In this document: positions 1 to 64,000 of the stretch, piece after piece
Numbering within the stretch: the first letter of the stretch is position 1
Layout of the letters: the number at the start of each line of letters is the position of its first letter
Virus record (IMG/VR): IMGVR_UViG_2913820460_000006
Location: 1 to 64,000 of that record
Origin: a virus
Lineage: Duplodnaviria > Caudoviricetes
Length of the DNA stretch: 64,000 nucleotides
Reading direction: 5' to 3' (one strand)
Position numbers and translations under genes: made by a program
The notes under the pieces: model-generated
What the model saw: only the letters and a program-made list of their open reading frames with translations
What the model was told of the DNA's origin: nothing
Database searches by the model: none

Positions 1-1482
1 ATGGCAACATTTAAAGCGTGTGTTCAAAAAGAACGCAAGGATGGATTTTATCCGGTTTATATCAGAGTTACCCACCATAGGGGGACACAATTCATGAAGA
101 CCGACAAGATGGTCACGAAGAAAGAACTTTCCAGAGCGAAAGAAATCGAAGACCCCTACGTGCTTCAGTATTGTGCCGGGCGGATAGTGGAATATAACGA
201 GCGGCTCAACAAAAAAGACATTGAACATTGGACGGTCAAGGAAGTGGTGGATTTTCTTACGAACGGCAATGACGATATTTGTTTTTCGGATTATGCGAGA
301 GTGCATATCGACAGAATGATTGACCGTGGGCAGGAAAGGAATGCCAAGAACTACAAGCTTGCCCTACAACATCTGGAACGGTTCATCGGAACCAACCAAG
401 TGATGTTCGCTCAGTTGACCTCTACGCAGGTGAACAAATGGATAAAGTCGCTTGAACAGACACATAGGGCAAAGGAAATGTATCCAATCTGTATGCGTCA
501 GGTATTTAAAGCCGCCATGTTGGAGTACAACGATTACGATAACGGTATAATCCGTATCAAAGTCAACCCATGGGTGAAAGTGGAAATACCAACGGCTGAT
601 CGTGCGGAGAAGCTTGCCATTACCCCCGAAGCATGTCGGGAGTTCTTTTCATTCCCTCTGCCGGAAAGTAAGATGAAATATCCACAGACGGAGTTCGGGC
701 GTGATGTTGCTATGATGGTGCTTTGCCTTGCAGGAATCAACACGATTGACCTGTACAATCTAAGAAAGCAGGATTACCGGAACGGAATTATCCATTACCA
801 ACGGGCCAAAACGAAGAAGTTCCGTGCGGATGGTGCGTATATGGAAATGCGGGTGCCAGCAATCATCCAGCCGCTATTTGAAAAGTACATGAACACGGCA
901 AAAGATGATGAGCGTTTGTTCAATTTCTATCAGCGCATGACTACATCGGACAGTTTTTGCGCCAATGTCAACAGTGGGATAAGGCAATTATGCAAGGCTA
1001 TGGGAATGCCAAAGGAAGAGTGGTATTCGGCTTACACGTTCCGGCATACATGGGGAACAGTAGCTCAGAATGATGTACGTGCCTCTATCTCGGAAGTGGC
1101 GTTTGGCATGAACCATAGCAATGGACACAACGTAACACGAGGGTATATCAAGATTGACTTCTCCCCTGCTTGGGAACTGAACGAGAAAGTAATTGATTTC
1201 ATTTTCTTCTCCGGTAAGGCTTCTGTACGTGAGCAGAAACAGGAGGATGTGCATTTCCGCTTGTCATACCGCTATATGGTGAATGCGGCTGCATACCACA
1301 ACGGGCAAAAGGTGGCGGAACTGACCGATGTAGGCTTCAACAATGTGGACGAGGTGATTGCCCGGCTCGTAACAATGCTGCCGGACGATATTCCGAACCG
1401 CTCGATGGTGATGTTCAAAATCGTCAACCTCGACAAAGACCAGACGGTGGTGTATCAGCGGCAGAAAGGGAAAGGGTTTTAA
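1..1482 (+). CDS. int: Tyrosine recombinase/integrase with N-terminal arm-binding and SAM-like domains and a C-terminal extension
   Basis: Catalytic motifs LAGINTIDL, YTFRHTWGT (HxxR-equivalent), MNH and VTRGY; Bacteroides-type N-terminus (FYPVYIRVTHHR). Confidence 0.9.
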   Translation: MATFKACVQKERKDGFYPVYIRVTHHRGTQFMKTDKMVTKKELSRAKEIEDPYVLQYCAGRIVEYNERLNKKDIEHWTVKEVVDFLTNGNDDICFSDYARVHIDRMIDRGQERNAKNYKLALQHLERFIGTNQVMFAQLTSTQVNKWIKSLEQTHRAKEMYPICMRQVFKAAMLEYNDYDNGIIRIKVNPWVKVEIPTADRAEKLAITPEACREFFSFPLPESKMKYPQTEFGRDVAMMVLCLAGINTIDLYNLRKQDYRNGIIHYQRAKTKKFRADGAYMEMRVPAIIQPLFEKYMNTAKDDERLFNFYQRMTTSDSFCANVNSGIRQLCKAMGMPKEEWYSAYTFRHTWGTVAQNDVRASISEVAFGMNHSNGHNVTRGYIKIDFSPAWELNEKVIDFIFFSGKASVREQKQEDVHFRLSYRYMVNAAAYHNGQKVAELTDVGFNNVDEVIARLVTMLPDDIPNRSMVMFKIVNLDKDQTVVYQRQKGKGF

Positions 1483-1498
1483 TCAAAGCAACGGCAAT

Positions 1499-1834
1499 AT
1501 GGAACTGAAAGAGTTTATCAACAAGGCGCTAACGCAGATTGCAGAGGGCGTACAGGAAGCAATAGACAATTCGGAAGGCAAAGGATATTTGGTAAGTCCC
1601 ACTGTTAGTGGAATCGGCAAAAGTTGTAATGTCCATTTCGATATTGCGGTGGAAAGCGAAGCTGAGGGTAAGGCAGGTATCAAAGTGGTTGGAGGATGTA
1701 TATCGAAACGGAGTACCAACCGTATCTCGTTTGATGTGACGATGACGCTGCCTACACCCTCCGCCAAAATCAAGAAAGAAAATGCTAAACGTCCGGTTTA
1801 TGCCGATGAGCAAACAAATCGGCATACTCAATAG
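1499..1834 (+). CDS. Hypothetical protein, possibly Trypco-like
   Basis: 111-aa ORF 16 bp after int; pattern ELKEFI..L.QI.EGV..A / V.FDIAV / GKAGIKV / RISF; family call from memory only. Confidence 0.6.
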   Translation: MELKEFINKALTQIAEGVQEAIDNSEGKGYLVSPTVSGIGKSCNVHFDIAVESEAEGKAGIKVVGGCISKRSTNRISFDVTMTLPTPSAKIKKENAKRPVYADEQTNRHTQ

Positions 1835-1985
1835 CAGTGAGCCATTTGAAAGCCTCTGCGGCATTTTGACCGGCTGCATCACCATCAATTTTTATTTTGG
1901 CATAGAACCAAAACAGTTTGCGGTAAAGACGGCGGTATCGCCAATTCTGATAGCGGCGCATCGCTTCTTTGAAAATCTTTTTCAT
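1785..1985 (-). CDS. Small hypothetical protein
   Basis: 66-aa ORF with natural composition, directly downstream of a copy of the conserved promoter motif (2008-2051, minus strand). Confidence 0.6.
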   Translation of the reverse strand: MKKIFKEAMRRYQNWRYRRLYRKLFWFYAKIKIDGDAAGQNAAEAFKWLTAIEYADLFAHRHKPDV

Positions 1986-2007
1986 ATCATCTGGATTTGT
2001 TTTCCGG

Positions 2008-2051
2008 CAAAGGTAACGGGTGGGAGTTTTCCTGCCCGTTTATCTTTTTAC
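2008..2051 (-). promoter_or_regulatory. Putative late promoter, motif copy 1
   Basis: Minus strand GTAAAAAGATAA-N24-TACCTTTG; TACCTTTG matches the Bacteroidetes -7 consensus TAnnTTTG. Confidence 0.7.
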
Positions 2052-2056
2052 AACCG

Positions 2057-2097
2057 AAGCCTGCAAGGAAGTTTTCTCTTTGTAGGCTTTCTTTTTT
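2057..2097 (+). terminator. Rho-independent terminator after the int operon
   Basis: AAGCCTGCAAGGA / TCTTTGTAGGCTT 13-bp stem (2 G-T pairs) followed by TCTTTTTT. Confidence 0.65.
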
Positions 2098-2194
2098 ATT
2101 CAATTTTTATTCTTGCCCTAAAATCGAAAATTTCTTCACGTGCGCACGCACGCGCGGTAGATGTAGTAGTAGATATATATATTTATTTTATGGT

Positions 2195-2608
2195 ATATCT
2201 TCCGAAGAAATGGGGTATAATTGTACATTTATTGCTATTTCTTCCGAAGAAATGCCCTTTTCTTCCGAAGAAATGTACATTTATGGCTGTTTCCTCCGAA
2301 GAAATACCCCTTTTCTGTACATTTATGGTTATTTCTTCTGAAGAAATAAATGTAATATCTTCTGAAATTATGTCAAAAAATAGCTCATTTCAGCCATTTC
2401 AGAAGATTTTTGAGGTGCTTTTGAGCTGATTTTCGCATAAAAAATTCAATCTGTACAAGAATGTACATTTATGCGTGTTTTTTCCGAAGAAATACCCCTT
2501 TCCTGTACAATTAAGGCAATATCTTCCGAAGAAATCCGAAGAAATGGGGTATAATTGTACATTTATTGCTATTTCTTCCGAAGAAATACCCTTTTCTTCC
2601 GAAGAAAT
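2195..2608. repeat. Array of 17-bp palindromes ATTTCTTC-C-GAAGAAAT built from 42-bp and 21-bp units with interspersed TGTACA; candidate origin iterons or pac region
   Basis: Copies start at 2195, 2237, 2258, 2289, 2331, 2477, 2519, 2571, 2592, plus a half site at 2536-2545; TGTACA at 2222, 2274, 2316, 2452, 2462, 2504, 2556. Confidence 0.9.
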
Positions 2609-2736
2609 TTTACGGTCCGGACATGAAAAAAGCGACATTCTCTCGAACATCGCTTCAAAGCAAATCAGTAAAATCATCCCCTTTTCGGGTTGGGGTTCCC
2701 TTGGCATGAAGACAATCTAAAGTAGAGGGTAATAGA

Positions 2737-3036
2737 TTATTCTTCCTCGTCTTCTTCTCCGGCAAGTTTGACAAGCTTGTCCTCAATGGTGAGTTTGACC
2801 TCGCCATCGTCTATGCTGATATTCTTAGGCATGATGATTTTAATGAACTCTGTCGACACTTTCACCCTGTCTTTGGGGTCAAGTTCCATGAAGTCCTGCA
2901 TTATTAGTGGCGTCACATCTCCTTCGGGTATAGTGTTGTGCGCTTCAAGCCATTTCTCAATCATCCCTTTTGCCAGTGCCGTTATTTTGTTGGGCGTACC
3001 TTTTTGCCGCCCTCCGGTCTTTTTTCCTATTGCCAT
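2737..3036 (-). CDS. Putative terminase small subunit
   Basis: N-terminal KKTGGRQKGTPNK motif typical of small terminase-like DNA-binding proteins; ATG at 3036 preferred over the longer ORF-track start at 3201. Confidence 0.65.
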   Translation of the reverse strand: MAIGKKTGGRQKGTPNKITALAKGMIEKWLEAHNTIPEGDVTPLIMQDFMELDPKDRVKVSTEFIKIIMPKNISIDDGEVKLTIEDKLVKLAGEEDEEE

Positions 3037-3048
3037 AATGATTTGTAT

Positions 3049-3092
3049 GTAAAAAGATAAAATGATGATGCGAAGATAACGGCTTACTTTCG
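3049..3092 (+). promoter_or_regulatory. Putative late promoter, motif copy 2
   Basis: GTAAAAAGATAA-N24-TACTTTCG, 38 bp upstream of the 3131 start. Confidence 0.65.
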
Positions 3093-3130
3093 CACGCAAG
3101 GTATAACTTTTAATAATCAAATAAAGTCTT

Positions 3131-3610
3131 ATGGGTTTAATAGGAAGTGCCATAGGTGCTGCAGGCAGCATTTTCGGTGGGATCAAGGCATCCAAGGCCA
3201 TGAAGAAAGCAAAACGTAATGTTGAGGCTCAACGGCAAAAGAATCAGGACTGGTACGACAGGCGGTACAACGAGGATGCCACTCAGCGGGCTGATGCACA
3301 ACGCATCCTTACGCAAACTGAAGAGAGTATAAAACAACGTAACAAAGCCGCTGCCGGTAGTGCAGCCGTCATGGGCGGTACTGATGAAAGTGTGGCAGCG
3401 GCCAAAGAAGCGAACAACAAGGCTCTTGCCGATGCAACATCACAGATTGCCGCTGATGCAGAAGCACGTAAGGACAATATCGAAGCCACTTATATGCAAA
3501 ACGACAATGCTTTAGTGGAACAGCTTAACGCCATTGAGCAAGGCAAGGCCAATGCCATATCGGGAGCTGTACAAGGAGTAACTAACGCGGTAAGTCAAAT
3601 GCCTTTCTAA
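3131..3610 (+). CDS. Putative DNA ejection/pilot (internal virion) protein
   Basis: Gly/Ala-rich hydrophobic N-terminus (MGLIGSAIGAAGSIFGG) then Ala/Gln-rich coiled coil; first gene of the operon ending in the giant protein. Confidence 0.6.
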   Translation: MGLIGSAIGAAGSIFGGIKASKAMKKAKRNVEAQRQKNQDWYDRRYNEDATQRADAQRILTQTEESIKQRNKAAAGSAAVMGGTDESVAAAKEANNKALADATSQIAADAEARKDNIEATYMQNDNALVEQLNAIEQGKANAISGAVQGVTNAVSQMPF

Positions 3611-3621
3611 ACTATTTCAAT

Positions 3622-4701
3622 ATGGCAACAATGGATGATATTTTAGGAAACGGAGGTGGTACGCCTCCGCCCAAAGGCTCTAAGGAATGGCACGAACAGC
3701 AGCAAGACGCTCCTTCCGTATCATCCCCGGCAAAGGGTACACAGAAATGGACGGAACAACAAGCAGCTGCGGCTCCTGCCGTTACCGGCTCCCAATCTGA
3801 AACGGTCGCTGCACCTCCGGCCAAACAAGCCGATGTGAACGGTGGCAGTCTCTCATACGCTGAATTGTACAAAAAACTCAATCCCTATAAACCGCCAACG
3901 GACGAGGAACTTGCTAAAGAAAAGAAGAAGCAGAAACGTGAACAGATATTCGCAGCCATTGGTGATGGTATATCGGCACTCTCGAACTTGTTCTTCACCA
4001 CGCAGTACGCTCCAAATATGTATACCGGTAAGAATACCATGTCAGAACGTACCAAAGTGAGATATGACAAGCTGATGAAAGAACGTGAAGGCAAGGAGAA
4101 AGAATATTATGAGGGGCTGATGAGGGCAAGAATCGCTGATGAAGAAAGGGATGACCGTGAACGTAAGTGGCAAAGGCAGCTTGGTCTTGACGATTATAAC
4201 CGCATACGGAACGATGCCAAAGAGGAACGCGACAGGCAGATGTTTGAATTGAATCTCCAACTGCAAGGCAATAAAATATCCGCATCCGAAGCTGAAGCCA
4301 AACGCAAAGGAATTGAAGCAAAATATGCAGAAGAACTTGAAAAGGCAAGGCTTGAAACCGAAAAGGCTAAAGCTGGTGCTTCAAAGGCTTCCGCTTCCGC
4401 ATCCAATGCCAGAGCAGAATATTACAACCGAGGTGGTGGCAGTGGAAAGGCCGGAGAATATCCGTGGTATGACAGCGATGGTAACAAGCATTTTGCACAC
4501 TCGTATGAAGCCATGCGTCAGAACGCCATAGACAATGGAACATGGAACGAAGAAACTCAGGCTTCGACCACCGAGGTCAAAAGTGGAAGAGGGAAAACCG
4601 TCAAGACATCTGAAACGACAAAGCCCGGTAAAGGACATTCTTCTAAGCCACAGAAAAAAAGTCCAACGGCCGATAATAAAAAGAAAAGTCCAACATCATA
4701 A
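3622..4701 (+). CDS. Putative internal virion/ejection protein
   Basis: 359 aa, low-complexity and coiled-coil, with a central amphipathic segment IFAAIGDGISALSNLF; position in the operon. Confidence 0.55.
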   Translation: MATMDDILGNGGGTPPPKGSKEWHEQQQDAPSVSSPAKGTQKWTEQQAAAAPAVTGSQSETVAAPPAKQADVNGGSLSYAELYKKLNPYKPPTDEELAKEKKKQKREQIFAAIGDGISALSNLFFTTQYAPNMYTGKNTMSERTKVRYDKLMKEREGKEKEYYEGLMRARIADEERDDRERKWQRQLGLDDYNRIRNDAKEERDRQMFELNLQLQGNKISASEAEAKRKGIEAKYAEELEKARLETEKAKAGASKASASASNARAEYYNRGGGSGKAGEYPWYDSDGNKHFAHSYEAMRQNAIDNGTWNEETQASTTEVKSGRGKTVKTSETTKPGKGHSSKPQKKSPTADNKKKSPTS

Positions 4702-4711
4702 ATAAAATACT

Positions 4712-7700
4712 ATGCCTGAAGAAAAGGATAAGATAAAAAAACTGTATGATACGTTTGTTTCTGATGGTTACGACATGGAGAGCGAAGAAGATTTTCGCAA
4801 GAACCTGTTAGATTCAACCAAACGTAAAGCGGCTTACGACGCTCTTGTAAAAGATGGTTATGATATGGAGCCGTTTGAAGAATTTGAAAGCAATATAGGG
4901 TTTGGAAAGGAACGAACCTCATCGCAACAATCGGGAAACAGTGCTTCCGGAACGGTTGAAGAACCCATTTCACCTGCTAATGAACAGACATGGCAACCTA
5001 CAGAAAAGGAGAAAGTAGCGATGTTGACCGAAACCGACCGTATTATGAACGATGTGAAATCCCATACACAAACATTCAACGAACGCATAGACAATATGCA
5101 GGAATATGGGATAAATCCCGGCTTGCAGACCAAAGAGGGAAAGATGATATTCAATCCTGAAAGTGGGAAGTTGGAGAAAACGTTCCTCACTCCTGCCGGA
5201 AATCGTTATTACAGCAAGTCATTGGCTGACATGGAAAGCTTTCAGTACCGCCAAGCTGCCGATATGTCCATAGGCGGACAGTTGCGCAAGGCAAACCTCC
5301 GGTTGCAGGAGTTGAAAGCCAAGCAAGAGGAAAGAGCATCAGAAGTACACAAGGAATGGGCAGAAGAGACAGAAAACAACAAAGCCCCTCTCGCTGCCAT
5401 ACTGGGAGCTGCCACTTATACGCCCCGCCAACAATCTGACAAGGAAAACCGTGCGTTATCCGTAGCCATTCGTGAAACAGAGGAACTGATTAAGAACCTT
5501 GAAGAACAGAAAGACCGTGAAAACGGTGTAGATGTAGGTTTTTGGCGTGGTTTCGGTCGCACTATGGGTGATGTGCGCACGTGGGATTTCGGTATGGGTG
5601 ATATGCGTGACGCATTTACGATGATGAATGCCGATGAACTGAAAAAAGAAAATGCCACAGAGGGTGAACGTGAAGCGCATGATGCAATGATGGGCGCAAT
5701 CCATGAGAAGCAACAAGCAGAGGAAAGATACAGCGGAAATGCAGATTTTTGGAACAGAGCAGGTGTAATGACAGGCTATATGCCGTCCTTCATGCTGGAT
5801 TTCGTATTGACAGGTGGAGGATTTAACGGATTGTCCTCTTTCTCCAAAGGAAGTACCAGACTTGCAACAAAGGTTATAAGCAAAGAAACGGCTGAAAAAA
5901 TGGCTCAGCAGGGTTTCAAGTCCTATATCAAAGAAAATGGAGCCAAAGGTTTGGGACGGTATGCAACCGACTGGACCATCAAAGCACTCGGTACAACTGC
6001 AGATGATTTGCTTGTACGCGCTCCACTTATGGCCAATACAGTACAGGCAGGGAAAACTACTGCTGACATTATTGACCGTAAACTGGGTGATGTGGTTGTT
6101 GATGAGAACGGCAACTATGATTTTTCCAACGACAAGACTTGGGGGGATGCCATTTGGCAAAGTGAAGCCAATGCCATCATTGAGAATTATTCGGAAATGT
6201 TCGGTGCACATCTTGATCCGGTCTTTACTCTTGGGAATATGAGCAAACTCGCCAAAGTTGTAGGTGCAAAACGTATCGGTACAGTGCTTTCAAAGGCTGA
6301 CGCAAGTGCGTTGAACGGTATCATGGGACAAACTCATCAGATGTTCAACAAAATGGGTATGAGTGATTATGTCGGTGAGGTTTCGGAAGAATACTATGGA
6401 CAACTGTGGCGCACCATGCTCAATCTTGATGATGCCTATCAACAGAATCCGGACGGTACACGTACCAATTTGTTTGCCAGTGGCCAATTTCATGGTGACA
6501 TTTGGGGAGGCATGGCACTCTCTATGGGATTGATGGGCGCAGGAAAACATACTTTGTCTGCTGCAAATTATACTTCCATGAAGCATGGTGTAAATAAAGC
6601 GGACGCAAAAGTGAATGAATTACTCGGCAAAGAGGTATGGGAGCCATTAAAGGAGACGCTTGACCTTACTACCAATGAGAATATCGGTGAAGTTGCGGAA
6701 CTTATTGCCGGTGATAAAGATTTTACCATCAATGAGAAAGCTGCCGTTCTGGATTATATGGAACGCTCGTTGAATTTGCGAGGATTTAACCTTGCTTCTA
6801 TGGCTCAATCACGTGGCGGCAACCGAAACGAAAGTGTACAACAAGCAAATGACAGTTATCTCGACGGGTATAATATCATTTCTTCGCAGGAGATGAACGA
6901 TGCAAAGAACATGTATGAGTATCAGCGTGCAAGGGTTGCAGACCTCGTGGATGAGAGCATGTTTGCAATGATTGAAGAAAATCCGATTGCCGCATTAGAG
7001 TTTGTGAATGGCAACGAACAATGGAATGATGAAGATAAGGTTTCCGTAATCGATTATATTAATGCCAAGCAGGTGTATAACGGCATGATACAACGTGTAC
7101 GTGATGATATAGACGGTCGTATCGAGCAGAGCAACTCAATGATAGATGCACGTGTGAACCGTAATACCGGCATGATACAGGGGGCAACGATGAAGCAGGA
7201 TGAGCGGAAGGTGTATGTAATCAGTGGCAAGCTTGTACCATATGACGATGGTAGCGGTGTGAGCGTAACTGATTCGGACAACAGCATCATCATTCGCGAT
7301 TCGGAAACCGGCGCACTTGAACAAGTATCACCTGATGCAGTATTGTCTCTTGATGAATCGCAAGACCCTAACGAGCAAAAAGAATTGGCAGAACAAGCCA
7401 TTGTGGAGCAGTTCGCACGTGAAGCGGCTGATAAGATAGACGGTAAGGTTACATTCAATCCGGGTGATGCCTATACTATTACCGGACAGGATGGTTCACA
7501 GATGCAAGTACAGATTATAGCCAACGAGGACGGTATTGTGGATAATGGGGACGGCACAGTTAACGTTTCGGACGGCGTGAACATCTTCCCGTTGGCAAAA
7601 GAAACCATACAGCAACAGGCTGATGCGGCAAATTTGGCACGTGTGGCGCAGTTCGAGCAGCAGAGAACCATTGAGAATGCCGAACGGAAACAGGAGATGC

Positions 7701-10700
7701 AAGAGGCTGAAAGACCACAATACGCCCTCAATGACATTGTTTCGCTTACCGATGAGAACGGCGTTACCGTCCGTGGCAATATCACAGCAGATGCTGATGC
7801 GGACGGCAAGTATGAGGTATTTACCGAAGCCCCTATCAACGGCAAGCGTGTGAACCTGTTTACCCGTGATGAACTTGACAATATGTTGTTGGAGCATAAC
7901 GGAGTAGCGTTTGAACGCCCTGTCGAGAATGAGAGCAACAATGGTGCGGAAAATATTCCCGAAAATGATAACAATGCCCCTCAAAATATTCCTGCCATGC
8001 AGAGAATACCAAAGGATGAGCAGGGAAATCCACTATATGAGCAGGCCGACAGCGACACAGCTTGGGATGCCATTGTGGAGCAGACTGAGGGTGATGAGGA
8101 TATGGCACAGACCGTAGTCGATGGAATGGTTGCCGACAAGGAAGAAGCCTTGAAGAAGTTGGAGAAAGCCAAATCGAAAGGTGGCAACTCCATTGCCGAA
8201 AAGATTGCTTCCGAGAAAGAACGCAAAGCGGCGATTGATGCAGCCAAACAGGAATTGCTCGTTTGGCAGAAGATAGCCGGTACCGCCAAACGCAGAAAAA
8301 TGGAAGCGGATGATGAACGCAGACGTATTGCCGATGAAGCAGCCGCATTGCGAAAGGCAGAAGAAGAAAAGTTACGTGCCGAACGTGAGGAAGCGGAACG
8401 CATCGAGCGTGAAGCCCTGAACGGAGTGCCGGACATGGTGGACGACAAGCCGCAGGATGCACGGGCAAGAGGTTACAGACGCATGAACGGTCATAAGATA
8501 GACAGACAAGAGCCTGTACAGGCATTGCAGGGAAAGGAGGTATCCGTAAAATTCAGTGATGATGCCATTGTAGGTGGTCGTGTAGCCGTGATTGATGTAA
8601 ACTTGTTGCAACCGAGCCATATTCAAGGCGTGCGCAACCCTCTGCACTTTATTGACGAAGCGCAGCCAAAAGAACGGAATGACGAGGCAAGTGTATTGTC
8701 TGCACGAAAGATTGCCGGAAACATACGCCCCGAAGAAATCACATCTTCTGTTACCGCCTATACAGGCGCACCTACCGTGAACGCACGGGGCGAAGCCATA
8801 CAGGGCAATAACCGAAGTGACGCACTTCGTATCATGTGGGAGAACCATCCGGAACAGGCGGCTCTTTACAAGCAGTATCTGAAAGACCATGCGGAAGAAT
8901 TTGGATTACAAGCAGAAGACATTGAGGCTATGGAGCATCCTGTCCTTGTGAACATGGTTGATGTGGACGATGCAGAGGCTATCCGTCTTGGCCAGTATGT
9001 GGCACAGGACACAGAAAGTGGAGGTGTTGAACGCATCAAACCTAAAAACGCCTTGCAGCGCATGGGAGCCGAAATGCGTTCGTTTGCCAACTTGCTGCTT
9101 AGGACTTCGGATGATGAAATGTCATTTGCCGGACTTGTGGATTCCAATGGTGCTAATGTTTTGAAATGGATGAGCCAAAGAGGTTTCATTACTCCCACAC
9201 AATACAAGAGTGCGTTTGACAGCAAGGGTAACTTGACTCCCGAATCCAAGAATGATTTGCGTGGTATCATGTATCAAAGCATATTCAAGGACGGTAGTAC
9301 ACGGTTGGAGGAAATGTTCAACGTATTACCGGTAAAAGCACAAAAAGCTATTCTTGCCACTGCTTTTCGTGATTATGATAGTCCGAACAGTGAACGAATG
9401 GTAGATGAGATACAGAATTCCGTTCGTGCTTACTATGCTTTGTCCCAAGATAAAATGTTTGCAGAGGCAAAGAACTTCAAGGAAGCACGTACTGCCGTAG
9501 AAAGTTGGAAACGCCAGTATCAAATGGATGATGTCACTGGGGAAAGTTATCTCCCTGCTGATAATTTCAGTAACTTTGTCCTGCATTTGGCCGCAATGTA
9601 TAAAGGTGAAAGCCAAAGCTTCATTCAAAATACATTCGGCAAGATTTATGACCTTATACAAGGTACACAGGAAGAAACTCTGTTCGAACAACCGGACAAT
9701 ACCCCTCGGACGCTCGTACAGGCTATTAAAGAAACATTTAATTTAGATTACAATGGACAACAACGAAGCAATGTATTGGTTGGCGATACTGCAACAAGCC
9801 AACGAGGGCAGCAAGGAAGCAATGGAACTCTTGCGCCAAGAGAACGAGTTGAGAACAGAAATGGGACAACTGATGATACAGGAAGAACTGAAAGCATTGG
9901 TGGACAAAGCGAAATAGAATCTTCTTTATCACAAGAAGAAATGCTGTTTTCTGATGATACTGACAATCAACTTAGTGCAAAAATAGCAAGACGTATTGAA
10001 GTTCAAGAAGATGATTGGATTGAAAGCGGAAAGTATGGCGATACTTATAAACAGACAATTATTGTTGATGGTACTCATAAAGTTATAAAAGTTGATGCAC
10101 CTGATACGAAAGGTAATTATATAGGTAGCGCTTATGAGTATGACGGTCAAACATTCGGAGATTTATTGGATGTTCTTAATTATATTGATGCATCTTTGTC
10201 TTTAGCCAATGCTGTTGCAGTGGCAGAGAAAGAAACCGATACTACTCCTACGGAGAAACAGAAAGAAGCAGGCAATTATAAGAAAGGTCATGTGCAGGTT
10301 GGTACATTCAATATCACCATTGAGAACCCGAAAGGATCCGTTCGTAGTGGAATAGACACAGAGGGCAACAAGTGGGAAACGATCATGCAGAACACCTACG
10401 GCTATATTCGTGGCACGGAGGGCGTGGATGGAGACCACATAGACGTGTTCCTCTCTGACGATATTGACGGGTGGAACGGACGCAGGGTGTTCGTGGTGGA
10501 CCAGTATAATGAGGATGGCAGCTTTGATGAGCATAAGGTAATGCTTGGTTTCAATGAGACTGACGATGCCGAGGCAGCTTACTTCGCGAATTATGACAGC
10601 GACTGGGCAAATAATCACAAGACAGTGGTAACTGCCGTAAACTTGGAGGATTTCAAGAAGTGGATAGATAGTAGCCACCGTAAGACTAAAGCGTTTGCTG

Positions 10701-13700
10701 AATACAAATCAGTCAAAAGTGTTGAGGAACAGAGTTCAAGTACACAAGTCGACAGACTTTCTGAAATCAAATCACGCATTGAAGAACTGCACAAGGAACA
10801 AGAAGCCGCACATGGTCAGAGTGATATATTTGAGGAAGCCCGCATTATTTCCGAAATAAACGACCTCTTTACTGAACAGCGGAAATTGGAACAAAACAAT
10901 TCCAATGAAGAAACGACAACACCGACTGATGCTGCATACACCATTACTCAGGCACAATATACCACCAAAAGGGGTAAGGTGTTGGATATGCACCTTGTGA
11001 AGTTCAATAATAAATTAAGAGATACTGTTCGGAAGCACACCACAATGTTTGCCAAACAACTGAAAGGCTGGTGGGACAAGGAAAAGCAAGGCTTCATGAT
11101 GCGGAGCAAGGAAGATGCTGAACGCTTGGCAGAATATGCAACCGATGCACAATCACAACCACCTTTGTCTTTGTCTGATTTGTCAGAAGTAAATGACGGC
11201 AATGTGCAGTTTTCAGAACCTCAACAACAGAAAGCCACGAAGCAGGAGGAAAAGCAGGAATATACTCCTATATGGCAATACTCTGTTTTTGTTGATAAAG
11301 AAACAGGGGAAACTACATTAAGTCGTGATGATGTGAGCGGTCCCATACCTATTGGTGATGCACGTTTTCGTCAGACAACCAACAGCCCAGAGGAAATGTT
11401 AGACATTCTTCGCAATCCTCAGAACGGTATGCAAGAAGTTTTGGATGCAGTTGGCATTTCGCTCGAAAATAAAATTAAGACCCGAGAACTTGATCGCAAG
11501 GCAAAGGATGAAATTCGTGACAAAAGGACAGATTTCGTTGTTGACAAGGAAATGGATAACAGATATTCTGTTCGTACTTTGATGAAGATGATTGATGCGG
11601 AAAAACAGGCTGTGATGGATTTAGGAGAGAAGCGTGGTGGAGACGTTTATCATGAAGGAAATATTATTTTCCTGACTAAAGATAGTGCAGATAAGTTTGC
11701 TAATGAAGTCCGAACTCTTATCAACGATATGCGGAGTGAGCAACAACAAGACAATTCGCAGAAAAAGACTGAAGCGAGTGGTAACCGTCTTGTTACTGAT
11801 GAGCGTTATGCAGAACTTCGTGAGCGTATGCGTAAGAAGTTGCTCGGTCAAATGAATATAGGTATAGACCCTGAGATTCTTGCCATTGGAACAGAGATGG
11901 CTGTTTACCATTTGGAGAAAGGTTCACGTAAGTTTGCCGAGTATGCAACGGCCATGATTGCAGACTTGGGCGATGCCATACGCCCTTACCTTAAAGCATT
12001 TTACAATGGTGCGAGAGATTTGCCGGAGGTGGCAGAGAACGGACTGGATGCAGACATGACTCCATACGATGAGGTACAACAATTCGATGTGGCGAATTTC
12101 GATAAGAAAAGTATTGATGCGCTTGCTACCGCCGAAACCGTAACAAGAGAGACCGAGGTGGAGCAAGAGGCAGAGATTGCACAGGAACGCATCAAAAAAA
12201 GTCGCCCTGCACGTAAGAAGAATGAGAAAAAAGCAGTAAATTCACAGCAGTCAAATGAACTGGGCTTGTTTGACGATCTGATTGATAACAATAAAAACAA
12301 CGAACATGGATTACAGAGAACTGATGCAGAACGCTCCGAAGGATTGTCAGCCAACGGTAATCGACACGGACAAGGATTATCAAGAGGCACTGAAACAGGT
12401 AGCGAAAGCGAACAACAAGCAGGTAGAGGAACTGACAACGAAGGAGAAAGAACAAGCGATGCAGTCAATAGGATTGTGCGACCTCGACTTTCAGATGCCA
12501 TAACTGAGAAGAAGAATACCCATAACAACCATTCGGAACGTGGTAAAGACCACGCTCCGACATCAGTAGATGCCCGTATCGAAGCCAATATCAAGGCTAT
12601 CGAACTGGCAAAACAGTTGCTTGAAAGCGGCGAACGGGCTACAGAAAAACAGATGCAGACTCTTCGCAAGTTCAGTGGCTGGGGTGGCTTGGGCAAGGCT
12701 TTCAACGAAGGTACATCGTATGCTCCTAATCCCATTGCAAAGAAGCTCCGTGAGTTGCTTGGTGAAAAGGCATATCAAGAGGCCGTAATGAGTGCAAATA
12801 GTGCCTATTACACTCCGGCATACGTTGTGGATACGCTTTGGGACATTGCCGAACAAATGGGCTTCAATGGTGGAAACATTCTTGAAGGTTCTGCCGGTAT
12901 CGGCAATATCTTGGGACAGATGCCTACAAACATCAGTGAGCGTAGTGACATCCATGCCATAGAGATTGACGGAACTTCGGGAGGCATCCTCTCGCTCCTC
13001 TATCCTGATGCCAAAGTGGAAATACAGGGCTTCGAGCAGACACGCATACCGAATGGCAGCGTGGATTTGGCTATTACCAATGTTCCGTTCGTTACAGGAC
13101 TCCGTGTGAACGATACCACCGGCGATAAAGACCTGTCGAAGAAATTCCACAACATACATGATTTCTGTATAGCAAAGAATGTGCGCAAACTGCGTGAGGG
13201 CGGTTTGGGTATCTTCATCACATCCAACGGCACGCTTGACAACAGCAAGAAGCTCCGTGATTGGATTGTGAACGAGGGAGGTGCAGATTTCGTGGGTGCT
13301 TTCCGTATGCACAACAAGACTTTCGGAGGCGCCGGGGTAACCTCCGACATCGTTGTTATCCGCAAGCGTGTGAACGGGCAGAAGTCAGTCCACGCCATTG
13401 ATGTAAGCGATGTGAGCGGAGAGCGCATGGCAGAATATGACACCGGGGAAACACGCAAGGTCAAAGGCAAGGAAACGCCGGTCATCAAACAGCTTTCGAT
13501 GGACTACAACCGCTATTTCATTGAACACCCTGAAAACATGGCAGGTGAAATGCATTTTGCATTTGAGAAAGGTGACACTTTCCGCCCGACAAGCAAAGGC
13601 TTATACCCTAAACAGGATAAGAAGCAGGAAGAAATGTTGGCTGAATTTGTCCGTTCGTTCCGTGCGGAGGAATTTGGTGAGCGTAACACAGAAGTTATCA

Positions 13701-16700
13701 CTGATGTAATGCCAGGCAAGAAGATTGGCGAAGTGTTTGTTAAAGACGGAAAGCTGTACATCAACTCGACAGCAAGCGCACAACCCCTCGAAGTAAATGC
13801 TAATAAGGTAAAGGGGCATACGAAAGTGGAATGTTTCGAGGCGTACACCGCTATCAAGAAAGCCCTTGCAGAAGTCCTTTCCTATCAGACCGAGAATGAA
13901 AGCGATGAGGGGCTGAAACCCTTGCTTGACAAACTCAACAAGGCATACGATGATTTTGTCAGCACATACGGACACTTCAACAAGAACACCGCCATTGCGT
14001 TTCTCCGCAATGATGTGGACTATGCCAATGTATTCGCTCTTGAAAAGTTTGAGGAAACGGCAGATGAAAAAGGAAACCGGATACAGAAATTTGAAAAGAC
14101 CGATGTATTCAGCAAACGTGTCGTTGAAAAAGATAAAGAACCCACCCCGGCCAATGTCAAGGACGGTATCATTGCAAGTATCTTCAAATTCGGTCGTGTG
14201 GACATACCATATATCGCCGAACAACTTGGCACAGGCATCGAAGATGTGAAGAAAGAAATCATCGAGAGCGGCTACGGTTTCGAGGACCCAGTAAGCCGAC
14301 AGATGGAAGCATCGTATCAGTATTTGAGTGGAAATATCCGTGAAAAACTGCGTCAGGCAGAGGAAAACAACGAGAATGGGGAATTTGACCGCAACATCAA
14401 GGCATTGCAGGAAGTCATGCCAATGGAAATCCCCGCACATCTGATAGACTTTACCCTCGGCAGTTCTTGGATTGACCCGAAATTGTATGAAGATTTCGTA
14501 AAGGAACGAACGGAGGTAAATGTCCGGTTTACAGCAGTAGGCGGTACTTGGTTTATGAAAGAACCATACTTTACCAACTACGAAAAGAACCGTGCCATGG
14601 GCGTGACCAGTGAAATGCTCGGCAGAACCATTATGGGGCACACTCTCATAGAAGCTGCCATTCAGAACAGAAGCATTACAGTTTCCACCACCAAGAAACA
14701 TTATGACGGCACAACAGAAACAATAACCGACAAGGAGGCTACACAAGCTTGTGCTGCCAAGATTGATGAAATCCGTCAGGACTTCAAGGACTGGGCAAGG
14801 CAGAAGATGCAGAGCGACCCGGAAATGTCGGAACGTATGGAACGTATCTATAACGATATGTTCAACAACTTTGTGCCTATGAGCATACCGGACGAGTTTG
14901 TGCCGGAGTATTTTGGAGGTGCTTCACATAAATTCAAGATGCGTCCTCATCAAGGCAGAGCCATCGTGAGAGGCACACAGCAACCGTTGTTGCTTGCCCA
15001 TGAGGTAGGAACAGGAAAAACCTTTACCCTTATTTCCACAGCAATGGAAATGCGCCGTTTAGGTACTGCCCGCAAACCGATGATTGTTATACAGAATGCC
15101 ACGGTAGGTCAATTTGTTGCAAGTGCAAAGGAACTGTACCCGAATGCCAAGATACTGACACTCGAAGAGGCAGACCGTAGCGCAGATGGTAGAAAGAACT
15201 TCTATGCCAAGATACGCTACAACGACTGGGACATGATTGTCGTTCCGCAATCAACCTTTGAATTTATTCCCGACAGCGAGGAAAGGGAAATGGCTTTCGT
15301 GCAGGACAAGATTGAGGAGAAGATGCTCATTCTTGAACAGATGAAAGAGGAAGACCCGGACGGAAAGAACATGATTACCCGGCAAGCCGAACGTGAAATC
15401 GAATTGTTGGAGGAACAGCTTGCCGGACTTGCAGACAATGCTTCAAAGAAACGCACCGCCAACGATGAGAAAAAACGTGCCGTAGCCTTGCAGAATGCAG
15501 AAGTCAAGGCAATGGAAATGCTTGACCGCCGTACTGACGATGTGGAGAACTTTGACGACATGGGCATTGATGCCCTGCTTGTGGATGAAGCCCACGAATA
15601 CAAGCACCTTGGATTTGCCACTGCCATGCAGCGTGGAGTGAAAGGTGTGGACCCGTCATACAGCAAAAAATCACAAGGCGTATTCTTGAAAACACAGGCT
15701 GTTTTAGAAAAGAACAACGGACGAAACGTAATCTTTGCCACAGGTACGCCTATCAGCAATACCGCTGCAGAGATTTGGACGTTCATGCGCTATCTCATGC
15801 CTGCCGATACAATGAAAGAATACGGTATCTATTACTTTGATGACTTTGTACGCAACTTCGGTAACATTCAGCAAATGTTGGAATTCACCACAAGCGGAAA
15901 GTTCAAGGAGAACAATCGCTTTGCCGGATACGTGAACCTGCCCGAACTGGTGCGTATATGGTCTGGAGTGTCCGATACTGTCCTTACCAAAGAAGCCGGT
16001 GGCGTAAAGGACAAAATACCTGAAATGGAGGGAGGAAAGGCACAAGACCTCTATCTGCCACAGACACGTGCATTGCGTAGTATCATGAAGTTCGTAAAGA
16101 GCGAACTTGAACATTATGAGCAGATGAGCGGCAAAGAGAAGAAAGAGAACAGTCATATTCCGCTCACGATGTATGGTATTGCCAAAGCTGCTGCCGTGGA
16201 TGCCCGATTGGTGCAGTCAGATGCAGAGGACGACCAAAACAGCAAGACCAATGAAGCCGTGCGCCAAACTTTGCGCTCACTGAAAGAAACAGCCGACTAC
16301 AAAGGTACGGTTGCCATTTTTGCCGACAATTATCAAAATAAGCAGAGCGGATTCAATCTTTATGATGACATCAGAAATAAACTGATTGCAGAGGGTGTTC
16401 CTGCTGATGAGATTGTAGTAATGAGGTCGGGAATGACCGTCAAGAAGAAACTTGAAATCTTTGAAAAGGTAAATCGTGGTGAAGTTCGCGTGATTCTCGG
16501 TTCTACCTTTACGCTCGGTACGGGCGTGAACATTCAGGAACGACTGCACACGCTGATACATTTGGATGCACCCAACCGTCCTATGGACTATACCCAGCGC
16601 AACGGACGCATTTTGCGACAGGGAAATTTGCATAAGGACATGAACAAGCCTGTACGCATCTTGCGTTTCGGAGTTGAGGACAGTTTGGATGTTACCGCCT

Positions 16701-19700
16701 ACCAACGATTGAAAACAAAGGGAGCGATTGCCGACAGTATCATGAACGGCAAGCAGATGATGAACAACAGCATGACCAACCGTGTGCTTGAAGAGGAAGA
16801 AGATGTGTTTGGCGATACCGTTGCGCAGCTCTCCGGCAGTGAGTATGCCATGCTGAAAAACAATGCGGAAAAGAACGTGCGTAAATATGCAAGCCGCAAA
16901 AAGCAATGGGAAACAGACCAAACCTATATCCATAATGCCAAGCCAAGACTGAAAGCCTTTATCAAGGATGCGGAAAAGCGCATTGAGGACAACGGCAGGT
17001 GCTTGGAGGCTGTACGCTCGTCATTCCCCGATGGACAATTCAAGGAGATTGTAACCGGGAAACATCGCTTTACTTCTGTTGATACAATGGATGATTTTTT
17101 CAAGGAACACAACAAGAGTGTCCTTGCCGAAATGAAGCAGATGAAAGACGGTGAGATTTCAGGAGAACAGAAACGGGAACTGATTATACAGATAGGCGAT
17201 TTTTCATTTGTGGTCACAACAAAACTGACAAGGAAAACCATGAGTGACGGTGCAACACTTTTCAATGATGTTGAGCGTAGAATGACCTACTCTTGTCTTG
17301 AACTCGGCATTGAAGATGTGCCGGTACGCCAAAACCTGCTTCGCAATGCCGTTGAGGATATTACAGACAATGTGATTACAGGAAAGGATTTTGCAGAGAG
17401 ATTGAGTGCCGGAGAGCGAAGCAAAAAACATAATGAAGCCGAATTGAAAGAACTCCTGTCAAGAGAGGGCAAGCCATTCGAGTATGAAGAAGAATTGGCA
17501 CAGGCGAAAGCACAGTTAGAGGAATATGCCGAACTGATGAAGAAAGAGTTGGAGGAAAAGGAAGCCAAATACGCTGAAATGGATGCAAGCGTGGAAACGG
17601 CAAATAATATTTCCGCCTCGGAAGAAGATGATGAATTAAAACGCGAAGGTGGTGGTGCCTACACCGATGATGAAGTCAGTTATGAGAATGACCCAGTAGC
17701 AAAACTGCTCGGTCAGTCAAGAAGAACGGCAAAGCAACGGAGGGAATTTGCACAGCGCGAACGCCAAAGAATGGCAGAACGTGTGGAAATCCTTGCCGAG
17801 AAGCTGCATCTTGACAATGTGGAGATTGTTACTGATGCTTCCGTCTTGGATGGAAAGAAACAGCGTGCAAAAGGCTTCTATTCGAAGAGTACAGGGAAGA
17901 TAACCATTGTCATTCCCAACCATACAAGTGCGTTTGATGTTGAGCAGACGCTGCTACATGAGGCTGTGGCGCACTATGGTTTGCGCCAGTTGTTCGGAGA
18001 ACATTTTGACACATTCCTTGATAATGTATTCAACAATGCCGATGAGAACATACGCAAACGCATTGTAGATATGGCTGCAAAAAACGGTTGGAATTTCCGA
18101 AAGGCTACCGAAGAATATCTTGCTTCGCTTGCCGAACAAACAGAATTTGAAAACATCAATGCAAGCTGGTGGCGGCAGATAAAGGATTTCTTCCTGAATA
18201 TGCTCCATAAGATAGGCTTCGATGATTTCAGAGGGGTTACTCTGACAGACAACGAACTGCGCTACATATTGTGGAGAAGCTATGAGAACCTTGCCGAGCC
18301 GGGCAGATACAGGAGCATCTTGGGTGAAGCTGCTGATGTGGCAAAACAATACGAGTTGGGGGTTGGTAACTATTCGGATACCAACCGCAACCCGAATTTT
18401 GCAGCAGATAGCAATGATGAGCTCTATCGTGACGGCAGCCCCGAAATGCACGAAAGAGAGTTGGCACGAGACCGCTACGAAAGACGTGTTAAGACAGGAA
18501 TGTTCCAATCACAGGAAGCATTGCAGGATAGTATGCTCGGACTTAAAGAAGCTATGCAGGCTATCCTTGGCCAAGGAACAAACATTGAGGATGTGGACGG
18601 ATTTGAAAACGCATACTTGGGCGAAAATCGTCTGTCGAGCGTGAACAAAGCCGAAGCCGATGCATTTGCACACACCCTGTTCAAGCCCATGCTTGATGAA
18701 GTTGCCAAACTCGCCCGGACTGAGGCAGAGCGTGAGGAATTGACCGATTACATGATGGCGAAACACGGACTTGAACGCAATACATATATGCGTAATGAAG
18801 CAATCAATAATGGGGCAACCAATGCAGACCAAACCGACTATGCCGGACTTACAGCCCTTACAGGTATGGATAATGTTACCGATGCTGAAACGGAAGCACA
18901 GATAATGGTTAACGATTACGAACAGGCACATGACACTGCCGACCTTTGGAAAAAAGTCAATGCTGTGAGCAAAGCAATACTTTCAAAGTCATACGAATGT
19001 GGCATGATGAGCAAAGCGACCTTTGACAAGATTTCAGATATGTATGATTTTTATATTCCGTTACGTGGTTTTGATGAAAAGACCAGTACTGAAGCATACG
19101 CATATCTGACGCACAAGCAAAGTGCATTCAATGCTCCTATCAAGAAAGCGGAAGGACGAAGGTCGAAAGCGGATGACCCTTTTGCCAACCTGCAATCAAT
19201 GGCAGAAGGTGCTATCATGCAGGGCAACCGGAACAAATTGGTAAAACAGCGTTTCCTTAATTTCGCACTTAACCATCCGAGCGACCTTGTCAGTGTGAGC
19301 GACATTTGGGTAGAATACGATACGGTGACCAACGAATGGAAGCCTGTGTTTCCTGACAACATAGACAGTACAGACACCCCCGAAGAAGTAGAACGGAAGA
19401 TGCTGGACTTTGAAACAAAGATGAAATCGCTGGCACAGCAATACCCTGACCGATACAAGCATGGAAAAGATACCGTGAATATTCCTTACCGTATTGTGGA
19501 AAGCAGGGATATGAGGCAGCACCAAATTATTGTGAAGCGTGGCGGCAGGGACTATGTGATTACCATTAACGGCAATCCCCGTGCGGCACAGGCATTGAAC
19601 GGACAGACAAATCCCGATAACGACATGTCGGGGGCAATCGGGGCTATTCTCCGTGCAGGAGAAAATATCAACCGACAGTTGAGTGCGTTCTATACTACAC

Positions 19701-21352
19701 GAAACCCGGACTTCATCGTGTCGAACTTTATGCGAGATATGTTATACACCAATACCATGACCTGGATAAGGGAAAGCCCGAACTACGCACTGCGTTTTCA
19801 TCGCAATTATATGTATGCCAACCCTGTAAGAATAAAGCAACTCTTGGCAAAACACCGCAAAGGGACACTTGACATGGGCAACAAGACGGAAGCGATGTTT
19901 CATCAGTTCATGATGAACGGAGGAGAAACAGGCTACGCCAATATCCGTGACATTGAACAGCATAAAAACGACATACGCAGGGAACTGAAAAAATCGAGCG
20001 GCAAGATTCCTGTAAAAAAAGCATGGGACTTGTTGGGCGAACGTTTCGATGAGTACAACCGAGCCGTTGAGAACTGCGCCCGTTTTGCCGCTTTCATGAC
20101 ATCACGTGAAATGGGCAGGAGCATTGACAGGTCCATTTATGATGCAAAGGAAATAAGCGTGAACTTCAACAAGAAAGGCAGCGGAGCAAAATTCTATGAC
20201 AGTACAGGGCAGACAAAGGCAGGTAACGCCAGTGCATTGGTATCTGGGCTTGGTCGTAGCGGTTATGTATTTTGGAATGCCGCCATTCAAGGTACGACAA
20301 ACTTTGGGCGACAGGTGAAACGCCATCCAGCCAAATCCTTTACAGGCATTGCGGCGATGTTCCTTCTTGGTGCCATTGTTGCCTACTTGGGTGGCGATGA
20401 TGATGACGATGATGACAAGAACGCATACTACAATCTTCCCGAATATGTAAGGCGCAGCAATATTCTTTTCCGTGCAGGAAACAGTTGGGTATCCATTCCT
20501 CTTCCGGTAGAATACAGGGCAGTTTACGGCATGGGCGAACTGATGATTTCCATCCTTAATGGGAAGGAACATCTAACAGGTGGCGAAATAGCCGAATCCA
20601 TAACAGGACAGGTTACACAAATATTGCCGATTGACCTCTTGGAGGGCGGAGGCGGACTGAACGCTTTTGTGCCGAGTGCCTATAAACCCCTGTGGGAAGC
20701 CTACGTTGCGGAAAAGAGCTGGACGGGTATGCCTTTGTACAAGGACACCCCTTGGAATAAGGATATGCCCGAATGGACAAAAGCATACAAGAGTGCCAAC
20801 AAATACATTGTCGGGCTTGCAAATGTCATGAACGAAGCTACTGGCGGTGATTCTTACACAAAAGGTGCTATCGACTTCAATCCTGCCAAGATTGAATATA
20901 TGCTGAACGGTTATTTCGGTGGCGTGTTCGGAACAATCGACAAGTTGAGCAAGACAGTAGAAACCGTTACAGGCAACCGTGAGTATGACCCTCGTAGCTT
21001 CTTGTTGGCAAACAGACTGGTCAAAGCCGGGGACGAACGCACCGAGTACAGGGCTGTGAACAATGAGTATTTCCGATTGAAAGAGGAGCATGACCGATTG
21101 AAATCCCGATTAAAGCACTATGAGGAAGATACCGACAACGACATATTTGACTATGCGGAAAAGATTGATTTCCTTTACAATTCACCCGAATACGAGCGGT
21201 ATGAAATTTTTGAGGATTATCGTAGGGATATTGACGACCTCTATAATGAACTGAATGACACAGTTGATGATGAGGAACGTAAGAATATTGAGGCTGAATT
21301 GAATGAACTCAAAAAGGAAATGATAGAAGAAATGAACAAAACCCGTAAATAG
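4712..21352 (+). CDS. Large polyvalent protein (DarB-like): ddrB/ParB-like, inorganic pyrophosphatase-like, N6-adenine MTase, SNF2 helicase, metallopeptidase-like, LPD38-like C-terminus
   Basis: 5546 aa; motifs GEAIQGNNRSDAL, EAGNYKKGH...DGDHIDVFL, YYTP / EGSAGIGN / TNVPF, HEVGTGKT / LVDEAHEYK / ATGTPISN / QRNGRILRQG, LLHEAVAHYGLR. Confidence 0.9.
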   Translation: MPEEKDKIKKLYDTFVSDGYDMESEEDFRKNLLDSTKRKAAYDALVKDGYDMEPFEEFESNIGFGKERTSSQQSGNSASGTVEEPISPANEQTWQPTEKEKVAMLTETDRIMNDVKSHTQTFNERIDNMQEYGINPGLQTKEGKMIFNPESGKLEKTFLTPAGNRYYSKSLADMESFQYRQAADMSIGGQLRKANLRLQELKAKQEERASEVHKEWAEETENNKAPLAAILGAATYTPRQQSDKENRALSVAIRETEELIKNLEEQKDRENGVDVGFWRGFGRTMGDVRTWDFGMGDMRDAFTMMNADELKKENATEGEREAHDAMMGAIHEKQQAEERYSGNADFWNRAGVMTGYMPSFMLDFVLTGGGFNGLSSFSKGSTRLATKVISKETAEKMAQQGFKSYIKENGAKGLGRYATDWTIKALGTTADDLLVRAPLMANTVQAGKTTADIIDRKLGDVVVDENGNYDFSNDKTWGDAIWQSEANAIIENYSEMFGAHLDPVFTLGNMSKLAKVVGAKRIGTVLSKADASALNGIMGQTHQMFNKMGMSDYVGEVSEEYYGQLWRTMLNLDDAYQQNPDGTRTNLFASGQFHGDIWGGMALSMGLMGAGKHTLSAANYTSMKHGVNKADAKVNELLGKEVWEPLKETLDLTTNENIGEVAELIAGDKDFTINEKAAVLDYMERSLNLRGFNLASMAQSRGGNRNESVQQANDSYLDGYNIISSQEMNDAKNMYEYQRARVADLVDESMFAMIEENPIAALEFVNGNEQWNDEDKVSVIDYINAKQVYNGMIQRVRDDIDGRIEQSNSMIDARVNRNTGMIQGATMKQDERKVYVISGKLVPYDDGSGVSVTDSDNSIIIRDSETGALEQVSPDAVLSLDESQDPNEQKELAEQAIVEQFAREAADKIDGKVTFNPGDAYTITGQDGSQMQVQIIANEDGIVDNGDGTVNVSDGVNIFPLAKETIQQQADAANLARVAQFEQQRTIENAERKQEMQEAERPQYALNDIVSLTDENGVTVRGNITADADADGKYEVFTEAPINGKRVNLFTRDELDNMLLEHNGVAFERPVENESNNGAENIPENDNNAPQNIPAMQRIPKDEQGNPLYEQADSDTAWDAIVEQTEGDEDMAQTVVDGMVADKEEALKKLEKAKSKGGNSIAEKIASEKERKAAIDAAKQELLVWQKIAGTAKRRKMEADDERRRIADEAAALRKAEEEKLRAEREEAERIEREALNGVPDMVDDKPQDARARGYRRMNGHKIDRQEPVQALQGKEVSVKFSDDAIVGGRVAVIDVNLLQPSHIQGVRNPLHFIDEAQPKERNDEASVLSARKIAGNIRPEEITSSVTAYTGAPTVNARGEAIQGNNRSDALRIMWENHPEQAALYKQYLKDHAEEFGLQAEDIEAMEHPVLVNMVDVDDAEAIRLGQYVAQDTESGGVERIKPKNALQRMGAEMRSFANLLLRTSDDEMSFAGLVDSNGANVLKWMSQRGFITPTQYKSAFDSKGNLTPESKNDLRGIMYQSIFKDGSTRLEEMFNVLPVKAQKAILATAFRDYDSPNSERMVDEIQNSVRAYYALSQDKMFAEAKNFKEARTAVESWKRQYQMDDVTGESYLPADNFSNFVLHLAAMYKGESQSFIQNTFGKIYDLIQGTQEETLFEQPDNTPRTLVQAIKETFNLDYNGQQRSNVLVGDTATSQRGQQGSNGTLAPRERVENRNGTTDDTGRTESIGGQSEIESSLSQEEMLFSDDTDNQLSAKIARRIEVQEDDWIESGKYGDTYKQTIIVDGTHKVIKVDAPDTKGNYIGSAYEYDGQTFGDLLDVLNYIDASLSLANAVAVAEKETDTTPTEKQKEAGNYKKGHVQVGTFNITIENPKGSVRSGIDTEGNKWETIMQNTYGYIRGTEGVDGDHIDVFLSDDIDGWNGRRVFVVDQYNEDGSFDEHKVMLGFNETDDAEAAYFANYDSDWANNHKTVVTAVNLEDFKKWIDSSHRKTKAFAEYKSVKSVEEQSSSTQVDRLSEIKSRIEELHKEQEAAHGQSDIFEEARIISEINDLFTEQRKLEQNNSNEETTTPTDAAYTITQAQYTTKRGKVLDMHLVKFNNKLRDTVRKHTTMFAKQLKGWWDKEKQGFMMRSKEDAERLAEYATDAQSQPPLSLSDLSEVNDGNVQFSEPQQQKATKQEEKQEYTPIWQYSVFVDKETGETTLSRDDVSGPIPIGDARFRQTTNSPEEMLDILRNPQNGMQEVLDAVGISLENKIKTRELDRKAKDEIRDKRTDFVVDKEMDNRYSVRTLMKMIDAEKQAVMDLGEKRGGDVYHEGNIIFLTKDSADKFANEVRTLINDMRSEQQQDNSQKKTEASGNRLVTDERYAELRERMRKKLLGQMNIGIDPEILAIGTEMAVYHLEKGSRKFAEYATAMIADLGDAIRPYLKAFYNGARDLPEVAENGLDADMTPYDEVQQFDVANFDKKSIDALATAETVTRETEVEQEAEIAQERIKKSRPARKKNEKKAVNSQQSNELGLFDDLIDNNKNNEHGLQRTDAERSEGLSANGNRHGQGLSRGTETGSESEQQAGRGTDNEGERTSDAVNRIVRPRLSDAITEKKNTHNNHSERGKDHAPTSVDARIEANIKAIELAKQLLESGERATEKQMQTLRKFSGWGGLGKAFNEGTSYAPNPIAKKLRELLGEKAYQEAVMSANSAYYTPAYVVDTLWDIAEQMGFNGGNILEGSAGIGNILGQMPTNISERSDIHAIEIDGTSGGILSLLYPDAKVEIQGFEQTRIPNGSVDLAITNVPFVTGLRVNDTTGDKDLSKKFHNIHDFCIAKNVRKLREGGLGIFITSNGTLDNSKKLRDWIVNEGGADFVGAFRMHNKTFGGAGVTSDIVVIRKRVNGQKSVHAIDVSDVSGERMAEYDTGETRKVKGKETPVIKQLSMDYNRYFIEHPENMAGEMHFAFEKGDTFRPTSKGLYPKQDKKQEEMLAEFVRSFRAEEFGERNTEVITDVMPGKKIGEVFVKDGKLYINSTASAQPLEVNANKVKGHTKVECFEAYTAIKKALAEVLSYQTENESDEGLKPLLDKLNKAYDDFVSTYGHFNKNTAIAFLRNDVDYANVFALEKFEETADEKGNRIQKFEKTDVFSKRVVEKDKEPTPANVKDGIIASIFKFGRVDIPYIAEQLGTGIEDVKKEIIESGYGFEDPVSRQMEASYQYLSGNIREKLRQAEENNENGEFDRNIKALQEVMPMEIPAHLIDFTLGSSWIDPKLYEDFVKERTEVNVRFTAVGGTWFMKEPYFTNYEKNRAMGVTSEMLGRTIMGHTLIEAAIQNRSITVSTTKKHYDGTTETITDKEATQACAAKIDEIRQDFKDWARQKMQSDPEMSERMERIYNDMFNNFVPMSIPDEFVPEYFGGASHKFKMRPHQGRAIVRGTQQPLLLAHEVGTGKTFTLISTAMEMRRLGTARKPMIVIQNATVGQFVASAKELYPNAKILTLEEADRSADGRKNFYAKIRYNDWDMIVVPQSTFEFIPDSEEREMAFVQDKIEEKMLILEQMKEEDPDGKNMITRQAEREIELLEEQLAGLADNASKKRTANDEKKRAVALQNAEVKAMEMLDRRTDDVENFDDMGIDALLVDEAHEYKHLGFATAMQRGVKGVDPSYSKKSQGVFLKTQAVLEKNNGRNVIFATGTPISNTAAEIWTFMRYLMPADTMKEYGIYYFDDFVRNFGNIQQMLEFTTSGKFKENNRFAGYVNLPELVRIWSGVSDTVLTKEAGGVKDKIPEMEGGKAQDLYLPQTRALRSIMKFVKSELEHYEQMSGKEKKENSHIPLTMYGIAKAAAVDARLVQSDAEDDQNSKTNEAVRQTLRSLKETADYKGTVAIFADNYQNKQSGFNLYDDIRNKLIAEGVPADEIVVMRSGMTVKKKLEIFEKVNRGEVRVILGSTFTLGTGVNIQERLHTLIHLDAPNRPMDYTQRNGRILRQGNLHKDMNKPVRILRFGVEDSLDVTAYQRLKTKGAIADSIMNGKQMMNNSMTNRVLEEEEDVFGDTVAQLSGSEYAMLKNNAEKNVRKYASRKKQWETDQTYIHNAKPRLKAFIKDAEKRIEDNGRCLEAVRSSFPDGQFKEIVTGKHRFTSVDTMDDFFKEHNKSVLAEMKQMKDGEISGEQKRELIIQIGDFSFVVTTKLTRKTMSDGATLFNDVERRMTYSCLELGIEDVPVRQNLLRNAVEDITDNVITGKDFAERLSAGERSKKHNEAELKELLSREGKPFEYEEELAQAKAQLEEYAELMKKELEEKEAKYAEMDASVETANNISASEEDDELKREGGGAYTDDEVSYENDPVAKLLGQSRRTAKQRREFAQRERQRMAERVEILAEKLHLDNVEIVTDASVLDGKKQRAKGFYSKSTGKITIVIPNHTSAFDVEQTLLHEAVAHYGLRQLFGEHFDTFLDNVFNNADENIRKRIVDMAAKNGWNFRKATEEYLASLAEQTEFENINASWWRQIKDFFLNMLHKIGFDDFRGVTLTDNELRYILWRSYENLAEPGRYRSILGEAADVAKQYELGVGNYSDTNRNPNFAADSNDELYRDGSPEMHERELARDRYERRVKTGMFQSQEALQDSMLGLKEAMQAILGQGTNIEDVDGFENAYLGENRLSSVNKAEADAFAHTLFKPMLDEVAKLARTEAEREELTDYMMAKHGLERNTYMRNEAINNGATNADQTDYAGLTALTGMDNVTDAETEAQIMVNDYEQAHDTADLWKKVNAVSKAILSKSYECGMMSKATFDKISDMYDFYIPLRGFDEKTSTEAYAYLTHKQSAFNAPIKKAEGRRSKADDPFANLQSMAEGAIMQGNRNKLVKQRFLNFALNHPSDLVSVSDIWVEYDTVTNEWKPVFPDNIDSTDTPEEVERKMLDFETKMKSLAQQYPDRYKHGKDTVNIPYRIVESRDMRQHQIIVKRGGRDYVITINGNPRAAQALNGQTNPDNDMSGAIGAILRAGENINRQLSAFYTTRNPDFIVSNFMRDMLYTNTMTWIRESPNYALRFHRNYMYANPVRIKQLLAKHRKGTLDMGNKTEAMFHQFMMNGGETGYANIRDIEQHKNDIRRELKKSSGKIPVKKAWDLLGERFDEYNRAVENCARFAAFMTSREMGRSIDRSIYDAKEISVNFNKKGSGAKFYDSTGQTKAGNASALVSGLGRSGYVFWNAAIQGTTNFGRQVKRHPAKSFTGIAAMFLLGAIVAYLGGDDDDDDDKNAYYNLPEYVRRSNILFRAGNSWVSIPLPVEYRAVYGMGELMISILNGKEHLTGGEIAESITGQVTQILPIDLLEGGGGLNAFVPSAYKPLWEAYVAEKSWTGMPLYKDTPWNKDMPEWTKAYKSANKYIVGLANVMNEATGGDSYTKGAIDFNPAKIEYMLNGYFGGVFGTIDKLSKTVETVTGNREYDPRSFLLANRLVKAGDERTEYRAVNNEYFRLKEEHDRLKSRLKHYEEDTDNDIFDYAEKIDFLYNSPEYERYEIFEDYRRDIDDLYNELNDTVDDEERKNIEAELNELKKEMIEEMNKTRK
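9753..9917 (+). CDS. Candidate nested 54-aa helical protein in the +1 frame of the giant gene
   Basis: MDNNEAMYWLAILQQANEGSKEAMELLRQENELRTEMGQLMIQEELKALVDKAK*; A at -3, -6, -12, -13 of the ATG; host frame is a low-complexity linker here. Confidence 0.55.
   Translation: MDNNEAMYWLAILQQANEGSKEAMELLRQENELRTEMGQLMIQEELKALVDKAK
12306..12503 (+). CDS. Candidate nested 65-aa protein in the +1 frame of the giant gene
   Basis: MDYRELMQNAPKDCQPTVIDTDKDYQEALKQVAKANNKQVEELTTKEKEQAMQSIGLCDLDFQMP*; upstream ACAATAAAAACAACGAAC with A at -3, -6, -12, -13. Confidence 0.55.
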   Translation: MDYRELMQNAPKDCQPTVIDTDKDYQEALKQVAKANNKQVEELTTKEKEQAMQSIGLCDLDFQMP

Positions 21353-21388
21353 TTAAACATAGGATGATTGCCCGGAGCAGTATATTTG
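21345..21388 (+). promoter_or_regulatory. Putative late promoter, motif copy 3 (portal operon)
   Basis: GTAAATAGTTAA-N24-TATATTTG, 29 bp upstream of the portal ATG. Confidence 0.65.
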
Positions 21389-21417
21389 TTCCGCGCAATC
21401 ATTAAAATGATAAAAAT

Positions 21418-23388
21418 ATGCATATAAATAAAAGCGAAAGAAAATTGCTGCCAATGAGCCGTATAGCTCCGGGAAGAAATGATGCCGCCGAGATAGATAC
21501 TGTTGTTTCTGCAAAACGTTATGGTGACCGCAGGGCATTTGACATTCTTATGGAAGCACAATACTATTGGAGCCAGATGGACGACTTTCGGAAAGACCGG
21601 GAGCGAAACAAACGCTATACCTATGGTTTCCAATGGGACGATATGATTTGTGTGGACGGAAAATCCATGAGCGAGGAAGAATACATTAAAAGTCAAGGCA
21701 ACGTGCCTTTGAAAAACAACCTTATCCGTAGGCTTGTGCGAAGCGTGCTTGGCGTGTATCGAAGCCAAAGTAAAGAACCGACCTGTACCGCACGTGATCG
21801 GGATGAACAGAAACTTGGTGAAACGATGAGTACGATACTTCAATGCAACATGCAGCTTAACCGAATGAACGATGTATATGCCCGAACTATGGAAGAGTTC
21901 CTGATAAGCGGTTTTATCGTTCACCGTAAATCGTACGGTTGGCGTAATGGAAAAGAGGATTGTTGGACGGACTATGTGCAACCCAATAATTTCTTTATCG
22001 ACAACAACATGAGAGATTTCAGAGGTTGGGATGTTTCCGTGCTTGGAGAAGTTCACGACATTTCTTTCGGACAGTTGTGTGAACAGTTCGCATCAAGTCC
22101 GCAGGAATACAGACAATTGCGTGACATTTACAAGTGGGCGGCAAGGAAAGATTACATAGCCACATACGCGGAGCGTTTCGGGTATAGCCGCTTGGAAAAC
22201 TACGATTTTCTATTCACAAGCGAACCAGGACGATGCCGTGTGATAGAGATATGGCGCAAGGAGCAAAAACCGAGATACCGTTGCCATGACTACCAAAACG
22301 GCGATATTTTCAAAATAGACGAAGAAGATTACGCACAAGTGGTGCTTACTGAAAATGAAGAACGTATGCGTATGGCCAAGGAAGCCGGTATGCCGGAAGA
22401 TGAGGTTCCGTTGATAAAAGCTACTTGGTTTGTGGACGATTATTGGTATTTCTATTACCTTTCTCCTTTTGGCGACATATTGAGGGAGGGGGAAACGCCT
22501 TACGAGCATGGAAGCCATCCATATGTTTTCAAGGCATATCCGTTCATTGATGGTGAAATCCATTCATTCGTTGCTGATGTAATCGACCAACAGCGATATA
22601 CCAACCGATTGATAACCCTCTATGACTGGATAATGCGGGCGAGTGCCAAAGGCGTGCTGATGATGCCCGAAGATTGCTTGCCTGATGGTATGAGCATTGA
22701 CGATATTGCAGAGAGCTGGACAGAATTTAACGGTGTCATCGTATACAAGCCGAGCAAAAGCGGAAAAGTGCCGGAACAGGTGGCCAATAATTCCACAAAT
22801 ATAGGCATTGCGGAACTGCTTAATATGCAACTCAAATTTTTTGAAGATATATCGGGAGTTACGGGCGCATTACAAGGAAAGCCCGGGTATTCCGGTGAAA
22901 GTGCATCGCACTATAACCAACAGACAGAAAACGCCACGAAGTCATTGCTCGACCTGCTTGAATGCTTCAGTTGTTTTGTAGTGGACGGAGCATATAAGGA
23001 TGTGAAGAATATGCAGCAGTTTTATGATAGCAAACGTGTTTTCAATATTGCAGGTAAGAGTGGTGCACAAATCGAATATGACCCGAAGAAAATACGTGAT
23101 GTAGAATTTGATTTAAGCATTACCGAAAGCACTTCAACACCGGCATACAGGCATCTTGCTAACGATATGCTTATGCAGTTGTACCAGTCTCAGGCAATCA
23201 GTGTAGAGCAGCTGCTTGAGCATGGAGATTTCCCGTTTGCAGATGAATTGTTGCAAAGTATCAAATCACAGAAGGAACAGTTGGAGCAGGGCAAAGTGCC
23301 CGACGGTCTTTCTCCCGAACTGATGGCGCAAGCGCAGCAAGGAGCGAATATGCAGGCCGTGAACAAACTGAACAATGCAATGAGGTAA
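21418..23388 (+). CDS. Portal protein (P22-like)
   Basis: 656 aa; Y..G.QW near the N-terminus, LKNNLIRRLV, ISGVTGALQG, DLSITES; size and position fit podovirus portals. Confidence 0.8.
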   Translation: MHINKSERKLLPMSRIAPGRNDAAEIDTVVSAKRYGDRRAFDILMEAQYYWSQMDDFRKDRERNKRYTYGFQWDDMICVDGKSMSEEEYIKSQGNVPLKNNLIRRLVRSVLGVYRSQSKEPTCTARDRDEQKLGETMSTILQCNMQLNRMNDVYARTMEEFLISGFIVHRKSYGWRNGKEDCWTDYVQPNNFFIDNNMRDFRGWDVSVLGEVHDISFGQLCEQFASSPQEYRQLRDIYKWAARKDYIATYAERFGYSRLENYDFLFTSEPGRCRVIEIWRKEQKPRYRCHDYQNGDIFKIDEEDYAQVVLTENEERMRMAKEAGMPEDEVPLIKATWFVDDYWYFYYLSPFGDILREGETPYEHGSHPYVFKAYPFIDGEIHSFVADVIDQQRYTNRLITLYDWIMRASAKGVLMMPEDCLPDGMSIDDIAESWTEFNGVIVYKPSKSGKVPEQVANNSTNIGIAELLNMQLKFFEDISGVTGALQGKPGYSGESASHYNQQTENATKSLLDLLECFSCFVVDGAYKDVKNMQQFYDSKRVFNIAGKSGAQIEYDPKKIRDVEFDLSITESTSTPAYRHLANDMLMQLYQSQAISVEQLLEHGDFPFADELLQSIKSQKEQLEQGKVPDGLSPELMAQAQQGANMQAVNKLNNAMR

Positions 23389-23409
23389 TAATTTTAATTT
23401 AACGACATC

Positions 23410-23874
23410 ATGGAACAGAAAACTATTTGTATAGACTTTGACGGTGTCATACATGACTACAGCAAAGGTTGGCAGGGTGAAGATGTATTCGGGCAGATAA
23501 TACCGAACGCAGATACAGGTACAGCCACCCTAAAGAAAAACGGGTGGACTATCATCATATTTACGACACGCAAGAAAACTGAAAAATTAGAAAAGTGGTT
23601 GGAAGAAAACAATATTTCATACGACCATATAAACGAGAACCCGAATCAACCTGAACATGCAAGCGGAAAAATCATAGCCGATGTGTACCTTGATGACCGG
23701 GGTATCTGTTTCAGAGGACGGTGGGATTCATGGCTTATGAGAGATATTATAGAGTTTGAGCCTTGGCAGGAACAACAAAAGAGAGAAATAGAGCAACTTG
23801 CGACATATGGCCAAACCGAAGATGATATTTGGTCAAGAGGCAACGAGAAAAGAATCAAACAAGCCCATGTTTAG
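23410..23874 (+). CDS. HAD-superfamily phosphatase/nucleotidase-like protein
   Basis: Motif I ICIDFDGVI, motif II IFTTR, K..ADVYLDDR. Confidence 0.8.
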   Translation: MEQKTICIDFDGVIHDYSKGWQGEDVFGQIIPNADTGTATLKKNGWTIIIFTTRKKTEKLEKWLEENNISYDHINENPNQPEHASGKIIADVYLDDRGICFRGRWDSWLMRDIIEFEPWQEQQKREIEQLATYGQTEDDIWSRGNEKRIKQAHV

Positions 23875-23884
23875 CGGATAAAGT

Positions 23885-23924
23885 ATGAGGGTGTATCAAC
23901 TGAAGATATTTGGCACACCCTCAT
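23885..23924. terminator. Inverted repeat between convergent operons, putative bidirectional terminator
   Basis: ATGAGGGTGT-N20-ACACCCTCAT, perfect 10-bp arms; no long U-tract. Confidence 0.5.
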
Positions 23925-23936
23925 GTCTAATTATTA

Positions 23937-24161
23937 TTATTCTTTGGACAGTTGGAATTTCTCTATCCAGACATCTTCCTCTCCATTGTCGAAATCAACA
24001 ACACAGGCTTCATTCGGAATATCCAATTCCTTGACCGTACCAATGACACCATTATCGTTGCATATTACCCGGTCCCCAACTTTGAACTTATTGATATTGT
24101 CAAGTGCGAGCGGGTCGTTGGTCAGTGTGGCTATACCGTCAATGTTTCCGTACTTTCCCAT
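23937..24161 (-). CDS. Small hypothetical protein, SH3/KOW-like beta barrel
   Basis: FKVGDRVICNDNGVIGTVKELD...VVDFDNG; ATG at 24161 overlaps the end of the upstream gene. Confidence 0.6.
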   Translation of the reverse strand: MGKYGNIDGIATLTNDPLALDNINKFKVGDRVICNDNGVIGTVKELDIPNEACVVDFDNGEEDVWIEKFQLSKE

Positions 24162-24492
24162 TCTCTTTGGTATTTGAAAATGAATCAAGCCATGAGAAAT
24201 ACTGTTTTCGTTTCAATGCAATAACAGCAGAAGGAAGCATAGCTGAACCGTTTCCATAAGTCGTGCAGTAGAAGCATTCGCGTTCAAGGTCGCCCACAAA
24301 CGTATTATGATTGATGTAGCCTTTCTGTTTCAACTTACGGAAATTCTTTCTATCCATAATGATAAGTTGACCTTTTTTCCCACCGGCAGGCATAACGTAG
24401 TAACGTTCTCCAGTTTCTTTGTGTTTTTCGTCTGCCTGTCTGACTGCTTCACGTAAACGAAGCGAAGCTCTGATTTTTCTGAAAATGTTCAT
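24139..24492 (-). CDS. Hypothetical phage protein
   Basis: 117-aa ORF following terL in the same operon. Confidence 0.7.
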   Translation of the reverse strand: MNIFRKIRASLRLREAVRQADEKHKETGERYYVMPAGGKKGQLIIMDRKNFRKLKQKGYINHNTFVGDLERECFYCTTYGNGSAMLPSAVIALKRKQYFSWLDSFSNTKENGKVRKH

Positions 24493-24516
24493 TGTTCCTT
24501 GTTTTTATAGTTAAAC

Positions 24517-26613
24517 TTATATTGTAGCTGCTGAAACAGCTTTTTTCTTTTTGATAACAAATCGTCCGATACGAAGCACAATCTTTGGAATTTCCATTTC
24601 AAAGAAACATATATGCAAGCCTATGGCTCTTGTCATTAGCAAGTCATCATGTTTACCGGTAATCGCTCCGAAAGCTCCGTTCGGTTTTTTCTCGTAACAC
24701 AAATATTCGTCCAGGCAACGTTCGTCACGTTCTGTGTATAAATTCTCACGAATAACCTTGACTAAGGTTGATATAATCATTGGTTTGGTTGAGACATTGG
24801 TATGGAAGCCGTATTTGGTAGGCAATCCCTCGCGTACGGCTTCTTCGGACTGACCACGTGCATAGAGATTAGGGTAAATCTCTTTGATTTGATTAAGGAT
24901 GAACTGTGACTGGTCGCCATCTACCTGCCGCTCCTTGTCATGCGTTTCCAAGGTGTTGCTTTCTATCACCAAGAGTGAATTGTCATAAAAAGCCGCTATT
25001 TGTGCCGCTTTCCACGCAAGCTGGTCGATGTCGCAATGTCCGTACCATTGTGCCACTACGACAGGCTTGCCACCATCAATCATAAACAGACGGTCAAGCA
25101 CAAGAACAACAGAGAAGTCTGCTTTATTGGAGCGTCCACCCACATCGACAATCGTGAGGTAACGATTTGTAACAACTTCCTTTTCATCTGTTTCCGGCAA
25201 CTCCCAAATATGCAACAATCCCTGTTTGTCTTTCACAAAACGCAAGTTCTGCAAAGCGTTCTTGCCCTCATCCGCATCGGCACAGACTTCACCGACATAT
25301 TTAGGTTTCTTGCAGGTCTTACGCATTGCATCGACCTTGTATTTGTCGAACACACGTGCTCCCGAATGTACGAAGGCTTCCACATCATCAGACGGAAATT
25401 CGGCAGCCATCTGCCCATGGTCATTGTACTTCCTGCGTTCGGCTATGTACCAATGGATAGCTTCGAGCGTAGCACCTTTTTCCCACAGCGACCAAAGATA
25501 CTTACCGCATTCCTCACGTTCGGAATCTGTATTTTCATTGTCCCGATTCTGATAAAGCCATTCTGCAAAATCCCATTTTTCTTTGTCCGAATCAAAAGCG
25601 AGTGTATATTGCTCGATGTCGAACCATGAAACGAACATTGCCTCGAACTGGGATTTCCCTTCTTTTGCGGCAGTATATTCGCGATGAAAGAAGTTCCCGG
25701 TGCCATTTGCTGTGCTTTCATAAACAATCATGGTGTAGGGCTTGAGGAGAATACCCGAACAGGCGGAGCGCACAATGTCTTCCGGTTTCTTTCCCTCCGT
25801 AGCCTTCCATATTCCCACTTCGGAGAGATGTACAAGATTGTAATCACCGCCACGACACGAATCCGGGCGTTCAGCCGTACCAATCTTGATTTTGCAGTTA
25901 CGCTGCGGAATACGCGATATACTTCCCGATTTTCCCACTCCTACAATCTTCGGCTCGTTCTCATTGTAGGCTTCATCAATTTTATAGAGCATTTCGACAG
26001 GATAACTTTTAATCATCCGGTCGAACATATCCTTGATTTCATCGGAGCCTGCGCCCTGATGTGCAATGATAAGTGAGTTTAAGCCGGTTTTGTGAAGCAG
26101 CTGCAACCATGCCATATAAAGCTGTGAAGTGGTGGAACCACCCCATTGCCGTGCTTTAAGCAGGATGATGCGTATCGGTTTCCCTGCAATACGCAATTTC
26201 TCAAGCCGATCCACAAAACGCCGTTGAGGTCTTGTCAGACGAAACAGGACATCCTCACCGCCGCCTTTGGCCTTGATATAGACAAATGTTGCCGCCCAAA
26301 ACGGAAAATCCTCGCGGCTGCGTATTCGTACAAACTGCTCTATGACCTTCAAGCGATCATCCTGATTGTCTTCCACGCCCATGTAGTCCGTGAGAAATTT
26401 GGAAATAGAACCGGCTTCGATGAGTTGGCGTACAAGCGGCACTTTCATGATACGTTCCGGTAACCACTGGGTATGTATAGGAAAGTCACTGATGGTACAC
26501 TTTACACGTTTACCGACAGAACCTTCTCCGGTAATTGGATTGAACTTTGCATATACAATCGCATTGCGGCGTTCATTCTCTGTCAATATGTCCTTGATGG
26601 CCTTATCTTTCAT
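24517..26613 (-). CDS. terL: Terminase large subunit
   Basis: IILLKARQWGGST ATPase motif, VHLSEV Walker B, YESTANG coupling motif, nuclease IVDVGG and HDDLLM. Confidence 0.9.
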   Translation of the reverse strand: MKDKAIKDILTENERRNAIVYAKFNPITGEGSVGKRVKCTISDFPIHTQWLPERIMKVPLVRQLIEAGSISKFLTDYMGVEDNQDDRLKVIEQFVRIRSREDFPFWAATFVYIKAKGGGEDVLFRLTRPQRRFVDRLEKLRIAGKPIRIILLKARQWGGSTTSQLYMAWLQLLHKTGLNSLIIAHQGAGSDEIKDMFDRMIKSYPVEMLYKIDEAYNENEPKIVGVGKSGSISRIPQRNCKIKIGTAERPDSCRGGDYNLVHLSEVGIWKATEGKKPEDIVRSACSGILLKPYTMIVYESTANGTGNFFHREYTAAKEGKSQFEAMFVSWFDIEQYTLAFDSDKEKWDFAEWLYQNRDNENTDSEREECGKYLWSLWEKGATLEAIHWYIAERRKYNDHGQMAAEFPSDDVEAFVHSGARVFDKYKVDAMRKTCKKPKYVGEVCADADEGKNALQNLRFVKDKQGLLHIWELPETDEKEVVTNRYLTIVDVGGRSNKADFSVVLVLDRLFMIDGGKPVVVAQWYGHCDIDQLAWKAAQIAAFYDNSLLVIESNTLETHDKERQVDGDQSQFILNQIKEIYPNLYARGQSEEAVREGLPTKYGFHTNVSTKPMIISTLVKVIRENLYTERDERCLDEYLCYEKKPNGAFGAITGKHDDLLMTRAIGLHICFFEMEIPKIVLRIGRFVIKKKKAVSAATI

Positions 26614-27121
26614 GGTGCATGATTTTAACAGGCTTGTTTAGCAGAGCCATGATGAGTCCCAATACATAACACCAAAGATGCAATACGGCATTTATGCCCG
26701 GAAACAGGAAGCCTGCCACAAGGTAAAACAGCATCCATAACTGATAATACCGTTTACGTAATACCTCAAACGATATTGAACCAAACAGGGCGAAAACCAA
26801 TCCGGACAATCCTACCGTTGGCGAATCCATTGTCGTGAAATATCCAAGGGTATCAACTGGAACTGTAACAGCAATCATATAGGCTGACAGCAATCTTCCT
26901 ATCCCAATATCGTAAATGAAAATAATCGATAATAAACACCATGAATTGAGCAAGGCATGAAACATATTCGTATGGAAAAACGGATACAGCAAGCGTTCTG
27001 GCATATTACTTCCAGCGTAAATGCCGACAGTTTGCCAATCCCATTCTCCTGAAAATGACAAACACACAATCATGGCAGAAATCAGGAGAGCCGTAATCTT
27101 CTCAACTTTTCTTGCATCCAT
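26603..27121 (-). CDS. Rhomboid-family intramembrane serine protease
   Basis: Several hydrophobic helices; RLLYPFFH.N.FHALLN, catalytic VGLSG (GxSG) and NAVLH. Confidence 0.85.
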   Translation of the reverse strand: MDARKVEKITALLISAMIVCLSFSGEWDWQTVGIYAGSNMPERLLYPFFHTNMFHALLNSWCLLSIIFIYDIGIGRLLSAYMIAVTVPVDTLGYFTTMDSPTVGLSGLVFALFGSISFEVLRKRYYQLWMLFYLVAGFLFPGINAVLHLWCYVLGLIMALLNKPVKIMHHER

Positions 27122-27516
27122 CGTTTTTTAGCCTTGCATATCATCATCTTGGCACTACCCGGCGTGAGGTAGAATTTCGGTGCGGGTTGAGCAATCACTT
27201 TAGCACACAGCTCAGAAATGGTAAGTTCCGGGTATTCTGATTTGAGAGCGACAACCCTTGTATGAATTTCCTCATACATTTCTTTCTTCAACGGCCGCAT
27301 ACCGCTTAAATCGTTCTCACCCCTCATCATGACGGAAACGACCAATGCTGCACGAATATCGCTGACCCAAAACCTCCGGGACGGCATGTTTACAATTACT
27401 TTATACACTTCAGGCATACGGATATAATCACACGATGAAATGTATTCATCGTATGCTCTCATCAAGTCGTTCATACGCTCCATAGAGTATTCCATAACTG
27501 CTCCTTTATGCTTCAT
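27082..27516 (-). CDS. Hypothetical helical protein with possible C-terminal HTH
   Basis: ATG at 27516 (MKHKGAVMEYS) preferred; C-terminus ISELCAKVI...FYLTPGSAKMMICK is HTH-like by eye only. Confidence 0.65.
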   Translation of the reverse strand: MKHKGAVMEYSMERMNDLMRAYDEYISSCDYIRMPEVYKVIVNMPSRRFWVSDIRAALVVSVMMRGENDLSGMRPLKKEMYEEIHTRVVALKSEYPELTISELCAKVIAQPAPKFYLTPGSAKMMICKAKKRWMQEKLRRLRLS

Positions 27517-27555
27517 TTTTCTTCCCGTTATAGTACCAAAGTTACCAATAGGAGC

Positions 27556-27599
27556 GTAAAAAGATAAACATGACATTCTGCTTTCCCTGCCTATTTTTG
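27556..27599 (+). promoter_or_regulatory. Putative late promoter, motif copy 4 (scaffold/capsid operon)
   Basis: GTAAAAAGATAA-N24-TATTTTTG, 37 bp upstream of the 27637 start. Confidence 0.7.
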
Positions 27600-27636
27600 T
27601 CTTGTAGAATCTGACTATAAATTAAATTTTTGAATT

Positions 27637-28428
27637 ATGTCTAATAATACGGAAGTTAAGAGCAATCGCGAGCGATACACAGAGCGATTGAAAGCAAAGT
27701 ATCCGGACAGAGAATTTGCCGATGATGAAGCGTTATTCGGTCAAATCAATGACGATTACGATGGTTACGACAAGGAATTGTCCGGTTACAAGGAACGTGA
27801 AAAAGCGCTGTCCGACCTGTTTGCAAGCAACCCGCAAAGTGCCGCTTTCCTTACTGACTGGAGAAAAGGCGAAGACCCTATCATCGGTATGGTGCGCAAA
27901 TTCGGGGATGATTTCAAGGCCGCACTTGAAGACCCCGAAAAGCAGGAGGCACTTGCAGCCGCCAACAAGGAATTTGCGGAACGAATCGCCCAAGAGAAAG
28001 AGTACGAGGGAGAGTATCAGAAGAACCTCGACGAAACCCTGACCACCCTTGAAGCCATGCAACAGGAAGAAGGATTGCCGGATGAGGACATCGACAGCGC
28101 AATGGATTTCCTTGTAGGCATTGTACGTGACGGAATCATGGGTAAGTTTACACGTGAAAGTATAGAAATGGCCATAAAAGCAATCAGGCACGACAGCGAT
28201 GTGGAAGCTGCCGGACACGAGGGTGAAGTAAAGGGGCGCAACAGCAAGATTGAAGAAAAACTACGCAAAGCAGGCAAAAATGACGGTACAGCCGACCTTG
28301 CCGGTAAAAACGGTGGTGGCAGTGGCGGTTCACGACAGATGCCTGACCTCGGTGCAATCGGGCGTTATGATGGTACACAGAACATTTGGGAGCGTGGCGG
28401 TGAAAAACGCAAGGCGATAAACAGATAA
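27637..28428 (+). CDS. Putative capsid scaffold protein
   Basis: Acidic, helical 263-aa protein directly upstream of the major capsid gene. Confidence 0.65.
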   Translation: MSNNTEVKSNRERYTERLKAKYPDREFADDEALFGQINDDYDGYDKELSGYKEREKALSDLFASNPQSAAFLTDWRKGEDPIIGMVRKFGDDFKAALEDPEKQEALAAANKEFAERIAQEKEYEGEYQKNLDETLTTLEAMQQEEGLPDEDIDSAMDFLVGIVRDGIMGKFTRESIEMAIKAIRHDSDVEAAGHEGEVKGRNSKIEEKLRKAGKNDGTADLAGKNGGGSGGSRQMPDLGAIGRYDGTQNIWERGGEKRKAINR

Positions 28429-28469
28429 ATATAAACCAATTACATTTTTAACTTTTAAAATTTCGAGCA

Positions 28470-29912
28470 ATGAAGAAAACAATGAGTTTCTTTTGTCGCA
28501 TTACGCTGATGATATTGGCGTTTGTGACGGGTGCATCAAGCGGTGTCATGATGGCAGAAGCATCGAACCTGCCTGATGCGGGTAAAACAACAGCCGGTGC
28601 GGACGGTACGGGTGGAACAGACGGTATTTCCACTGAAACAGGAGGGCGTGAAACCGGTGACCCAAATTTCTATTTGAGTGATGTGGACAAACGCATCGTG
28701 AAAATCCGTCCGATGGCTACTCCAATTGACCAAATCAGCCGTTATGCAAAATCAAGCTCCACCAATTCATTTGAAGTGAAGTATTACAGCGTGGGTACAC
28801 GTGAAATCAAATGCAGTACCAACAAAAAGCTGGAAGCTATGCTCAGCGGTGCGAGCGTGTCGTTGCCGGTAGATGATTTGAATATGTTCACGTTGGATGA
28901 TACCATTAGGGTAGTCGGTGTCAGTGCCATCACCAAACCGGACGGAACGAAATATACGGAAGATGACAGCAACGTTCCGGACCTCGTGCTTTGTGTGTGC
29001 GGAAAGGACAGCTCAACAAATCTTCCTACAGTGTATGCCGTAAATGGCAAAATGGATGATTCAAGCAAACAGCCGATTCTTGTTCCGGAAATTCCACAAG
29101 GAACAACGCTTGTACGCATGGGAAAAGCATGTGGGGAATTGGATGTTCAGACAGGACGATTCAATAATATCCCTATGCCTGAAACCCAGTATTGTCAGAA
29201 CTTCATGATTCAGGTAGAGCAATCAACTTTTGACAAGATTGCCGCCAAAGAAGTGAACTGGAATTTCTCAGACATTGAAGAAGACGGTGTATATGATATG
29301 CGCCTCGCAATGGAAAATACTTATCTGTTCGGTGTGAAGCAGGTTATCAAGCACATTGCAAAGGACGGCATGAACACTTGGTTTACAGGTGGTATCTGGT
29401 GGATGGCCGGAAAGGACATCGAGGTGGGCGAATGGGATACTGACAAGAAATGCGCCATAATTACCGATGAAAACCTTGTGGATATTACCAAAGACCTTTT
29501 TGTTGGTACCGGCATCGGTAACAAGCGTAAGATTTTATTTTGTGGAAGTGATATGCTCTCTGCATTCTCCAAGATAAAGAGCGAAAAATTCCGCTTGAAA
29601 GATACCGTGGAGGTATGGAACTTGAAATTCAAATCTTGGGATACTGATTTCGGAGAAGTATTGACCATACATCATGAACTGTTCGATGTAAACGGAATGA
29701 GTGATTGCGGCTTTGCAATGGATCCGGAATATCTTTCCAAAAAAACACATGTGTCTTGGGCACGTAACGTACTCGACTTGCAAAAGGCCGGTATCCGCCG
29801 TACCGATGCGGTAGTTATCCAAGAGGTGAGCTGCCTGTATCTGCGCTATGCAAAGGCACATGCACGTATGAGACTGGCTAAAGCACCCGCCCAAGATTTA
29901 AATGCGGCATAA
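28470..29912 (+). CDS. Major capsid protein
   Basis: 480 aa after the scaffold gene and followed by a terminator; N-terminal RPMATPIDQI, YCQNFMIQVEQST, C-terminal strand-rich HK97-type pattern. Confidence 0.75.
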   Translation: MKKTMSFFCRITLMILAFVTGASSGVMMAEASNLPDAGKTTAGADGTGGTDGISTETGGRETGDPNFYLSDVDKRIVKIRPMATPIDQISRYAKSSSTNSFEVKYYSVGTREIKCSTNKKLEAMLSGASVSLPVDDLNMFTLDDTIRVVGVSAITKPDGTKYTEDDSNVPDLVLCVCGKDSSTNLPTVYAVNGKMDDSSKQPILVPEIPQGTTLVRMGKACGELDVQTGRFNNIPMPETQYCQNFMIQVEQSTFDKIAAKEVNWNFSDIEEDGVYDMRLAMENTYLFGVKQVIKHIAKDGMNTWFTGGIWWMAGKDIEVGEWDTDKKCAIITDENLVDITKDLFVGTGIGNKRKILFCGSDMLSAFSKIKSEKFRLKDTVEVWNLKFKSWDTDFGEVLTIHHELFDVNGMSDCGFAMDPEYLSKKTHVSWARNVLDLQKAGIRRTDAVVIQEVSCLYLRYAKAHARMRLAKAPAQDLNAA

Positions 29913-29942
29913 TAAAGAGTTCATAAAGAATTATTAATTACC

Positions 29943-29974
29943 GGGGATGGGATAAGGTGTCCCGTCCCCTTTTT
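29943..29974 (+). terminator. Rho-independent terminator after the capsid gene
   Basis: GGGGATGGGATA-AGG-TGTCCCGTCCCC stem (2 G-T pairs) followed by TTTTT. Confidence 0.75.
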
Positions 29975-29986
29975 ACTTTTAAGAAT

Positions 29987-30490
29987 ATGATTACGAAAAC
30001 CTACAAGGCGAATACCAATATCAGTATTAATGTGGTACTTCCGAGCAAGAAGAACCTGCATATCGCATTCGTTCCATTGTCAAACGGAAGCAGTGTATTC
30101 ACTACCGACAACGAGGACATACAGAAGTCTGTAGAGAACCATTACAAGTTTGGCAAACTGTTCAAACTTCATTCTGTGCACGGGCAATCCGAGACAGTAG
30201 AAACAGCCGGAAAAGCGTCTAAAAACGGTTCATCTGAAAAACTTCATTCCGAAAGTACGCACAATGGTGAAGACACGCCTGCCAACGAAACCGGCAGACA
30301 GGACGAAATGCCGCAAGAAGACGCAGGGGATAACAATACGACATCTCGCAAAGTCAAAGTAAGCGACATTGCAAGTGCAAAAGATTACCTTGCAGACACT
30401 TTCGGTATCAGCCGCACTTCCATGCGCTCGACCAAGGCAATCATGGAGCAGGCAGCAGCAAACGGAATTGAGTTTGAAGGTCTGGAATAA
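29987..30490 (+). CDS. Hypothetical structural-module protein
   Basis: ATG at 29987 (MITKTYKAN); two small domains joined by an acidic linker. Confidence 0.7.
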   Translation: MITKTYKANTNISINVVLPSKKNLHIAFVPLSNGSSVFTTDNEDIQKSVENHYKFGKLFKLHSVHGQSETVETAGKASKNGSSEKLHSESTHNGEDTPANETGRQDEMPQEDAGDNNTTSRKVKVSDIASAKDYLADTFGISRTSMRSTKAIMEQAAANGIEFEGLE

Positions 30491-30502
30491 AGATAAGGGC
30501 TT

Positions 30503-31141
30503 ATGGCTGTATATCAGAAGAACAAAATACAGGAGGATGTACGCACCGCCCTGGACCAAAACATGAACAGCGATACGTTGAAGATTATAGGCGATGTGGA
30601 CACTCTTGCACTTGACGACATCATTGCATCAAAGATTTTGGAAGCAGTAAAGCGTGTGCACAGCTCTGCACCGTCCTATTTGCTTGACGGCGGACACAAC
30701 TTCGGTGATGCCATATATTGGAAAGAGCATGAAAGCGGATGGATATTACTGCCGGAAGATTTCATGCGTTTTGTCGTTTTCCAAATGAACGATTGGGAGC
30801 GTGCGGTATTTAATCCCATAAACACCGATGACCCTGAATATGAAAAACAGTCTTCCCGATTTAAAGGCATAAGAGGAACGTGTCAACGGCCTGTATGCGC
30901 CATATCCATACGACCGGAAGGAAGAGTGATGGAATTTTATTCATGCAAAACGACAGAAGCGAAAGTGAGCCGTGCTGTATATCTGCCTTACCCGAAAATA
31001 GACAAATATGGCGCGGTAGAAATCTGTGAGAAATGTTATGATGCTGTGATATATACCATAGCTGCATTAGTATTAACGACATTCGGCGATACGGAAAAAA
31101 GTGCCGCATTGAACGAATTGGCTAAATCTGTATTAATATGA
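30503..31141 (+). CDS. Putative head-tail adaptor/connector
   Basis: 212 aa after the capsid module; helical N- and C-termini with a beta-rich middle; positional inference. Confidence 0.5.
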   Translation: MAVYQKNKIQEDVRTALDQNMNSDTLKIIGDVDTLALDDIIASKILEAVKRVHSSAPSYLLDGGHNFGDAIYWKEHESGWILLPEDFMRFVVFQMNDWERAVFNPINTDDPEYEKQSSRFKGIRGTCQRPVCAISIRPEGRVMEFYSCKTTEAKVSRAVYLPYPKIDKYGAVEICEKCYDAVIYTIAALVLTTFGDTEKSAALNELAKSVLI

Positions 31142-34100
31142 GTTACGAATCAAAGCATATAGACGGTGATGTCTCCGTTGGTCGCAATACAGCGATAGGT
31201 GGTGACGCGACCGTTCAGGGAAAGACCCACTTGAAAGGAAACGTAATGGTGGACGGCTGGCTTGAGGCAAAAAATATCAAGGGAGTGAGCAAAGGACTGT
31301 TCACGACCATCGAAAAACTGAAAGCGGCTTATCCTTTACCACATGACGGATGGTGGGCACTTGTGGGTGTTTCCTTACCAGCTCCCATATATGTGGGCGA
31401 TGGCGGAGAATGGGTTCCGACCGGACAGAGTGGAGGCAACCCGACCATAGACAGCGGTCAGTATAACGAAGCCGTAGAAAAACTGCAAGAGGATATTACC
31501 AAACTGCAGGACGACATTACGGATATAGAAGCCCGCAACAAAGCGCAAGACACCAACCTCACCACGCTTGGTGATAGTGTCAACTCGTTGCAAGACCAAG
31601 TAAACACGACCAAGGATACTGCAAACAAGGCAAACAACAAGGCGAATGAAGTTGGAAGCCAACTGAACTCTTTCAAAGAATCAAAAGGTGAAAACGGAGG
31701 AATCGCCCCTCTTGACGAACAAGGGAAAGTACCGAGCCGACATTTGCCCGGATACATTGATGACGTGGTAGATTTTTATGGCATTTCCGTAGGCATTACT
31801 GTAAAAAATGAATCCATAGACAAAAATTCCAACGATGAGGGTTGTAAAGTTGTATATGATAAGGAACATGGTTGCTTTGTGCTTGCATACGTTCCGACAA
31901 TCGGAGAATCCGAGACTGCTACTTATTATAACAACTGGTTGGATGCAGATGTTTTCGGTACGGCAAGTACAAACGGGCGAATACCCTCTTCCGGCAAAGT
32001 CTTTCTATGTGAAGAAGATGGAAAAAGTTATCGTTGGAGCGGTAAGCAACTGACTTCAATTGGCTCCGACCTTGCTCTCGGACATACAAGCTCTACTGCA
32101 TTCCCCGGTGATGAAGGTGCGAAGTTACAGGAAGATATGAAGCAGGTCGAAGAAAACAAGAAGGCAATACTTTCACTCAATAAACAAGTCGTATCGCGTA
32201 GCGTTGTGAATGTCAATCATCTGTTTGACCTTTCAGATAGGGAGATAACATTTTCCGTAGCACTTGACAGGTGTGCGACTTCTGAATATGCTTCTGCTTT
32301 GCAGATTCCGGGTGTTGTCTTGATATTCCTTACAGAAGCCGGATGGGTTTCAAAACAATGGACAAATACCTCTGATTGGAGTAAAGAAAGCAACTGGACG
32401 GATTTCGGGACTTCCGGTGGTGGAAACGTAGGCAACACCATCAACGTGAACGACCTTTGCGGAGATGGAGAATATACTTTGGGAACAGCCATAAAAGCTG
32501 TTGTTGACCTTGAGAAAGAAAGCGGGTTCTCTTATTTGAAAAGCGGTATCGTCCTTACATTCAAGACTGCGGAAAGTGATAAAAATGGCGCACCTGTATG
32601 GCTTGCCTATCAGTTCACACGCGATAAGAGTGACATCAGCCCTGATGATCTGAAACCGTGGGTAGCATTCGGCAGTGGCGGAAGCAAGGTGGAAACATCC
32701 GACAAACCGGCAGAGGGAGGAAAAGATGCCCTTTCCACAGGCGGGGCATACATAATGCAGGAGAAAGCTATCGGCGGATTTGATGAAGAAAGTGATGAAG
32801 ACTACATTTACTACAAAGCCACCAATCTGAATGGCGGACAGATAGAGGATATTGTGCTTAAAATACCCAAAAATGGAGGTGGTGGCGGCTCCAGTGAGGA
32901 TAGTACATTGTCTATCTACTTCGAGGAAGCCGCTCCTATTATGGCATTCGGCTCAGAGATAAAAATCAATGTAGCTTTGCGTAGTGTCAGCTATCCTGAT
33001 GGTAACGAGGTGCTTGGTGTCATTCGTAACATCACTATTATTGATGCAAGCACCGGACTGACATTATCCAGTGAGGATATGAACACTGTAGGCTCTGCAA
33101 GTGCGACCGATTACAAGTTTGAACTTGACTTCACAAGTTATTTCAGCAGTGCCGCCAGCAAAAGCTTCTTTGTGCAAGCTACAGATTCGGATGGAAATAC
33201 CAAGAAAAAAGCCATTACCATTATGGCTGTGGATATTACCGTAGAACAACCCATGGCTTTGAATTACACAAGTGATACTATCCTTGTTGCAGGTGGTCCG
33301 GCAAAAAATATCGGACAATTCTATAAATTCCCTAATAACACTTCATCCATTCTTGCAGTAGTGGAGATGTTCTATAATGGAGAATGGAAGAAACTTGGTG
33401 AAGCAACGGTAAGCGACAGTTATACCAAAGGCATCTCTGTCAATCCAACAAATGTATTCGGTGGCGGAGAAAGACTTTCGCATGGCGCATATCCTGTACG
33501 AATATACGGTACGGAGAAGAAATCCGGAGTAAAGGGAAACACCATCTATTCCGCTATCATGTGTGTGGACGAAAACAGTAATACTCCCATCGTCGCCATC
33601 AGGTTCAATGACAAGAACAACGGCACGTTACGTTTATATGACAACCTTACCGTAGAGGTGGCTGCGTATACTCCCGGCAAGACTGAAACGCATGTAGATG
33701 TTTTCTACAGCGAGGAGAAAGTTACAGCTGTGGAAGCTATGATTGCCGAAACGGTTACAGTGAACAAGCAGATAAGCGGATATAGTACGGACGGAAGCCA
33801 AAGTATTACCGTACATGCCGAAAGTGGCGGTGTATCCACCAATGAAATCAAGGTTACGATAAAAGGGAGTGCCATTGATATAGCGATCAAGGACGGTGCT
33901 TTGTTCGGATATGATTTTTCTACACGTAGCAACAGTGAGAGCGATCATACTATCACACATAACGGAGTGACAATGGATGTACGAGGTGCAAACTGGTCAA
34001 GCAACGGATTTGTAGACTTTCTTAAGGAGCGTTCTTTGCGTATTGCAGAAAATGTAACAGCTGAAGTATTGGATTACCATCCTTTTGGAAACGCATCAGT

Positions 34101-37100
34101 GGAAACTACGAGCGGATGTGCCATCCAATTTGCCTTTGCCACCAAAAATATCAAGGAAGCTGATTCAAAGCTGATAGAATGCTATGACCCTGATAGCGGA
34201 GCCGGTTTCTATGTCTGTGGAAATAAAGCTGCGATATACTGCAAGACCGGACAACCGGCTTTGGTGGAACGCTCATTCCGACAAGGTGAAAAAATTACCA
34301 TGGCCGTAGTTGTAGAACCATCTACCATTTATGTATCACGTGGGGGAAGCAATTATTCCTGTATCAAACTGTATTTGAATGGTGAAGAGGTCGGCTGTAT
34401 AGGATATATCAGTAATAGCGGTGCTATCCTTAATTCAAAAACCATAACATTTGACGGAACGGAAGGAGACCTGTATTTGTATTATGTACTTGCCTACAAC
34501 AGTCATTATGAATGGGCGCAAGCTTTTAGAAACTATTTGTGCAAGTTGACTGATACTTCAGCAATGATACAGGAGTATGAAGCGGAGAATGTGCTTGATA
34601 CACAGAATCGTCCGACAATAGAAGCCCTTTCCGCAAAAGGCATACCTTATTATGTGGTCGTGTCAGACCAGCAAACCTTTGACACGTTTGACGGTGATAT
34701 TGATACAAGCAAGAAGTTCAAATGTACGTTGTTCTATTATCATCCGACTATGCCGTGGAGAAGTTTTAAGGCTATCAATGTGCAATGGCGCAGGCAGGGA
34801 ACCACTTCGGCAAAACGGCCTATCAAGAACGACCGTTTCTATCTTCAAAAGAATGATGGTTGGGAGGTAACTCCTATTTATCCGGATTATGACAGTGAAG
34901 ATGCTCAAATATCATATAAACTGATGAAAATAGGTTATGTCCGTGTAGGCGAAGATTCTATTCCGGTAAAAATAATAACGGTGAAAGTGGATTATTCCGA
35001 CAGCTCCAATGCCAACGACTGCGGTGTGTGCGGTTTGATGAATGCCACATTTCGTGCACTCGGAAGTAATTACCTGACTCCCGCTCAGCGTTCATTCGAT
35101 GGAACTTGGGCAAAGAGTGACATATCATTAAAGGGATTGGAAATGAATCACTCGACAGCCAATCATCCCATTGCCGCATTCCGTGCTACACAGGAAAGCT
35201 TGACAGACGCATGGTTTCATGCAAAAGGAAACTGGAAAGAGGATAAGGGAGAACAGGTTGCGCTTGGGTTTAAAGATACTCCCGGTTACAATAAAGGCTG
35301 CGTGAACTATGGAGATTTTGTGGAATATTTCGGACAAAATGGCGAAAGCCTCGACCAGATAGAAACACGTTTTAAGAATGATATTACCACCGATAAAGAA
35401 AAGCTTTATCTTCTTTCCCTATATTGCGGACAGGACTACCGGTTTATGTCATACGAACGGGGAGAGTGGACGCGACAAGCCGGAGAGATGAAGCAGGAAA
35501 ACGGCAAGTGGAAGATTACAGGCAAGGTCCTTAATCCGGTAAGCGGTTACGAATTGCTCACATATGATGGAATGAACTGGTGGCAAGGGGTTGGCAGCGT
35601 TGAAGATATGATGGAACCTACTACCGCAGAGTCCTCGTGGGTAACGAAACTCAAACTCGGACAGGATACTTATCCGATGTGGACAAGGTACTTTGAATGC
35701 ATGATAGACGATGACCAGCTACAGATAGACTTGGCTATGGGACGGAAAGTTCCTTATGACCTTTATCAAGTCCTGAAATTCTGTGATAGTTGCGATTATG
35801 CCAAGGAAGAACTCGCAGGGAAATGGCAGGAAATTTGGAAGACAGAGATGTGGAAATACATCAATCCGTACTCATTGGTTTCCTATTATCTTTTCACCGA
35901 TTATCTTGCCGCTGTCGACCAACAGGCGAAAAACATGCAACCGATGTTCTTCCTTGAAGACGGCTGCAGCGTCAAGGACGGTGTTTATAGCGGAGCAAAC
36001 GGTATGGAAGCACGAAGAATGTATCTTAATAAAGTTTATGACTGTGATACCTGTAACGGTAAGGATAATGACGGCGGGCAAACCATTGACCCGGAAGTTG
36101 ACCCCGGTGACCTGACAAACAGTGCATACGCCGGAAGAGGAAGCGTGCTTTGGAATGATATACGTGGTCAGCAGACTATGGATGTAGACCAAAATGCCAA
36201 TACAATTACATTGCCTGCAATAGCAGATACGATGCGTTCGCTTCCCGATACACTTGGAATCGGTGCCGGACCGTTTTCTCCCAAGGGGGCTGACTATTAT
36301 TTTGTAAAACAGATAATGAAAAAATGGCCTAAAGTTGTTTCAAGTTATGACGGAGAACGGAAGTATATCAAATATACAGGATATAACGACCTCTATTTCT
36401 ATGCATTGCAAGGGCTGGGGCTGACATCTCTTCCCGCTTTTATAGAACAACGCTGGCGCATCCGTGACGGATACTACCGCTGTGGGGATTTCAAGGCGGA
36501 AAGCGGTTATATTGGTGGACGTATCGGTGCAAAAGAAGGTGCAGTCATCAGATTTAAAGCGGCCAAGAGTGGGTATTTCGGTATCGGTAACGATAGTGGA
36601 AACATTACACAGGGAATCTTTCTGAAGGCAGGGGAAAGCGGTACATTCACAGATTTCCAGCATGGGGAAAACATCATGCTGTACATATATCAGGCAGACC
36701 GCATGAGCATGATAGATTTAAGTGAAGTAAGTATTGACCCTCAATTCGGGAATACCCTTTCAAAAATGTCGTTGCTACAGGAACTGTATCTCGGTAGTGA
36801 AAATCATAAGGAATGGAAAATGTCGCCCGGAAACACCGGATTTCTTACCAATTTGGATTTAGGAGACATGCCGTTTCTCACTACATTGGATATTCGAAAC
36901 ACGGAAATTATAACCGTCAATTGCTCAAAGTGTCCACGAATGGAGAGTGTGCATGCCGATAATACTTCTTTGTCTGCAATAACGTTTGCTGAAACTTCTC
37001 CGATAAGTACGCTTGCCCTTCCCGGTACTATCACTGAACTTGTATTGAACAATCTGCCTAATCTGACTTATCCCGGCGGGCTTTCTCTTGGTGGTGTCAG

Positions 37101-39075
37101 TAAGGTTACAAAAATATTCGTGAATGAATGTCCGTATATTGATACGATGACTCTGTTGGAACAGGTGGTCAATGCAAGTGAATTGAAAACCGTCCGTATT
37201 CCCAACGTAAATGCTACGGCGAGTGTTGAAATGCTTCGTTCCATAAAAAACGGTGGGGCTATAGGATTGGATGCGAATGGTAATGCGTACGATGAAAAAG
37301 GACAGTGTAGCGGAATAACCGGACGATGGATATTGGTCGAACTGATAGAGCAGAACGAAATCGAAGAGCTTGTCCGGTATTTTCCCCAACTTGAACTTCA
37401 TAATTCGCAGTTCTCTATTGTGAAAATCAGCGATACGGTAGACAATGATTCGTGTGAGAAGTATAGCAATCCCGAAAATAAGACGGGGGCGGATTATGGC
37501 AACACATATATTCCAAGCGGGCATACCCTTGCCATCAAGAAAGGATGCCATGCCTATAAATGCTCATTCAACACGAAGAAAAACCAGATGGAAGGCGTGC
37601 AGTTAAGCGATACGGATTTCAACTACCTGAAAAACGGCAGCAGCTTTGACATAACGGACACCGCCGGAGAGGGCTTTGATATATTCTGGCATGCTCCGCA
37701 CCATTGGTACAAGGGAGTGAACGACTACAAGAACCAAGTAAAGTATTTTTTCCCTTCTATAACAGAGACCGAACCGCTCTCAACTGCATTGCATAGCAGA
37801 AAATCCCTGTTGTCGGAATTGCTATATATGGAAAATACCGGAGTGTATGCGATTGATGCCGTTGTCGGTGAAGTCATAGGCGAGGATGTCATAACCACCG
37901 CATCCAATACGAACAGCTACAAGATGGATGTGAGAGGAATGAAGCAGGTAAGATGGCCCGGTCTGAACCATGCCCGGCTTGGAGGCGTGTTCACTGACGA
38001 AAACAACCGTGTGCTCAGTACGTTCATCATGTCTGTAAGCCATACCTATTTTGACTTCAACATCGGTGATTATGTGTTCTGTGACATACCTAACGGTGCA
38101 AAATGGTTTTATTTCACTTCTTTCCGTGACATTGGCGACATAGAGTGCCTTGTTGTAGACAGCAGCAGTATTGAAGCCATAGAACCTGAATGGACCGAAC
38201 ACACGGTTGGCGACAACGACAGTCTGGTCGGTGTATATCCTATTACCGTTGACGGTTTGAAGATGCCACGCAGCCTTTCCGGTGATATACGTTCGAAGAA
38301 AGGCAACGGGACGTCCGTTACATCTAACGAATGGAAATACGACAGTGAGGGTAATCCTATTGAGATGCCTATCGGCGGTTTGAATTACACGGCAAAGGAT
38401 TTCCAAAACATCTGCCGCTTACGTGGAGTTGGCTATCAGTTGCAGGATTACGAACAGCATAAAGAGATTAGCAATCTATGGTGGGCTTTGAGCGGAACAA
38501 CCAACGAACAGTCGGTTGTGGGCAATGGCGGACATGACAGCATTCTGAATAAACTGGATTCCATTGGCATGGCTGACAGCAATAATACCGGCAATACGCT
38601 CAACTCCATACTTGGATTGAAGCATTATGTGGGTTGTGATTCAGAATGGATGGACTATATCGCTTTTAATGTGCCGAGCTATGAAGCGTTCTACAAGGCA
38701 AAATGCACGGAGAACGACAGTTCATATCCAATAGATTATACAGCGCATATTTATGACCCCGTAAACAAAACCGAACGGACTGTTAAAACAGTTGACGCTT
38801 CCAATGGAAATTGTGTCGTGCGCATAGTACATGGTGCCAAGTGCGATGTATTGCCCAGCAGAGTACACAAGGGAGATACAAGTATGTATGTAACACATTA
38901 TGCAGCAGGATTTTGGATAAGTGGAAGCCGAGGCCGTTGTGTTTTGCGGTCCGGCAGCTACTCGTCTGCGAACAGCGGTCTCGCTTTTGCGGGCGCGAGC
39001 TGCGCTTCTTCGTACTCGAGCACGTACTGCGGGGCGCGTCTGGCCTTCCGCGGAAAATTCGTTATAATTGAATAG
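31138..39075 (+). CDS. DGR target protein, putative tail fibre/receptor-binding protein with LamG-like, CotH-kinase-like, LRR-like and C-terminal C-type-lectin-fold regions
   Basis: 2645 aa; the VR encodes the C-terminal RCVLRSG...GARLAF segment typical of CLec DGR targets. Confidence 0.85.
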   Translation: MSYESKHIDGDVSVGRNTAIGGDATVQGKTHLKGNVMVDGWLEAKNIKGVSKGLFTTIEKLKAAYPLPHDGWWALVGVSLPAPIYVGDGGEWVPTGQSGGNPTIDSGQYNEAVEKLQEDITKLQDDITDIEARNKAQDTNLTTLGDSVNSLQDQVNTTKDTANKANNKANEVGSQLNSFKESKGENGGIAPLDEQGKVPSRHLPGYIDDVVDFYGISVGITVKNESIDKNSNDEGCKVVYDKEHGCFVLAYVPTIGESETATYYNNWLDADVFGTASTNGRIPSSGKVFLCEEDGKSYRWSGKQLTSIGSDLALGHTSSTAFPGDEGAKLQEDMKQVEENKKAILSLNKQVVSRSVVNVNHLFDLSDREITFSVALDRCATSEYASALQIPGVVLIFLTEAGWVSKQWTNTSDWSKESNWTDFGTSGGGNVGNTINVNDLCGDGEYTLGTAIKAVVDLEKESGFSYLKSGIVLTFKTAESDKNGAPVWLAYQFTRDKSDISPDDLKPWVAFGSGGSKVETSDKPAEGGKDALSTGGAYIMQEKAIGGFDEESDEDYIYYKATNLNGGQIEDIVLKIPKNGGGGGSSEDSTLSIYFEEAAPIMAFGSEIKINVALRSVSYPDGNEVLGVIRNITIIDASTGLTLSSEDMNTVGSASATDYKFELDFTSYFSSAASKSFFVQATDSDGNTKKKAITIMAVDITVEQPMALNYTSDTILVAGGPAKNIGQFYKFPNNTSSILAVVEMFYNGEWKKLGEATVSDSYTKGISVNPTNVFGGGERLSHGAYPVRIYGTEKKSGVKGNTIYSAIMCVDENSNTPIVAIRFNDKNNGTLRLYDNLTVEVAAYTPGKTETHVDVFYSEEKVTAVEAMIAETVTVNKQISGYSTDGSQSITVHAESGGVSTNEIKVTIKGSAIDIAIKDGALFGYDFSTRSNSESDHTITHNGVTMDVRGANWSSNGFVDFLKERSLRIAENVTAEVLDYHPFGNASVETTSGCAIQFAFATKNIKEADSKLIECYDPDSGAGFYVCGNKAAIYCKTGQPALVERSFRQGEKITMAVVVEPSTIYVSRGGSNYSCIKLYLNGEEVGCIGYISNSGAILNSKTITFDGTEGDLYLYYVLAYNSHYEWAQAFRNYLCKLTDTSAMIQEYEAENVLDTQNRPTIEALSAKGIPYYVVVSDQQTFDTFDGDIDTSKKFKCTLFYYHPTMPWRSFKAINVQWRRQGTTSAKRPIKNDRFYLQKNDGWEVTPIYPDYDSEDAQISYKLMKIGYVRVGEDSIPVKIITVKVDYSDSSNANDCGVCGLMNATFRALGSNYLTPAQRSFDGTWAKSDISLKGLEMNHSTANHPIAAFRATQESLTDAWFHAKGNWKEDKGEQVALGFKDTPGYNKGCVNYGDFVEYFGQNGESLDQIETRFKNDITTDKEKLYLLSLYCGQDYRFMSYERGEWTRQAGEMKQENGKWKITGKVLNPVSGYELLTYDGMNWWQGVGSVEDMMEPTTAESSWVTKLKLGQDTYPMWTRYFECMIDDDQLQIDLAMGRKVPYDLYQVLKFCDSCDYAKEELAGKWQEIWKTEMWKYINPYSLVSYYLFTDYLAAVDQQAKNMQPMFFLEDGCSVKDGVYSGANGMEARRMYLNKVYDCDTCNGKDNDGGQTIDPEVDPGDLTNSAYAGRGSVLWNDIRGQQTMDVDQNANTITLPAIADTMRSLPDTLGIGAGPFSPKGADYYFVKQIMKKWPKVVSSYDGERKYIKYTGYNDLYFYALQGLGLTSLPAFIEQRWRIRDGYYRCGDFKAESGYIGGRIGAKEGAVIRFKAAKSGYFGIGNDSGNITQGIFLKAGESGTFTDFQHGENIMLYIYQADRMSMIDLSEVSIDPQFGNTLSKMSLLQELYLGSENHKEWKMSPGNTGFLTNLDLGDMPFLTTLDIRNTEIITVNCSKCPRMESVHADNTSLSAITFAETSPISTLALPGTITELVLNNLPNLTYPGGLSLGGVSKVTKIFVNECPYIDTMTLLEQVVNASELKTVRIPNVNATASVEMLRSIKNGGAIGLDANGNAYDEKGQCSGITGRWILVELIEQNEIEELVRYFPQLELHNSQFSIVKISDTVDNDSCEKYSNPENKTGADYGNTYIPSGHTLAIKKGCHAYKCSFNTKKNQMEGVQLSDTDFNYLKNGSSFDITDTAGEGFDIFWHAPHHWYKGVNDYKNQVKYFFPSITETEPLSTALHSRKSLLSELLYMENTGVYAIDAVVGEVIGEDVITTASNTNSYKMDVRGMKQVRWPGLNHARLGGVFTDENNRVLSTFIMSVSHTYFDFNIGDYVFCDIPNGAKWFYFTSFRDIGDIECLVVDSSSIEAIEPEWTEHTVGDNDSLVGVYPITVDGLKMPRSLSGDIRSKKGNGTSVTSNEWKYDSEGNPIEMPIGGLNYTAKDFQNICRLRGVGYQLQDYEQHKEISNLWWALSGTTNEQSVVGNGGHDSILNKLDSIGMADSNNTGNTLNSILGLKHYVGCDSEWMDYIAFNVPSYEAFYKAKCTENDSSYPIDYTAHIYDPVNKTERTVKTVDASNGNCVVRIVHGAKCDVLPSRVHKGDTSMYVTHYAAGFWISGSRGRCVLRSGSYSSANSGLAFAGASCASSYSSTYCGARLAFRGKFVIIE
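38933..39048 (+). repeat. DGR variable repeat (VR)
   Basis: Ungapped 116-bp alignment to 39945-40060; 18 mismatches, every one opposite a TR adenine. Confidence 0.97.
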
Positions 39076-39106
39076 AGCGGACCTCGCGATTTCGAAAAAA
39101 GCGTTG

Positions 39107-39155
39107 GAGGGAGAGCCGTAGGCTGCTCCCTCTTTCTTTTTCTCGCGTAAGCGAG
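39107..39155 (+). promoter_or_regulatory. Two hairpins downstream of the VR (candidate DGR cis-acting cruciform and/or terminator)
   Basis: GAGGGAG-AGCC-GTA-GGCT-G-CTCCCTC (39107-39132) followed by TTTCTTTTT; CTCGC-GTAA-GCGAG (39142-39155). Confidence 0.7.
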
Positions 39156-39199
39156 TCGATTTTTGAAACTAATTTTTATGTGGTTGTATTTTTGTCTGT

Positions 39200-39236
39200 A
39201 AAACGTTCCATATATAGAACATTTTCACTATATTTG
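39200..39236 (+). promoter_or_regulatory. Putative operator palindrome and -7 promoter element of the TA-TR-RT unit
   Basis: AAAACGTTCCATATATAGAACATTTT (26-bp imperfect palindrome, 39200-39225) then TATATTTG at 39229-39236. Confidence 0.6.
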
Positions 39237-39256
39237 CATTGTGAATGATATAAGAT

Positions 39257-39601
39257 ATGGAATTGAAAACGAGATTCAAAGTAATAATGTCGAGTGAAGC
39301 CGATGCATTTCTTGACACTCTGCGCCAAGACGTTAAGGATAAAATTATCTATAATGTAGATAAGGTAGCCAATGGTTATATGGACAAAGATTTATTCAAG
39401 AAATTAGATGATACTGACATTTGGGAGTTTCGCACCCTGTATAAAGGTATTCAATATCGTCTGTTGGCTTTTTGGGACACCGACGCGGAAACGTTGGTCA
39501 TTGCCACGCATGGATTTGTGAAGAAAACACAAAAGACCCCACGCAAAGAGATAAACAAGGCGGAAGCCGTCAGAATATTATATTTCAACTCAAAAAAATA
39601 A
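39257..39601 (+). CDS. Type II toxin, RelE/ParE superfamily (HigB/Gp49-like)
   Basis: FKKL...IWEFR....QYRLLAF...LVIATHGFVKKTQKTP..EI..A pattern; upstream of an XRE HTH gene. Confidence 0.85.
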   Translation: MELKTRFKVIMSSEADAFLDTLRQDVKDKIIYNVDKVANGYMDKDLFKKLDDTDIWEFRTLYKGIQYRLLAFWDTDAETLVIATHGFVKKTQKTPRKEINKAEAVRILYFNSKK

Positions 39602-39605
39602 GTAT

Positions 39606-39917
39606 ATGGAAGCAATTAAATTTTATACCCTTGATGAAGTTAAGGATAAACATATAGGTGAGGTCGGTACACCGCACAGGGATAAGTATGAAGCTGAATT
39701 GCAATCATTTTTGATTGGGGAAGCCATAAAAAAAGCCCGTAAATCCCAAAACATGACCCAAGAGGAATTGGCACAAAAAATCGGTGTACAGCGTTCACAA
39801 GTATCCAAGATAGAAAGCGGACGTAATCTGACCCTTTCCACCATTGCGCGAGTGTTTAAGGCCATGGGTATGAAGGCGTCTTTGAGTATTTCCGGTTTAG
39901 GAAGCATAACTCTTTAA
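39606..39917 (+). CDS. XRE-family HTH antitoxin (HigA-like)
   Basis: IKKARKSQNMTQEELAQKIGVQRSQVSKIESG; 4 bp after the toxin gene. Confidence 0.88.
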   Translation: MEAIKFYTLDEVKDKHIGEVGTPHRDKYEAELQSFLIGEAIKKARKSQNMTQEELAQKIGVQRSQVSKIESGRNLTLSTIARVFKAMGMKASLSISGLGSITL

Positions 39918-39944
39918 AAAAATAAAAGGCGGACAATCCCTCGC

Positions 39945-40060
39945 GCCGTTGTGTTTTGCGGTCCGGCAACAACTCGAATGCGAACAGCGGTCTCGCTTAT
40001 GCGAACGCGAACAACGCTTCATCGAACTCGAACACGAACTACGGGGCGCGTCTGAAATTC
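39945..40060 (+). repeat. DGR template repeat (TR)
   Basis: AAC-rich copy of the VR, reading RCVLRSGNNSNANSGLAYANANNASSNSNTNYGARLKF in the target frame. Confidence 0.97.
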
Positions 40061-40163
40061 TGTTGGTTAAATTAATCGGAGACCCTGCACAGGTACGAGA
40101 TTACCACCGCCATTCTCCGAGGGATTCGAGCCTCGGCAACAGCATGATAATATATATTTATTA

Positions 40164-41654
40164 ATGGAAAGCCGGAACATATCTTTAACCACATGTGGGG
40201 AGAGGTTGGACCACTCCCCACGAGACCGGAAGGCGGTCAGCGATATATACGATTTATTCCAACCGGCCGTAGCTGCAACTGCGGTCTGTTATCCGTTATA
40301 TAATCTCATACCGGAGATTATATCCGATGAGAATTTGGAAAGGTCATTCAAGCGTGTCATGGCAAATCTGAGAAGTGCAGATACCCGAAGCGGAAATCGG
40401 CAAAGAGAGATAGCTGTAATAGATGGCATTGAATGTTCACCAAGAATGGCCCGTTATGTAAAAAACAAGCATAAGATACTTGATGCGCTGAAAGAACAGA
40501 TAGGTAACGGCACATTCCATATAAAGAACCTCAAGTCGTTTACTGTGGATGACGGACCGAAAGTAAGAATTGTGCAAGCCCCGTCAGTCATAGAGCGTAT
40601 TGGAAGCAATGCGATTATGGAGCCGTTGGAAAAGCATCTTTCACCCCTATTGATAGAAACAACGGCTGCATCCATACAAGGACGCGGACCGCATGGTCTG
40701 TTCCATCAGGTGCAGGATACATTGGCAGAGAACCCCAATATACACTATTATTATCAAAGCGATTATAAAGGATATTATGACAGTATTGACCATGATATAT
40801 TAATCTCCACAATCAGGCGATATGTCGGAGACCCTGTCTTATTGCCTATTCTTGAAAATTTTGTCAAAGCACTATATCCCAACGGGAAGCATGGCATAAG
40901 CAAAGGACTGCGTTCCTCACAATTCTTTGGAAACCTTTACCATAATGATATTGATCACCGGATGATTGATGAATATGGTGCAAAACATTACTTCCGTTTT
41001 TGTGATGACATCTTTATTCTCGGTGAGAGTAAACGTGATTTGTGGAAATTGCGGGACAAACTACACTATGAAGCAGCTCAAATAGGGCTGACAATAAAAC
41101 CAAGCGAAAAAGTGGCTCCCATATCCTCCGGTATGGATGCCCTTGGCTTTGTCAACTACGGCGACTATACATTGCTACGAAAACGGACAAAAGTAAATGC
41201 AGCCCGAAAACTTTCCAAGATTAAATCACGGAAACGGAGACAGCAAATAATCGGTTCATTCAAGGGTATGGCCTGCCATGCAGATTGCAAACATTTATTT
41301 TATATACTTACCAAGAACAACATGAAGAAATTTTCCGAAATGGGTGTTACGTACACTCCAGCAGATGGAAAAAAACGCTTTCCCGGCAAGGTTATGCGTT
41401 TGAGCGACATCGTAAATATTCCAATTGAGATACATGATTTTGAAACAGGAATAGACACCAAAGAGGGGGAAGACCGTTATCTGGTATCGTTCCGCAATCC
41501 CAGGACTCAAGAATGGGGAAAGTTCTTTACTGCATCGGTTGAGATGAAAGGTATTCTTGACCAAATCAGCGATATTGAGGACGGCTTTCCATTTGAAACA
41601 GTTCTCAAATGTGAAATGTTTGACGGAGGCAAACGAAAATACAATTTTACCTGA
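40164..41654 (+). CDS. DGR reverse transcriptase with in-frame ~110-aa C-terminal extra domain
   Basis: GPKVRIV, ERIGSNAIM, ASIQGRGPH, YYYQSDYKGYYDSIDH, GLRSSQFFGNLY, YFRFCDDIFI, DALGFV; adjacent to the TR. Confidence 0.95.
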   Translation: MESRNISLTTCGERLDHSPRDRKAVSDIYDLFQPAVAATAVCYPLYNLIPEIISDENLERSFKRVMANLRSADTRSGNRQREIAVIDGIECSPRMARYVKNKHKILDALKEQIGNGTFHIKNLKSFTVDDGPKVRIVQAPSVIERIGSNAIMEPLEKHLSPLLIETTAASIQGRGPHGLFHQVQDTLAENPNIHYYYQSDYKGYYDSIDHDILISTIRRYVGDPVLLPILENFVKALYPNGKHGISKGLRSSQFFGNLYHNDIDHRMIDEYGAKHYFRFCDDIFILGESKRDLWKLRDKLHYEAAQIGLTIKPSEKVAPISSGMDALGFVNYGDYTLLRKRTKVNAARKLSKIKSRKRRQQIIGSFKGMACHADCKHLFYILTKNNMKKFSEMGVTYTPADGKKRFPGKVMRLSDIVNIPIEIHDFETGIDTKEGEDRYLVSFRNPRTQEWGKFFTASVEMKGILDQISDIEDGFPFETVLKCEMFDGGKRKYNFT

Positions 41655-41656
41655 CG

Positions 41657-41700
41657 GGAAAAAGATAACATACTAATCCGCTCGGTATCCGCTACTTTTG
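41657..41700 (+). promoter_or_regulatory. Putative late promoter, motif copy 5 (lysis/structural operon)
   Basis: GGAAAAAGATAA-N24-TACTTTTG, 21 bp upstream of the 41722 ATG. Confidence 0.7.
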
Positions 41701-41721
41701 TCGTAAATCAAAATTCATGCA

Positions 41722-42228
41722 ATGGAAAAGATTTACGGCACAAAGAAGCGGCAGGATTGTCTTGTACGTACAGGACGCTCCAAGTGGATACTGTTTTATG
41801 GCTTCGGGAAAGATGATGAGAATAGTGAGAATGGCTGGGAGTACCGGCATACATTCGACCATAAACCCACACTTTCCGAAGTCAAGGAACTTGTTGTGTC
41901 CGCTATAAACACGGCTACGGAGGAAAAGATTATAAACGGCTTTGTCTGGAACGGGAAAGCAGTATATCTTTCACCCGAAAACCAATTAAACTTTTCCGCT
42001 ATAGAACGTAGTGAAAAGATTCCTTATCCGCTTATTCTAAAAATCAATGAACAGGAAGATGGTACGCCCATCTATCATACTTTCGAGAATGCAGATGATT
42101 TTATTGCGTTCTCCCAAGCAGCGTGCGCCTATGTGATAAAGACTGTTCAGGAAGGGTGGAAAGAAAAGGATGAAGTGGATTGGACGGTATTTAATTTAAA
42201 AAGTAATAACGATGAAAAAGTTGATTGA
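41722..42228 (+). CDS. DUF4376-like tail fibre-associated protein
   Basis: IN..TEEKI..GFVWNGKAVYLSPENQLNF...GW..KD..DW pattern. Confidence 0.6.
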   Translation: MEKIYGTKKRQDCLVRTGRSKWILFYGFGKDDENSENGWEYRHTFDHKPTLSEVKELVVSAINTATEEKIINGFVWNGKAVYLSPENQLNFSAIERSEKIPYPLILKINEQEDGTPIYHTFENADDFIAFSQAACAYVIKTVQEGWKEKDEVDWTVFNLKSNNDEKVD

Positions 42229-42457
42229 ATGGCTCGGAATGAGTAACAGGTGGAAACACCTCATAGGAGGACTGATTATCGGCATTTTTGCATTTGGTTG
42301 GTTTACCGCAATGTATGCCGGAGTTTTGACAGCAGGTGCTTTGGAATATAAAGACAAGGTGCATGGCGGTAGATGGGATTGGATTGACTTTGGTCTTACA
42401 GTAGCCGGAGCAATGATAGGACAACTAATAGAAGGAACTTTAATATGGAACAACTAA
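42212..42457 (+). CDS. Small membrane protein, holin candidate
   Basis: 81 aa with 2-3 hydrophobic helices, in the lysis cassette. Confidence 0.6.
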   Translation: MKKLIEWLGMSNRWKHLIGGLIIGIFAFGWFTAMYAGVLTAGALEYKDKVHGGRWDWIDFGLTVAGAMIGQLIEGTLIWNN

Positions 42458-42804
42458 GCACGATTATCCAAGTTGTCGGTTCGCTCATCACATTAGTTAT
42501 ATTGCCCTTGTTATTGCTTAGAAGCAAAAAGAAAAAGGCAGATGCCGAGGCTGAAAAAACCGAAGCAGATAACATCACAGCTTATGCTGCTGAATGGAAA
42601 GAATTGTACGAGAAGAAGGAAAAGCGAGTTGTCGAACTGGACGCCAAAATTGACCACCTTTACGCCGAGATAACCAAGTATCGTGACGCTATCCGCGAGC
42701 TAAGCGAAAAGAACAGCGAGCTTGCCGTTCAGAATCAAGCACTGGAATTCCGGAAATGCAATAAACATGGTTGTGCAGACCGCGTCCCACCAAGTGAATA
42801 TTAA
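42445..42804 (+). CDS. N-terminally anchored coiled-coil protein (holin/spanin candidate)
   Basis: One TM segment, long coiled coil, C-terminal C..GC..R.PP; directly upstream of the endolysin. Confidence 0.6.
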   Translation: MEQLSTIIQVVGSLITLVILPLLLLRSKKKKADAEAEKTEADNITAYAAEWKELYEKKEKRVVELDAKIDHLYAEITKYRDAIRELSEKNSELAVQNQALEFRKCNKHGCADRVPPSEY

Positions 42805-42818
42805 CCAAATAAATAAGT

Positions 42819-43424
42819 ATGAAGATATTGATTGATAACGGGCATGGTGAAAACACTCCCGGAAAACGTAGTCCTGACGGTTCGTTGCGTGAATATGCTT
42901 ATGCACGTGAAATTGCAGATAGAATAGCACATGAACTTTCCGCAAGAGGTTATGATGCCGAACGCATTGTTCGGGAAACAGTAGATGTTCCACTATCAGA
43001 ACGTGCAAGGCGTGTAAACGAAGTTTGCGGACGATACGGAACGGCCAATGTAGTTCTTGTTTCTATCCACTGCAATGCTGCCGGAAACGGTGCAGAATGG
43101 ATGAACGCAAGAGGATGGAGCGCTTATACATCGAAAGGCAAGACAAAGGCTGATAAACTGGCAACTTTCTTGTATGAAGAAGCTGAAAAAAACTTTATCA
43201 GTCAAAGAATACGCAAAGATAATTCTGACGACGATCCTGACTGGGAAGAAAACTTCTATATTTTGAGTAAGACAAAATGCCCGGCTGTACTTACGGAAAA
43301 CTTTTTTCAGGATAACAAGGATGATGTCCTGTACCTTTGTTCCGAAGAAGGCAAACAAGCTATTGTTAAAACCCATGTAGAGGCAATAACCAGATATATT
43401 CAGAAGTATGGTAAAATGGTTTAA
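42819..43424 (+). CDS. Endolysin, N-acetylmuramoyl-L-alanine amidase (Amidase_3)
   Basis: ILIDNGHG, LREY, VSIHCNA, PAVLTENFF zinc-amidase motifs. Confidence 0.92.
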   Translation: MKILIDNGHGENTPGKRSPDGSLREYAYAREIADRIAHELSARGYDAERIVRETVDVPLSERARRVNEVCGRYGTANVVLVSIHCNAAGNGAEWMNARGWSAYTSKGKTKADKLATFLYEEAEKNFISQRIRKDNSDDDPDWEENFYILSKTKCPAVLTENFFQDNKDDVLYLCSEEGKQAIVKTHVEAITRYIQKYGKMV

Positions 43425-43956
43425 AGATATTGTAGCAATATTGTTTGTGGTATTATTTTTCACATCACTGTTTTTTAATGTGCGTTTTTGCATATCGAAT
43501 AAAAAGTTACCTATAAATGATACCACAAGAATAACTGTTTTCGATACCATACCCTATTACAAGCCTGTACCCAAGGATAGTACCGTTATTAAATACATCA
43601 CGCAGATTCTTCCTACTGCAAAACCGGATAGTACGAAACAGACTCCGGACGTAGCAGATACGACTAAACCTCCAAATAAAGACAAAGACAGTGTTGAGGT
43701 TGAAATCCCCATTACGCAGAAGATGTATGAAACAGACACATATCGGGCTTATGTAAGTGGCTTTCATCCACAACTTGACAGCCTGATACTTTTTGCCGGG
43801 CGTGATATAATGACCGTAACAGGTAATTATCCCAAACCCAAGAAGAAAAAGTTCAGTATCAGTCTACAGGTAGGATATGGAATAACACTGAGAGAAACGC
43901 CGCAATTTTCTCCATGTCTTAGTGTAGGTTTATCGTATAATTTGTTTGATTTCTGA
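43408..43956 (+). CDS. Spanin-like envelope protein
   Basis: N-terminal hydrophobic helix ending near a Cys, then YETDTYRAYVSG; follows the endolysin. Confidence 0.5.
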   Translation: MVKWFKDIVAILFVVLFFTSLFFNVRFCISNKKLPINDTTRITVFDTIPYYKPVPKDSTVIKYITQILPTAKPDSTKQTPDVADTTKPPNKDKDSVEVEIPITQKMYETDTYRAYVSGFHPQLDSLILFAGRDIMTVTGNYPKPKKKKFSISLQVGYGITLRETPQFSPCLSVGLSYNLFDF

Positions 43957-43958
43957 TT

Positions 43959-44408
43959 ATGATAGATATTATATTAACGGTCAATAAGGAAAAAGTATAT
44001 GAAGAGGTAGCAAAGACCACATCGTACACCGGTGCGAAAATGGATGATGAGCTTGCCTACGATCGTATATTTACGACGGATGAGGATAAAAGCATGCTTG
44101 AACGTTTTTGGTGCGAGAGTAAGAATACCATATGCAACAGTTTAAAGAAAATGCTTCTTGACGAAACGGAAGCTGACAGTGAATACAGGCTTTCGTTGGG
44201 GCTGTCGAATTCATTCGATGAAGCTCTAAAAGAAAGTATGCAGCGTAGCTTGTTTTCATTCTTCGTGATGAATGTCACTGCAAAGTGGTACACGTTTACC
44301 AATAAGGAAGAAGCTGCCGGATATGCAACGGAAGCTGCTACCTATATGGAGGATATAATGCGTAAGGCATTTTTCAAAAGAAAGCCCATGCGCCCGACAT
44401 ACGAATAA
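43959..44408 (+). CDS. Hypothetical structural protein (connector-like)
   Basis: 149 aa helical; ends KRKPMRPTYE, similar to the next gene's end. Confidence 0.55.
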   Translation: MIDIILTVNKEKVYEEVAKTTSYTGAKMDDELAYDRIFTTDEDKSMLERFWCESKNTICNSLKKMLLDETEADSEYRLSLGLSNSFDEALKESMQRSLFSFFVMNVTAKWYTFTNKEEAAGYATEAATYMEDIMRKAFFKRKPMRPTYE

Positions 44409-44426
44409 TCATTAATTCAAAATATT

Positions 44427-44939
44427 ATGGCAGAAAATAAGAAAACATTAACCGTGACACAACAGGTCAAAGAACTTGTCTATGATATTCAGAACAAAGC
44501 GTATTTGACGGGACAGGCACGAGAAGCGGCCGGCAAGAGCTATCAAGTCGCATCCAATATGCAAGCAAGTGATGACGATGAAAACAGCTATCAGATACGT
44601 CGTTCGTTGGCCAATGCCTTTTCCTCTTTAAAAAGTCTGCTTGGAGAGTATCTCAATGAGGATAATACAACAAGCGATAACCTGATGGATGAAGAGATAG
44701 ATAATAACGGTAAACTTTCATTGGAGTTTTTGCTTCCGTCTAACTATAACAACGCTTCGGCGGACGCACTGGGAAATGGCATACATTCATATCTTGTAGA
44801 TATGGCACTTGGAGAGTGGTTTGCCATAACCAGTCCGGAAGATGCCAATGCGTATATACAACACTCCGGGGTGAGTCTTGAAAACGTGAAGCGTGCACTC
44901 TACAAACGCAGCCGTCCGGAAAGACCGACTTATGATTAA
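44427..44939 (+). CDS. Hypothetical structural protein (connector-like)
   Basis: 170 aa helical; ends KRSRPERPTYD; likely paralog of its neighbours. Confidence 0.55.
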   Translation: MAENKKTLTVTQQVKELVYDIQNKAYLTGQAREAAGKSYQVASNMQASDDDENSYQIRRSLANAFSSLKSLLGEYLNEDNTTSDNLMDEEIDNNGKLSLEFLLPSNYNNASADALGNGIHSYLVDMALGEWFAITSPEDANAYIQHSGVSLENVKRALYKRSRPERPTYD

Positions 44940-45485
44940 TTGATGTTCAAGCCTATGGTATATTGTCAAAACAGCCAGTCTAAAACAAAAGCGGTAACAC
45001 TTGTGTTTAAAAGGGAAGAACTGCTTTACGATGCGGAGAATTATTCTTTTGTAGAGGGCGACATTATGCAAGCGGAAGATGAACACGCCAGACATCAAGT
45101 ATTCGACATCGGTCAGGACGGTAATGTGGACAGAGTTACGAGAATACTTAACCTCGTACATTCTGAATGCGTGGAAATGTTGTTTCCTTATACGAAAGAA
45201 GAAATTTCCGATAAGCAGGAACCCCTTGATAATGTTATGACCGTGCCGGAAGAATACCTCATAACCCTTGTTTTGCCTGTGGAATTTTCATTGTCTACCG
45301 TGAAGTTGCTGAAACATCTGATACACGAATATATGGTCTGCAAGGTCCTTGCCGACTGGATGAGCATAACAAATCCAGGCAGCCAAGCCAACTGGGAAGA
45401 TAAAGCCCGAAATATCCGAATCAAGATACAGACTTCCCTTGTTTCACGAAAAGGCAAGATAAGACGAAAACTAAAACCGTTTTAA
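44940..45485 (+). CDS. Hypothetical structural protein (connector-like)
   Basis: About 180 aa; LIHEYMVCKVLADW resembles GIHSYLVDMALGEW of the preceding gene. Confidence 0.55.
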   Translation: MMFKPMVYCQNSQSKTKAVTLVFKREELLYDAENYSFVEGDIMQAEDEHARHQVFDIGQDGNVDRVTRILNLVHSECVEMLFPYTKEEISDKQEPLDNVMTVPEEYLITLVLPVEFSLSTVKLLKHLIHEYMVCKVLADWMSITNPGSQANWEDKARNIRIKIQTSLVSRKGKIRRKLKPF

Positions 45486-45493
45486 GAATAGAC

Positions 45494-45526
45494 AAGAGCC
45501 GGGGTGCATCACGCATACCGGCTCTT
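45494..45526. terminator. Bidirectional terminator between convergent late operons
   Basis: AAGAGCCGG-N15-CCGGCTCTT perfect 9-bp arms followed by TCTCCTT. Confidence 0.65.
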
Positions 45527-45579
45527 TCTCCTTATAAACAATCTGATAACCTTAAAAATAACTGACCTATATGTTTCAT

Positions 45580-48276
45580 TTATCGTAGTCTGTTGAGCAT
45601 ACGGGGATTGAACTGGACACTAAATCCTAACAGGCTTTCGGATTTGTCAAGTGTACAAATGAGTGCAATTCTAAATGCTTTGTACGGTGTTCCTCTGAAA
45701 CCACGCATATATTTGTCTGTACTGCTCCATACAGTATGCCAATTAAACAAATCATTCGAACCGTACAGTACTTGTACTACATGTCCCGACTTAAAATATC
45801 CACGTTGAATGATGGTATCTATCGTCTTGAACACATCTGGCTCATCCATTTTGAAAGGGCGGGTAACCACTAATGCCGTTATGTTTTCAGCAGATGATGT
45901 AGAAAAATCCACAAGTCTGTTTCCGTCAGCCATTGCTAATGCTTCCGGATACGAATTGACATTGTTCACTATGTCTGACAGCATCATTCCCCAAAGCTTT
46001 GACTTCAACGAAAACACATAAGCATAGCGTACAGCCGGGTTATACACAATGATATGCTGATTGGTATAATCATATATCATCCGGCAAGCGGCAAGAAAAT
46101 CAAAAAACGGAATCATAGCAATATCGTCAAGAGCCGTTCGTTCATTTTCGCTTGCTTTTCCATTATAAACTGATAGAAGTTTATCCGATCTTGGCAAATC
46201 AGAAATAGAAAACAAATCTTCCGCATTTAAACTTTCTGATATGCACTGCACAGTAGAACCACTTATCAGCATAATACCTCTATTGGTGGCAAACAGCACT
46301 GCATTATCAATTTGTGTGATACTGTTCGTATTTATACAAACCTCCCGTGTTACAGGTTGCCGTGCTGAGTATGATCCCGTATTTGATACTTCTAAGGCCC
46401 ATACACCTTCTGATGTAAAAGCATAAAGTGGAAACTGACCGAACTGTCCCTCTGATAAAGCTTTTACAGCTGAAGATATACCAAGAATAGTGCCAGTACC
46501 TATTGTATTGATACCGAGAACCGGAAAGTGAAATGGATTATTGATTTCCGATGTGTATATTTTGTTCGGTAAATCAATTATTCGCTGTTCACGGGGACTT
46601 GCTGTAGGATAATCACTAAGTCCTGTCGGAGGATTTTCCCAACCGGCAAAATAAAAAGCTCCGTTAAGGAATTTGTGCTGTTCAAGTGGCACTTCATAAT
46701 ATTGTGGTAATCCATAATGCGTCACAATAACTGCTTTGTATGCGTTTATATTAGGGTAGAACAAAAACAGCAATGGCGGATCCAATATTGACGCTTGATA
46801 AGATTCTCCATTGACCACTATGTCCCGACCATCCTGCTTGATATAGAAGTATACAGAAACAGGCATTGTTCCATCAAAATAAGTAGGGGACATTCCATCA
46901 AAATTAGCAACATATCCGTTGGTATATGTAATCATCGCTCCTGTGTTATACAAGTTATATAATTCTTTTTGAATGTTTGCGATGTTAAGTCTTGAATTAT
47001 AAACAAACGAATAATGTGGAAGCAATTTATCATGACTGTCATAATCATCTGTCATAACTTCTCGTGTTACCAATGACTGTAGATAATCTTCTTCGATTAC
47101 CAGTTTTGTACGTGTAGTGGAAAGTTGTTCAATACGGAGACTTTCAAGCAGGTAGAATTGCGATGTTGAACGAATATCCTCTTTTACATCATCAATACTT
47201 CTACGAGGAATCATCAAACGTCCACTTGGATAAGTCAGTCCGTTGGGGTCAAATGTAAAGGCATATAGTTTATTGAATGTATGATGTTGATAACGAATTG
47301 GAAATTTGGAGGTAGAAGCTGCTTGATTTATATGTTTGCATACACAATAAGAATTATAGTTTTCCGATTGTGCAAATCTTGTACATTTTCCGTTTTGGTC
47401 ATAAGTATAAATAGGTTTTGAAACAAACACATCAACAGATCGAACTATATCTTTCCAATTTTTAAGCATATCAAGGCGAGACTGAAGAACAACGGCACAA
47501 TCAAGGTCGTGTATCATTCCACATATTCGAAGTTGCGCATCTGTATACTTTCCCTTTCCCGTCAGGTGTGTCCAAAAAACTTGCGGTGCAAGGTCTGATG
47601 AAGCAATCATCAGAATCGGAGCCGAGTGCATTGTCAATGTTCCATCGTATAGCCGATAGGCGTATCTTACAAAGAAAGGAAAAATGAATTTGCCCTTATT
47701 TGTAGACCTTTCAGCAATAAATTTATTGATATGGGCAAGTACTTGGTCTGTAATTCGCGTTTTATTGTTATCAGAGAATTCATTCCAAATGCTGCCTTCA
47801 CTAATAGCATCAAATGATATTGAAAATTCATCTGTCCGAACCATTTCACCCTGCAACCCAAATGAAAGTGGGCATTCAGGTATTTTTGTACCAAGATATA
47901 AATATCCGTCATTATTTCCTTTCCATAGAAAATAATGCATACCGTCAGTTGACAAGATGAGAAGCGTATTGCCAATAGCTGTTACCTGATATACCTCGTT
48001 AAATGAACGAAGAAAAACAGGCTGATGTGCGTCAGAACCATTCCACCAACTGATAGAATTGTTGTTAAAGATGATATAGTGCTTGAAGTTAGCCGATTTA
48101 TGAATATACATAACCGAATCACCACCTTTGAATTGTAATACTTCGGATGGCGGCAATATGGGTTTAAGTGCACCGTTTTCGGGAATAACACCTATCGATG
48201 TTGCCAAGTCCCCATCGGCGCACTCATAGTCCGATGGGTTGGCAGAATACCCGTTGTATTTTATTTCTTTAATCAT
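45580..48276 (-). CDS. Putative tail tubular/nozzle (stabilisation) protein
   Basis: About 900 aa beta-propeller-like; GQFGQFPLYAFTSEGVWAL, ITQIDNAVLFATNRGIM; ATG at 48276 preferred. Confidence 0.65.
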   Translation of the reverse strand: MIKEIKYNGYSANPSDYECADGDLATSIGVIPENGALKPILPPSEVLQFKGGDSVMYIHKSANFKHYIIFNNNSISWWNGSDAHQPVFLRSFNEVYQVTAIGNTLLILSTDGMHYFLWKGNNDGYLYLGTKIPECPLSFGLQGEMVRTDEFSISFDAISEGSIWNEFSDNNKTRITDQVLAHINKFIAERSTNKGKFIFPFFVRYAYRLYDGTLTMHSAPILMIASSDLAPQVFWTHLTGKGKYTDAQLRICGMIHDLDCAVVLQSRLDMLKNWKDIVRSVDVFVSKPIYTYDQNGKCTRFAQSENYNSYCVCKHINQAASTSKFPIRYQHHTFNKLYAFTFDPNGLTYPSGRLMIPRRSIDDVKEDIRSTSQFYLLESLRIEQLSTTRTKLVIEEDYLQSLVTREVMTDDYDSHDKLLPHYSFVYNSRLNIANIQKELYNLYNTGAMITYTNGYVANFDGMSPTYFDGTMPVSVYFYIKQDGRDIVVNGESYQASILDPPLLFLFYPNINAYKAVIVTHYGLPQYYEVPLEQHKFLNGAFYFAGWENPPTGLSDYPTASPREQRIIDLPNKIYTSEINNPFHFPVLGINTIGTGTILGISSAVKALSEGQFGQFPLYAFTSEGVWALEVSNTGSYSARQPVTREVCINTNSITQIDNAVLFATNRGIMLISGSTVQCISESLNAEDLFSISDLPRSDKLLSVYNGKASENERTALDDIAMIPFFDFLAACRMIYDYTNQHIIVYNPAVRYAYVFSLKSKLWGMMLSDIVNNVNSYPEALAMADGNRLVDFSTSSAENITALVVTRPFKMDEPDVFKTIDTIIQRGYFKSGHVVQVLYGSNDLFNWHTVWSSTDKYMRGFRGTPYKAFRIALICTLDKSESLLGFSVQFNPRMLNRLR

Positions 48277-48283
48277 ATCTTTC

Positions 48284-48652
48284 TTACAAAAGGAGTTTGG
48301 TAATGATTGGTAGCAATGTGCCATGATATTGGCTTTCCTTAGGCTCTCCAACGCATAATCTCGCCTTGTCTGTTACACCCGACACATCAAGTATGGCGGA
48401 GCACAGCCTTTTAGATGAGGCTCTGAAATGTTTCCCTTGCCTATTGGATGGAAACACACATGCTTCATGCCGACCGCCGGTTGGTGAGCGGTATCTGACA
48501 TAAAGATATAATTCTCCGTTCTCACTCATAATATCCAGGACATCACCTCGCGAGAGATGAAGTTGCTTGGCTATATGAGATGTAATGTCTATTCTTCCCG
48601 AAGAATAGAATACTATATCAGCCTTTCTTGTATTTCCTAATATACTTTCCAT
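48284..48652 (-). CDS. Hypothetical protein, AbrB/swapped-hairpin-like N-terminus
   Basis: SSGRIDITSHIAKQLHLSRGDVLDI resembles the AbrB pattern; by eye only. Confidence 0.6.
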   Translation of the reverse strand: MESILGNTRKADIVFYSSGRIDITSHIAKQLHLSRGDVLDIMSENGELYLYVRYRSPTGGRHEACVFPSNRQGKHFRASSKRLCSAILDVSGVTDKARLCVGEPKESQYHGTLLPIITKLLL

Positions 48653-49043
48653 TGGGCTTTTCAATTTGATAATAGATGAGACCTTTGCTTGTATGATGTA
48701 TAGACACAGACAGTTTGACTATACTATCACCGGGTAACCCATGCTCATAAAGCATAAGACCGACCGACGGGCACAGACTTTCAAAGCCTATGCACTTATA
48801 CTTGTCATTATATTGAATATCGCATAGTTGAGTCGGTTGTCCGATATTTGGATTGACGGTGAAGCCGAAAGAATCTTGTCCGGCAATTCTGAAAACAAAC
48901 ACTTGGGCTGCATCGCCCTTTTTCGCCTTACCTTTGATATGGAGAAACAAGCGTTTGGATAGCGTGATTGAATTGTCGTTACCATCGGCAATCACATAGT
49001 AGTTACGTGACTGCCACCATGTTTTTAGTTTTTTGATAATCAT
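48618..49043 (-). CDS. Hypothetical protein
   Basis: 141 aa; first gene after promoter motif copy 6. Confidence 0.7.
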   Translation of the reverse strand: MIIKKLKTWWQSRNYYVIADGNDNSITLSKRLFLHIKGKAKKGDAAQVFVFRIAGQDSFGFTVNPNIGQPTQLCDIQYNDKYKCIGFESLCPSVGLMLYEHGLPGDSIVKLSVSIHHTSKGLIYYQIEKPNGKYIRKYKKG

Positions 49044-49047
49044 AATA

Positions 49048-49091
49048 CGAAAATAGAATGATTCACAGATTATTATGGTTTAACTTTTTAC
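49048..49091 (-). promoter_or_regulatory. Putative late promoter, motif copy 6 (tail protein operon)
   Basis: Minus strand GTAAAAAGTTAA-N24-TATTTTCG. Confidence 0.65.
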
Positions 49092-49316
49092 AGACGAATC
49101 GAAATATATCCGGCGTGAACGGAAAGAAACTGTTTCGACAAACCGGAATGACAGAGTTGTTTCGATTTCCAGTCGATGCCGGTTGGCGGCTTCTTTTGTT
49201 GCAAAAATGTAAGAACAGATTTCTTGCTTTGTTGTTCCTTTTGTTGCTACAATGTTGGCATAATATTTGCGCCCGAAAAGGAATGCCATGATTTCTTTTA
49301 ATACAGTTGAGTTCAT
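49080..49316 (-). CDS. Hypothetical protein
   Basis: 78-aa ORF at the end of the early operon. Confidence 0.6.
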   Translation of the reverse strand: MNSTVLKEIMAFLFGRKYYANIVATKGTTKQEICSYIFATKEAANRHRLEIETTLSFRFVETVSFRSRRIYFDSSVKS

Positions 49317-49326
49317 ATTGTATGAT

Positions 49327-49530
49327 TTAATCAGTGAATAAATTTGTCTGTCGGGGTTCTTTGGAAACGGAAGAAACTCCGGTAATACTATTTACACGTT
49401 CAATTTCTCCGTCAATTTCCGTTTCAAGTGCCTTGCATTTCCGCAAGTTTTGTTGGGTGCGACACTTGAAATAGTCTTTCTGTGCTTTGCGCATCAGAAC
49501 TACCTTGGTAAAGAATGTTTTTGCATCCAT
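49327..49530 (-). CDS. Hypothetical helical phage protein
   Basis: 67-aa ORF, tightly packed in the operon. Confidence 0.65.
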   Translation of the reverse strand: MDAKTFFTKVVLMRKAQKDYFKCRTQQNLRKCKALETEIDGEIERVNSITGVSSVSKEPRQTNLFTD

Positions 49531-49542
49531 ATGATAAATACA

Positions 49543-49704
49543 TTAAAATTCTTTATGGGTTGCTAATTGATAATCTTTCTTTTCTTCTTCTGATAGTTCG
49601 TTGTAGCAGCTTTCGCAAACAACAGGGTAACCGTGTTCTTCTTCAAAGTACACACCACAAAGTTGGCAACACCAACCGTCTATAATATCTTCTGCAATGC
49701 TCAT
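49543..49704 (-). CDS. Small zinc-finger-like protein (below ORF-track cutoff)
   Basis: MSIAEDIIDGWCCQLCGVYFEEEHGYPVVCESCYNELSEEEKKDYQLATHKEF*, 53 aa with two CxxC pairs; fills the gap exactly. Confidence 0.7.
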   Translation of the reverse strand: MSIAEDIIDGWCCQLCGVYFEEEHGYPVVCESCYNELSEEEKKDYQLATHKEF

Positions 49705-49706
49705 GA

Positions 49707-50363
49707 TTATTTCATTAATTCAAATTCATACGCCCAAACATAGGGATTGCTTTCCCAAGTGCCTTTACCGGAGACTTTATCTATGAGGGCGGCAAAGGCT
49801 TCACGTGGAGTATCAAATCCATTGTCTTTGTTTCCCTCAAATTCATAAAATATAGATGGCGGAAACTCATCATCACCCGAATCTTCATATATCCCTTCTT
49901 TCAAGCAATCTTCATCGCTAATGTCCTGTAAGCGTTCAACCTTACGATCTGTAAATTCAATATGGCGGGGCATTAGGTCGGCTTTCACAAACATTTTATT
50001 AGTCCAACCGGGATGTAATTTCAGTTCAGGCAATATAGAATCCAAGTATTCTAAGTAAGCTGCATTTTTCCCTTTTCTATGAAATCGGTCAACATCCATA
50101 TAACTTTGCGCAATGGCAACAACTTCTCCAAGTTCATATTTCGGCAATATCTCGCCCATATCAAACTCTCTTTCATCAGCATCGTACATACAAGGCCAAT
50201 CAACAATCTTTTTGTCAGAATGGCGTCTGTGTATATTGAATCCTGCGACCCATTCTCCCCTAAAAGTTCTTGGACATTTGATTATTCTTCTCGTCATAGT
50301 CTTCCGCCCTTCCAATACAGCTTGAGTTAAGCCAAATTTATCATTGAACATTATTTTCTTCAT
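49707..50363 (-). CDS. ASCH/PUA-like domain protein
   Basis: IMFN....QAVLEGRKTMTRR and C-terminal WESNPYVWAYEF. Confidence 0.7.
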   Translation of the reverse strand: MKKIMFNDKFGLTQAVLEGRKTMTRRIIKCPRTFRGEWVAGFNIHRRHSDKKIVDWPCMYDADEREFDMGEILPKYELGEVVAIAQSYMDVDRFHRKGKNAAYLEYLDSILPELKLHPGWTNKMFVKADLMPRHIEFTDRKVERLQDISDEDCLKEGIYEDSGDDEFPPSIFYEFEGNKDNGFDTPREAFAALIDKVSGKGTWESNPYVWAYEFELMK

Positions 50364-50856
50364 TGTAGTATTCTTTATTAAAGTGTCCGTTGGCAATCAG
50401 CCAATCAATAGCCAATACACAAGATTCGACAGGTGATGCGGTTTCAAAGGATTTCACATAGGGATAAGAGAGTAACCAAGCATCGCTTGTTTCGTGATGC
50501 AAGCCAAAAACATTCTCACTGGTTCCTATTCTGATTTCGGTCGGAAGTAACTCCAACAGCCTACACAAACTCCATGCAGGGACATCCTCACCCCACAATC
50601 TATCAAATACTTCTTCTCCGGCCATTGGCGATCCGTCAGGATGCTTGTGAAAAGGAAATGCAAGTTTGGCTATTCTTTGAGGAGTCCAAAACTTACCTCT
50701 CAATGTAGGCGGCTTGGTTTGTAACTCCCACTCTAAAGCTGGTACCTTACTCTTTGTATGATGATATACCATATCAGCCGTTTCCGGCTTTAGTCCCAAA
50801 GCGAGCAATCTTTTTGACTGCTCATGGGTAGTACATATTTGCGATTTAAATTCCAT
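50341..50856 (-). CDS. Hypothetical phage protein
   Basis: 171 aa; QICTT.EQSKRLL.LGL..ETADM and PAWSL.RLLELLP. Confidence 0.7.
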   Translation of the reverse strand: MEFKSQICTTHEQSKRLLALGLKPETADMVYHHTKSKVPALEWELQTKPPTLRGKFWTPQRIAKLAFPFHKHPDGSPMAGEEVFDRLWGEDVPAWSLCRLLELLPTEIRIGTSENVFGLHHETSDAWLLSYPYVKSFETASPVESCVLAIDWLIANGHFNKEYYNEENNVQ

Positions 50857-50873
50857 TGCTCTTATTTTTGTTA

Positions 50874-51128
50874 TTAGTTAAAACTGATTGCCACATACCT
50901 ATAGAACCGTATGTATCCGAAACAATAAGAGGGATTCTCTGTATTATCACCTATCTCAATTCGCACGTTATAGCCTTTCATCCGTAAAAAGCGTGCAGCT
51001 ATTTCATAGGCGGTGTATCTTTTTCCATGAATATCCCAATAGCTGGATTTCCATACTGTTTGAGGAATACCTTTTTTCAGAATCTTCTTAAAGGCTTTGG
51101 CGGTTCGTATAACTTCTTTTTTATTCAT
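50874..51128 (-). CDS. Hypothetical protein
   Basis: 84-aa ORF with ATGA-type coupling to its neighbour. Confidence 0.6.
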   Translation of the reverse strand: MNKKEVIRTAKAFKKILKKGIPQTVWKSSYWDIHGKRYTAYEIAARFLRMKGYNVRIEIGDNTENPSYCFGYIRFYRYVAISFN

Positions 51129-51316
51129 ATTTGTTCCGATTTTAATTTCTTGTTTATTTCTTTTTCAGCAGCTCTGGTCCCTTTCTTGAAACCCTCTACA
51201 AAGCTGTCAAAACAAGCTCTATGGATTTCTAAAGTGCATCTTTGCATAAGTGGACAAATCGAACATTTTTGGCTAAGCCCTGCGGACTTTTTAGCGAGTT
51301 TCGTTACATTTTTCAT
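51125..51316 (-). CDS. Hypothetical Cys-containing small protein
   Basis: 63 aa; CSICPLMQRC. Confidence 0.6.
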   Translation of the reverse strand: MKNVTKLAKKSAGLSQKCSICPLMQRCTLEIHRACFDSFVEGFKKGTRAAEKEINKKLKSEQI

Positions 51317-51320
51317 TGGT

Positions 51321-51611
51321 TTATCCTTTCATTCTGCCTAAAAAGGCAAGTTTAATCACATCATATTGAGTTCCTATCCATGCAAATTCCAACATGGCAT
51401 TATCGTCTGCAATGTCATTAATTTGCATGATTGGGTAGTTACCTTGATTTGTGCTATAACAAACACACGAACTGTAAATAAAATCCTCAACCTCTTCTTG
51501 ACTTCTTGGAACATTGAAATAACTGTCAAGGCTTCCGATTATATGCTCTTTCAAGTATTCGGAACTATATGCAGCAGCAATCTTATCTTGATTTCTAAGT
51601 GCATATCTCAT
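51321..51611 (-). CDS. Hypothetical protein
   Basis: 96-aa ORF, overlapping stop/start with its neighbour. Confidence 0.6.
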   Translation of the reverse strand: MRYALRNQDKIAAAYSSEYLKEHIIGSLDSYFNVPRSQEEVEDFIYSSCVCYSTNQGNYPIMQINDIADDNAMLEFAWIGTQYDVIKLAFLGRMKG

Positions 51612-51913
51612 AACTCATCTTTATCTCCTAATTCAGACAACGCTTGTTCAAACTCTTTGAGTTTCTTAATGGCGTAATCTCTACGATAAGTGATTATATC
51701 ACGACTTGTATAATTTGTATAGAACCGGTCTATAAGGTTTTGAATAAAAAACCTTTCAGGCTCTTCGCAATGATTCAATAGAATTACATAATTCGTGTTT
51801 CGTGGGTGGAAACATAGGAATCTATAATAATTCACTTTGCCGCAAGAACATTCAATTAAGCGTTCATCAGTCTTTAATTTCCTAATGTCTTCAGTGTTCA
51901 ATATAGGTTTCAT
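51608..51913 (-). CDS. Hypothetical protein
   Basis: 101-aa ORF in the operon. Confidence 0.6.
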   Translation of the reverse strand: MKPILNTEDIRKLKTDERLIECSCGKVNYYRFLCFHPRNTNYVILLNHCEEPERFFIQNLIDRFYTNYTSRDIITYRRDYAIKKLKEFEQALSELGDKDEL

Positions 51914-51916
51914 GAT

Positions 51917-52234
51917 TTAATCCTCCATATTAGGTAGTAAATCTTCGATGTATGCCCAACGGATAATTTCTGCTTTTTTGTAAAAGTTATCCCAATTCAT
52001 CGAATCAGGGATTACGTTAAATCTACCATTTTTGCATTGAGCAAGATAATTTCTTTTCCTTTCCGGACATTCTTTTGCATCATGCCACACGCTATTGATG
52101 CGCCAGTTTGCACCCCATTCCGCAGCTTTAGTGTGTTCAATAAATCTATCCACAAACCCCGGATTGTTCGGGTCTGCTGCAAACTCATTTGCATAAAGAT
52201 GTTCCTTTATTGCCTCCTTGATGTTTTTTTTCAT
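51917..52234 (-). CDS. Hypothetical protein, DUF551-like
   Basis: VWHDAKECP...YLA...IIRWAYIEDLLP. Confidence 0.6.
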   Translation of the reverse strand: MKKNIKEAIKEHLYANEFAADPNNPGFVDRFIEHTKAAEWGANWRINSVWHDAKECPERKRNYLAQCKNGRFNVIPDSMNWDNFYKKAEIIRWAYIEDLLPNMED

Positions 52235-52698
52235 TCTTCAACTCCTTTCGGTTTGTTTATCGGTTTCCAATGGGTTATCTTGTAGTCCTTGTAGTTGCAG
52301 GTTATTTGGTCTAAATAATCTTCCGTCCACCCGTATTTATTGTAATAAGCTGTCAAGTAATCTACTTTCCATTTGTTACTACAGCATAGATATTCTACCC
52401 TTAAAATGCAATATGTTCCAATTGGTGGCACGTCTTCCGTGTCCTCTTTGCATTCGTGCCATTCTTCATGCTCATTCCAACGCCTTGCGATCTCTTCACA
52501 AAGAATATTTGAGCTTTCCACATCACCCAAGTGGATTTCTGCTATTTGGTAATTCATACCGTCCTTTATACAAAGTTCCGCATCCAATTCATCCGCACCA
52601 AATAAGCGTTTGCCTCGTGCTGGTAGGCAAATAAGTTTCAATGTATCAGTATCTAATTCGCCTTTGGCGTATGCCCAATTCAGTTTTATTTTTGTCAT
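52231..52698 (-). CDS. Hypothetical protein, DUF551-like C-terminus
   Basis: WHECKE....PP....ITHWKPINKP. Confidence 0.6.
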   Translation of the reverse strand: MTKIKLNWAYAKGELDTDTLKLICLPARGKRLFGADELDAELCIKDGMNYQIAEIHLGDVESSNILCEEIARRWNEHEEWHECKEDTEDVPPIGTYCILRVEYLCCSNKWKVDYLTAYYNKYGWTEDYLDQITCNYKDYKITHWKPINKPKGVEE

Positions 52699-52964
52699 AA
52701 TCCAAAAATATTTTTGTAAAATTCAAAATTTCTGTTTTCTACCTTTGCATCTTCCGGATAATAAGTAGCGCGATGATACCATGCTTGATAGCATTTCGGG
52801 CAAAACCATTGATTTAGCACAGCTATGTAATAGCCTGTAGATGCAGTTTCGTTGCAGTAGTCACAAATTCCTATTGCACCATATTGTCCTAATTCCTCTA
52901 CAAGTTCTTTCCTACTTATTTGGATTACCTTGAATCCTTTTTTATTGTCTTTTATATTTGCCAT
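52695..52964 (-). CDS. Zinc-finger-like hypothetical protein
   Basis: GICDYCN...WFCPKCY. Confidence 0.65.
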   Translation of the reverse strand: MANIKDNKKGFKVIQISRKELVEELGQYGAIGICDYCNETASTGYYIAVLNQWFCPKCYQAWYHRATYYPEDAKVENRNFEFYKNIFGL

Positions 52965-52976
52965 ACCATTCCTTTT

Positions 52977-53849
52977 TTATTCACAAAGCCCATAGTAGCT
53001 CATACAACTTGTTGCCACATCATCGTCGAACAGAGAACCACCTGCACGTTTACTTTGTACATAACGAACAACATCGCTGATTAGAGGATATTCACCCTTA
53101 TAATACTTAGATGAAATTTTATCAGGACCGAAAAAACTGCTGTTGAACTGTTGTTCGAGACCTGCAATGTAGCTTATCCTTTCTGGCTCTTGTACGCTGA
53201 TATTGTAAATGTCTTGTTGTGAAGCCATCACGCAAGGAAAGCAACCAACACGTTTGTAGCCCATTCGGTAGAGAGGATTAGGCTGTATTCCATTTTCAAG
53301 TATATAGTCAATCACTTGTTGTGCCGACCAATCGAATACCGGACGCAATAGGTCATCAGCATATTTCTTTCGAAATGCCAATACATCTTTGCGACGATAG
53401 GTGTGGTACTTGTCCTTACCATTCTTATCCTTACCGTATGGCTGCACATAATACTTGAAGTACGTACATTGCTTGGACATTTCGGCACGCTTGGCACTCT
53501 CGGCAGCACGTATTCCTTGTATAATCAGAACATCATCGTTTACTTCATCGAGTATGTAGTCAATCATCGGAATGGTTTTCAATTCAGATGTGCAGAATCT
53601 CCGTTGCGAGGATGGCCAGCGTGATTTCTTTTTTGTCAAATCTACCATACCGTTAAACTTCTTTGACTTGACGGTAATGAGATTTAAGCCAAGTTGTTCC
53701 TGTACTTCTTCGATATATTTATAGGTCAATGGGTGTTCCCAACCTGTATCACAAAATACTGTAATAAAATCTTTTGTTAGGTTATTACGCACCCAAAGAA
53801 GTGATGCAAGACTATCTTTGCCACCACTGAATGAAACTATTACTTTCAT
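52977..53849 (-). CDS. Phosphoadenosine phosphosulfate (PAPS) reductase-family protein
   Basis: VSFSGGKDS PP-loop, FCDTGWE, RRFCTSELK, GIRAAES..R, PLY..GY.RVGCFPC. Confidence 0.88.
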   Translation of the reverse strand: MKVIVSFSGGKDSLASLLWVRNNLTKDFITVFCDTGWEHPLTYKYIEEVQEQLGLNLITVKSKKFNGMVDLTKKKSRWPSSQRRFCTSELKTIPMIDYILDEVNDDVLIIQGIRAAESAKRAEMSKQCTYFKYYVQPYGKDKNGKDKYHTYRRKDVLAFRKKYADDLLRPVFDWSAQQVIDYILENGIQPNPLYRMGYKRVGCFPCVMASQQDIYNISVQEPERISYIAGLEQQFNSSFFGPDKISSKYYKGEYPLISDVVRYVQSKRAGGSLFDDDVATSCMSYYGLCE

Positions 53850-54283
53850 CCTTTACCTCCTTTCTTCAATTCTGCAATAAGAGCATCAGCACCGCTAATG
53901 CTCCACTGGGCTAACGTTTCGCTACTTGCATCCACACACTGATTATGTGAATTGGCTGAAAATCCTTTCATTATCTCTTTCGCAATCTCGTATCTGCGTT
54001 GTTCCCAGTCTATGGCTTTTTCAAATTCAAGTGCTGTTCCGGGCATTCTTCGACCGTCTTTCGTTATGAATGAACCGCATAAAACCTGCATAGTACCTGA
54101 CGGTTCAACATCTATGACCTCGCCGGTAGCCTTTACTTTAGCTTTAAGTTTTTCAGCAGCTCTCATTTGTCTCGTGTGTTCTGCTACACAAGTTTTACAC
54201 CTGTTAGGATATGATTTGCTGAACTCTGAAATATGCTTTGTTTGCCCGCACTCTGTGCATTTTTTATAAATTGAATTGTCCAT
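53846..54283 (-). CDS. Zinc-finger protein with WEQRRYEIAK motif
   Basis: KKCTECG..K..SEF......CKTC N-terminus. Confidence 0.7.
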   Translation of the reverse strand: MDNSIYKKCTECGQTKHISEFSKSYPNRCKTCVAEHTRQMRAAEKLKAKVKATGEVIDVEPSGTMQVLCGSFITKDGRRMPGTALEFEKAIDWEQRRYEIAKEIMKGFSANSHNQCVDASSETLAQWSISGADALIAELKKGGKG

Positions 54284-54288
54284 GGTTA

Positions 54289-55611
54289 TTATTGATTATA
54301 AGTTTCTTGAATAGCTTGGAATATCTCATACATTACTTGTGGGACAATCGCATTGCCATATGCCTTTATCGATTCCTGCCGCCACTTTGAAAAGGCAATA
54401 CCGTCCAATCTGGTGGAAATCCCATCATCTCGGCTACAAACAGGGGATTGAGTTGGGAAGTTTTTCCACCGTTCTGCGAATGATGCTCTCCTAACATTAC
54501 CGGCAGGTTGCACAGAGCATCCGTCCTCATTTTCCCATTTTTTCTTTTCAATGCTTGTGGGGAAACGGAGGGTTGATAGTCCCTCGCTGCTGGAGTAGGG
54601 AGCATCCCATTCACCGCCATTGCTGTCAAAGCTGTGCCCATTTGACTGTTCGGATTGTATTTCTTGCTGTACTTGTCCGCTTCCCGGGCATTGGGAGTAG
54701 GAAGCAACCGAACCATTCTCGCAAGTCCTACGCTTCCGTTCTGTCCGTTCTGATTGATTCTCCTCGGAGTCCCGTTTCTGGTCGTAACAAATTGGTCGTT
54801 CTTTCCAATTATCGCTCCGGTTGTTGCATCGCTCGCCATCGGAGTGGGAAGAAGCCCGAACGCAGCCCCTGACGAAAGGTTGTTGAGTTTCGTACCCGTT
54901 CTGTCTTTCGTTCTCGCAGCAGCTTTCATGGGGTGTTCCACCACTTCCACGGCACGTGGTGTCGGAAGCAGTCCTACCGGATAGAATGTTGTCTTCCCAT
55001 TTTCGTTGCATACCTTTAACCCCTGCGTCTGCACGGTGGGCAATAAAGAAGACACGGTCTCTTCTGTGCGGCGCTCCGACGGCACAAGCCGGAATAACAA
55101 CCGGTTGGACGAAATATCCTTCACGTTCAAGGTCGTTACACACTGTTTCGACAACGTATTCCTGCCGATGCAATATTCTTTTTCGGTCAACCTCTCCGAA
55201 CAGAGATTCTTCACGTCCCAACGCAGTTTCACTGCCGGGTTGTACCATTGAGAGGATTCCAGCAACGTTTTCACCAACAACCCAATCGGGCTGAATCTCC
55301 CGTATCGCTCGTAGCATTTCCGGCCAGAGGTAGCGGTCATCTTCCGCTCCCTTTCGCTGTCCGGCGCAAGAAAAAGGCTGGCAGGGAAAACCTCCGGTGA
55401 GGACATTGATTTTTCCACGCCACTCTGTAAAATTTGTTTTCGTGATGTCTTCATAACTTTTGCTGTTTGGGAACCAATAATCAAGTATTTTTCTCCCGAA
55501 CGGGTTTATTTCACAATGGAACATATTTTTCCAGCCCATTTCCTCGGCAGCTATTTCCGGACCACCGATGCCGCTGAACAAACTACCATGGGTAAACTTA
55601 TTCTTTTCCAT
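54289..55611 (-). CDS. C5 cytosine DNA methyltransferase, alpha (catalytic) chain with motifs I-VIII and X
   Basis: SLFSGIGG, GGFPCQPFS, GENV, GAPHRRDRVFF, KAYGNAIVP; no motif IX in this frame. Confidence 0.9.
   Translation of the reverse strand: MEKNKFTHGSLFSGIGGPEIAAEEMGWKNMFHCEINPFGRKILDYWFPNSKSYEDITKTNFTEWRGKINVLTGGFPCQPFSCAGQRKGAEDDRYLWPEMLRAIREIQPDWVVGENVAGILSMVQPGSETALGREESLFGEVDRKRILHRQEYVVETVCNDLEREGYFVQPVVIPACAVGAPHRRDRVFFIAHRADAGVKGMQRKWEDNILSGRTASDTTCRGSGGTPHESCCENERQNGYETQQPFVRGCVRASSHSDGERCNNRSDNWKERPICYDQKRDSEENQSERTERKRRTCENGSVASYSQCPGSGQVQQEIQSEQSNGHSFDSNGGEWDAPYSSSEGLSTLRFPTSIEKKKWENEDGCSVQPAGNVRRASFAERWKNFPTQSPVCSRDDGISTRLDGIAFSKWRQESIKAYGNAIVPQVMYEIFQAIQETYNQ
54366..55484 (-). 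CDS. Nested beta chain of the C5 methyltransferase (+1 frame): five LLPTP modules and motif IX; start uncertain (55484, 55454 or 55406)
   Basis: 372 open codons fully inside the alpha gene; ends LNPLFVAEMMGFPPDWT. Confidence 0.8.
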   Translation of the reverse strand: MIIGSQTAKVMKTSRKQILQSGVEKSMSSPEVFPASLFLAPDSERERKMTATSGRKCYERYGRFSPIGLLVKTLLESSQWYNPAVKLRWDVKNLCSERLTEKEYCIGRNTLSKQCVTTLNVKDISSNRLLFRLVPSERRTEETVSSLLPTVQTQGLKVCNENGKTTFYPVGLLPTPRAVEVVEHPMKAAARTKDRTGTKLNNLSSGAAFGLLPTPMASDATTGAIIGKNDQFVTTRNGTPRRINQNGQNGSVGLARMVRLLPTPNAREADKYSKKYNPNSQMGTALTAMAVNGMLPTPAARDYQPSVSPQALKRKNGKMRTDALCNLPVMLGEHHSQNGGKTSQLNPLFVAEMMGFPPDWTVLPFQSGGRNR

Positions 55612-55613
55612 GA

Positions 55614-55799
55614 TTACGGATTTTTTGTTTTTGCTACTTTAGTTGGTTCATAGTACTTGCATTTGTCTGTTCCCGGATTGTATGCTGGCCATACCCATTG
55701 CAAACGTGTATCGGGTGGATCGGGCAAATAGCGTTTACAACTCTTGCGGATTGAGCAGGTAACGCCCGAACAATAACTATAATCTGTATTCATCGTCAT
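55614..55799 (-). CDS. Small Cys-rich hypothetical protein
   Basis: YSYCSGVTCSIRKSCKRY...CKYY. Confidence 0.6.
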   Translation of the reverse strand: MTMNTDYSYCSGVTCSIRKSCKRYLPDPPDTRLQWVWPAYNPGTDKCKYYEPTKVAKTKNP

Positions 55800-55815
55800 A
55801 ATGTTTTTAATTAGT

Positions 55816-56559
55816 TTACTGTTTTCTGAATGACTGCTCATTGCCGAAATTGATGATTAGCATCATTTCACGGAAACGGTCTGCAATTCGTTCGTCGTAA
55901 TATTCTGCAATTTCTTTTGCCGTAAGATTGGATGAGACCAGCGTACAGAACTGCTCTTCATAGCGAAAAGACAGCATATCCATGGCGGCGGTTACGTAAT
56001 CGCCATAATGAATGCTTTCTTTCGGTTCGGAGCCGAGTTCGTCGATTGCGAGTATTTCGATTTGGCGCAGCCTTTTGTAGCGTGCCACATCGGAGGTGTT
56101 GTCGCGTGTGGGATTGTTATACGCTTTAGCCAGCAAGACGAGTTCTTTAGCCGATACCATCATGTAGCCGCGTATCGGATATGCATCCGCATTGCTGTTA
56201 TACCCCTCATCAGAGCGCAAGTAGTTTATAAGGTTTTGCAATGCACGCAGAATGGTGGTTTTCCCATTTCCGGCATCGCCGCAAAGGAACAATCCGAAAG
56301 TGGAGGCTTCCGATGTAATCCAATTGGAAATGTCCCAAAGGTGCTTTTTGTATTGTTCGGTGGCATTAAATTCCCTATGCCTATGAGCAACTTCCACCCG
56401 GCACGCTTCATATAGCATAGCGTAAACTTGCTTGGCGGTATATGGCAATCTAAAACGAGTTACCATATGTTTTCTCTTCATCAGATTTGAGAAGATTACC
56501 TCTGCGTTGATTTCTGCTTTCGGGTCTAACTTTATCATCTTTTCTTTTATTTTTATCAT
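55816..56559 (-). CDS. DnaC/IstB-like AAA+ ATPase (helicase loader)
   Basis: LFLCGDAGNGKTT, LAIDELGSE, TLVSSNL, Y.ERI.DRFREM. Confidence 0.88.
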   Translation of the reverse strand: MIKIKEKMIKLDPKAEINAEVIFSNLMKRKHMVTRFRLPYTAKQVYAMLYEACRVEVAHRHREFNATEQYKKHLWDISNWITSEASTFGLFLCGDAGNGKTTILRALQNLINYLRSDEGYNSNADAYPIRGYMMVSAKELVLLAKAYNNPTRDNTSDVARYKRLRQIEILAIDELGSEPKESIHYGDYVTAAMDMLSFRYEEQFCTLVSSNLTAKEIAEYYDERIADRFREMMLIINFGNEQSFRKQ

Positions 56560-57250
56560 TTACAATTCTCAACCATGCGTTGAAGTGCTGTTTGGCATCC
56601 TGTAAGGAAGAATGCCGGTCTTTCCCGTCTGCCAGGCATTGCACCCGGAAGTCGTCAAGACTGCTGCGCAAAGAGGAAATATTCGTTGCATGAAGCACTT
56701 GTAATTGGTCAAGCCAACACTCGTCTTTTTTCAGTTCGGCAATTTCTTCATCGATAGTCATGGAGTAAGGCTCGTATTGCAGTTCGTTTTGCACTGTTGT
56801 ACTACCTTGTATCGTTTGTGGATTGTCATTCTTTCGTGGCAGTTTTTCAGTTTGTTTGGGCTTTCTTTTCTCGATTAGGTTATAATCCCCAATATAGCAA
56901 ACACGACGGCACTGTACGCATATACGACTATACCTTTCCTGAATACCTTTAGAAGTCAATACTTTTTCAGCGTCAAACAATTCTTTTGAAAACAACCCCA
57001 GTGTCAGGCAGGTTTTGATTACTTCTGATATATATGCCTCCTCAAATCCCGTAAGCTCCGAGCAAATGAAAGGCAACTCTTTATCCCACTTCATATAATA
57101 CCCACTCTTGTAGATATTGCAGAGCAGCAGAGCATATACCGTTATAGCTTTTCCACCTTGATACTTGATTAGTTTTCTTATTTTAAGGTCGTTAAATATA
57201 TCTATATCCAGAGGGAAATAGTCAAGACCTTTTTTAAAAGTTCGTGCCAT
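56450..57250 (-). CDS. DUF4373-family replication initiator-like protein
   Basis: KGLDYFPLDIDIF.D.KIRKLI...G......Y..LLC.IY..GYY and LTSKGIQERY; upstream of the loader ATPase. Confidence 0.8.
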   Translation of the reverse strand: MARTFKKGLDYFPLDIDIFNDLKIRKLIKYQGGKAITVYALLLCNIYKSGYYMKWDKELPFICSELTGFEEAYISEVIKTCLTLGLFSKELFDAEKVLTSKGIQERYSRICVQCRRVCYIGDYNLIEKRKPKQTEKLPRKNDNPQTIQGSTTVQNELQYEPYSMTIDEEIAELKKDECWLDQLQVLHATNISSLRSSLDDFRVQCLADGKDRHSSLQDAKQHFNAWLRIVNDKNKRKDDKVRPESRNQRRGNLLKSDEEKTYGNSF

Positions 57251-57261
57251 ATCTGACTTTT

Positions 57262-57702
57262 TTAAAATTCATTTCTCAAATAATCATCCACTTCACGAAT
57301 GAAATCATCTAGCGAAAAGCACAGAACATATTTGTATTCTCCGTTTTCACATATTATCTTTTGCCATTCTTTTTGTGATGGAGATTGATAGCCGCCTTTC
57401 TTTTTCATTTCAATGAGCAGCGCACCATAATCACGATTGCTTTTCAACAGAATCAAATCGGATACACCGGCTGTTACGCCCTCAGCTTTCAATTTGTCAC
57501 CTGTAACAGTATCACGTCTTCCTCCGTTCGGCACAGCAAACAACCGGCCTTTTAACTTCGGATACTTCAAATTGAACCACTTTACGCAAGAGCATTGTAT
57601 GCGATGTTCCTCATCGTCATATTTTTGCTTCTTTTTTCGTTTCCTTTCCATTTGAAGCATTTCCTCAAGTGTCATTGTCGCTTTGCTTTTCGGGTGTAAC
57701 AA
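57262..57702 (-). CDS. VRR-NUC domain nuclease
   Basis: EHRIQ..CV.WF, FAVPNGG.R, GVSDLIL, LLIEMK, QS.SQKEWQ. Confidence 0.85.
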   Translation of the reverse strand: MLHPKSKATMTLEEMLQMERKRKKKQKYDDEEHRIQCSCVKWFNLKYPKLKGRLFAVPNGGRRDTVTGDKLKAEGVTAGVSDLILLKSNRDYGALLIEMKKKGGYQSPSQKEWQKIICENGEYKYVLCFSLDDFIREVDDYLRNEF

Positions 57703-58282
57703 TGGTGTCTTTTCCGGTCTTGTCTACTACAACTTTTTTCCCACCAACGGTTATCGTTGTCCTGCAACCTTCGGGGAGAGATTGTATGAAATTTCGTACA
57801 ACAGGCGAATTGGCATTTTCACTGATGGTATCCGTAATGGACTCATCTGCGGCATATGGATAGACGTCCATAATGGCAGTTTCCGCTACCGATGCAATTT
57901 GGTAGTCGGCCATTGTGCCTTTCATACCCTCATCCAGTTTATTTACTGCATCACGCAAGTCGGCTGCTTGTACCAGTACGTTGGTAGCCGTCTTTTTTTC
58001 TGCTCCACTTTTTTCATCTGAGGTAATGAAATACAGCTTGCACTTGAACCAGCGGTCGGCACTGTCTTCCTCACAGGGAAAGAGCTCGCTATAGTTGGCA
58101 CGTTTAATGTCGGAAACTGTAAACTCACCGGAAATAAAGGGTGTCATTTCTTCAATGATGCGTGCTTCCGCTTCCGTGAAGCTGAGCGCGTCAACCAGAT
58201 AGGGTTCTGTTACTTTCTTGTTCATTCCGTTATCCATTGTCTTTTCATAACGGATTTTACATTCAAACCACGTGTGCATCAT
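57665..58282 (-). CDS. DUF4494-like protein
   Basis: WFECKIRYEK...KKVTEPYLVDALSFTEAEARI. Confidence 0.75.
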   Translation of the reverse strand: MMHTWFECKIRYEKTMDNGMNKKVTEPYLVDALSFTEAEARIIEEMTPFISGEFTVSDIKRANYSELFPCEEDSADRWFKCKLYFITSDEKSGAEKKTATNVLVQAADLRDAVNKLDEGMKGTMADYQIASVAETAIMDVYPYAADESITDTISENANSPVVRNFIQSLPEGCRTTITVGGKKVVVDKTGKDTIVTPEKQSDNDT

Positions 58283-58554
58283 GAGTTCATTTTTTCTTTG
58301 AGTTGTTTACTGACTACAAGTTTTACTGTTCGTCTTGCCGGAATGATTACCGTTGTTCTCTTGTAGATATTACGGGCTTTCCTTTCTTTTGTGATATAAG
58401 TCTTGATAGTGCCAAAACCACGTATATAGACACTTTCACCTTTACAAAGTGCTTTCTCAATAGCATCAAAAGCACAATCTACGGCTTGAATAGCCTGTGA
58501 GCGACTAATAGTCGTATTGTTGATAACATGTTCAACGATCTCAATTTTTCTCAT
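58279..58554 (-). CDS. HU/IHF-like histone-like DNA-binding protein
   Basis: GESVYIRGFGT......RKARN....IPARRTVK. Confidence 0.85.
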   Translation of the reverse strand: MRKIEIVEHVINNTTISRSQAIQAVDCAFDAIEKALCKGESVYIRGFGTIKTYITKERKARNIYKRTTVIIPARRTVKLVVSKQLKEKMNS

Positions 58555-58642
58555 TGTTTTTATTTTTATTAAAATGATAGATCACTATTGTTTGGTCTAC
58601 AATTCTCAGTTTTGTATTGAGTATTTTCAACTGATTTTTTCA

Positions 58643-58822
58643 TTATGATTCTTGATTTAAATCCGCAGATAGAAGTAGGACGATGGCTGCAATGGCAAAA
58701 CTCATTCCTAAAATGGCATACGTATATGCTTTAGAGGATTTGGATTCTAAAGCAAAATGAAAGTTAACAGCAAAAATGATGATATTCAAAACAATAAATA
58801 TTATATCAAAATAGATTCTCAT
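58643..58822 (-). CDS. Small two-helix membrane protein (below ORF-track cutoff)
   Basis: MRIYFDIIFIVLNIIIFAVNFHFALESKSSKAYTYAILGMSFAIAAIVLLLSADLNQES*, 59 aa. Confidence 0.55.
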   Translation of the reverse strand: MRIYFDIIFIVLNIIIFAVNFHFALESKSSKAYTYAILGMSFAIAAIVLLLSADLNQES

Positions 58823-58873
58823 ATTACTTCTTTATTTACTGGTTACTATTATTTTTCCTCATAATCACAAATG

Positions 58874-59623
58874 CTAATAGGGATTCTTGTTAAATGTTAA
58901 CGAAAGCCCATTTGTAGCGGCTGTTATTTCTATCTCTGGATATAATCTTTCTATTCCATGGATAAACTCCGTAGCATTGCTGTTATTGTCGGACAGATGC
59001 AGGAGTAGAATGTTGCATACTTGAGACAGGTCATTGGCTTGCAATGTGAGGAGACAGTTATCATAGGACATGTGCGACTTAATGGTGCGTTCGTAGCGTT
59101 TCTTGTCAATGCGCCCGGCAGTGAAATTTGCATCAAGAATTTCCTTGCTATAATTGCACTCCAACATTACATTGTTAAGACCGGGAAATTTGTATTTTAG
59201 GAAATAGGTGTCTGTGGCAAACAGCACTGTTCCGCACTCTTCATGACGGATGAGGTATCCGTAAGGTTCCGCAGCATCATGTTGTACAGGGAACGGTATC
59301 ACTCTAAATCCATTTATCACAACTTGTTCGAATGGCAACAGCCCTTTTGCCCAATAGCTGGAAGAGAAACCAAGCGCATGTTTTGTGCCTTGACTCATAT
59401 AGCAAGGTATGCAGGCGTTTATAAAATCGCCCACACATTTGGCATGGTCGCCATGCTCATGGCTGACGATACAACCAACAATGCTGTTTAGATTGAAGTC
59501 AAGAACTTTTTTTACTTTGTTGAACTTAACTCCGGCTTCCACTGCAAGTACCTCACCAGTCTTTTCAGACTGGAAGAGGTAACAGTTGCCTGATGATGAA
59601 GAACCTAACACATGAAGTTTCAT
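58874..59623 (-). CDS. Metallo-beta-lactamase-fold hydrolase (probable nuclease)
   Basis: LGSSSSGNCY, VSHEHGDH, HDAAEP, FATDT, ECNY, HMS, LLHLS. Confidence 0.88.
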   Translation of the reverse strand: MKLHVLGSSSSGNCYLFQSEKTGEVLAVEAGVKFNKVKKVLDFNLNSIVGCIVSHEHGDHAKCVGDFINACIPCYMSQGTKHALGFSSSYWAKGLLPFEQVVINGFRVIPFPVQHDAAEPYGYLIRHEECGTVLFATDTYFLKYKFPGLNNVMLECNYSKEILDANFTAGRIDKKRYERTIKSHMSYDNCLLTLQANDLSQVCNILLLHLSDNNSNATEFIHGIERLYPEIEITAATNGLSLTFNKNPY

Positions 59624-59634
59624 TTCAAATAGGA

Positions 59635-60525
59635 TTAATAGCCCGGTCCATCATCCTCGGTTGAGGCTTGGTTTTCGGTACTTGTTTCACCTTGGGGCTC
59701 TTTAATTTCTCCTGTTTCAGGGTCAACACCTGCCGGAACTTCGTTGGAAACCGGAGCTACTGCATCATCAAAACTGATAGTGCCTTTGTTGGCTTGCGTG
59801 GAAATTTCTTTCGCAACCTGTTCTGTAACATCGACATAATCGGCGTCCTCTACATTTTCTTCAACGGTACGCATACCCATTGACAGTTCCGGTGAGTATG
59901 TAGAGCACCAGAACGAGGCGGCACGGTAACGTAACATCTGTTCGGGCATAGTACGCCACTTGCTGCCGTTTTTGCTATACCAACCCTCATCAATCGCCAT
60001 TTGTATGGTAACGGCTGTACCACGTAAGGCAAGTGGTGATTTTGATGTAACCGGTTTTCCGTTCTCATCATGCGTAACACCTTTAGGAGTAGTCCATGCC
60101 ACACACTTGACATTTGCCACACCGTTATTGCAAACTCCATTTGATGTCAATTCAAACTTCAGTGGTTCAAAGCGTCCACAAGTATTGATAGTGGCAATTA
60201 GGAACTTGGACGACCAAGATGGGCGACCATATACAATGTACAAGTTCTGCATTACCATAAGAGGGGATGCGCCAATGCGTGTGGCCACATCGAATGCGAT
60301 TACGCAGTTGGCTACTGCTTCGGCTTCAGAGACCGTTTTTTTAGGTCCTTCTCCGGTCTTACCGCCAACAACACCGCCAATGCGGTAACTTTCGGGTACA
60401 AGACTGGAATTGGCAAACATGGTGGAGAAACGGTTGAGCGTTTCAATGGTTGTCGGGTCAAAGAAGTTGATGCCAACAGGAACGTTACTTTGATGTGTAA
60501 CCGGTGTGATTTGTCTTTCGTTCAT
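59635..60525 (-). CDS. RecT/Redbeta-like single-strand annealing protein
   Basis: SPLMVMQNLYIVYGRPSWSSKF, SKWRTMPEQMLRYRAA; lies between the ATPase and the nuclease. Confidence 0.75.
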   Translation of the reverse strand: MNERQITPVTHQSNVPVGINFFDPTTIETLNRFSTMFANSSLVPESYRIGGVVGGKTGEGPKKTVSEAEAVANCVIAFDVATRIGASPLMVMQNLYIVYGRPSWSSKFLIATINTCGRFEPLKFELTSNGVCNNGVANVKCVAWTTPKGVTHDENGKPVTSKSPLALRGTAVTIQMAIDEGWYSKNGSKWRTMPEQMLRYRAASFWCSTYSPELSMGMRTVEENVEDADYVDVTEQVAKEISTQANKGTISFDDAVAPVSNEVPAGVDPETGEIKEPQGETSTENQASTEDDGPGY

Positions 60526-60552
60526 AATTCTAATAATTAAAGATTTAACTAT

Positions 60553-62523
60553 TTATTTTACTGTTAGTTGACTGTCTGTTGTAACCTGCAAGAATATCAT
60601 TTGTGCGTTGGAAGCAATGAATGTATTCACGCTTTCGGCACGGTCAATGAACATTGGAGCATAGACTTCGTAATGCCTTGCCAATGTGTTGGTGATGTCA
60701 ATACCTGCGTTCACTTGCTTTGCTGTATTGCACGTACCATAGGACACACCATCAATTATAGGGATACATACTTCGTATTCGTTTCCGTCAAGAGTGGTAT
60801 CGAAAAGTTTCCAGTGTACCATGCCAAACAGCGAGTTCAAACGGCTCTCACAATCATCAATGCGAGCTTTGGCAAACTTAGCAGCTATATATTCACGTTT
60901 CTCTATGTCGGCTATCTTCTGTGCGAGTTCACGACCTTCCTTTTCAAGACGCTCTATTTCTTTATCATAGTTGGCGATAATGGTACGGTTGTTTAGTTGG
61001 ATTTCCAAGTTCTTAATAGCAGATTTCACCAACTCGGCACGTTCGGACAGTTCGGTATCTGTCTGAGTATATGTGATATTTGCTATTTCTTTTTCTATCT
61101 CATCCAAACGTTTTAGGTTTGCTGCATACGCAGGCAGCTCGTTTTCGTTGATGGCGGACGGTGCTGCTTTCGGGGTGGATTTCAGACGATCATACAGCCC
61201 TGCAATACATTCGTCAATGGCAGTAATCTTTTTGGAATGCTCTACAAGTTCTTCATTACGCCTGTTTAATTCCTCTCGGTATGATTCGACTTGTGTCGAC
61301 AGGGATTTTCCACGTGATTGATTCTCTTTGAGCCTGTTTTGTTTATATTCTTCAAACTTTTGGAGAGCGTCTTGTATCATATTGTCGGGTAAAGGCTGGC
61401 CGCAATGAGGACAGATATTATCACCGGTGTACTGTGTGGCACGAATGGATGCCCATTCGGAACGTAATTCTTCAAGTCTGCTTGTTGTTCTAGTTATTTC
61501 TTCGTTCAAATACTTGATGCGTTCTTTTGCACGGGTAATGTCTATATTGCAATCCGATCGTTCGGAATGAATATTCTTCAACTCTTTCTCGATTTCATTA
61601 CGTGTTTCGTTCTGCTTATCGGCTTCCTCCTGACGACTTCTCCTTTCTGCGGCAAGAATATCCTTCTGTTGCTGTTCGATTTGCCGTTTTTCACGGTTCA
61701 GCGCAGCTTTTTTATCGATGGCAGATTGCTTGCGAGCATCTTCAGAATGCAGAAGTTCGTTTATTTCTTCCAGCTCTTTCTTTTTGTCGGTGAGCATTTC
61801 TTCCAATGAGTTCCAATCCTCGGCTTCTGGTTTCATCTTGTCCGTTTGGTCGATACGTGGCTTGATTTCATCCGCTTGCATTTTTAGACGTTTTTTCTCT
61901 GCGGCAATCTGCCGACGATAATCCGCCAATGATTTGCCACTCAACATGTCTACGAGAGCGGTAAATTCTGCATTTCCCTGCGCCAATTCGTTGTCTGTTT
62001 TGGCTCCGGCAATGGACATTAACACTTCACGTTGAACATCTTGTTTTAACGATAGGAAATACTCGGTATTGGTTAGCATCTTGAAAAGGTTCTCATCAAT
62101 GATTTCGGCATTTATACGTTCCTTATACTCATTGACACGAACAGGTACGCCGTCCCATGTGCATTCGGTGACATTCCCCTTGAACACTTCCTCTACTTGT
62201 CCACGAGGTTTGACCCATTGCTCCTTATACTCTCGTTTGATGGTAATTTCCGTTCCATCAACGACTAATGTTCCCTCTACGGAGCATTCACAATGCTGTA
62301 GGGGATTGCCCTTTTCGTCTGTGGTGCGCAAGTTGAAGTCTTTACGGTCTTTGCTGTCCTTGCCGAAAAGCAGCCAACAGAACGCATCCATGTGCCTGGA
62401 CTTGCCGAGACCGTTACGACCACAGATACGTGTAACAGTGCCATCTGTATGGAACTGTGTTGTCCTTTCTTTTTCTCCACGCCAGTTGCGAAGCGTGATT
62501 GATTTTAGCTGAATTGCTTTCAT
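60553..62523 (-). CDS. SbcC/Rad50-like AAA ATPase with long coiled coil and zinc hook
   Basis: ICGRNGLGKS Walker A, CPHCGQ hook, PMFIDRAES Walker B. Confidence 0.85.
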   Translation of the reverse strand: MKAIQLKSITLRNWRGEKERTTQFHTDGTVTRICGRNGLGKSRHMDAFCWLLFGKDSKDRKDFNLRTTDEKGNPLQHCECSVEGTLVVDGTEITIKREYKEQWVKPRGQVEEVFKGNVTECTWDGVPVRVNEYKERINAEIIDENLFKMLTNTEYFLSLKQDVQREVLMSIAGAKTDNELAQGNAEFTALVDMLSGKSLADYRRQIAAEKKRLKMQADEIKPRIDQTDKMKPEAEDWNSLEEMLTDKKKELEEINELLHSEDARKQSAIDKKAALNREKRQIEQQQKDILAAERRSRQEEADKQNETRNEIEKELKNIHSERSDCNIDITRAKERIKYLNEEITRTTSRLEELRSEWASIRATQYTGDNICPHCGQPLPDNMIQDALQKFEEYKQNRLKENQSRGKSLSTQVESYREELNRRNEELVEHSKKITAIDECIAGLYDRLKSTPKAAPSAINENELPAYAANLKRLDEIEKEIANITYTQTDTELSERAELVKSAIKNLEIQLNNRTIIANYDKEIERLEKEGRELAQKIADIEKREYIAAKFAKARIDDCESRLNSLFGMVHWKLFDTTLDGNEYEVCIPIIDGVSYGTCNTAKQVNAGIDITNTLARHYEVYAPMFIDRAESVNTFIASNAQMIFLQVTTDSQLTVK

Positions 62524-62553
62524 CTACTTTGATTTTTAATAGTGAAAAAATAG

Positions 62554-62640
62554 TGGGAGGAACAGGATTTGAACCTGTGTCCTGCTGCATCTTGGCCATT
62601 TGGGTACGTACCGCCGCTCTATCCGCTGAGCTATCCTCCC
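62554..62640 (-). ncRNA. tRNA-like element with canonical acceptor, D and T arms and an aberrant 31-nt anticodon region
   Basis: GGGAGGA/TCCTCCC-A acceptor, TA-GCTC-AGCGGATA-GAGC D arm, ACAGG-TTCAAAT-CCTGT T arm; anticodon cannot be assigned. Confidence 0.7.
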
Positions 62641-62643
62641 TTA

Positions 62644-62913
62644 TCATTTGAAATAGTCTTGTTGTAACCTTTGTAGTGTACGCAGTTCGATTGTGCGGTA
62701 TTCAACTTTGCCCGGACGCTTGCAGGGGGTTATTTTACCCTGCTTGCGCCATCTATCCACATTGCCACGCCCAAACATAGCGTATGCTTTTCGCTGGCTG
62801 ACCATTTCGGGGTCATTGTGTGTATCGGCAAGCATACGGACTACAGAGGACGCTACATCGCGGACGAAAGTGTCATAAGTAACGGATTTATCGGGAAAAT
62901 CAATAGTGAGCAT
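62644..62913 (-). CDS. Small winged-HTH/excisionase-like protein
   Basis: VSQRKAYAMFGRGNVDRWRKQGKI.P......VEY. Confidence 0.6.
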   Translation of the reverse strand: MLTIDFPDKSVTYDTFVRDVASSVVRMLADTHNDPEMVSQRKAYAMFGRGNVDRWRKQGKITPCKRPGKVEYRTIELRTLQRLQQDYFK

Positions 62914-62924
62914 AGGATTACGGA

Positions 62925-63137
62925 TTAAAGTGAATACTCTGCACGATAATTTTCATCGGTTTTAATGAAATATGTAAGCACTTTTATTAGGGAACGTTTA
63001 GAACCGGGCTTGGCAATAGAGTCAACCAGACTTTCTCTCTTTTGCTTGTCTGTAGCAATAAAGATGTAGCCCACGTGTCTTGCTTCCGGTTTAAGAGGCT
63101 TGATTTGAGAATTTAATTTTTTGAAATTGATAGACAT
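62925..63137 (-). CDS. Hypothetical protein
   Basis: ATG at 63137 (MSINFKKLNSQ) preferred over the longer ORF-track call. Confidence 0.5.
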   Translation of the reverse strand: MSINFKKLNSQIKPLKPEARHVGYIFIATDKQKRESLVDSIAKPGSKRSLIKVLTYFIKTDENYRAEYSL

Positions 63138-63156
63138 GATATTGTAAGTTAAGAGG

Positions 63157-63354
63157 TTATTTGTTTTCATTTTGAAACTCCATCCATGATATACGTACCA
63201 GTTTCCATGTGAGAAAGATGAATACAGCTGATACAAGATAGCCAATGAACGATGCGATGTTTCCAAGTATGATATGTGCCACAATGCTGACAACCACCGC
63301 AAAAAGCATGATGCAGGATAGTATCAGTTGTGAAATATTTACAAATTTGTTCAT
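63157..63354 (-). CDS. Small two-TM membrane protein
   Basis: 65 aa with two hydrophobic helices. Confidence 0.6.
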   Translation of the reverse strand: MNKFVNISQLILSCIMLFAVVVSIVAHIILGNIASFIGYLVSAVFIFLTWKLVRISWMEFQNENK

Positions 63355-63366
63355 GATGATTACAAA

Positions 63367-63558
63367 TTACGATATTCTGATTACTGTTATGATACGCTTT
63401 TCTCGGTCCGTTTCTGTCTGGTACTTACGATTCAGGATAAGTCCGAGATCGGAAGCCTGAGCACGGACGCTCTTAGTCTTTTCAATGGGGAAAGTAACCG
63501 TTTTACCTACTTCCAAATCCGTTAAAGTTGGACGTACTTTTACTTGATTTTCTGCCAT
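63367..63558 (-). CDS. First early gene, small Cro/Xis-like DNA-binding candidate
   Basis: 63 aa, divergent from the repressor and downstream of a canonical promoter. Confidence 0.6.
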   Translation of the reverse strand: MAENQVKVRPTLTDLEVGKTVTFPIEKTKSVRAQASDLGLILNRKYQTETDREKRIITVIRIS

Positions 63559-63598
63559 TTTATTTGTTTTTTATGGGTTATTGTTTAACTTTATAGTG

Positions 63599-63630
63599 CA
63601 AAACTAATATATTTATTCGTGGCGAACAAA
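63599..63630 (-). promoter_or_regulatory. Canonical Bacteroidetes primary-sigma promoter for the early leftward operon, overlapped by an operator-like palindrome
   Basis: Minus strand TTTG-N20-TAGTTTTG; TTTATTCG-TGG-CGAACAAA at 63612-63630 spans the spacer and -33 box. Confidence 0.75.
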
Positions 63631-63699
63631 TATTTTCGTCATAAAATTTAGTGTATGCGAAATTAAATATTAGTCGACTAATTCAAGTTCCTGTAAATC

Positions 63700-64000
63700 A
63701 TGAATTTAGAAATTGTTAGAAAATTGAGCGAAAACAGAGGTGGTGGATTAAAGAAACTTGCTGCTGATGTTGGAATGAGCGAACAAAATCTACATAGATG
63801 CATTAGAAACAATAAGATTCAAGCGGCAGACTTAGAGAAGATTGCTTTTCTATTAAAAGCTGACATACGAATTTTTTTTGATGATGAAGTATCAAGACTA
63901 TCAAATAATACAGTTGAAACAAACGGCGATTTTAGTCCTGCTTCGATGATGGGCAACGTGTCTGTAGGCACAGATGCTATTCTTGTAGAACGAGTGAAGC
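63700..64000 (+). CDS. XRE-family HTH phage repressor (truncated by window end)
   Basis: MNLEIVRKLSENRGGGLKKLAADVGMSEQNLHRCIRNNKIQAADLEKIAFLLKADIRIFF...; divergent from the early operon. Confidence 0.8.
   Translation, partial: MNLEIVRKLSENRGGGLKKLAADVGMSEQNLHRCIRNNKIQAADLEKIAFLLKADIRIFFDDEVSRLSNNTVETNGDFSPASMMGNVSVGTDAILVERVK

Follow-up and report, generated by a model that had tools for sequence, protein, structure and literature searches.

A probable two-chain C5-cytosine DNA methyltransferase encoded in two nested reading frames of a prophage gene

How could a C5-cytosine DNA methyltransferase gene be functional when its main reading frame lacks one of the conserved motifs of the family? 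This question is raised by a locus on the minus strand of the window, the 64,000-nucleotide stretch of viral DNA analysed here. An IMG/VR provirus record of 82.8 kb includes the window, for which Bacteroides phage BKO1-TP3 is the closest isolate. The gene is located within a replication-type module of the prophage, with a PAPS-reductase-domain protein, a Lin1244_N/DUF7833 protein and small ORFs as neighbours, and the surroundings in BKO1-TP3 are much alike. Two ORFs, designated alpha and beta, share the locus: beta lies entirely within the coordinates of alpha, in the +1 frame relative to it, and the GC content goes up to approximately 0.52 across the overlap. We consider it probable (about 0.8) that the locus encodes a heterodimeric C5-cytosine methyltransferase, the two chains of which come from nested frames of one mRNA. 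The features, with the evidence for each, are as follows.

54289..55611, minus strand: alpha ORF, 440 aa with an ATG start (ORF listing, family matches and motif positions).
55561..55578, minus strand: alpha motif I, FSGIGG, for AdoMet binding, aa 12-17 (motif location).
55369..55386, minus strand: alpha motif IV, PCQPFS, with the catalytic cysteine, aa 76-81 (alignment columns invariant).
55264..55272, minus strand: alpha motif VI, ENV, aa 114-116 (motif location and alignment).
55054..55068, minus strand: alpha motif VIII, HRRDR, aa 182-186 (motif location and alignment).
54469..55023, minus strand: alpha linker, aa 197-381, without a confident predicted fold, poorly conserved and always open.
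54334..54357, minus strand: alpha motif X, GNAIVPQV, aa 419-426, downstream of the beta stop codon.
54366..55454, minus strand: beta ORF in the +1 frame, 362 aa from the ATG at 55454 (stop codon at 54366-54368).
55047..55454, minus strand: beta N-terminal region, aa 1-136, with SGRKC and LLVKTLLESSQW, over alpha motifs IV-VIII.
54453..55046, minus strand: beta variable region, aa 137-334, with five LPTP cassettes (variation peak at beta codon position 3).
54405..54452, minus strand: beta motif IX, LNPLFVAEMMGFPPDW, near the C-terminal end of beta.

The alpha frame comprises the large (catalytic) domain of a C5-cytosine methyltransferase, a long linker and a motif X helix. It matched PF00145 with E=1.7e-40 (best stretch aa 8-122) and TIGR00675 with 114.1 bits over aa 10-434, the cut-off of the latter being 100.65. 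The original prediction, made from the letters of the window, had ascribed motifs I, IV, VI, VIII and X, and not motif IX, to this frame, and all were located as claimed; between motifs VIII and X of alpha, no recognisable motif was found. The set of motifs I, IV, VI, VIII, IX and X becomes complete only when both frames are combined. Motif IX is supplied by the +1 frame, which the ORF listing gives as the predicted 372 codons inside alpha, and its residues M343, M344, G345 and P347 are invariant in the alignment. As to the content of beta, the prediction was right about motif IX and incomplete otherwise, since beta holds the conserved variable region as well.

As listed, beta starts with TTG and covers 54366..55484 of the minus strand (372 aa). 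Many beta homologues, in comparison, start at residue 11 of this form, so the ATG at 55454 is the most likely start rather than the TTG at 55484, as judged from the aligned sequences. An A-rich stretch lies upstream of this ATG, and in Paenibacillus phage Jacopo a Shine-Dalgarno-like GGGAGGTG is located 10-12 nt upstream of the beta ATG. Relatives of beta in the 362-aa cluster (at least 90% identical) were called in NCBI-sourced, JGI and ENA records, and no database record was found for the 372-aa TTG form of the window. Counted from the TTG, the overlap amounts to 1119 nt, and from the ATG to 1089 nt, in agreement with the approximately 1.1 kb of double-coding DNA expected at the outset.

The openness of the +1 frame was evaluated within the window and across relatives. 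At this locus, the +1 frame runs open for 379 codons from stop to stop, compared with 38 in the +2 frame. The window has 21 further stop-free stretches of 250 codons or more, and none of these exceeds 127 open codons in its +1 frame. Among 5000 synonymous-codon shuffles of alpha, none reached 379 (maximum 378, mean 179 open +1 codons), although this is a weak test because the amino-acid sequence of alpha is itself shaped by beta. Searching by tblastn with beta found the same frame in Bacteroides, Porphyromonas, Lacticaseibacillus and 48 Paenibacillus phage records, with the similarity between the Bacteroides and Paenibacillus phages (9e-14) spanning about 93% of beta. The viral locus set consisted of 80 IMG/VR loci and three GenBank phages, and 78 of these loci had a complete gene. 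The N- and C-terminal parts of alpha were in one open frame with beta open in +1, and both frames were open in all 78 complete loci; alpha varied from 321 to 544 aa and open beta from 209 to 476 codons with a length correlation of 0.91, and the third frame was open for at most 33-56 codons. The nesting of alpha and beta is not a product of chance.

A scan of bacteria with one genome per species returned 272 relatives, 80 of which were examined; they came from Bacteroides, Prevotella/Segatella, Sphingobacterium, Mucilaginibacter, Pedobacter, Ignavibacterium, Chlorobiota and others. By the strict motif test and with the standard code, 54 of the 80 loci were nested, a further 11 were nested only with TGA read as Trp, and 12 were classed as 'other', most of which proved nested when inspected. 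Nesting was present too in Paenibacillus and Porphyromonas phages and in a Bacillus plasmid. The beta family counted 4126 representative clusters at E<=0.001, and the best 146 of them included 92 with motif IX alone. Homologues do not interrupt the +1 frame, the possibility against which the original prediction had to be checked, except in one lineage where a single CAG->TAG change does so. Frameshifted alleles of the gene also circulate and, taken together with the TAG-bearing lineage, they show that the gene evidently can be lost.

These counts bear on whether a single-chain gene has here decayed into a pseudogene, two frameshifts in it compensating each other, or only looks two-framed through mis-sequencing or an assembly artefact. 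Frameshifted variants of the gene are indeed common in metagenome protein sets, among them chimeras of 414 aa. Nevertheless, the exact alpha protein was found on at least 1000 contigs from NCBI, JGI, ENA and Logan, hence it is no one-off error; lineages down to 28% beta identity show the two-frame layout as a rule; and there was no relative with all motifs in one frame, and so in one chain, among the best approximately 150 of the 4126 beta representatives. Decay or sequencing error is therefore extremely improbable as the origin of the layout.

The distribution of conservation along the gene differed between the two frames. Over motifs IV-VIII, the amino-acid identity was 0.642 in the beta frame and 0.770 in the alpha frame, with the variation peak at the third codon position of alpha. 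In the linker, the same columns gave 0.497 for beta and 0.337 for alpha, and in motif IX the values were 0.728 and 0.614, the variation in both cases peaking at the third codon position of beta. This pattern suggests that beta is constrained in the linker and motif IX, alpha at both ends, and the motif IV-VIII region by both frames; as alpha is the more conserved over motifs IV-VIII, the conservation of the beta N-terminus is in part a by-product of alpha. Alpha-synonymous differences among six diverged lineages decreased from 0.579 in the alpha-only ends (95% bootstrap interval 0.52-0.64) to 0.393 over motifs IV-VIII and 0.110 over motif IX, and none of 5000 column permutations reached the observed difference; with few lineages and pairs that are not independent, these figures are supportive and do not amount to a formal dN/dS test. 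From motif VIII to motif IX, the comparisons indicate that the beta frame is under purifying selection and that alpha is there an unconserved linker merely kept open. The junk-like linker noticed in the original prediction is thus borne out by its identity of 0.337, its pLDDT of 21-42 and its 14.6% of hydrophobic residues, and the two-chain arrangement proposed with it gains support from the conserved nesting, the beta-frame conservation in the linker and the suppressed alpha-synonymous change.

The same data weigh against the idea that alpha is functional alone and that the +1 frame, open through composition or history, is untranslated and contributes nothing. Several properties of beta would fit this idea: it belongs to no Pfam or NCBIfam family, it has no confident AlphaFold2 fold by itself, synonymous shuffles of alpha already average 179 open +1 codons, and a few alleles interrupt it. 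The third-position signal and the higher beta-frame identity in the linker and motif IX, together with a beta-frame similarity that extends from Bacteroides to Paenibacillus phages, speak against an idle frame. Moreover, alpha alone has neither motif IX nor any conserved recognition region, and in the variant locus L087 motif X is present in the beta frame only. We regard a self-sufficient alpha as very unlikely, and the two-chain reading is followed below.

Beta gave no family match against Pfam and NCBIfam, but it matched phrog_1008, 'DNA methyltransferase', with E=2.7e-29; in the ESM Atlas it was placed solely in unnamed 'hypothetical protein' clusters. Its relation to the canonical enzymes is provided by a methyltransferase of a Megaera plasmid, which matches PF00145 end to end and has KDERLNPDWVEWLMGYPISWT in frame directly before motif X. 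Residues 331-351 of beta align to this KDERLNPDWVEWLMGYPISWT segment just upstream of motif X, which ties the beta motif to canonical motif IX. In the AlphaFold2 model of alpha, alternating strands and helices were predicted over aa 1-196, as a catalytic domain would have, followed by aa 197-421 without a confident fold (pLDDT 21-42 per ten-residue block) and by a C-terminal helix at aa 422-439, which continues directly from motif X. Beta modelled alone from a 104-sequence alignment gave a poor model (mean pLDDT 55.5, pTM 0.23), and its profile had no match at E<=10 among PDB sequences. With such a model and no PDB match, beta would be the counterpart of the 'small domain' by its position and motifs, not by its fold.

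The layout varies within the family. In the window, alpha has motifs I-VIII, the linker and motif X, and beta the variable region and motif IX. In L087, a gene found on three contigs from three samples, alpha ends just past motif VIII, and a beta of 344 aa with cassettes and motifs IX and X overlaps it by 344 nt; since this alpha stops after motif VIII, no complete enzyme is readable there without the +1 frame. In the Megaera plasmid, the main frame includes both IX and X, and the nested +1 ORF has cassettes only. A Bacillus thuringiensis plasmid has an alpha of 246 aa and a beta of 161 aa. Motif IX or X thus shifts to the other chain in related lineages, and the tolerance of C5-methyltransferases to being split (PMC3404938) may explain such a drift of the frame junctions.

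Protein databases also contain chimeras that join the two frames at various points along the gene, many of them alpha-to-beta and 414 aa long, some beta-to-alpha. One alpha-to-beta chimera was present on 24 contigs, and each listed chimera on tens of contigs at most, versus at least 1000 for intact alpha. As intact alpha is far commoner, most of the chimeras were taken to be indel alleles or errors, which still read as long ORFs since both frames are free of stops. Among longer proteins, a word-based search for fused single-chain relatives, which is weak evidence, returned three weak matches, one of them an intein-bearing methyltransferase, and none was a clean single-frame form.

Could the ribosome instead join the two frames into one chain by programmed frameshifting, with a +1 shift after motif VIII and a -1 shift back after motif IX? 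The product would carry motifs I-VIII, the target-recognition domain, IX and X in that sequence, and the order of motifs along the frames 0, +1 and 0 is indeed the order of a single-chain enzyme. L087 would need one shift only, and natural one-indel chimeras of alpha and beta occur in the databases. The window locus, however, would need two shifts, and the stretch from motif IX to the beta stop has no conserved slippery heptamer; the sole recurrent one, located within motif IX of some lineages, does not occur in the window. Frameshifting also leaves unexplained why every locus keeps the alpha frame free of stops across 130-330 unconserved codons, and why an open beta frame with a conserved ATG begins about 140 codons upstream of motif VIII. 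In addition, the Shine-Dalgarno-like element before the beta ATG of the Paenibacillus phage argues for separate initiation rather than frameshifting, and M.EcoHK31I functions as two separately expressed chains. Programmed frameshifting is accordingly held to be very unlikely, though less so than the other two alternatives.

In the favoured two-chain reading, the translation of beta, the assembly of the chains, the need for both of them and the biological role of the enzyme are what we infer, as follows. Alpha would supply the large domain for AdoMet binding and catalysis (motifs I-VIII), then a tether of about 185-200 residues without a confident predicted fold, and finally the motif X helix, with which the large domain would be complete. 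Beta would be initiated independently in the +1 frame at the internal ATG 55454 and provide the part that lies between motifs VIII and X of a single-chain enzyme, namely the variable or target-recognition region and motif IX. On DNA, the two chains may associate into an active enzyme, as other C5-methyltransferase fragments do. The enzyme would presumably methylate the phage or prophage DNA and shield it from host restriction.

The variable region of beta is modular. In the window, its five LPTP cassettes form the architecture A-H-F-B-D, with starts at beta aa 137, 162, 201, 250 and 284. Cutting 58 distinct beta proteins at each xPTP motif defined 21 cassette families (approximately 25-51 aa), arranged in 32 architectures, and the cassettes were shuffled in varying combinations among relatives. 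No tandem DNA repeats of note were found beneath the cassettes. The smallest relatives have a single cassette, which suggests that the extra ones are additive units. A further-reaching reading, put forward only tentatively and judged rather doubtful, is that beta is an array of swappable target-recognition cassettes, each LPTP module adding or changing a specificity, by which phages would re-tool their anti-restriction methylation. If this were true, every cassette would also have to remain stop-free in the alpha frame, and the frame junctions would drift, yielding EcoHK31I-like, AquI-like and 'IX in alpha' layouts in one family. The gene would then be among the longest and most widespread conserved phage dual-coding arrangements known to us, with a modular specificity code, and the cassette architecture could serve as a predictor of the host restriction systems evaded by a gut phage.

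Although widespread, the nested layout is annotated unevenly. The expectation that standard annotation would miss beta was correct for the BKO1-TP3 record, where alpha is annotated and beta is not. It failed for many Paenibacillus phage records, in which both overlapping CDSs are annotated as DNA methyltransferase, for the NCBI-sourced 362-aa relatives, and for a Porphyromonas phage record with beta only, annotated as a hypothetical protein. Genome papers on Paenibacillus larvae phages list both genes but pass over their overlap. Where a gene caller does not allow one gene inside another on the same strand, just one frame is reported, and the outcome is either a methyltransferase without motif IX or a 'hypothetical protein'; single-base indels create long chimeric ORFs that pollute protein databases. 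Conserved dual coding over approximately 1.1 kb is unusually long and limits how the recognition cassettes can evolve.

On the wider family, no literature was found beyond M.EcoHK31I and M.AquI; the one characterised precedent met with for the nested arrangement is M.EcoHK31I. M.AquI is the other of the two. This enzyme (CYCGRG) is described as a two-subunit C5-methyltransferase split within the variable region (PMC3404938). It is resembled by L087, with motifs I-VIII in alpha and the variable region, IX and X in beta. In the window, on the other hand, motif X is in alpha, so that alpha must read through the whole of beta, whereas the second subunit of M.AquI has both IX and X. The window chains are also fully nested, and the M.AquI subunits are not described as such.

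An annotated parallel is the gp56/gp57 pair of Paenibacillus larvae phage Jacopo, a homologous nested alpha and beta both annotated as DNA methyltransferase. They are much shorter than those of the window, with 351 aa for alpha, 234 aa for beta and a single cassette. The C5-methyltransferases of Bacillus phages of the SPR, phi3T and rho11s type are single-chain and multispecific; their variable region contains recognition modules in tandem, each about 40-50 aa long, which can be gained or lost. The window enzyme is like them in being phage-borne and in its modular variable region; unlike them, it is on two chains, and a multispecificity of its cassettes is only a conjecture.

M.EcoHK31I is the methyltransferase of a restriction-modification system, whereas the window gene belongs to a prophage replication module, and a plasmid search for relatives returned no E. 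coli record. According to the accounts in PMC2836561 and PMC3404938, which refer to Lee, Kam and Shaw 1995, M.EcoHK31I of E. coli HK31 (YGGCCR) is a heterodimeric C5-methyltransferase whose beta is encoded wholly inside alpha in another frame, with internal beta-frame start codons in use and both chains required; the original prediction had cited the same arrangement, and these sources agree with it. Motif IX is in its beta, motifs I-VIII and X are in its alpha, and the target-recognition domain is placed in alpha, an assignment called 'predicted' (PMC3404938). Targeted methylation has already been built on naturally split methyltransferases (PMC2836561). As far as these descriptions of layout go, the window gene has the same plan, with beta nested in alpha, IX in beta, and I-VIII and X in alpha. 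It differs in that its conserved variable region, with the LPTP cassettes, is in beta, where alpha has an unconserved linker. Overall, the layout of the window gene, as read from its sequence, matches the known M.EcoHK31I kind and departs from it in the variable region carried by beta.

Reading codon by codon of alpha, the C5-methyltransferase frame, revealed in-frame TGA in six related bacterial-genome loci (L101, L106, L143, L144, L162 and L167), where the majority of these codons fall exactly on conserved tryptophan positions (AAE*MGW, DF.Q*RG, FS.*RQ) and a few lie within the unconserved linker. In the same six loci, the true stop of alpha is TAA. The nested layout of alpha and its +1-frame partner beta is intact in 11 loci only if TGA is read as tryptophan, and in these beta terminates with TAG or TAA, never with TGA. 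The loci concerned lie on contigs of Bacteroides and related genomes (L100-L102, L106, L109, L131, L143-L146, L165, L167; also L144, L157, L160-L162, L164), and those beyond the six that were read codon by codon show the same stop-delimited pattern. The TGA-bearing loci look like prophages recoded to TGA=Trp inside standard-code hosts.

There was also a stop codon of another kind in three metagenome contigs (L032, L034 and L053): a single CAG to TAG change within beta, which reads MVTY*DF versus MVTYQDF in the relatives, the same base change turning proline into leucine in alpha. This would represent either a beta-null allele or recoding of TAG to glutamine; among the genes in the short flanks of the three contigs, none uses TAG as a stop.

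Annotation of the two frames is inconsistent between phage records. Alpha is the only frame annotated in BKO1-TP3 (L001), whereas in Porphyromonas phage phage018a_AFR5B1 (L003) only beta is annotated, as a hypothetical protein, and the 328-aa alpha ORF is left out. Moreover, dozens of database "proteins" (P0002-P0121) are alpha-to-beta or beta-to-alpha chimeras with junctions scattered along the gene; one example, P0304 (414 aa), is present on 24 contigs. Their sequences point to an origin in indels of a single base, after which the ORF is still a long one. The chimeras form separate 90% clusters, which could mislead homology searches.

Two relatives carry additional elements. P0315 (661 aa, ENA) contains an intein (Hint and Intein_splicing domains) that precedes its PF00145 match at aa 415-535. 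The other is interrupted within alpha:

L060, about 2450-2890: HNH_3 endonuclease and helix-turn-helix segment (Pfam 1.2e-14), in-frame insertion between GNDGLP and VDNLT of alpha

The insertion also interrupts motif IX of beta, with MMGFP and LMWTT on either side, and may be a homing-endonuclease or intron-like element in a dual-coding gene.

Apart from the nested layout, the enzyme is divided in other ways. On a Candidatus Megaera polyxenophila plasmid (L086:1254-2276), motifs I-VIII, IX and X are all in the main frame, which matches PF00145 end to end, and the nested +1 ORF (177 aa) has only LPTP cassettes; by its predicted frames, this is a third mode of division. In L087:560-1778, with the same gene on L088 and L089, alpha (175 aa) ends past motif VIII and is overlapped by a 344-aa beta in the +1 frame that has motifs IX and X as well as the cassettes. 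The chain division of this relative, rather than that of the window's gene, resembles M.AquI.
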